DNA of 28,473 bases. Source: a virus (lineage: Duplodnaviria > Caudoviricetes). Location: positions 1 to 28,473 of IMG/VR virus record IMGVR_UViG_3300017912_001846. One strand, 5' to 3'. The notes below the pieces were generated by a model. It made no database searches and was not told the DNA's origin. It was given only the letters and a program-made list of their open reading frames with translations. Position numbers and translations under genes: made by a program. Shown here in pieces: positions 1 through 28,473 of this stretch (positions within the stretch are counted from its first letter, which is position 1; every line of letters begins with the position of its first letter).

Positions 1-1
1 A

Positions 2-901
2 GAAGCAGCCTGCGAGATCAATGCCCTCGCGCACGATGGGCTTCTGGCGACCATGCCGCTGTCGAAGATGGCGGCTTCGCTGGGCTGGTCACGCGGCAAG
101 CTGAGGCGGTTTGTTGCCTCCTTCCCAGAAGTGGACGGACAGCAGACGGACATCGACTGGCCAAGTTGGTGGACAGCAAACTCGCGCCCACAAGGGCATC
201 GTAGGAGCGCGACGGACAGCAAACGGACAGCAAACGGACAGCAAACGGACCTATCGCGCGCGCTTTCCTTACAGAGAACAGAGAAAGAACTCTCTCTGTC
301 AGACTTGTCGTCTGACGATTCTCCGGAGTTGACTGTCTGGAAGCACTGGCAACAGTGGCACCCTAAAGCGCGCAAGCTGCGAACCAGTGATGCTCGCAGC
401 ATCCGATCCCGAATCCGAGATGACGACGTCGAGACATGCAAGCTCGTCGCAGAGTGGGTCCACCTCGCCCCCGATGCGTCCTTCTTCCGAGGAGACAACG
501 AACGTCGGACTCCGTACACGTCCTGCGGGACGCTCTACAAGGCCGACAAGTGGTCTATGCGAGTCGAGCGAGCGCAGCAATGGGCGAGAGCAGGCAAACC
601 AAAAGTCGCAACAGGAGGTCAAGAGGAGGCTGCCGAGGCAATCTGGGATCAGCTATGCGCGATCGTCGATCAGGGTCGTTCGCTGCCTCGCAGCGCGGAG
701 GACTTGCAGCAGCACGGGATCTTGGCTTCCAGTGCCGACCTCGTCTGGCAGGTTCTCGGCAGTCTTCCAGGAGGCGGCGGGAAGGTCAGCAAGATTTCTC
801 AGGCACGGACGCAATACGAGCGCCGGGATCTGCGTATGGCGTTCATCACTGGCTACCGTCAGGCCGCTTCAGGCTTGCGCGTAGTCAGCGGAGACAAGTG
901 A
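2..901 (+). CDS. Phage replication initiator (lambda O/DnaD-like), probably 5'-truncated
   Basis: Frame is open from position 2 (track start 53). HTH-like 'LSKMAASLGWSRGKLRRFV', then a low-complexity linker with tandem repeats and a helical C-terminal domain. Lies just upstream of dnaB. Confidence 0.7.
   Translation, partial: EAACEINALAHDGLLATMPLSKMAASLGWSRGKLRRFVASFPEVDGQQTDIDWPSWWTANSRPQGHRRSATDSKRTANGQQTDLSRALSLQRTEKELSLSDLSSDDSPELTVWKHWQQWHPKARKLRTSDARSIRSRIRDDDVETCKLVAEWVHLAPDASFFRGDNERRTPYTSCGTLYKADKWSMRVERAQQWARAGKPKVATGGQEEAAEAIWDQLCAIVDQGRSLPRSAEDLQQHGILASSADLVWQVLGSLPGGGGKVSKISQARTQYERRDLRMAFITGYRQAASGLRVVSGDK
135..250 (+). repeat. 11-bp iteron-like repeats ACGGACAGCAA (putative replication origin)
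   Basis: Perfect tandem copies at 212-222, 223-233 and 234-244 plus a partial copy at 245-250. Degenerate copies at 135-156 and 171-181. Located inside the initiator gene, as for lambdoid origins. Confidence 0.8.
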
Positions 902-1359
902 TGAGCTACTACGATGATCCCCCGTACATCTGCGAGGTTTGCGGCGAGCCGAATCAGTACGAGTGCGAAAAGTTCGACGGCCAGTGCGAACCCTGGATGA
1001 TCGCCATCGTGACCGAGAAGGAGGAGATCGTCGACAAGTTGATGACCGGACCGCACTACGATGCGTTCTGGTTCGTCTATCGGGTCGACGGTCACTGGCA
1101 CGGGACAAGCGACTTCGCGTACCTCAACGTCGGTGATGCTTGGGGCATTCCGCTTGTCTACGACAGCGAGGTGCTGCTCTCGAACTGCGACCGCATTGTT
1201 CGATCTGTCCTGAATGAACGGTCGCCTGATGCCGCAGCGCATGAGCCCATTCGTGCCTATGACTCCTACACTCTCCGCGCATGGGCGATGAACTGGTCAC
1301 GCGAACTAAGCGCTGACATCGTCCTGACGGGGAAGAACCGCACGGCTATCGGACCATGA
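901..1359 (+). CDS. Hypothetical protein, 152 aa, N-terminal Cys cluster (possible Zn finger)
   Basis: ATG at 901 overlaps the upstream TGA and the stop overlaps the dnaB ATG. Contains 'CEVC...C...C'. The track start at 436 overlaps the initiator and is unlikely. Confidence 0.7.
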   Translation: MSYYDDPPYICEVCGEPNQYECEKFDGQCEPWMIAIVTEKEEIVDKLMTGPHYDAFWFVYRVDGHWHGTSDFAYLNVGDAWGIPLVYDSEVLLSNCDRIVRSVLNERSPDAAAHEPIRAYDSYTLRAWAMNWSRELSADIVLTGKNRTAIGP

Positions 1360-2675
1360 AAGCAACGAACGCCGAGCGCGCGCTGCTCGGTTGCCTGTTG
1401 CTCGGAGAGTGGGACAACGAACTGACTGCGGACCTGTTCCACAGCGCAAGCCATGTCCGAATCTTCGGTCACATCAAGGCGTTGCACGAAGAAGGCATCG
1501 CGCCTGATGTGGTTACGATCTCATCCAGGCTGCTCGCCTTTGGAGAGGAGGAGCAGACTCGCGTCGGCGGGCTGGACTATGTTCAGAACCTACCGGAGAT
1601 GGTCCCGACCAGCAGAGGCTGGGATCGCTACGTTCGTGTCTGCGCTGATGCTGCAACGCGTCGCCGCATCCGAGTAGCGGCTGATGAACTTGCCGCAGCT
1701 TCCGCAGACCCTGACGAGGATCTGGTGTCGGTTCTGGACCGCGCCGAACAAGCCTTGTCGCAGTTGACTCCGCAAACGAACGTCGCTGCTGTCGATGCGA
1801 AGGAAGGTGCCGAACGTGCATGGGGCCTGCTGGAATCTAGGATGGAGGCGCGACAACGAGGTCAGACGATCTGCGCTTGCACGACAGGCATTAGTGACCT
1901 CGACGAACGACTGCTGCCAGCGCTTCAGGCAGGATGTCTGACGGTCGTTGCTGCTCGTCCTGGTATGGGCAAGAGCGTAATGGCGGCGCAATGGGCAATC
2001 AAGACATCGCAACGTCGTCAGGGTGTCGCGTTCTTCTCGTTAGAGATGGGTGTCGAGCAACTTACCCACCGAGGCTGGGCATCGCTGGCAACTGTTGACC
2101 TCGACCGATTCCTGTCAGGCGATCCGAACGTGTCGCAGCTACAGGACATCGAAGACGCTCACAGCATCTGGCACGACTTGCCGCTGTTCATCTGTGACCG
2201 AGGCGGAATCACCCTGAGCGAGATTCGGTCTATCGTGCGGCAGCTTCGCGTACAGATGCAGCGAGCAGGAACTCCGCTCGGCTTGATCGTCGTCGACTAT
2301 CTGCAACTGATGGGCGCTCCGCGACATCTGAAGAGTCGCGAAGAAGCAGTCGCGCACAACAGCCAAGGATTGAAAGCGCTCGCCAAGGAATGCGGGGTGC
2401 CGGTGCTGATGCTGTCTCAACTAAACCGGGGCGTCGAGTCCAGACCGAACAAGCGACCGCTCCTGTCGGATCTCCGAGAGTCAGGAGCAATCGAGCAGGA
2501 CGCCGATGCGGTCATGTTCCTCTATCGCCACGGCTACTACTTCCAGGACACCGACGATCCTGAGCATACCGAGTGCATCGTGGCGAAGCTGCGAGACGGA
2601 CAGTGCGGAACAGTCCATACCCAATTCCAAGGCCGGTACTCGCGCTTCCTCAAACTGGAGCGAAGGTATGCATGA
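1356..2675 (+). CDS. dnaB: Replicative DNA helicase (DnaB family)
   Basis: N-terminal 'AERALLGCLL', Walker A 'AARPGMGKS', 'FFSLEM', Walker B 'IVVDYLQLM', 'LSQLNR', 'SDLRESGAIEQDAD' and 'KLRDG'. Confidence 0.97.
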   Translation: MKATNAERALLGCLLLGEWDNELTADLFHSASHVRIFGHIKALHEEGIAPDVVTISSRLLAFGEEEQTRVGGLDYVQNLPEMVPTSRGWDRYVRVCADAATRRRIRVAADELAAASADPDEDLVSVLDRAEQALSQLTPQTNVAAVDAKEGAERAWGLLESRMEARQRGQTICACTTGISDLDERLLPALQAGCLTVVAARPGMGKSVMAAQWAIKTSQRRQGVAFFSLEMGVEQLTHRGWASLATVDLDRFLSGDPNVSQLQDIEDAHSIWHDLPLFICDRGGITLSEIRSIVRQLRVQMQRAGTPLGLIVVDYLQLMGAPRHLKSREEAVAHNSQGLKALAKECGVPVLMLSQLNRGVESRPNKRPLLSDLRESGAIEQDADAVMFLYRHGYYFQDTDDPEHTECIVAKLRDGQCGTVHTQFQGRYSRFLKLERRYA

Positions 2676-2684
2676 CGATCGCAG

Positions 2685-2740
2685 AAAAAAAAACCGAGGC
2701 AGGCTGAAACAAAAATCCTCAACCTTGCGTACTACGCGCA
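2685..2740 (+). promoter_or_regulatory. Conserved early-type promoter, copy 1
   Basis: A9 (2685-2693), GAAACAA (2706-2712), GCGTACTACGC (2727-2737), then leader 'cacggagagaacATG'. Confidence 0.7.
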
Positions 2741-2755
2741 GAACACGGAGAGAAC

Positions 2756-2965
2756 ATGACTACCGCAGACCTCCCAGCCGACGTTGCCCGCATGATTGCC
2801 GAGCTTCGTCCCTTCATCGTCCGTCGCATCCAGAGAGGACAGTCCTTCGAAGCTGCCCTTCGCGCCGCGCCGCAGGATGCTCACGAATACGCGCTGAATC
2901 GTCGCCAGCAGATCCTGGATGAGGTCTACGACCGACTTGCTGTTGCGAAGGAGGTGACCCAATGA
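2756..2965 (+). CDS. Hypothetical protein, 69 aa
   Basis: GGAG RBS, follows the conserved promoter, ATGA-coupled to the next gene. Confidence 0.75.
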   Translation: MTTADLPADVARMIAELRPFIVRRIQRGQSFEAALRAAPQDAHEYALNRRQQILDEVYDRLAVAKEVTQ

Positions 2966-3420
2966 TGACGATGCAACAGCAAGTGGAGGCGGGCTGGCGG
3001 CGAATCTCTCAGTTGGAGAACGAATCCGAAGACCGATTGCAGGTCATCAGAGATTTAGAAGAGGAACGAGACGACCAGCAGATCAAGATCGACAATCTGG
3101 AAGAGGAGGTCGAACGGCTGAAGGACTTGCTGACCTCCTACAAGGGCGAAGCCGCAGCCCTGCGGCAGGACAACGAAGAGCTTCAAGCGAAGGTCAAGCG
3201 TCTGGAGCACATGCCTGCCATACCCCTCGCCCGTGGGATGCCGGTGGACCTCAACGACCCGCAGGGCTTTGGCTACGCCCTGAGAGTCGTGGGCCAGAAG
3301 TATGCCGTCATCGACCCCGCCAGTTCGTGGTGGCAGATCACGGACCGCTGGATCGACGACATGACTACGGACGAGGACCGAGTCGTCCTCGCGAAGGCAC
3401 TGAAGGAGGCTTCGTCATGA
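2962..3420 (+). CDS. Coiled-coil hypothetical protein, 152 aa
   Basis: GGAGG RBS, long heptad-rich N-terminal half, ATGA overlaps on both sides. Confidence 0.8.
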   Translation: MMTMQQQVEAGWRRISQLENESEDRLQVIRDLEEERDDQQIKIDNLEEEVERLKDLLTSYKGEAAALRQDNEELQAKVKRLEHMPAIPLARGMPVDLNDPQGFGYALRVVGQKYAVIDPASSWWQITDRWIDDMTTDEDRVVLAKALKEASS

Positions 3421-4502
3421 GCGCAAGGATACGAGGACTCCTTGACACAGCGCAGGTCTACTCGACGCGCGACGAGTGGCTTGAAGGTCGCAAGGCATAC
3501 GCGGCAGCGCTTTCGTGCAGCGACATCGCGGCGATCCTGCTGGGAGAGGCGGGAGGAGCCTACTACGACGGCTGGACCGTTTGGGCGCGACAGCATGCGC
3601 CGGAGTTGCTGCCACCGGACGACAGCAACGCAGACAACGAAGACTTCCAACGAGGGCACGACTTAGAGCCTGCCGTGCTTCGGATGTACGAGCGAAAGCG
3701 CGAGGTGCAGTTATTCTGGCCATGGCAGACTCCGCACATCATCTTCGATGGGACAGACATCGGCGCGCCTTGGTTGCGTGGTAGTCCAGACCACTTCGCA
3801 GCGATGCTGCCAGGAGGCGAGATCGGTGGCGTTGAAGTCAAGACGACTCGCAATCACCATGAGTGGGCGACTGGTCAGAAGTATGTCGTCGAGTCCTGGA
3901 CTCCGAACGCCGCTCGTCTGGTGCCTCCTCGCGTCGCGTTGCAGGTCTACGGCTACCTCGCCATCACCGGTCTGCCGTGGTGGGATGTTGTCGCTTGCAT
4001 GATCTACCGAGGGCTCGAACTGCGGGTGGTACGCATCCTGCGGAACGAGGCGCTTCAGACGCGCATCATCGACAAACTTGACAAGTGGCGCGAGGTGCAT
4101 CTCATCCGAGGCGAGGCTCCTGCCTTCAGCAGTAGCGCCGTCTGCCGACAGTACAGCGACCGCAAGCAACTCAACCCAGAGAAGCGCATGCGGACAGCCT
4201 CGACCCGAGAGGCATGGCTGATGCGGCAGGTCGAGGACTACAAGAAAGCCGAGCGGGACAATCGACGTCGGGCCGATGCAGCGCGAAACGAGCTAGCGAG
4301 CCTGATAGGAGAAGACTACGGATGTCGCCTCGATGATCGTCCGAGCGCTCCGAAGGCTACACTCTCGGAGTCGTCGCGCGAGAGTGTCAGCTTGCGGCGA
4401 CTGCGAGCCGAAGCCCCGGACATCTACAACGAGTTGAAGCAGAAAGGCATCATCACCACCTCGCGTTCGCGTCGTCTGAAAGTCTCAGGACTGCACGAAT
4501 AG
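3417..4502 (+). CDS. YqaJ/lambda-exonuclease family recombination nuclease
   Basis: Motifs 'EWLEGRK', 'CSDIAAILLG', 'RGHDLEP', 'SPD', 'VEVKT' and 'QVYGYLAITG'. Start placed at ATG 3417 behind AAGGAGG. Adjacent to a RecT-like gene. Confidence 0.9.
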   Translation: MSARIRGLLDTAQVYSTRDEWLEGRKAYAAALSCSDIAAILLGEAGGAYYDGWTVWARQHAPELLPPDDSNADNEDFQRGHDLEPAVLRMYERKREVQLFWPWQTPHIIFDGTDIGAPWLRGSPDHFAAMLPGGEIGGVEVKTTRNHHEWATGQKYVVESWTPNAARLVPPRVALQVYGYLAITGLPWWDVVACMIYRGLELRVVRILRNEALQTRIIDKLDKWREVHLIRGEAPAFSSSAVCRQYSDRKQLNPEKRMRTASTREAWLMRQVEDYKKAERDNRRRADAARNELASLIGEDYGCRLDDRPSAPKATLSESSRESVSLRRLRAEAPDIYNELKQKGIITTSRSRRLKVSGLHE

Positions 4503-4548
4503 TTCTGACCTGGACGACGTACACGCATCGCAACCCAAGGGAGCAATC

Positions 4549-5331
4549 ATGACAACTGAACTATCGCTTTTCACCAGCAACGAGACGCTGCAACACGGCA
4601 CCGAGGTCGCGCGCGTCTTCGCTAACTCAGGGCTGATGCCTGACGCGCTGCGGAAGAACGGAGACGCGCTGGCGAATGCCATCATCTGCTTCGAAGTCGC
4701 CCGCATGATCAACGTGCATCCGTTGACGGTCATGCAGGAGGTCTACTTCGTCCACGGGACGCCGTCGTTCTCGTCGAAGTTCAAAATCGCCCTCGTCAAT
4801 CGGTCAGGCGTCCTGGAGAATCCAATCGACTTCGAAGAGGAGCGCGCCGAGAATGGCTACCTCCAAGCAGTCGAGGCGTTCGCTGTTCTCAAAGCGACTG
4901 GAAAGCGCGTCTCGTTCCGAGTCACGATGCAGATGGCTCAGGGCGAAGGCTGGACCAAAAACCCGAAGTACAAGTCGATGCCGGAACTGATGCTTCGCTA
5001 TCGCGCTGCTTCGTTCCTGATTCGCCTGTACTGCCCCGAGGTGCTGCTGGGTCTGGGACTTAGCCTTCGGACGACTGAAGAGCTTATGGACGACGACAGG
5101 CCCATTCAACAGCCTATCGAAACGACTGCAACGGTCGTCGAGCCGCAGCCTGACCCTCTGACGCGAGCGCTCGGCATGGATGACAGCGAGTCGTTGACTC
5201 CTGACGAAAATTGGCTCACCGACCAGGAGGAGGTCGATTCCTTGCTCGACGCCTGCTTGGGTCCGGTGTCGGAGCCAGTGCAAGAGAAGCAGTCGCCTGA
5301 ACTGCCGCTCAACCCTCCTGCGGACTGGTAG
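4549..5331 (+). CDS. RecT/Red-beta-like single-strand annealing protein
   Basis: 'SGLMPDAL', 'HPLTVMQEVYFVHGTPSFSSKF' and 'MPELMLRYRAASFLIRLYCPEVLLG', with an acidic C-terminal tail. Paired with the exonuclease. Confidence 0.8.
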   Translation: MTTELSLFTSNETLQHGTEVARVFANSGLMPDALRKNGDALANAIICFEVARMINVHPLTVMQEVYFVHGTPSFSSKFKIALVNRSGVLENPIDFEEERAENGYLQAVEAFAVLKATGKRVSFRVTMQMAQGEGWTKNPKYKSMPELMLRYRAASFLIRLYCPEVLLGLGLSLRTTEELMDDDRPIQQPIETTATVVEPQPDPLTRALGMDDSESLTPDENWLTDQEEVDSLLDACLGPVSEPVQEKQSPELPLNPPADW

Positions 5332-5340
5332 GTTCAGATC

Positions 5341-5541
5341 ATGACATCGGACGTCGCAGTCCTGCGATCTTGCATAGGCTGCGGCTTCGTTTGGCGTAGT
5401 TCGTCAACTCAGTGCAGCCGTTGCCCTGACATTGGCGAGCCGCTGCCTGACGATCATCCGGAGGCAATCAAGGACCGCTATAGGCGGCAGGGCGACCGGA
5501 ATCTGGAGGTATTCAAAAAAAACGCGGAGGGTCTGCAATAG
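5341..5541 (+). CDS. Small Zn-ribbon protein, 66 aa
   Basis: Two CxxC pairs (CIGC, CSRC). Fills the gap after the RecT-like gene. Weak RBS. Confidence 0.55.
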   Translation: MTSDVAVLRSCIGCGFVWRSSSTQCSRCPDIGEPLPDDHPEAIKDRYRRQGDRNLEVFKKNAEGLQ

Positions 5542-5570
5542 GTCGCGGAGGTCTGCGTATTACCGGCACC
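5515..5570 (+). promoter_or_regulatory. Conserved early-type promoter, copy 2
   Basis: A8 (5515-5522), GCAATAG (5535-5541), GCGTATTAC (5555-5563), leader 'caacaacggagagcaacATG'. Confidence 0.75.
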
Positions 5571-5586
5571 AACAACGGAGAGCAAC

Positions 5587-5985
5587 ATGACGCGCAACGA
5601 ATTGATGATCACCCCGCTGGCCGAAATGAACGCCGAGCAGGTCGATCTCGTCGTCCGATGCCAGCGTATGGCCAACGAGAAGCCCAGCGCGCCAGAGCAG
5701 CGCGTGCTTGATCTGATGAGCGCCGGTGACATCGACGTGTATCAGATGGGATCGGCCCTTGCTGGAAGCCGGTACAACTTGGTCAGCGAGGACGTCGACA
5801 CCAGGACGACCGAGAGCGTCCTGAACCGTCTGGCCATGCGCGGGCTGATCGAAGGCACTGTCCAACAGCACGCGGACGGCAGCTACTACATCCACGCAGA
5901 CTGCTGCACCTACCGGGGCGGCATCCTGGAAGCCCCTGCGCAGACCGTCGACGAGTTGACGGTCGCTAAGTGGCTGGCGATGTAA
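5587..5985 (+). CDS. Hypothetical protein, 132 aa (possible winged-helix)
   Basis: Strong RBS with its own promoter and terminator. 'EQRVLDLM...ESVLNRLAMRGLIEG' resembles a wHTH pattern. Confidence 0.8.
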   Translation: MTRNELMITPLAEMNAEQVDLVVRCQRMANEKPSAPEQRVLDLMSAGDIDVYQMGSALAGSRYNLVSEDVDTRTTESVLNRLAMRGLIEGTVQQHADGSYYIHADCCTYRGGILEAPAQTVDELTVAKWLAM

Positions 5986-5995
5986 AGGCGCACAC

Positions 5996-6018
5996 GGTCG
6001 CCCTCGGGCGGCCCTTTT
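5996..6018 (+). terminator. Intrinsic terminator at the early/late convergence
   Basis: GGTCGCC-ctcg-GGCGGCC hairpin followed by cTTTT, between convergent stop codons. Confidence 0.75.
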
Positions 6019-6026
6019 GCGTTTAC

Positions 6027-6416
6027 CTATTCCAGGTCGATGTCAAGCTCTCGCGCAATCACATCGAGCTTGTGGTCGATGTCAGCTAGCTCCGTCGAGA
6101 GTCGCTGTTCCTGGGCGAGCAGTTCGATCTGACGGTCTTTCGCAAGGTCTGCCCGCAGGCGCTGCTCCATCAGGTCGAGGTCGTCCTGGTGGATGATATC
6201 GCCGCCCATCAGCATCGCGCTGAAGCCCGCCCCGCCGCCGCCGCTCAATAGGAGCAGGAGCGTACCGACGCCGCCGAGTTGTCCGATGGTCAGATTCGAA
6301 ATGAAGCCGGTGCGACCTGTCGATGCCGAGGCTGATGCCGATGGGATGGGATCAAGCGTCACCGGAGGACTCGTCGGCGGGTCAGTTGTTGACTCGACGT
6401 GCGGAGCAGAAGTCAT
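6027..6416 (-). CDS. Membrane protein with C-terminal coiled coil (holin/lysis-accessory candidate)
   Basis: Hydrophobic Gly-rich segment 'LGGVGTLLLLLSGGGGAGFSAMLMGG' and a heptad tail. Last gene of the late operon. Confidence 0.55.
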   Translation of the reverse strand: MTSAPHVESTTDPPTSPPVTLDPIPSASASASTGRTGFISNLTIGQLGGVGTLLLLLSGGGGAGFSAMLMGGDIIHQDDLDLMEQRLRADLAKDRQIELLAQEQRLSTELADIDHKLDVIARELDIDLE

Positions 6417-6631
6417 CAGTCGGCCATTGCTTCGGAGAGGACTGCGCGAAGATCGGCCACCTCTCGGCCAATCTTGGCAGCTTCTGCCGCGTCGATCTCG
6501 CCGTCTGTCATCGCAGCGGTGATGGCGCTAGCGACGTCCATCACCTCCAGGGCGATAAGCAGGGCTTCCGCCTTGTCGATGTGACCTGCCTTTCCGACGA
6601 TGCGGTCTCGCAATTGCTTTAGCTTGTCCAT
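6416..6631 (-). CDS. Hypothetical helical protein, 71 aa (lysis region)
   Basis: TGATG coupling to the next gene. Amphipathic helices with 'DGEIDAAEA'. Confidence 0.7.
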   Translation of the reverse strand: MDKLKQLRDRIVGKAGHIDKAEALLIALEVMDVASAITAAMTDGEIDAAEAAKIGREVADLRAVLSEAMAD

Positions 6632-6640
6632 GAATGACCT

Positions 6641-7231
6641 TCAGATGAGCGTAGCGGTGAATAGGGTTTCGTAGCGCTGCAAGACGTCGTCAGCGCTTTC
6701 CGGTTTGAGTGCCCTGGTGGGCCACATCCCGCCCCAATTGCGGGCATTCGGCACCGAGCAGGAGCGCGAGCCGATGCCGTCGATCCCGAAGGCGTTGTTC
6801 GCTTCCAGGTACGCGAAGCCAAGCCCTTCTTCGTCGCGACAACAACGGACGAAGAACGCATGTCCTCGACTGCCATTCCAGCCCTGACAGATAAGCCAGT
6901 CTCCTTCGCGCACATGGCGCGGGATGTCACGATGAACACGGCAAGCCAAGCCTAGCCGCACAGCAACATCAACACCGCCAGCTGCGCCGAGTTCCTGAAT
7001 CATCCACTCCGACCAGTCTGCCGAGGAAAACTGAAAGCCCTGCCGCCCGAGCAGGTACGCCGCCCAGATCGTCGCCTTCGCCTGGAACGTCGAGCAATTC
7101 CAAGCACTGGAGTTCGGCAGCGTTGCCGTTCCCATCGGGTTTCCGTCAACAGGCCCACCCCCGCCCCCGTACGGAGCTTCTCGCCAGCCTGGAGCCGATG
7201 ACAGTCGAAGCAGGATGTCCCAATCAGACAT
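6641..7231 (-). CDS. NlpC/P60-CHAP superfamily cysteine peptidase (putative endolysin)
   Basis: Cys 'NCSTF', then 'EGDW', His 'GHAFFV' and 'LEAN' in the canonical order. Lies upstream of small and membrane genes at the operon end. Confidence 0.7.
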   Translation of the reverse strand: MSDWDILLRLSSAPGWREAPYGGGGGPVDGNPMGTATLPNSSAWNCSTFQAKATIWAAYLLGRQGFQFSSADWSEWMIQELGAAGGVDVAVRLGLACRVHRDIPRHVREGDWLICQGWNGSRGHAFFVRCCRDEEGLGFAYLEANNAFGIDGIGSRSCSVPNARNWGGMWPTRALKPESADDVLQRYETLFTATLI

Positions 7232-7950
7232 CAGTCAAGCCCATGGTGCGCGAGCAACTGATACTGAACTTTCAGCCCTGTCAGAGTCCCGTTGTAGGAG
7301 CCATCGCCCTTCGCCGCCTGATTGCCGATGCCGACGAGTAAGAACTGGTCGTTATCGGTCATCGCGGTTCCGGGATCGACGCTTCGATTCTGCCCGGCTC
7401 GCACTGTTCGACCACTGTTGGCACTCTGACCGCACGACCCATCCTGTCGGTCGCTCCGGTAGTTGATCATGCCTCCGAGGAATCGCGCGTCGTTGACGCT
7501 TTGATTGTTTGTCGGGGTCTGACCGTAGTCGTTGCCGCCGACCGACGCCGACGAGCTTTTCAACTGCGAAGATAGGTAGACGCCGCCATCGGAAACTGGA
7601 TCCGAGTCGTTACCGACCCCGAGGTATAGCTCCCACGTACCGGCGAGCGACGTTGACCACGTAGCGCGAATCGCGACGCCAAAGTGCTTTGTCCGGTCGA
7701 AGTCAGACAGTTGCAGCGTGAAGAAAAGACCGTCCATGCTGGAGTCGATGCGGCCATGATTGGTGCCGTCCAGGACGATCGTTGACTCGGTTCCAAGCGA
7801 CGAACCCGAGGTGGTGTACAAGCCGTTGTCGTCGTTCTTCGTGAACGCGCTGAGGTCAGCATCCGTCCAGGCAGATGCAGCCGTAGCGCCGCCGATAGCC
7901 GGAACGATAGTAGGAGAGGCTGGAGAGAATCCAGGACGGGCGAGCGCCAT
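7231..7950 (-). CDS. Putative tail-tip/receptor-binding protein, 239 aa
   Basis: Gly/Ser/Thr/Asp-rich beta-type composition. Located after the hub gene. Confidence 0.5.
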   Translation of the reverse strand: MALARPGFSPASPTIVPAIGGATAASAWTDADLSAFTKNDDNGLYTTSGSSLGTESTIVLDGTNHGRIDSSMDGLFFTLQLSDFDRTKHFGVAIRATWSTSLAGTWELYLGVGNDSDPVSDGGVYLSSQLKSSSASVGGNDYGQTPTNNQSVNDARFLGGMINYRSDRQDGSCGQSANSGRTVRAGQNRSVDPGTAMTDNDQFLLVGIGNQAAKGDGSYNGTLTGLKVQYQLLAHHGLD

Positions 7951-7952
7951 GA

Positions 7953-8327
7953 CTACCAGCCGACCGTCAGGTGGTACTCGCTGACCACTGTGTTGTCGGT
8001 TCCGGTGTTTACTTTGGAGCGGTGGTACAGGATGCCGTCTGACGAGTAGCCAGTGACTCCACCCGTCACGCTGTTGTCAGCAGTCGCTGCGGCGGCATCG
8101 TTGTCGAGGATGACGTTCGCGCCCGATGGATTCGTAGCGCGACCCAGGATGGGATCGACCGATGCGCCACTTCCAGAAGTAAGCGAGCAGATTTGACGAT
8201 GAACCCGGAACTTCGTCACGCCGATGGTGATGGTCGCCTCCGACCCGGAGGCTGCTTCGGTCTCGGAAACAGTGACCAGGATTTCAGAACCCTTGCGAGT
8301 CACGGTCACCGTTGCAGCGTATGCCAT
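7953..8327 (-). CDS. Small beta-sandwich virion protein, 124 aa
   Basis: GAGGAG RBS, Thr/Ser/Val-rich alternating pattern, tail region. Confidence 0.6.
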   Translation of the reverse strand: MAYAATVTVTRKGSEILVTVSETEAASGSEATITIGVTKFRVHRQICSLTSGSGASVDPILGRATNPSGANVILDNDAAAATADNSVTGGVTGYSSDGILYHRSKVNTGTDNTVVSEYHLTVGW

Positions 8328-8415
8328 GTCGTCTCCTCGATCAGTCAGTCAGTCTGGAGGAGTCCACTCTATCAGGCGAACGTCATCGCCGCATTCTGGA
8401 TCGACAGCAGCGACG

Positions 8416-10056
8416 CTATAGAGCAGCCGGATCGATTAGGAGGAGCGTCAAGGCGCGAGACTCGTCAGCGCGCGTTTCGATCTGCGAGACAATAGCGCGA
8501 GCGGCTGAGAGGCTAAGGTCGCTGTCGGTGATTTCTACCGCCGCGCCCTCCTCAATCTGCGTTCGCTCTCGATTGTCGATGTATGTGATCTCGCGTGCTG
8601 GCAACGCTCGCATGATGGCTTGATCGTAGGCAACAGCAGAAGCCGTTGCGGAGTCCCAGACAGCGTCAAGCTCGATTCGGTCTGCGCTGCTGTTCTGGAG
8701 TTCAGGCCGAGTCTGGACAGCGCGCGCGCGACTGATCCGGCAGGCAAGATTCGTCGCTGTGTCTGCATTGCTGGCGATGCGCGGATCGCCTGTCAGCAAG
8801 AACTGCGCATTTGACTTGCGGGTCACATCGATCGCGTAGGCAATGCGAAACTCGTTAGCGAGACTGCCGTGCAACGTCGAGCGGGTCCGAATGCGTCCTT
8901 CTCGGACGAGGTCGCCTCTCTGAACGTCGTACGAATACTCTACAGGTCCGTCGACAGCCTGTCGCCAAGCAACCGGATAGAGCCCGTCAGGACCGTTGCG
9001 AATCGACACGGGCAATGCTGGCAGGATGCGCGTACGAATAAGCTCCCATGCATTAATGGGTTCAAGCACAGCGAAGTCGAGTTTGCGACCGCGCAACAAG
9101 TCGAGGGTCGCTGTTGTGCGTCCTCGGTCGACGCGTAGGTTCGATCGGTTGAAGAGGTAGCGGAGGACGTCGCCAGCGTCCCGCATGACATTAGTTTCGG
9201 TGCTGTTGTAGCGACCGCCTCCTTGTCCGTCGTAGCCCCACGACACGACATAGGTGGAGTCTTCGTCGAACTTCGCATCGCTTCCGCTGCTTCCATGCGG
9301 CAATTGAACCTGAGCAACAGTTCGACCTCTGCCGTCTGTTGTGTGCGCTACAGCAAGGGTATCCCATGTTCCGCTCGGCAGCGCCTTCGCATCAATGACT
9401 TCGACGTGCGTTGCCTGCACTCGATGACCGGCGATCAGCAGATAGCGGTTAGACGGGTCTTTATCGACAATCAGACCGCGCGTACCAGGAAACCTCGTTC
9501 CGCCGGACCCTGCTCCAGGCTGACCGAATACTTCGGGATACGACTCTCCGAGTGCCTCGTTGCTTGCGTTCGGCCATGTCGTGCTATCGACAATCGCATC
9601 ACCATCTGGAATCATGGTGCGGTCTTCAAACGGATGCGACTTCAGGGTGAACGAGCAGGCTTCTCCGAGCGCTCCGTACATCGGCTTGTGAACGATGCCT
9701 GAGACAAGCTGTCGCCGCTTGTCCCAGGTCGTCCCGCTCACCCACTGAGACAACTCGCCATAAGCCATGCCGAGGTCGCGACCGAGGCTATACTCCTCAG
9801 CCCAATCGATTGACTTCGTAGCTAACTCTAAGGAGACAGAGCGCAGCGGAACGTCGGTGCTGCCGAGCTTGATAGCTTCTGTCCAGCGTGCTTCGTTCAT
9901 CATCGCTGCTTCAGCCTGGATGAGCGTGCCGTCATCTCGCACGATGTCGAGCGCGTCGATGCTGAAGTAGCGGACTGTCCCGCCGAAATGCAATTCCAGG
10001 ACGGGATAGATTAGACCGTCTCGCAGGTCAACAGGGCTATGACGGTCGCTCGGCAT
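8416..10056 (-). CDS. Putative baseplate hub / tail-tip protein, 546 aa
   Basis: Second gene after the tape measure. 'YPEVFGQPG' and C-terminal 'IEEGAAVEITDSDLSL...IVSQI' resemble hub proteins. Confidence 0.6.
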   Translation of the reverse strand: MPSDRHSPVDLRDGLIYPVLELHFGGTVRYFSIDALDIVRDDGTLIQAEAAMMNEARWTEAIKLGSTDVPLRSVSLELATKSIDWAEEYSLGRDLGMAYGELSQWVSGTTWDKRRQLVSGIVHKPMYGALGEACSFTLKSHPFEDRTMIPDGDAIVDSTTWPNASNEALGESYPEVFGQPGAGSGGTRFPGTRGLIVDKDPSNRYLLIAGHRVQATHVEVIDAKALPSGTWDTLAVAHTTDGRGRTVAQVQLPHGSSGSDAKFDEDSTYVVSWGYDGQGGGRYNSTETNVMRDAGDVLRYLFNRSNLRVDRGRTTATLDLLRGRKLDFAVLEPINAWELIRTRILPALPVSIRNGPDGLYPVAWRQAVDGPVEYSYDVQRGDLVREGRIRTRSTLHGSLANEFRIAYAIDVTRKSNAQFLLTGDPRIASNADTATNLACRISRARAVQTRPELQNSSADRIELDAVWDSATASAVAYDQAIMRALPAREITYIDNRERTQIEEGAAVEITDSDLSLSAARAIVSQIETRADESRALTLLLIDPAAL

Positions 10057-10060
10057 TGCC

Positions 10061-13000
10061 TCAAAGTTCCTCTTCGATGGTCACCGTGCCGATTCGCAAA
10101 ACCTCACCCAGCCCTTCGTCTCCGACGACGTTCTCCAGCCGAGAAGCAGTTACGATCCGACCGTACAACGACTCGTGGAGGTGCAGATGATGCAGGGTGT
10201 CAGGAGTCCCGCGCGGAACCGTCGGCAGATACACCACCGGACGGTTACTGCCGTTTAGTTCATCAACGAGGGCATCCATCTTGAATGCGGTGTCAAACGG
10301 CGTAGCAATCGGTTCAGCGCCGCCAGTCGTCGTTCCTGTGAGGTAGTCGGGCACCGGATTCGTTGTCGGCGGATTAGGGAAGATCGAATAGCTGTCAACG
10401 CCTTCTCGCCAAGCGACCTGAACAGACCTGCGAGAACCGCCTTCTCGACGACTTACGCGGGAGCCGTTGCGACGTGTGGTGAGCGTCGTGTTCGGTTGTC
10501 TCGACAGGACGCGACCTCGACTGTACTGCTTGCCGAAGATGGCAATCGGTCCCAACAACGCCTGACCGATTTCGAAGTAGCCGTCTGCTGTCGTCTGCGC
10601 GTTGATACGCAAGCGAAGCCAGCGGTACTCGCGGACGACATTGTGGAGGATGATAAGCAGGCGAGGAGACCACAACTCCAGGGTGCCGGATGCGTCTTCC
10701 GTGCCGTCCATGGTGTCGCAGAAGAACTCAGGACGAACCGTTGTCTCGTCGGTGTACGAGCCTCCAGTATGTCGCGTGATGCGGCGATACTTGTTCGTGT
10801 CGAGGGCAAGCGTTCCGCCTGCGAACTCGTTGCGCGCGATGTAGTGATCAGCGTCGGTGCTGGTGCCAGTGTTGACCTTGATGACATCACCGACGCGGGT
10901 GTACGCGAGTCCGGTCTTCCCGTGTGCTGCGTCGAAGGACATCAGCGTCGTCGCGCTGCCGCTGTGAGTGATGCCTGACAAGCTGCCTGTGCGGAAGTTG
11001 ATGCCAGCCAGATACAGCGCCCAAGTCGTCGAGCCGAGACGCGTGTCGGCACCACTCAGCCCGCTGACATCCCAGACGATGTCGTGCTGTGTCTCGTCAG
11101 TGCTTCGCCACTTGCGAGCAGGAGAAGGAGACACAGCCGGGTCGATGGCTTCGACCGGGTACTGGTACGCGGTGTCGATGTTCCAGACTTCGCCTTCGTA
11201 ACAGGGCCCGTCTACAGCAGCGACCTTCACTCCGTTGTCGATGCCAATCGGGAACCGGCTGATTGGACGAGGGAATTGTGGCTTCCCTGCTGCCCAGCCT
11301 CCGCGTCGCAGAGCAGCGACGAGTGATGTGCGCGCCTGCATGAGCAGCCATGTCACATCGGTCGCAGCTTGATTTGGTGCGCCGAACTCCAGGACAGGAG
11401 CATACGAGCCGCTACCGGTTTGCAGCGTCGATGTCGTTGGTCCGACAGTCCAGGTACGCTTCGTCAGGCTCTTCGTTCCGATCAGTCGGTAGAACACGCG
11501 CACGATCCCGTCGTTGTTTCCTGCTCCGGTCGGGCTGCGAATACCGACGCGGACTTCGACGCCCGCTGTCATGTCTACCGTGACATCGCCAATGGTGCTG
11601 CCAGCGTTGACATCTACAACGCGGAAGCCAGTGGTCGTCATGTTGAAGCGTACGCGAAATCGCTCGTTAGCGTCTCCGTGCGTGATTGCGACGTTGATGT
11701 TGTCGTTCGACAGCGACCCACCGGACGCAACAGTCACCGCAAAATGAACGTCGAACGGACACTCAACCTTCGCTGTGTTCAGCGCCCATGAACAATTGTC
11801 TGTCCAATAGAGGCTACTGGAGCTAGCTGCTGTCTGGACTCGGTAACCAGATGTCGTAAACGTCTCGGTCGGCGTACCAGTCTTCGTCTCGGAAACAGAG
11901 GAAGAATAGCTTGGCGTCTCGAAGGGGAGCCACGCCTTCCCCATCGCAGCGCGATTTGAGATTCCGCGCTCAGCGTCAGTGTCGGACGGCATAGTCACAT
12001 TGCTGCTGCCGCCTAAATAGGTGCATCCGAGGCTATCGGTGTCGATGGTGCTGCTTCCCGCGCTATCGAACTTGGAGATGAGGAGCGCCCGACCTTCCAG
12101 GAACGTAGCGGTCTGATGATCTCGGTTGATGTTGAGATTGCCGCTTGCAGGCTGGTTGTACGGTCCATTGTAGTCCTCATCGATGAAGACCATGCGGGCC
12201 CATGTGCCGCCTTCGTCAGTGCTGACGCTTGCCCTGTATTGCGTACCGCTCGACGCGCCGAACATGTACCATACACCGTCTTCGTCAATGAAGCCGATTT
12301 GACCTGTGACACCACCGATAGTCGCAACGGCAGTCACTCCTGTCAGATCCTCGTATGCGGAACCGATGTCGCGTGTTTTCTCTCCAGCCGATTCAGTCAA
12401 GACTACCTGAAACCCGCCGCCCTGCTTTGGGTAGATGATCGGGAATGTCGCGTCGGGGTTCCCTGCTGCTGTGCTCCATTGCTTGACGGTTGTGAACGTC
12501 GCACCATTGTCGTCGCTTGCTAGCTGAACGGGCTCGTTGTTGCCGCTGGTGTCGACTAGCGCGGAGATCATGAGGATCTGACCGTTGCTGTACCCAACAT
12601 GAAGCGGCGCGATGGTGTACGTGCTGGTCGAGATGCTGTCTACGAGGGCGAAGCTGCTAGCGACAGACCATGTGTCGCCGCTGTCCGTTGAGCGTTGCAC
12701 AGCGACCTGAGCCGTCGAGGTCGAGGTGTCGACAACCCAATAGAACAGCAGAATCGTTCCGTCTGGGAGTTCAAGCAACGCTGGATAGAGCTTGTCGTGC
12801 TGAACCGCAGGAGTGATTGTCGCTTCGGTTGTCCAGGAGCCTCCAGGCACCAACGACTTGACGGTGATGACGTCGTCGGCATTGCCGGTCAAGGCTGAGC
12901 GATAAGCGAGAAGAACCTTGTTCGTCTTCAGCGTGATCGCTGTTGGGCTGCCGATCTCCGTTGTGTTCAGGTTCGGGATCTGGGCAATCCATTCGAAGCC

Positions 13001-13330
13001 TGTGATCACGTTGTAGCAATCCCACGCCTGCACATCGCTGTCGCCCTGGTCGTACCAATACAAGCCGCCGCCGACTCCATCGAGGGATGGATAGCCGCCC
13101 CGTGCAGCCTTGATGCGAAGCTGCTTGTTCGCTGACTGTTGTCCAGTGACGTTGAACGTCATGTTCGAACGTGGAGAGTCCTGCGACAGCGCGACGCCTG
13201 GGATCGGCCCTGCTTGCGTGTAGTCGCTCGGCGCTGTGGAATCGTCAGTCGCTGTGATAGCGCTCGTCTTGATGCGCTCGTCGTGGATGAGTAGCCCACG
13301 GTATGCGCTAGGGCTGATGTCGCTGGCCAT
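10061..13330 (-). CDS. Large minor tail protein with BNR/Asp-box repeats and probable C-terminal distal-tail-like domain, 1089 aa
   Basis: Asp-boxes STDSGDTW, SDDNGATF and STDEGGTW. Immediately follows the tape measure. Confidence 0.7.
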   Translation of the reverse strand: MASDISPSAYRGLLIHDERIKTSAITATDDSTAPSDYTQAGPIPGVALSQDSPRSNMTFNVTGQQSANKQLRIKAARGGYPSLDGVGGGLYWYDQGDSDVQAWDCYNVITGFEWIAQIPNLNTTEIGSPTAITLKTNKVLLAYRSALTGNADDVITVKSLVPGGSWTTEATITPAVQHDKLYPALLELPDGTILLFYWVVDTSTSTAQVAVQRSTDSGDTWSVASSFALVDSISTSTYTIAPLHVGYSNGQILMISALVDTSGNNEPVQLASDDNGATFTTVKQWSTAAGNPDATFPIIYPKQGGGFQVVLTESAGEKTRDIGSAYEDLTGVTAVATIGGVTGQIGFIDEDGVWYMFGASSGTQYRASVSTDEGGTWARMVFIDEDYNGPYNQPASGNLNINRDHQTATFLEGRALLISKFDSAGSSTIDTDSLGCTYLGGSSNVTMPSDTDAERGISNRAAMGKAWLPFETPSYSSSVSETKTGTPTETFTTSGYRVQTAASSSSLYWTDNCSWALNTAKVECPFDVHFAVTVASGGSLSNDNINVAITHGDANERFRVRFNMTTTGFRVVDVNAGSTIGDVTVDMTAGVEVRVGIRSPTGAGNNDGIVRVFYRLIGTKSLTKRTWTVGPTTSTLQTGSGSYAPVLEFGAPNQAATDVTWLLMQARTSLVAALRRGGWAAGKPQFPRPISRFPIGIDNGVKVAAVDGPCYEGEVWNIDTAYQYPVEAIDPAVSPSPARKWRSTDETQHDIVWDVSGLSGADTRLGSTTWALYLAGINFRTGSLSGITHSGSATTLMSFDAAHGKTGLAYTRVGDVIKVNTGTSTDADHYIARNEFAGGTLALDTNKYRRITRHTGGSYTDETTVRPEFFCDTMDGTEDASGTLELWSPRLLIILHNVVREYRWLRLRINAQTTADGYFEIGQALLGPIAIFGKQYSRGRVLSRQPNTTLTTRRNGSRVSRREGGSRRSVQVAWREGVDSYSIFPNPPTTNPVPDYLTGTTTGGAEPIATPFDTAFKMDALVDELNGSNRPVVYLPTVPRGTPDTLHHLHLHESLYGRIVTASRLENVVGDEGLGEVLRIGTVTIEEEL

Positions 13331-13332
13331 GT

Positions 13333-15222
13333 CTACCTCCGAATCCGAGTAGCGACACTCGGGCGAGCAGCGTCGTCGATTCGCTTCCGCAGAGTACCGC
13401 CTCCAGCAGCAAGGAAGTCGTCCATCGCTGGTTCAAGCACCTCGTGTTCGTACACAGGTACTGCAACGACCACCGGCTCAGGAGTTGCTCCCAAGTTGTT
13501 GAGCGCATCTACACCTTGTGGTCCGAGTGCCTCGGTCGCCTGACGATTCAGGATTGCCTCGCCTGACTGCACTCCGACAGCCTGATGATCGACGCTCATC
13601 TGCGGGACGATACCCCCTACCGGGAACTCAGGAAGCGGCGTCATCGCGGCACCGGCAATGGATGTCGCTCCGATGGCTGCTGCTGATGCGAAGCCAGCGA
13701 TACCAGCGATGTTCGGCGGCACAGGAGGACCATTCGTCGCAACGCTCTTGACGAGAGCGAGTGCAGCGTTGGCGATAGCTCCAGTGACCGCGAGCCCCTT
13801 CTGAATTTTTGCAGCACGACGCGCAAGCCTGCGACCTGCTTTCGTTTCAAGATCAAGGTTGTTGATCCGACGCTCCAGCAACTGGTCCGACATGTTTAGC
13901 AGCGCGTCCGTCGCCATGCCTGCGAGGTCGATTTTCATCTTCTGCTCGGCTTCAGCTTGTGCAATCGCTTCGTCGAATGCTGCTTCCAGACGCTGCTTCG
14001 TATCTTCAGCGCTGGCTTCTGCTGCTTCTGTCTCTTTCGCGCGCTCCTCCTCCATCCAAGACAGTCGCTCGTTGTGATGACCGAGGCGGATGGCATGCAG
14101 CGCGTCGTCAGCTTGCGCCTGGATCTCCACGTTGTCGGTGTACTGGCTGGCGAGGTCTTCGACCTGTGTTGTCAGGGCCTCGTACTTCGCGTCGATGGCG
14201 TCGAGCCCGGTCAGTTGCTCGTTGACCATCTTCTGTTCGATGCCTGACAACTGCTTCAGCGCGCGTTCGACCTCACGGAGCTTCGCAAGGTTGTTGTTGC
14301 GAGCGCTGCTTTCAGTCTTGACGGTCTTGACCGCTTCTTTCCGGACAGCCTGTTCGCCTTCAAGAGCGATAGCTGTGTCGTCGATAGTGTTGTTGAGGTT
14401 CTTCTGCTGCTTGCGCAAGCCTTCCAGTTGATTGTCGAGGCTCTCGGTCGTCGCGCTGTTCTCAGCGATCAGGAAGTTCCAAGCCGGGAACACGCGAATC
14501 AGTTGCAAGAACTGATGAGTCAGGGTGTCCACCTCTTCGCGTAGCTCTCGGTTCTTTGTGATCTGCTCGTCCAGGGAGTCAGCAGTCGTGGCGAAGATGC
14601 CTTCGGCCTGCTCCATCGCTTGAATGCGACTCAACTGCGCTGCTGCTTCTTCGTCAGTCGCAGCCCGCACGGCCAGCATTGCCTTCTCATGCTCCCGGTT
14701 AACCTTCGTTGCCTGCTCCGCTCGGAGGGCTGCCTCCTCCATGCGTTCGTTGGCTTCGTCGAGTTGCTTGTTCAACTGCTCGTAGATTGCGACCAGCAAA
14801 CCGACAGCCGCCAGCAAGCCTGTCGCGCCGAGCGCGAGCGTTGCCCCGCCTCCTGCCTGACTGAGTCCTTCGGTGCCGTCTGCAAGTCGCTGAACGGAGT
14901 CGAGGGCTCCTTCCAATTCCGGCGACAGGAGACCGACCGCTGACTTCATCTTGCCGAGGCTTGATGCTGCCTCCCCGGACTGCTTCTTCAGTTGTTCGGT
15001 GCCCTTGCTGGCGTCTTCGGCTGCCTTCTTCGCGCGCTTCAGTTGCGAGGTGTTGACTCCAAGTTGCTTCGCCTCAGCCTTGATAGCGTCGTCGGCGTCC
15101 TTGAACTCTTTCGCCAACGCTTCGACAGACTTGCTGACATCTCGGTTCGCCTTCTGAGCCTGCTTGGCAGCCGCGACGAGGTCGCTGCTGTCTCCGACAT
15201 AGTTGATGACGACGTCGCTCAT
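13333..15222 (-). CDS. Tail tape measure protein, 629 aa
   Basis: Ala/Leu/Glu/Lys-rich helical protein with two hydrophobic stretches. Has the typical C-terminal 'FPVGG...D...GEAILNRQATEALG...VDALN' motif. Confidence 0.9.
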   Translation of the reverse strand: MSDVVINYVGDSSDLVAAAKQAQKANRDVSKSVEALAKEFKDADDAIKAEAKQLGVNTSQLKRAKKAAEDASKGTEQLKKQSGEAASSLGKMKSAVGLLSPELEGALDSVQRLADGTEGLSQAGGGATLALGATGLLAAVGLLVAIYEQLNKQLDEANERMEEAALRAEQATKVNREHEKAMLAVRAATDEEAAAQLSRIQAMEQAEGIFATTADSLDEQITKNRELREEVDTLTHQFLQLIRVFPAWNFLIAENSATTESLDNQLEGLRKQQKNLNNTIDDTAIALEGEQAVRKEAVKTVKTESSARNNNLAKLREVERALKQLSGIEQKMVNEQLTGLDAIDAKYEALTTQVEDLASQYTDNVEIQAQADDALHAIRLGHHNERLSWMEEERAKETEAAEASAEDTKQRLEAAFDEAIAQAEAEQKMKIDLAGMATDALLNMSDQLLERRINNLDLETKAGRRLARRAAKIQKGLAVTGAIANAALALVKSVATNGPPVPPNIAGIAGFASAAAIGATSIAGAAMTPLPEFPVGGIVPQMSVDHQAVGVQSGEAILNRQATEALGPQGVDALNNLGATPEPVVVAVPVYEHEVLEPAMDDFLAAGGGTLRKRIDDAARPSVATRIRR

Positions 15223-15274
15223 GCCTGTCTCCTGTCCTTAGGCGGCTGCCTATCCTGCCTGCCGTTCAAAGGGT

Positions 15275-15757
15275 CTACAACTCCAGACGAAGCGTCTCAG
15301 ACGGACCGTCGCCGCTCCTGGGTCGAGGCTCCTCAACAGGGCCCGCAGCAGAGCGCGCAATCTCGTCGCTCAGATCCTGCGCGAGGCTCGGGAGTTGTTC
15401 AGCGATGAACTCGTCAGTCACGACCTCCCACTCCGGTCGGCTTGCGCCGCTGCGAGTCACGAAGCTCACATAGGCGTTCGTTCCGGTGCGGTAGTCGCGC
15501 GCCTTGTTCTCGACAGTCAGTACCGTGCCTTCGGCAGTTGTCTGAACCTGTGTCGTCCAGGCATCGTAAGACACCAGCCGAGGGTCGCCAGGAGGTCGGC
15601 CCTCGTATCGCCAGCCTGTCCACCGATCCTGGTAGAAGTCCAGCACGCGAGACTCCCAATTCGTAAACACGCGACGTTCGGCATCGTTGAGCCGACGCTG
15701 GATGTTCGGAATGTCGAAGTCTACGTCGCGAATGACGACTCCCATTGCTGCGCTCAT
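15275..15757 (-). CDS. Possible divergent HK97 gp10-like tail component, 160 aa
   Basis: Shares size and the W...S..aW...N...Yv.[wf] pattern with the upstream gene. ATGA-coupled. Confidence 0.45.
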   Translation of the reverse strand: MSAAMGVVIRDVDFDIPNIQRRLNDAERRVFTNWESRVLDFYQDRWTGWRYEGRPPGDPRLVSYDAWTTQVQTTAEGTVLTVENKARDYRTGTNAYVSFVTRSGASRPEWEVVTDEFIAEQLPSLAQDLSDEIARSAAGPVEEPRPRSGDGPSETLRLEL

Positions 15758-16206
15758 GCCGATCTCCGAAGTTGTAGGATGTCCAGCAGGTCAGCCCCGC
15801 GTTGGATTTCTGCTTCGGTGAGCAGGATCTCCGCGTTCAGTTCAGCGAGCATCGGATCGCGATACTGCGCGATGACGCGAGGGACGAGTCGTCGCCAGAG
15901 GGCTGAGAGTCCCGCCTGCTTCTCTCCAGTGCGACGAATCCATTGCACGTAATAGGTGTCGTTCCACAGCAGGAAGCCGATCCCGCCATCTGGGTTTGTC
16001 CTGGCAGACCCGTACACCTGAGATCGCCAATTGTCTCGGCTTGTGCCTGTGTCTACCGGCCACGCGTCTTCGATAGCTAGCTCCATGCGACGCACCCACT
16101 TTCGCACGATGCGTCGCTCGGTCACTGTCAACTGACGCACGGAGCCGTGATTCCGTCTCAGGAATTGCTCTGTGGAGCGCAGGCGGACAGGAATGCGAAC
16201 CGGCAT
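15754..16206 (-). CDS. HK97 gp10-like tail completion/neck protein, 150 aa
   Basis: 'WPVDTGTSRDNW' and 'NDTYYVQWI' match the PVdTG...N..pYa pattern. Arg-rich. Confidence 0.7.
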   Translation of the reverse strand: MPVRIPVRLRSTEQFLRRNHGSVRQLTVTERRIVRKWVRRMELAIEDAWPVDTGTSRDNWRSQVYGSARTNPDGGIGFLLWNDTYYVQWIRRTGEKQAGLSALWRRLVPRVIAQYRDPMLAELNAEILLTEAEIQRGADLLDILQLRRSA

Positions 16207-16233
16207 GCTGTCAGTCTATCGGCAACGAGCGCA

Positions 16234-16566
16234 CTAATCGAGCCACGACAAGTCAGCAGAAGCGGTGCCGCCCTTGCTGGGCTTCATCTTCGGCACGGTC
16301 GCATTGTGGAGGGCAATCGCATCTCGATGCGTAACTGCAAGCAACGAGTCGCCAGCGACTTCAGGATGCAGGCGAGCCAGCATCGCAGCGATGACTTCGA
16401 CCTGCTCCTCCAGCGGGAGCCCGTAGACAGCAGCCGACGAGCGGAACCATGTCAGACCGGCTTCGATAGTCAGGTAGTCGAGGCGACCTTCTCGGATTCG
16501 CTGGGTTGCTGTGTCGGGGGCGGGCTGGTCTGATCCGTCGGGTCGCCGCCCTCGCCCGAATCGGAA
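16234..16566 (-). CDS. -1 frame extension of the tail assembly chaperone (gpT-like part of a ~258-aa gpGT fusion)
   Basis: 110 open codons with no usable start near the 5' end (FRFGRG...GRLDYLTIEAGLTWFRSSAAVYGLPLEEQVEVIA...LSWLD*). Begins at the slippery run and fills the gap to the next gene. Confidence 0.75.
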   Translation of the reverse strand, partial: FRFGRGRRPDGSDQPAPDTATQRIREGRLDYLTIEAGLTWFRSSAAVYGLPLEEQVEVIAAMLARLHPEVAGDSLLAVTHRDAIALHNATVPKMKPSKGGTASADLSWLD

Positions 16567-17009
16567 AAATCTGCTCGCTCATGCGCCTGCCCGATGATGC
16601 TGAGACGCTTTCGCAGCGCGTCCGTGCAGGCGTTGTACAGCAGCAGCACCTCGCCCAGCGAATAGCCCTGCTCTTGCAACTCGTCGATGACCTCATGCCC
16701 GTAGTTCAGCATCTCGTCGAGGTCTGCTCGCCATCCTGGTTCGGCTACTGCAAGCACGAAGCCGCGATGCCACCAACAACGACCAATGATTGCGCCCATC
16801 CAGGGAGTGATGCGACGCGCCCATCGCAGCCAGTCCTCGCCTTGGTTCTGCGTCGGACAGTTCAGCGCGACCTCTTGCAGGATCGACGCCATCGCCCAGG
16901 ACGGGAAGCGGAAGTGGTGCGCGCCGTGCTGCGGCTTGTCGCCCTTTAGAGTAACTGACCAGTAGCGAGCGTTCTCAGGAATCGTCAGGAGCTTCCTGCG
17001 GGCGTTCAT
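16470..17009 (-). CDS. Tail assembly chaperone (gpG-like), 179 aa
   Basis: GGAGG RBS. Lies between tail tube and tape measure and carries a frameshift signal at '...ADF'. Confidence 0.7.
   Translation of the reverse strand: MNARRKLLTIPENARYWSVTLKGDKPQHGAHHFRFPSWAMASILQEVALNCPTQNQGEDWLRWARRITPWMGAIIGRCWWHRGFVLAVAEPGWRADLDEMLNYGHEVIDELQEQGYSLGEVLLLYNACTDALRKRLSIIGQAHERADFSDSGEGGDPTDQTSPPPTQQPSESEKVASTT
16518..16571 (-). promoter_or_regulatory. Programmed -1 ribosomal frameshift signal with H-type pseudoknot
   Basis: GAUUUUU (16571-16565), 5-nt spacer, stem 1 UCGGG/CCCGA, stem 2 GGGCGG/CCGCCC. Confidence 0.7.
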
Positions 17010-17575
17010 GCGTCTACCTCCCGCCAGTTGTCTCGGACCCAGGACTCCGTATCAGCGTCTTCCGGTGCAGCGTCCACAGCCGCCTCAACGCGATCGAGCG
17101 GTGCGCCAATCGTCAGCGCGAGGTCTGCGATGTTGATGGTCCGCTTCGGAGCTAGCGCAGTCGTGCCGACATGCTCGTCGATCGGTGCCGGGATGCTCCT
17201 CTGCTGTTGTGGCTTGTCGAGGTCTACATGCACGAAGCACCGACCGGGCTTCGCCTTCGTCTCGATGATCTTGACGTTGAGGTCGCGTCCTGCCTGGAGC
17301 AACTCGTATCGCTTCAGCAACCACTTGATTCGCCGAACGTGCTGGAGCGTGAACGGCGGCTTCGGCTGTCCTGCCTCTGTGAACGGCTGACCCTTCAGGC
17401 TGACGAAGTGGACCTTGCCAGGACCGTTCGGATCTGGGTTTGGAATCTCGCGCACGATGCGCTTGAACCCTGGCCAGATGCGGCGCAACTCCGCTTCGAT
17501 AGCGAGGACTTGCTCTCCGTAGACAGGATGCGGCACGAAGTCCAGTTCAGCGATGTCGATAGAGTGGGAGCCCAA
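17006..17575 (-). CDS. Hypothetical protein, 189 aa, C-terminal HTH-like segment
   Basis: TTG start behind GGAGG, 'INIADLALTIGAPLDRVEAAV', ATGA-coupled to the chaperone gene. Confidence 0.65.
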   Translation of the reverse strand: MGSHSIDIAELDFVPHPVYGEQVLAIEAELRRIWPGFKRIVREIPNPDPNGPGKVHFVSLKGQPFTEAGQPKPPFTLQHVRRIKWLLKRYELLQAGRDLNVKIIETKAKPGRCFVHVDLDKPQQQRSIPAPIDEHVGTTALAPKRTINIADLALTIGAPLDRVEAAVDAAPEDADTESWVRDNWREVDA

Positions 17576-17627
17576 AGCAAACCCTCCGATGTGAATGCCT
17601 GCACAACAGGCAGCGAGAGCCTATCGC

Positions 17628-17680
17628 AAAAAAAGTTCGTCGTCTCAGCAATAGACCTGCGGGCCCCGCGTAGACACCAA
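17628..17680 (+). promoter_or_regulatory. Conserved early-type promoter, copy 3
   Basis: A7 (17628-17634), GCAATAG (17648-17654), GCGTAGAC (17668-17675), CAA-rich leader with AGGAG. Confidence 0.7.
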
Positions 17681-17696
17681 CAACACAGGAGCCCTC

Positions 17697-17915
17697 ATGT
17701 CTATGCAAGCCCTCATCGCCAAAGAACGCGCTCGCCTGCAACAGCAGATCGACAGCCTGACTGACAAGATCGACTACCTCTGCGTCGAGATGTCTGACGA
17801 CACTCTCAGCAATGCGGACCGCGCTGACCTCCGCCACGACCTGTACCTCGCGCGCAATCTGCGTCGCACGTCGCGTCGCCTGCTGTCGGAGACGACAAAT
17901 GGGTGGCTCGCATGA
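17697..17915 (+). CDS. Hypothetical helical protein, 72 aa
   Basis: AGGAG RBS after the conserved promoter. Coiled-coil pattern. Confidence 0.75.
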   Translation: MSMQALIAKERARLQQQIDSLTDKIDYLCVEMSDDTLSNADRADLRHDLYLARNLRRTSRRLLSETTNGWLA

Positions 17916-17995
17916 CCTCGGCACTCTTCTTCATCATCGCCCTGCTCTTGATTGTCCTCTGCATCGTCGAGCATCGACGCGAGCAGAATCGATGA
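17912..17995 (+). CDS. 27-aa single-pass membrane microprotein (MTSALFFIIALLLIVLCIVEHRREQNR)
   Basis: Not in the ORF track. ATGA overlaps at both ends. Hydrophobic stretch followed by a charged tail. Confidence 0.7.
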   Translation: MTSALFFIIALLLIVLCIVEHRREQNR

Positions 17996-18471
17996 ACATC
18001 TTCGCCACCGACCCGTGCCCGATTCGCAGCGCGACTGTTCTTGCCAACCGACATGTCGTCAAGATGGCGCTGGAGAGCGCGCAGATGCTCTCGACAGCGC
18101 TTCGCGCAGCAGGAGTGACCGACTCCAGGCTCTACCGTGCAGCGTACCAAAAGCACCCTTGCACGCTGTGGGCTGGACAGACTCGCGCGAACTTCCTGTG
18201 GCTCTGCGACCATGCCGACGCGCTATGCGCTGAGAAGCTGTATCGCTACCCCAACAAGCCGCCGCACAAGTCGCAGACCGTCATCGACCTTGCGCGTTCT
18301 CTTGCGTCTCATGTGCCTGCCGGCGACCTGCTGCCGTTCGCGCAGGCAATGCCAGACGAGCATCGACACCAATGCGCGCACCTTGCCTATCGTCGCTACT
18401 TGCGCGCGAAGTATGACTCCTGGAGTCGCCCGCCTCGCTTCGGACGTCGCCTCGACTACCTGGAAGTCTGA
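17992..18471 (+). CDS. Pyrimidine dimer DNA glycosylase / endonuclease V (DenV)-like protein, 159 aa
   Basis: 'MNIF...HVVKMALESAQMLSTA...LYR...HPCTLWA...NFLWL...ALCAE..YRY...HKS...FAQAMPDE' is the characteristic pattern. Start is taken as MNIF at 17992. Confidence 0.85.
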   Translation: MNIFATDPCPIRSATVLANRHVVKMALESAQMLSTALRAAGVTDSRLYRAAYQKHPCTLWAGQTRANFLWLCDHADALCAEKLYRYPNKPPHKSQTVIDLARSLASHVPAGDLLPFAQAMPDEHRHQCAHLAYRRYLRAKYDSWSRPPRFGRRLDYLEV

Positions 18472-18476
18472 GCTTC

Positions 18477-18532
18477 AAAAAAAAAAACGAAGCAGCAGAA
18501 ATAGAAGATCGACGCTCGCGTAGTACGCGCAC
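18477..18532 (+). promoter_or_regulatory. Conserved early-type promoter, copy 4 (leaderless transcript)
   Basis: A11 (18477-18487), GAAATAG (18498-18504), CGCGTAGTACGCG (18517-18529), ATG at 18533. Confidence 0.75.
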
Positions 18533-18646
18533 ATGATCCTCAACCTACTGGTCACGATGGCGCTCATCCTCTTCGCTGAAGGCGAAGGCACGCGCCCGAT
18601 CCAGGCGCTCGCGCCTATCACTACTGACGACAAGGAAGTCGCATGA
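18533..18646 (+). CDS. 37-aa microprotein with hydrophobic N-terminus (MILNLLVTMALILFAEGEGTRPIQALAPITTDDKEVA)
   Basis: Not in the ORF track. Starts at the predicted +1 with no SD, and its stop overlaps the next ATG. Confidence 0.6.
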   Translation: MILNLLVTMALILFAEGEGTRPIQALAPITTDDKEVA

Positions 18647-18897
18647 CCCGTACCCACTTAGACGAGGTGCTTGACGCGCTTCGGCGCGCGATGGAAGAGC
18701 ACGGCTACCCCAACGAGTTTAGCGCGCGATGGCTGGCCGAGGAGCAAGGTTGCTGTTTGACCGTGCGGCAGATCCAGCGGGTCAGCAGGCACTGGCCAGC
18801 AGTCACGCTAGCGATGGACGACAGCACCCGGAGGCACGCGACCTATCTGAACGGGACATGGTCCTGCGAGGATCCTTTCAACAGGACAGACACATGA
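18643..18897 (+). CDS. Small HTH-like protein, 84 aa
   Basis: AAGGA RBS, 'FSARWLAEEQGCCLTVRQIQRV', ATGA-coupled. Confidence 0.7.
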   Translation: MTRTHLDEVLDALRRAMEEHGYPNEFSARWLAEEQGCCLTVRQIQRVSRHWPAVTLAMDDSTRRHATYLNGTWSCEDPFNRTDT

Positions 18898-19115
18898 ACA
18901 GGCACTTCGAAATCCACATCGACAATCGCGTCGAAGTCTACGCCGACATCAACCTGACCCCGCCCGAGCAGCGCGGTGGACCCTGGGATCTGACTGGCTA
19001 CTCCGAAGCTCATCGGTCAGGCATTTCGACGCACCTTCTGACCGCTGACATCAGGACGATGCAGGAGTGGTATGCGAAGCACGTCGTCGAGGTGGCGGGA
19101 GATCAGGAGCGATGA
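18894..19115 (+). CDS. Hypothetical protein, 73 aa
   Basis: ATG 18894 behind AGGA. ATGA overlaps on both sides (track start 18729 is unlikely). Confidence 0.7.
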   Translation: MNRHFEIHIDNRVEVYADINLTPPEQRGGPWDLTGYSEAHRSGISTHLLTADIRTMQEWYAKHVVEVAGDQER

Positions 19116-19414
19116 ACTCCTGGACCGCCATCGTTGAGCAAGCAGCTCGCACTGTTGCCCGTGGCAGAATTACAGAGCGCATCGTCGAAAGATGGGGTCG
19201 CGGTGAGAACGATATCGTCGTTTGTTGGGTACAGCATCCAGACTGGATTCGCGTCGTTGTCTGCGAAGGTCCGCGCTGGAGCGCGCACACGATTGACGAT
19301 GCCGACTTGTCAAGCGTGCGAGAGACGCTGTACGAGCTAGCAGCGTCGCGCATGCTCTACAACGCGTCAGCATGTCTGCCGTCGCCGTTGGGAGCTTGTT
19401 GTGGCACTTCATGA
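19112..19414 (+). CDS. Hypothetical protein, 100 aa
   Basis: ATG 19112 overlaps the upstream stop. 3' end uncertain. Confidence 0.55.
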   Translation: MNSWTAIVEQAARTVARGRITERIVERWGRGENDIVVCWVQHPDWIRVVVCEGPRWSAHTIDDADLSSVRETLYELAASRMLYNASACLPSPLGACCGTS

Positions 19415-19491
19415 CCGCGTCAACCTGCTGTGGATGCAGGAGCAGGACGACCGAGAGAGTTTGTGCGAATGGGCTGTTGTGCCTGCTCCAG

Positions 19492-19544
19492 AAAAAATCG
19501 CCCCGTGGGGAAATAGAGTTTCGGGGGCGGCGTATTACGCGCAC
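19492..19544 (+). promoter_or_regulatory. Conserved early-type promoter, copy 5
   Basis: A6 (19492-19497), GAAATAG (19510-19516), GCGTATTACGC (19530-19540), leader 'aacaacggagaacaacATG'. Confidence 0.75.
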
Positions 19545-19560
19545 AACAACGGAGAACAAC

Positions 19561-19770
19561 ATGACGAAGCACCCTGCCACCATGAACGCCCTTTGGAACT
19601 CGACTGGCCGCACGGCGATTATCGAGGGTCAGATTCGGACCATCGTGTCGCGTCGTCTCTGCTACGGAGCGTCGATTTCGCTTACGCTCGACCGCCCTCT
19701 TGACGGTTGCTCTTCGCGGCTGTTCACCGTCGAGCCGTCGAACCTTCATGTGGTCTGTCTCGTCAGCTAA
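19561..19770 (+). CDS. Hypothetical protein, 69 aa
   Basis: ATG 19561 has the conserved GGAG leader and promoter. Ends before the terminator. Confidence 0.7.
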   Translation: MTKHPATMNALWNSTGRTAIIEGQIRTIVSRRLCYGASISLTLDRPLDGCSSRLFTVEPSNLHVVCLVS

Positions 19771-19784
19771 TCCAGACCACAACG

Positions 19785-19813
19785 AAAAAGGGCCGCTAAT
19801 CGAAGCGGCCCTT
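19785..19813 (-). terminator. Intrinsic terminator, probably bidirectional
   Basis: AAGGGCCGCT-aatcga-AGCGGCCCTT perfect 10-bp stem with U5 on the - strand. Lies between convergent genes. Confidence 0.85.
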
Positions 19814-19830
19814 CCTGCTTTGGCGTAGTC

Positions 19831-20385
19831 CTAAGCAGACCGACCCAGGATCAGCAAGTCCCACGTGTTCGCGCTGGTGCTGCCCTGAGTGATGACAGCG
19901 AGTTCGTCAGTGCTTCCTGCGGCCACAGGAACCCCGCCCCGGCTCATCAGGATGACCCAGGAGCCGTCGCCGTCCTGACTGTTGTAGTCCGCAGCGACGA
20001 CGTTGCGGTCCGTAGCATCAGCCCAGAAGCCCTTATTCGAGGCTTCGACTCCGAAGCCATTGCTGGAGTCCGGACCGATATGCAAACGGTTCGCAGCGGT
20101 GCTGGACCGGTTGCGAATAGCAACGAGCACAACTTCAGCGAAGGTGATCGTGCTACCGCTCAGGTCAGTCAGACTGCCAGCAAGGTCGTATACGGTAGTG
20201 ACGCTCGCGCCGATGCCTGTCTCCTGCTTGGAGTAGACGAGGTCGATCTGTCCGTTGCTGGTGCCGTTGGCGAGGTCGAGGAACAGTTGCAGCGTGTGGT
20301 CGTTCACACCCTTCAGCGGTCCGCTTGACACCTTTTCCTTGCCCTTCAGGCTAATGACGATGCCGCCGTCGATAGTCGATGCCAT
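19831..20385 (-). CDS. Putative virion structural protein, 184 aa
   Basis: AGGA RBS, beta-rich G/S/T composition, directly after the tail tube gene. Confidence 0.65.
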   Translation of the reverse strand: MASTIDGGIVISLKGKEKVSSGPLKGVNDHTLQLFLDLANGTSNGQIDLVYSKQETGIGASVTTVYDLAGSLTDLSGSTITFAEVVLVAIRNRSSTAANRLHIGPDSSNGFGVEASNKGFWADATDRNVVAADYNSQDGDGSWVILMSRGGVPVAAGSTDELAVITQGSTSANTWDLLILGRSA

Positions 20386-20397
20386 GATGATTCCTGC

Positions 20398-20907
20398 TCA
20401 GGCGATGGTCGGCTTCAACTGGAACGACGTTCCGCTGATGCTGATCGTGTTGGGGTAGCCGTCAGCGCGAGAGCCTCGCAATGAGGAGTAGAGCAGCGTC
20501 ATCGTGATGTCGCTCTCACCGAAGTCGCTGCCTTCTTGGCTCAACTGCACGGTATACGTCTCGACGTCGCTGCTCGTACCCATGGTGCTGGCGAAGTTGT
20601 CTACGACGAAAGAAGGAGTCGCAAAGCGAACAGCGATGTCCCAGAGCGTCGCGTGGTCGCTCGCGCTGTACCAATTCCGCTCGTACGCTGAGAACGAGAA
20701 CGTCATTGGCGCGTCGTCGCCCTTGCGAATGGAGGGCTTCGTACCGACAGCAGGGAAAGCGCCCCGGTCAAGGAAGTTCTCGACGCTGTACAGCGGAATA
20801 TCGACGTTCAGGTCACCGGGCTCGTAGGCGACGGTATAGGTGTCCGAGCCATCCGTGATGGTGATAGTGATGTCTCGTTTCGTGCGGACGACAAGTGATT
20901 CGGCCAT
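20398..20907 (-). CDS. Putative major tail (tube) protein, 169 aa
   Basis: Size, acidic beta-rich pattern ('MTFSFSAY', 'NTISISGTS') and position after the neck genes. Confidence 0.65.
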   Translation of the reverse strand: MAESLVVRTKRDITITITDGSDTYTVAYEPGDLNVDIPLYSVENFLDRGAFPAVGTKPSIRKGDDAPMTFSFSAYERNWYSASDHATLWDIAVRFATPSFVVDNFASTMGTSSDVETYTVQLSQEGSDFGESDITMTLLYSSLRGSRADGYPNTISISGTSFQLKPTIA

Positions 20908-20910
20908 GGG

Positions 20911-21357
20911 TCAGCCTCCGAGGATGGCGTCGCGAGCGACGGAGAAGGTCATCGTGGTGATCCACCACTCATGACTCTGAGGATGGAGACGCCGATTCGG
21001 CGTTCCGATGTAGCTAAGGATCGCAGAGTTCAGCAGCAGCGGTCCAGTTGTCAACAGTCGCCGGATCTGCTCCTCCAGAACCATCGCCTCGTTGCGGCGT
21101 GCTTTCTGCTTCCTGGAGATGATTCGGTATCCGAATTCGAGTCGCAGGCTGTCCTGGACTCTAGCTAGCGTCGTGTCTCGATACTGCTGCGTATTGATAG
21201 ACGAGTCAGAAGCCAGCAGGACGCCCCGGTGCAGAAGCTCGTTCGGCGTACACGAGGCGAGCGTGCCGATGCGGTCTAGCACCTTCAGATCGAGGTCCGA
21301 GTCAGTCAGGCGCTGCTCGGCTGCCTCCAGATGGCTGTGCAGCATGACGTGGCTCAT
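20911..21357 (-). CDS. Putative tail terminator/neck protein, 148 aa
   Basis: Size and position between the adaptor and tail tube genes. ATGA-coupled. Confidence 0.55.
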   Translation of the reverse strand: MSHVMLHSHLEAAEQRLTDSDLDLKVLDRIGTLASCTPNELLHRGVLLASDSSINTQQYRDTTLARVQDSLRLEFGYRIISRKQKARRNEAMVLEEQIRRLLTTGPLLLNSAILSYIGTPNRRLHPQSHEWWITTMTFSVARDAILGG

Positions 21358-22142
21358 CGCTTGCTACCACCGCTGAAGGTGTATCGACCAGGACCGTTGC
21401 CCGCAGTAATGCTGAGGATCGGGTGCGAGTTGACGCTGCCGCGCTCGTTGGCGTCCATAGTGCCCGACTCGTTGCCGTCGTACCTGAACTCCAGCGTCTC
21501 CCAGGTCTTCGCGTAAAGTCCTGAGTTGTCGTTCGGGTTCCAGTAGTAGTCGCGCAGGCGCGCGTATTTGGAATCGCCGATGGTGCTGTAGAAGTCGTTA
21601 TAGATGAGGTGCAGCGTCAGGTAGATGTGGCAGAGGCGAACCTGCCATGCATCGAAGATGAGATGCGGACGGCGACCCTGAGCGATCAGGTTCGTCTGAA
21701 CAACCACGTTCGCATGCTCGCGCTGCTTCTGGTACGAGGTGTCGTCCAGGGCTTCGATGATGTCTGCTAGCTCGCTGTGGATGTCTGTCAGGTCGGTGTC
21801 AGTGATGACTGGACGGTAGATGGTGCGACACAGGTAAGCAGGAACAGGAGCCAGCGGGATCGCTGTACCGTCGAGGGTCGGCGTCCACTTGACGAGCCAA
21901 TCGTCAGCGAATGCGGTGTCGGTTCCGATGGTTGCCGAGGTCAGTGTGTAGGTACTCGGCGCGGCAGCGGTTGCCGAGGTGCCCGCTGCCACTACGTCCG
22001 TCGCGCCTCGCAGGACTTGAATCGTCACCGCAGACGGGGTCTGCTGAGTGCCAGCGAGGTCGTACACGTCCAGCGACAGCGTATTGTCGATGCCACGCTG
22101 GATGAAGTACGGGAGCTTGTGTCGGGCGATGTAGTCAGACAT
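21354..22142 (-). CDS. Putative head-tail adaptor with N-terminal Ig-like domain, 262 aa
   Basis: Beta-rich N-terminal half plus helical C-terminal half ('ITDTDL...YLTLHLIY...KY'). Position after the head genes. Confidence 0.55.
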   Translation of the reverse strand: MSDYIARHKLPYFIQRGIDNTLSLDVYDLAGTQQTPSAVTIQVLRGATDVVAAGTSATAAAPSTYTLTSATIGTDTAFADDWLVKWTPTLDGTAIPLAPVPAYLCRTIYRPVITDTDLTDIHSELADIIEALDDTSYQKQREHANVVVQTNLIAQGRRPHLIFDAWQVRLCHIYLTLHLIYNDFYSTIGDSKYARLRDYYWNPNDNSGLYAKTWETLEFRYDGNESGTMDANERGSVNSHPILSITAGNGPGRYTFSGGSKR

Positions 22143-22154
22143 AGTTTTAGGAAC

Positions 22155-22210
22155 GGGTGCCGGGGTGCAGCATCATCAAAGGGAGCGATGAGAGCCGCAA
22201 CCCAGCACCC
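22155..22210 (-). other. Long intergenic RNA hairpin
   Basis: About 22 bp in three helices, including G-U pairs that form only on the - strand. Loop CUCCCUU. Confidence 0.75.
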
Positions 22211-22218
22211 TAAATGAC

Positions 22219-22464
22219 CTAGCCGGTCAACTTACCGAGAGAGGTTTCAGCCTTCGCCTTCGCCGCTTCTGCCTTCTGAATGGCAGCAGCGACCTTCGCA
22301 GCTTCAGCGTAGTCTTCAGCGCCGACAGCTTGACGTAGAGCAGCGCGCAACTGAACGAGGTCGGCTTTCGCCTTAGAACGCTTCAGGAGGAGCGAACCGG
22401 CATCGGCCTTGCTTGCACCCTTCGAAGCAGCCTTCGTCGTCGCCTTGGGCTTCTTGGTAGGCAT
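22219..22464 (-). CDS. 81-aa Lys/Ala-rich protein with UVR (UvrB/UvrC)-like motif
   Basis: Basic N-terminal tail, then 'LRAALRQAVGAEDYAEAAKVAAAIQKAE'. Confidence 0.65.
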   Translation of the reverse strand: MPTKKPKATTKAASKGASKADAGSLLLKRSKAKADLVQLRAALRQAVGAEDYAEAAKVAAAIQKAEAAKAKAETSLGKLTG

Positions 22465-22472
22465 GAATCAGC

Positions 22473-22826
22473 CTACGAGAGAGCGATGGTGAAGACGAAT
22501 CCGAGAGTCCAAGTCAGACCGGTGTCTTCGACGAAGACGAGCGCCGCCTCGTTCTGGTTGACAGTAGCGAGGGTCGTGCTGCTGTCAGGCTGCTTGATGG
22601 TCAGGTTCTCGGATGCGTCAGCAGCGTTGACGATGAGGAACCAATCGCCCTTCGTCGCCTTGCGGAGATCAACTTCGCGCGCAGACCCACCCGGATCGAG
22701 CTTCTGGACATGAGCGTCTCGGTCCAGGAGAACGCGAGTCGCGCCGAGGGTTTCCGTGTTGAAGCCCCCGTCGAGAACCAGTCGTCGGACGAGCTTGAAC
22801 GGGTTTCCGCCCTTGAAAGTAGCCAT
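22473..22826 (-). CDS. Putative capsid decoration/head fibre protein, 117 aa
   Basis: GAGGAG RBS and small beta-sandwich pattern ('GDWFLIVN...LTI...W'). Head region. Confidence 0.55.
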   Translation of the reverse strand: MATFKGGNPFKLVRRLVLDGGFNTETLGATRVLLDRDAHVQKLDPGGSAREVDLRKATKGDWFLIVNAADASENLTIKQPDSSTTLATVNQNEAALVFVEDTGLTWTLGFVFTIALS

Positions 22827-22872
22827 GTTGTCTCCTCTTCCCGCCCACTGACGGGCCTTTCAGGATGTTTGA

Positions 22873-23199
22873 TTAGCGCTTCGGGCCGCGCTCCAGCCTT
22901 CGATCCATGCGCGTCGCGCATCGACGAACGATCTTGTCAGCATACGCCGGGTCGTTGCCAGCCTCGACGAGTTGTCGCTTCATGCGCCCCATCGTCTCGC
23001 GCATGCCAAGCACCTCGCCCCCGTTGGGCTTGTGCTTCATGTTGACGCGAATCCCGCCGTCTTCGTGCTGCATGCTGAAGTGCTGACCAGCCCTGACGAT
23101 GCGCGGCGTGATGTTGTCGAGCCAGTCGTCAGCCTCGCCGGGCTTTGCTGGTTCGTGCTGCTGCGCGACCTTCGTCTCAGCGGTGTCTTGGAATCCCAT
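22873..23199 (-). CDS. Hypothetical protein, 108 aa
   Basis: TGATG-coupled to the upstream gene. Confidence 0.7.
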   Translation of the reverse strand: MGFQDTAETKVAQQHEPAKPGEADDWLDNITPRIVRAGQHFSMQHEDGGIRVNMKHKPNGGEVLGMRETMGRMKRQLVEAGNDPAYADKIVRRCATRMDRRLERGPKR

Positions 23200-24176
23200 C
23201 AGCTATTGCTCCGAGCCTTGTCGAGTGCGACGTGGAGACGGTTCTGCAAAGCAGGACTCGCGCTCAGAGCCTCCAGGGCTGCATCGCGCCCTCGACCCAG
23301 GTTCTCGCCTTCGAACTTCAACCACGCGCCCGCCTTGACGACGACAGCCGAAGCCATCGCCATGTCAAGCAGATCAGCCGGATCAGTGTCGAAGGTGTCG
23401 AAGTTGTCAGCCGGGACTTGCGGCTGCGGCTGTGACTCAGCGGCTCCAGCGTGCGAGACCTGCTGGACCTGCGGAGACCGAAGCCCCATCCGACGCGTGA
23501 TCTCGCGCTCGTATACCGCCCAATCCTCCTCCATCGCCTCGATCTTCGCGCGCTGCTTGTCGATCTTGTGGTTGAGAGAAGGGTTCGCAGAAGCAGCCTG
23601 CTCGAACCGGCTCAGGCGGTTTCGCTCGATCCCCATCTTCTGCATGAAGTACTCGCGGACGAACGGATGAACGAGGTTCGTGTAGCGAAGGAAGGCATGA
23701 AAGGCGAGCAACGCTGGCTGAACGTCGTCGCTGTTCCACATGATCGAGCCGTTGGGCGTGACGAGTGCCTCTTGCCCTGGTTCGACGTACCACTCACCGC
23801 CGGTCGTCGTCGTGTAGAACTTGTTGTAGTGCATGTACGGACCCAACGCCGAATCGTTGGGGTACAGGACGCGCGCACCCGCTTCGGCATGACCGTTGAG
23901 CATGCCCCGCATATGCTGGATTCGGACCGGCTTAGCGTAGCCAGGATCCTTGACTCCGTTGACACCCGGCTTGCCGATGGCGCGCTTCGGGCGTGGCAAC
24001 CATCCGTACCGCTGCTTCGTCTCCGGGTCCACTTCCATCGAGTGATACCAGGACTGCTCGTAATGCACGAAGATGTATGTCTCGGCAGGACGAGGACCGC
24101 CGCGCTGAACCGGCAGCCCTTCCGGGGCGGCTTGTTCGTGAGTCTGCGCTTGCGGCTGAGTGAATCGGCGTTGCAT
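23199..24176 (-). CDS. Post-capsid protein, ~325 aa, with C-terminal RecA-CTD-like domain
   Basis: ATG 24176 behind GGGAG (alternative GTG 24233). Ends in 'DLLDMAMASAVVVKAGAWLKFEGENLGRGRDAALEALSASP'. No Walker motifs. Confidence 0.8.
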   Translation of the reverse strand: MQRRFTQPQAQTHEQAAPEGLPVQRGGPRPAETYIFVHYEQSWYHSMEVDPETKQRYGWLPRPKRAIGKPGVNGVKDPGYAKPVRIQHMRGMLNGHAEAGARVLYPNDSALGPYMHYNKFYTTTTGGEWYVEPGQEALVTPNGSIMWNSDDVQPALLAFHAFLRYTNLVHPFVREYFMQKMGIERNRLSRFEQAASANPSLNHKIDKQRAKIEAMEEDWAVYEREITRRMGLRSPQVQQVSHAGAAESQPQPQVPADNFDTFDTDPADLLDMAMASAVVVKAGAWLKFEGENLGRGRDAALEALSASPALQNRLHVALDKARSNS

Positions 24177-24248
24177 GGTTGCTGCTCCCTTGTTGCGTGA
24201 TGGTGTAGGAGGTGCCCAGCCGCCGCCGAGCACCTCCCCGAGACGCTA

Positions 24249-25181
24249 TCAGGCGTCCGAGATGACCTCGACACCGCGCAGGTCTTCGCGCTCGACGACC
24301 GCCGGGTACATGTTGAGGATCGCCTCGGTCATGCCGTTGGTCGCGTCACGGTTCCGCTCGACCCAGGCGACACCGAAGTCGGCCATGATGTCAGCAGGGT
24401 TGATCATCAGGCTGGCGACAACGCGCCGCCAAGCTCGCAGGGTGTACGCGAAGCAGCCGAAGCCGAACATCGCACCACTCCGATCCGCGCCACTGTTGAC
24501 CGTGGTCACGCTGTCGGACTGCATGAAGTTGATGTTGTTCCACGTTCCCTTCATGCCAGGACCGCTGAGACGCAACATCTCGGGAGTCGCCGGGACGAAC
24601 TGAATCGCACCGGGCTCGGCGCGAAGGCTGCTCTGGAAGTCGTTGAACTGCGTCGGGTGGGCGACGAAGTAGTAGGGACCGGGAACAGACTGGCTGTTCA
24701 ACTGGAATTGAGCGTCGTAGACGCTGTCGACATCCAGATCGACACCGCTGCCGGGGCCGACGTCGTTGGCAAGCGACGGGAACAACGCGCAGACGAGGTC
24801 GGTCAGGGTCAGGCCGATGCTCTGCTGCAAGCTGTTGATGACCTGCTGCATCTGCACCGGACCACCGTTGATGGCGAGCAGATCGGTCGGCTGGTACTGG
24901 AGCACATAGCGAGCCCAGGTCAGCGAGAACGAGCCGGTCGTGTACGCCGTGTTGCTCTGGCCACCGCTGGTTTCGGAGGAGGCAGCAGCAGCAGCCTGCG
25001 GGACCGCATCGAGAGTCACATCAACGGTATCGCTACCAGTGACACCATCGACGTCGATAAACTGCATGACGCTGCGAAGGTCGGTAGGGTCGAAAAGCTG
25101 CGCGAGCAGCATGTCGGACAGGACAGACGCGGACTGACCGCCGTTCGTCTGGAGTAGCGCGTGAGTGATCTCATTAGCCAT
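24249..25181 (-). CDS. Major capsid protein, 310 aa
   Basis: Follows the scaffold. Start MANEIT behind GGAG. HK97-like size and pattern ('YYFVAHPTQFNDF', 'VERNRDA', C-terminal 'RGVEVISDA'). Confidence 0.85.
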   Translation of the reverse strand: MANEITHALLQTNGGQSASVLSDMLLAQLFDPTDLRSVMQFIDVDGVTGSDTVDVTLDAVPQAAAAASSETSGGQSNTAYTTGSFSLTWARYVLQYQPTDLLAINGGPVQMQQVINSLQQSIGLTLTDLVCALFPSLANDVGPGSGVDLDVDSVYDAQFQLNSQSVPGPYYFVAHPTQFNDFQSSLRAEPGAIQFVPATPEMLRLSGPGMKGTWNNINFMQSDSVTTVNSGADRSGAMFGFGCFAYTLRAWRRVVASLMINPADIMADFGVAWVERNRDATNGMTEAILNMYPAVVEREDLRGVEVISDA

Positions 25182-25280
25182 GAGTACGGGCTCCGGTTCG
25201 ATTGAGTGATGACGCAAGGTGCGTCGTGGAAACTCTTTCGCCTACACCGGCTAACGGACCGGAGACCGATGGCTCTGCTT
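25182..25280 (-). promoter_or_regulatory. Structured 5' leader of the capsid gene that sequesters the RBS
   Basis: CUCCGGU (25264-25258) pairs with ACCGGAG (25197-25191), which contains the SD. Internal GACGCA/UGCGUC hairpin. Confidence 0.55.
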
Positions 25281-25286
25281 CGTCAA

Positions 25287-25315
25287 GCAGTACACCATCC
25301 CCTGAGCGCTGTCAA
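25287..25315 (-). promoter_or_regulatory. Sigma70-type promoter for the capsid gene
   Basis: TTGACA (25315-25310), 17 bp, TACTGC (25292-25287), immediately after the scaffold stop. Confidence 0.55.
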
Positions 25316-26113
25316 CTACGAGTTCGCGTCTCGCCACCGCATCCAGTCTTGCCAGTCCTTCGACCCGCCGACAAGATTGTAGTCGCCGTTCGGCCACAGA
25401 TCGACCTTGCCGACCTTCCAGCGACCGCGCGCCTTGCTGAGTGCAATCTTCTCGTCGGTCCACTCGGTCTTCGGTGCCTTGAAGGTCTGGACGGTGCCTG
25501 TGCTCTTGCCCTGGTTGGTCTGCGGGGCAGGCTCGTTGTCGCTGTGGACTGGCAGTTCGTTCTCGGCGCTGACTTGTGCCTGCGGATAGTGAGGAGCCAT
25601 CAGCGGGTTGGACTTCGTCGAATCGCTGTGCAGCCACGTACCGAAGTCAGGCAGTTCGTCTGCGACGACGCCTTGCTGCTTCAACTCTCCGATGTGGTCG
25701 TCGAACTCTCGGCGGGCCATGCGTCGGACGGACGGGTGCGTGAAACCTCCGCCAGCTTCAAGGAAGACGAGATCCTGCTTGTGATTCCGCTGCATTGTGG
25801 CGATCTGGTTCTGGAGCGCGTCAACTTGACCCAACTGCTCCGTCGCAGCAGACAGTTCGGAGGTGAGTTTCGCAACGCGGGCTTCGGCGTTTCGCATGCG
25901 CTGTCGCTCTTTCTGCATCTGGTCCCACGCTGACTGATGCCACCCATCCGGAGCTTTCGTCTGAGTCCATCCGTCAGGAGCATCAGCGGTCGGGTCGTAG
26001 AGCGCGCCCGATGGCTGATGTCCATTGGAGGCAGGCGTCGAAGGCTGTCCTGCTACCTCGATTCGCATGGTCTGAGGTGCCGTCTGCGAAGTCTGCGTCG
26101 TCTCTTCACTCAT
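25316..26113 (-). CDS. Capsid scaffolding protein, 265 aa
   Basis: Between portal and capsid. Disordered N-terminus, coiled coil and Pro/Gln-rich linker. Confidence 0.75.
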   Translation of the reverse strand: MSEETTQTSQTAPQTMRIEVAGQPSTPASNGHQPSGALYDPTADAPDGWTQTKAPDGWHQSAWDQMQKERQRMRNAEARVAKLTSELSAATEQLGQVDALQNQIATMQRNHKQDLVFLEAGGGFTHPSVRRMARREFDDHIGELKQQGVVADELPDFGTWLHSDSTKSNPLMAPHYPQAQVSAENELPVHSDNEPAPQTNQGKSTGTVQTFKAPKTEWTDEKIALSKARGRWKVGKVDLWPNGDYNLVGGSKDWQDWMRWRDANS

Positions 26114-27672
26114 TCGGTGTCGCTCCCTTGTTCGTTGTCGTCTTCTTCGCCCTCAGCGGGCTCGGTGTTGATGTTCTGGGCAGTCAGCCCTTCGGTGATG
26201 GCTCGCTCGACAAGCGCGTCTTCCAGAGCGTTGCTGACGAGCTTCTCCATCGCCTGCTCGCGTGACAAGCCATGATGAAACCGGAGGAAGTGGTCAACTC
26301 GGTTGATAAGCCCGTGCTCTCGCAACGAATCTGCCTCCTCTAGCTCCGCTTTGATCTCCTCCAGGCTCTTTGGGAGGTCTGCATAGCGAATCATCCAGTC
26401 GCCCATCGCTTCCGGGAGGTTCGTACCCTGGTTCGCGTTGGAGATCTTCGCAGCCGTCGAGAGCGTGCGAAGGTCGCCTGCTCGCATGGATGGCTTCAGC
26501 CTCTTGCGAGCGCGCTGCTGTCCAGAGCGCTTGATGGCGACTGCATAGCCCGACTGACCTGCCGAGCCTCCGCCGACGCTAATGTCGTCTGCATGCACGC
26601 CGGTATAGATCGCAGCCTGAGCAGCGAAGGCGACCACAGCCTCCAGCGCTGGCTTCGGGTCCATGACAGGATTGAACTGCGACGCGACGCCTGGACGATC
26701 TCCGCTTGACCGGAGTTGCAGGATGCTTGTCCGGTCCATCTTGATCGACTTGATGGGAGGGTTCGGACCGCTTGTCTTCCCGCCAGTCTGATGCTGAATG
26801 CCGGTCGTCTGGTTCTTGACCTCGACGTCCATGACATAGCGCTGCGGGTGCGCTCCATCTCGGAACCCTCCTTCCCAGGAAGTGATCAACGCGGCAACTG
26901 TCAGCGCCGCGCTAACCATCTCCGACCCCCGCATAGGAGTGAGCACGCGGGACCACATCCGACGGTGGTACGCGATGAGCGTCATCACCGGGGTTCCGTC
27001 CCTTGCTGTTTCACTCTTCGGCCAGCCGTTCTCCATCGTGTCGGGTGGGTAGTAGTCCTCGGTCCGGTCGAGTCGGTTGCCTTCGTCGTCTTCTACTTCC
27101 ACGCGGAAGATCGGCGGCTCGCCCTTCAGGGTCGGACGCAAGTCTCGGATCGTGTACGTGTACTCGGCAACGCCTGTCGTCGGGTTCTCGCTGTGCTCCA
27201 TCCGACTAATCGCAATCGGCTGATCTGGTGCGCGAGGGTCCGGTACGACGTCGGTGTCCTCATCAGGTCCAGCACACCAATGCGGCGGCACGATCTCGTA
27301 AAAGATGCCGCGATCCTGAGTCCAGCAGACCTGGACGAAGCAGTCGTTGAGCCCGAAGGTATATTCAAGGGTCTGCTGCTGTTGTGCCCACCATGTCTGA
27401 GAGACAACGGCAGCGACCTCCTCATGGTCTGCACCTCTTGCCTCAACGACGCCTTCCGTGTCGTACAGGGTGCATATCTGAAGCACGATGCTCAAAAAGA
27501 GATTGTAAGCCGTCTCGGCAGGCGGAAGCGTAGCCCCGACCTCCGCAGCGAAGAACTCCGCAACGCGCGTCTCCGCATGGTCGAGCCACTGACTCTCCAG
27601 CATGTCGTACCGCGTCGCAGTATGCGCGCAGCGGTTCTTGATGGCTTCAGCGGTCGAGGTCGGAGCGTACAT
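26110..27672 (-). CDS. Portal protein (SPP1 gp6-like), 520 aa
   Basis: Size, 'NLFLSIVLQICTLY', 'SGYAVAIK' (SG.Al..k motif), 'GLINRVD...LSREQAMEKL' and acidic tail. Upstream of scaffold and capsid. Confidence 0.85.
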   Translation of the reverse strand: MYAPTSTAEAIKNRCAHTATRYDMLESQWLDHAETRVAEFFAAEVGATLPPAETAYNLFLSIVLQICTLYDTEGVVEARGADHEEVAAVVSQTWWAQQQQTLEYTFGLNDCFVQVCWTQDRGIFYEIVPPHWCAGPDEDTDVVPDPRAPDQPIAISRMEHSENPTTGVAEYTYTIRDLRPTLKGEPPIFRVEVEDDEGNRLDRTEDYYPPDTMENGWPKSETARDGTPVMTLIAYHRRMWSRVLTPMRGSEMVSAALTVAALITSWEGGFRDGAHPQRYVMDVEVKNQTTGIQHQTGGKTSGPNPPIKSIKMDRTSILQLRSSGDRPGVASQFNPVMDPKPALEAVVAFAAQAAIYTGVHADDISVGGGSAGQSGYAVAIKRSGQQRARKRLKPSMRAGDLRTLSTAAKISNANQGTNLPEAMGDWMIRYADLPKSLEEIKAELEEADSLREHGLINRVDHFLRFHHGLSREQAMEKLVSNALEDALVERAITEGLTAQNINTEPAEGEEDDNEQGSDTE

Positions 27673-27689
27673 GGAGAGCCTCCAGGCAA

Positions 27690-27983
27690 TCAGTGCGACA
27701 GAATACCGCCCTCGCTGCCTTCAGTGGGCACGGTGCGATTGTTCGCTGCTAATTCAGCCCGCGCCTTGATGATCTCCTCTCCGTATACCGCCTTGAAGCG
27801 ATCCTCGCCCAGCGGGTGAATCTCAACAACGAGCCGACGGAGGGCTCGACGGTCAGCGAGGGTCATCACGCGAAGCTCGTCGATGACTGCACCCATGCGC
27901 GCGAGCGTCGGCATGAGGCGCGTGACGAGGCTGTCTACGTTGCGAGATTGCAGCAGCCGCCGTTTGAGGTCTTCGTCGTTCAT
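27690..27983 (-). CDS. Hypothetical protein, 97 aa
   Basis: GGGAG RBS. Directly upstream of the portal. Confidence 0.7.
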   Translation of the reverse strand: MNDEDLKRRLLQSRNVDSLVTRLMPTLARMGAVIDELRVMTLADRRALRRLVVEIHPLGEDRFKAVYGEEIIKARAELAANNRTVPTEGSEGGILSH

Positions 27984-28000
27984 GTTCGCTCCCGACGACC

Positions 28001-28009
28001 ACTATAGCA
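28001..28009 (-). promoter_or_regulatory. Candidate extended -10 promoter for the head operon
   Basis: TGcTATAGT lies 17 nt upstream of the ATG at 27983. No clear -35. Confidence 0.5.
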
Positions 28010-28068
28010 ACTTGCTGACAGACCTACATCCGAAGCAGACTGATCGCTGCGGCGACGTCCTGCTTTGC

Positions 28069-28332
28069 TCAGCTGCCCTTATTGCCGCTAATTTTTACGC
28101 TCTGGCAATGAAGCTCGTCCGGGCTCCCTTTCGTGGACGCAAGCCAGGAAGACTCTTCTTCGACCCAGCGGTAGAGGTACAACTGGACACCGGCTTGAGA
28201 GTAGAAGCTCGCGGCCTCGACGACTTGAAACTTCTCGCCTGGGAATGCGCGAAGCCCGAAAGTTTCGCCCCAGAGGGCGCGGTGTCGGGCGACTTCTTGA
28301 CTTACGGCTTGTTGCTTCTGGGTCCACGTCAT
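28069..28332 (-). CDS. Hypothetical early-type protein, 87 aa
   Basis: Leader and start CAACGGAGAGCAACATGACG are identical to those of the gene at 5587. Confidence 0.75.
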   Translation of the reverse strand: MTWTQKQQAVSQEVARHRALWGETFGLRAFPGEKFQVVEAASFYSQAGVQLYLYRWVEEESSWLASTKGSPDELHCQSVKISGNKGS

Positions 28333-28356
28333 GTTGCTCTCCGTTGGTGTGTAGCT

Positions 28357-28392
28357 GCTCCGAGGTCGGCGTCGGGGGCTCGCCCTCGGAGC
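28357..28392 (-). other. Intergenic GC-rich hairpin without U-tract
   Basis: GCTCCGAG/CTCGGAGC plus GGCG/CGCC. Confidence 0.6.
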
Positions 28393-28395
28393 GGG

Positions 28396-28473
28396 TCAGG
28401 CCGCCCCGCGCCCGTTGTACGCGCGGTTCATGCGCGAGGCGCGGTCGTTGTACACCGACTGCGCAGCGGCCAG
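28396..28473 (-). CDS. 3' end of a truncated ORF (...LAAAQSVYNDRASRMNRAYNGRGAA*)
   Basis: Frame is open from the window edge to a TGA just before the hairpin. Confidence 0.45.
   Translation of the reverse strand: MAAAQSVYNDRASRMNRAYNGRGAA

Follow-up and report, generated by a model that had tools for sequence, protein, structure and literature searches.

DNA-binding modules of the HeH, SAP, and Rho-N types are already known as add-ons to phage genes in the post-capsid slot. Lambda gpFI, a protein of 132 aa with a C-terminal head-binding part, has its gene immediately downstream of the one for the major capsid protein (MCP). One report (PMC13595911) describes gpFI as bridging the capsid and the terminase-DNA complex. 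RecA's C-terminal domain (RecA_C; PF21096; PDB 1aa3, 2reb, 7jy6) is a textbook domain that is usually deemed inseparable from RecA. According to another paper (PMC4666392), K286 and K302 are conserved DNA-binding lysines, the mutation of which impedes strand exchange, while K280 and K282 are less conserved; a cryo-EM preprint (10.1101/2025.04.21.649820) calls the action of the domain alone an open question.

In the phage studied here, the domain acts as a movable part. The protein encoded directly after the MCP gene (P0001) ends in RecA_C but, unlike RecA, has no ATPase core, and the domain is carried on a phage head protein via a linker of 31 aa. The position of the gene is that of the gpFI gene, but P0001 is larger (325 aa), its binding to the MCP is only predicted, and the part presumed to bind the head is N-terminal; bridging of capsid and DNA is proposed for P0001 by analogy with gpFI. 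With the HeH, SAP, and Rho-N add-ons it shares a small module of DNA-binding type, a flexible tail, and the slot after the MCP gene, but the fold and origin of the module are different, and none of these three domains has a Pfam match in P0001. What is new is probably the use of RecA as a source of modules, in a family that has no name and probably binds the capsid; the add-on modules themselves are known. Literature searches, which covered few subscription journals, found no work on orphan or fused RecA_C in phages and nothing relevant on post-capsid HeH or Rho-N add-ons, on plasmid or megaplasmid RecA with an extra RecA_C, or on Gln300. The fusion is known from one phage cluster; within this limit it is a natural test of the RecA C-terminal domain by itself, and the exchange between a basic tail and a DNA-binding domain is the first functional handle on the unnamed post-capsid family.

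Genomic Setting of the Fusion Gene

The phage is marine and tailed, and the fusion gene is part of its head module. The gene and its neighbours lie in the window (the whole 28,473-nt stretch that was analysed; Table 1), and the gene order is terminase, portal, probable scaffold, MCP, fusion gene, then head-tail and tail genes with a tape measure protein. The gene upstream of the fusion is identified as the MCP gene because a comparison of its family profile with the MCP annotated in phage DSL-LC06 gave an hhalign probability of 98.3% (E 1.1e-14) and because of the terminase-portal-scaffold-MCP order; the match of the family to phrog_247 is weak (E 0.04 in two of twelve members). Small genes of similar look to the 108-aa gene that follows the fusion gene come next in relatives too. 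No promoter or terminator match was found within 22000-25500, and searches of GTDB with MCP or N-domain patterns found no prophage relative.

An assembly error does not account for the fusion, since contigs from four studies besides the one marked as the possible source (runs X3, X5, X6, and X10) cross the junction. An RNA-library contig (X19) also crosses it, with DNA carry-over being possible. Sixteen of the 17 listed strain variants in the gene are synonymous; one of the 17 lies past the linker, which is counted against the preferred explanation given below.

Table 1. Positions of the fusion gene, its parts, and its neighbours in the window, and of two megaplasmid genes used for comparison.
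Feature	Position	Strand	Basis
Whole gene of P0001, 325 aa: MCP-partner domain (predicted), linker, and RecA_C	23199..24176	-	Translation; Pfam; strain variants
N-terminal family domain, aa 1-235	23472..24176	-	AlphaFold2 model; fold searches; 96 family representatives
PGVNG motif, aa 70-74, predicted core of MCP interface	23955..23969	-	Conservation in 95 sequences; lowest-error contact pairs
Q/P/D-rich linker, aa 236-266, without K/R	23379..23471	-	Composition; low pLDDT in full-length model
Detached RecA C-terminal domain, aa 267-318	23223..23378	-	Pfam, PDB search, profile score, residue alignment
Shine-Dalgarno-like purine run before ATG at 24176	24185..24191	-	Consensus resemblance only
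Portal protein, 520 aa	26110..27672	-	phrog_104, E 6.4e-05
Probable scaffold, 265 aa	25316..26113	-	Gene order only; no Pfam/PHROG match
MCP, 310 aa, predicted binding partner	24249..25181	-	hhalign to DSL-LC06 MCP; weak PHROG match; complex prediction
Next head-module gene, 108 aa	22873..23199	-	ATG overlaps stop codon of fusion gene
Complete RecA, Pseudomonas megaplasmid CP136011.1	L154:1910-3367		Second diverged RecA_C
Complete RecA, Pseudomonas megaplasmid NZ_CP143488.1	L155:1916-3388		Second diverged RecA_C

The RecA C-Terminal Domain

The initial annotation had recognized a RecA C-terminal domain at the end of the gene, quoting D268-L318 (P0001 has seven further residues), and the profile searches bear this out. 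The sole family match in P0001 is PF21096, which covers aa 268-315 with an E of 2.6e-10 and 40.7 bits, the cut-off being 27. When the last 66 aa were compared to the PDB with phmmer, 25 sequences had E<=1 and the best 22 were RecA; the alignment to Escherichia coli RecA 273-315 has no gaps. On an independent profile made from 24 RecA domains of viral contigs, with P0001 excluded, the real tail scores 52.3 bits and the best of 2000 shuffled tails 7.8. The linker before the domain has no K/R and five D/E. The full-length AlphaFold2 model of P0001 was discarded (pLDDT 47); its RecA_C region, where the alignment has just two rows, has a pLDDT of 35-50. The RecAs nearest to the domain are of mixed lineages and at most 22 of 52 residues are identical, so the domain is not assigned to a donor lineage.

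K281, W285, R295, and R297 of P0001 correspond to K286, W290, Q300, and K302 of E. coli RecA, and the domain retains K286, G288, W290, G299, and G301, with R at 302 as a basic residue in common with RecA. K280 and K282 are both Ala in P0001, and the 38 RecA domains from viral contigs used for comparison mostly lack them as well; the K297 position is N, and the net charge of the 52-residue domain is -1. The loss of K280 and K282, the N at 297, and the net charge suggest that any DNA binding by the domain is possibly weak.

The N-Terminal Domain

The N-terminal 235 aa of P0001 belong to an unnamed and widespread family of post-capsid genes. A search of 1.84 billion representatives had 119 matches, 96 of which are the N-domain family (representatives at 50% identity, a few of them truncated). 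No Pfam or PHROG family matches the N-terminal part, no annotated phage has an N-domain match, and ESM Atlas returned nothing usable for aa 1-235. The AlphaFold2 model of the N-domain, with 29 sequences in the alignment, has a pLDDT of 89.8 and a pTM of 0.82, and consists of an alpha/beta globular part (approximately aa 21-165) and a long helical hairpin (aa 174-229). Foldseek found no match to the model in the PDB at E<=0.001, and in BFVD a single uncharacterised marine virus protein (E 2.5e-4, TM 0.45); VIA-align gave matches to the hairpin only (aa 163-235, Z at most 8.2). No fold of a known capsid decoration protein, such as lambda gpD or P74-26 Dec, was matched in the wide search, which was dominated by the hairpin at aa 163-235, and the absence of a solved match does not prove that the fold is new. 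A comparison of gpFI to the family by hhalign gave a probability of 0.3%, in a weak test that had a single sequence on one side and that also missed the two MCPs. Residues G71, N73, and G74 of the PGVNG loop are nearly invariant in 95 sequences.

A scan seeded with an MCP alignment gave 47 viral loci, partly redundant. In 43 of these the MCP gene is immediately followed by the family gene, and the remaining four have less than 200 nt of DNA left. The linkage reaches down to an MCP identity of 31%; the loci behind the seed had first been found via the N-domain, a bias towards the link among the closer loci, and eight distant loci (31-41% MCP identity) were outside the seed. Phage DSL-LC06, with a more distant MCP, has no family gene in the 10.5 kb around its MCP gene, which counts against the preferred explanation. 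The N-domain protein is a conserved and fixed part of the head module.

Predicted Docking on the Major Capsid Protein

The complex of MCP and N-domain, predicted with RecA_C left out, has an ipSAE of 0.87, and the best of three controls has 0.00. Contact agreement between runs is at least 78%, with a partner pLDDT of at least 84. In the calibration of the prediction tool, 116 of 157 solved complexes attain the mark, and so do two of 215 mismatched pairs, figures that are only roughly valid for the alignments used here. A pass by means of a memorised structure is less likely because the N-domain has no solved relative by sequence or by Foldseek.

The surest predicted contacts are between the PGVNG loop and MCP residues 129-138 and 293-297. 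In the authors' reading, with HK97 names assigned from sequence, these residues would correspond to the terminus of the spine helix, a loop rich in Gly, and a strand of the P-domain. One preprint (10.1101/2022.09.09.507160) locates the G-loop close to where the spine helix ends, and in phage P74-26 the G-loop touches both the decoration protein and the E-loop of the neighbouring subunit, according to a further paper (PMC6775164). Because the contacts are at the spine-helix end and the G-loop is placed near the decoration protein, the predicted docking site is probably on the outside, and the N-domain is predicted to dock on the MCP, likely at the outer surface of the shell. The predicted site is also the surface that takes the E-loop of the neighbour in an assembled HK97-type shell, and may be partly hidden there. 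Conservation of interface residues compared to other residues is flat on the two proteins (0.41 versus 0.40 and 0.62 versus 0.60), which is counted against the prediction.

C-Terminal Tails of the Family and Gain of RecA_C

The survey of homologues for the same or swapped C-terminal modules found RecA_C in one of 96 family representatives, that of the phage's own cluster, mostly K/R-rich tails in the relatives, and one tail with a zinc-finger-like motif. The other representatives score at most 1.2 bits for RecA_C. The closest relatives by MCP (73-74% identical) end in K/R-rich tails, and in a quick tree of 34 rows the branch of P0001 lies within a clade whose members bear tails; by sequence comparison, the domain is a gain of this phage lineage. 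The tails of 94 relatives have a median length of 38 aa, and 47 of them hold at least five K/R in 12 residues, compared to 8.5% of body segments of the same length. The remaining 47 fall short of this threshold, and one tail is acidic; being basic is thus no requirement for a tail. The basic patch is absent in P0001, where the linker has no K/R. The zinc-finger-like motif is in P0043 (279 aa; zf-C2H2 E 0.078, under the cut-off), from a cluster of two sequences. The range of tails suggests that the C-terminus of the family is a slot for a DNA-binding element, although half of them are below the basic threshold. Counter to the basic-tail trend, the family member P0123 (320 aa) has a strongly acidic tail of 124 aa with 43 D/E.

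Scans of IMG/VR for other orphan copies used exact patterns, which would miss diverged RecA_C copies. All 43 proteins from the GQG pattern are RecA or RecA-like; of the 21 loci from the GRG pattern this phage alone scores (62.8 bits, the others at most 10.3), and a search with the RecA_C domain alone gave this phage only. ESM Atlas returned RecA_C clusters of 55-73 aa for aa 262-325, with scores <0.9 and some of them viral. Short RecA_C proteins were considered as stand-alone genes but not confirmed as such: the best 120 of 335 were read, of which 87 have the end motif of the core upstream and the rest are RecA-like. Since they read as RecA fragments, the small RecA_C proteins of databases are no precedent for the fusion. 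P0112 (114 aa), with a head-protein-like start followed by RecA_C, was also set aside as a likely chimera, a single sequence on a 549-bp contig; its unrelated N-terminus resembles Mu gp36-type head-tail proteins.

Detached Copies of RecA_C

Compared to copies attached to a core, P0001 has Q300 replaced by R, N304 by A, and the aromatic residue at 308 by A. Position 300 is R or K in all five detached copies and Q in all 120 short RecA fragments compared, and the five detached copies all lack N304 and the aromatic residue at 308; the five are a biased set, as two were chosen by likeness to P0001 and two were found via P0133. Four second RecA_C copies tethered by a linker are on RecA proteins, two of these from Pseudomonas megaplasmids. 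P0118 and P0133 are RecAs with a second RecA_C after a long linker, and P0144 is listed beside them among RecAs with a second copy. The megaplasmid RecAs have 485 and 490 aa, with the second RecA_C approximately 160-170 residues after the first, and at 30.0 and 30.6 bits both extra domains exceed the Pfam cut-off. These copies resemble that of P0001 in being diverged, in following a low-complexity linker, in having R or K at 300, and in the loss of N304 and the aromatic residue at 308, but the megaplasmid carrier is a complete RecA that keeps its own RecA_C, unlike P0001. There is no sign of direct descent between them and P0001 (14-16 of 52 identities in the two copies counted).

A broader reading of these likenesses is tentative and, on balance, rather doubtful. 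RecA_C may have been freed more than once and become a portable dsDNA grip tethered by a linker, with a basic residue at 300 and without N304 and the aromatic residue at 308. On megaplasmids it would be a second grip on RecA; in the phage it would be mounted on a capsid-docking family with a new fold, which would capture DNA to be packaged and so form a type of packaging chaperone unrelated to gpFI.

Function and Alternative Explanations

The preferred explanation, which is given about an even chance of being right, is that P0001 is a capsid-docking head protein, likely on the outer surface, with a RecA_C that likely binds dsDNA without sequence preference on a flexible linker, and that it may work like gpFI, to which it shows no similarity. 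The N-domain would dock the protein onto procapsids, and the linker would display RecA_C as a weak, non-specific grip on dsDNA, with many copies per shell giving avidity. The grip would bring DNA or the terminase-DNA complex to the shell. RecA_C would then be a folded substitute for the basic tail of an ancestor, with no role in recombination or SOS, and the DNA-binding tail at the C-terminus would be interchangeable across the family. The suggestion in the initial annotation of a virion or internal protein with a DNA tether thus holds in part: the tether gains from the basic tails of relatives in the same place and from the retained DNA-contact residues, while an internal location is less likely given the predicted outer site.

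There is practically no chance that P0001 is, over its full length, a highly diverged RecA, a reading to which its 325 aa and its ending in RecA_C would lend themselves. PF00154, the ATPase core with Walker A and B, is absent from P0001 and from the window but was found in all 14 control genomes; the confident model of the N-domain has no RecA fold match by Foldseek or VIA-align; and the N-domain is common to 95 relatives that have no RecA_C. These results refute the reading and agree with the view that the N-terminal part is unrelated to RecA and that the C-terminal module alone was captured. The RecA_C profile match is significant and no RecA-fold core is predicted in the N-terminal part, so neither of the outcomes that the initial annotation had set against itself arose. 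Nor was recA found in the record of the phage (G000) and five related records, one of which is the same phage and overlaps and four of which are fragments. That the domain is a decoy for RecA partners that alters the host SOS response, as had also been proposed, is very improbable and found no support. The phage has other repair genes (RecT, YqaJ, a pyrimidine-dimer glycosylase, and an alkylation-repair gene), which would suit a decoy, and candidate partners presumably include RecX, DinI, LexA, and others. Partners of the RecX, DinI, and LexA type bind the groove of the RecA filament, however, and since this requires the core, it counts against a decoy. The late position of the gene, fixed in the head module, and the predicted MCP binding also count against it, as does the lack of an acidic RecA tail; Q300, N304, and the aromatic residue at 308, nearly fixed in true RecA, are all changed, and the latter two changes oppose close mimicry.

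The remaining alternatives accept the fusion but differ on what it does. P0001 is unlikely to be a decoration or cement protein that stays on the mature virion, with an outward tail, basic or RecA_C, that binds extracellular DNA or other polyanions on particles and cell surfaces instead of the genome at packaging: solved decoration folds gave no match, in the search filled by the helical hairpin, and a small conserved gene two places downstream may, by its position, fill that role. It is improbable that the N-domain serves as a chaperone of assembly by covering the site on MCP subunits where the E-loop docks, with RecA_C localising assembly to replicating DNA or being incidental. The overlap of the predicted site with the surface for the neighbour's E-loop and the strict linkage to the MCP are in keeping with a chaperone, but a scaffold-like gene is already present upstream and the distant MCP relative has no family gene. 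Little probability is likewise given to RecA_C as a functionless passenger, a recA fragment that recombination placed on a disordered tail able to tolerate it. The restriction to one phage cluster, the loss of several DNA-contact lysines, the free variation of family tails, and two substitutions that segregate in the first helix of RecA_C are what would be expected of a passenger. Yet at <=42% identity to the RecAs compared, the domain has kept its frame, hydrophobic pattern, and K286, G288, W290, G299, G301, and R302; its GC3 of 0.70 is close to the 0.77 of the remaining gene sequence; it has the substitutions common to detached copies; and it is intact in each of the five full-length sequences, from the cluster or the query, that were aligned.

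Other Genes of the Phage

The head module also has a very Lys/Ala-rich gene of 81 aa (22219-22464, minus strand), and similar small basic genes are present after the family gene in three other loci (L017, L111, and L115). This gene may supply the function of the basic tail separately. Its UVR-like look was not upheld, as Pfam gave no significant match. An island of plus-strand ORFs (17171-19770) breaks the minus-strand tail module and includes a pyrimidine dimer DNA glycosylase (17812-18471; PF03013, E 1.8e-07). Genes on the plus strand at 1356-5331 encode a DnaB helicase, a YqaJ-type exonuclease, and a RecT annealing protein; the phage therefore has its own RecET-type recombination pair, with no recA in the records examined. 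In the tail region, a protein of 1089 aa (10061-13330, minus strand) has BNR repeats (PF13088, E 2.5e-10) and is possibly a sialidase-like propeller for host attachment. Upstream of the terminase gene, another contig of the same phage (L153:5322-9047) has alkylated-DNA repair, ParB-like, and glucosyltransferase-like genes, a set that hints at DNA modification.
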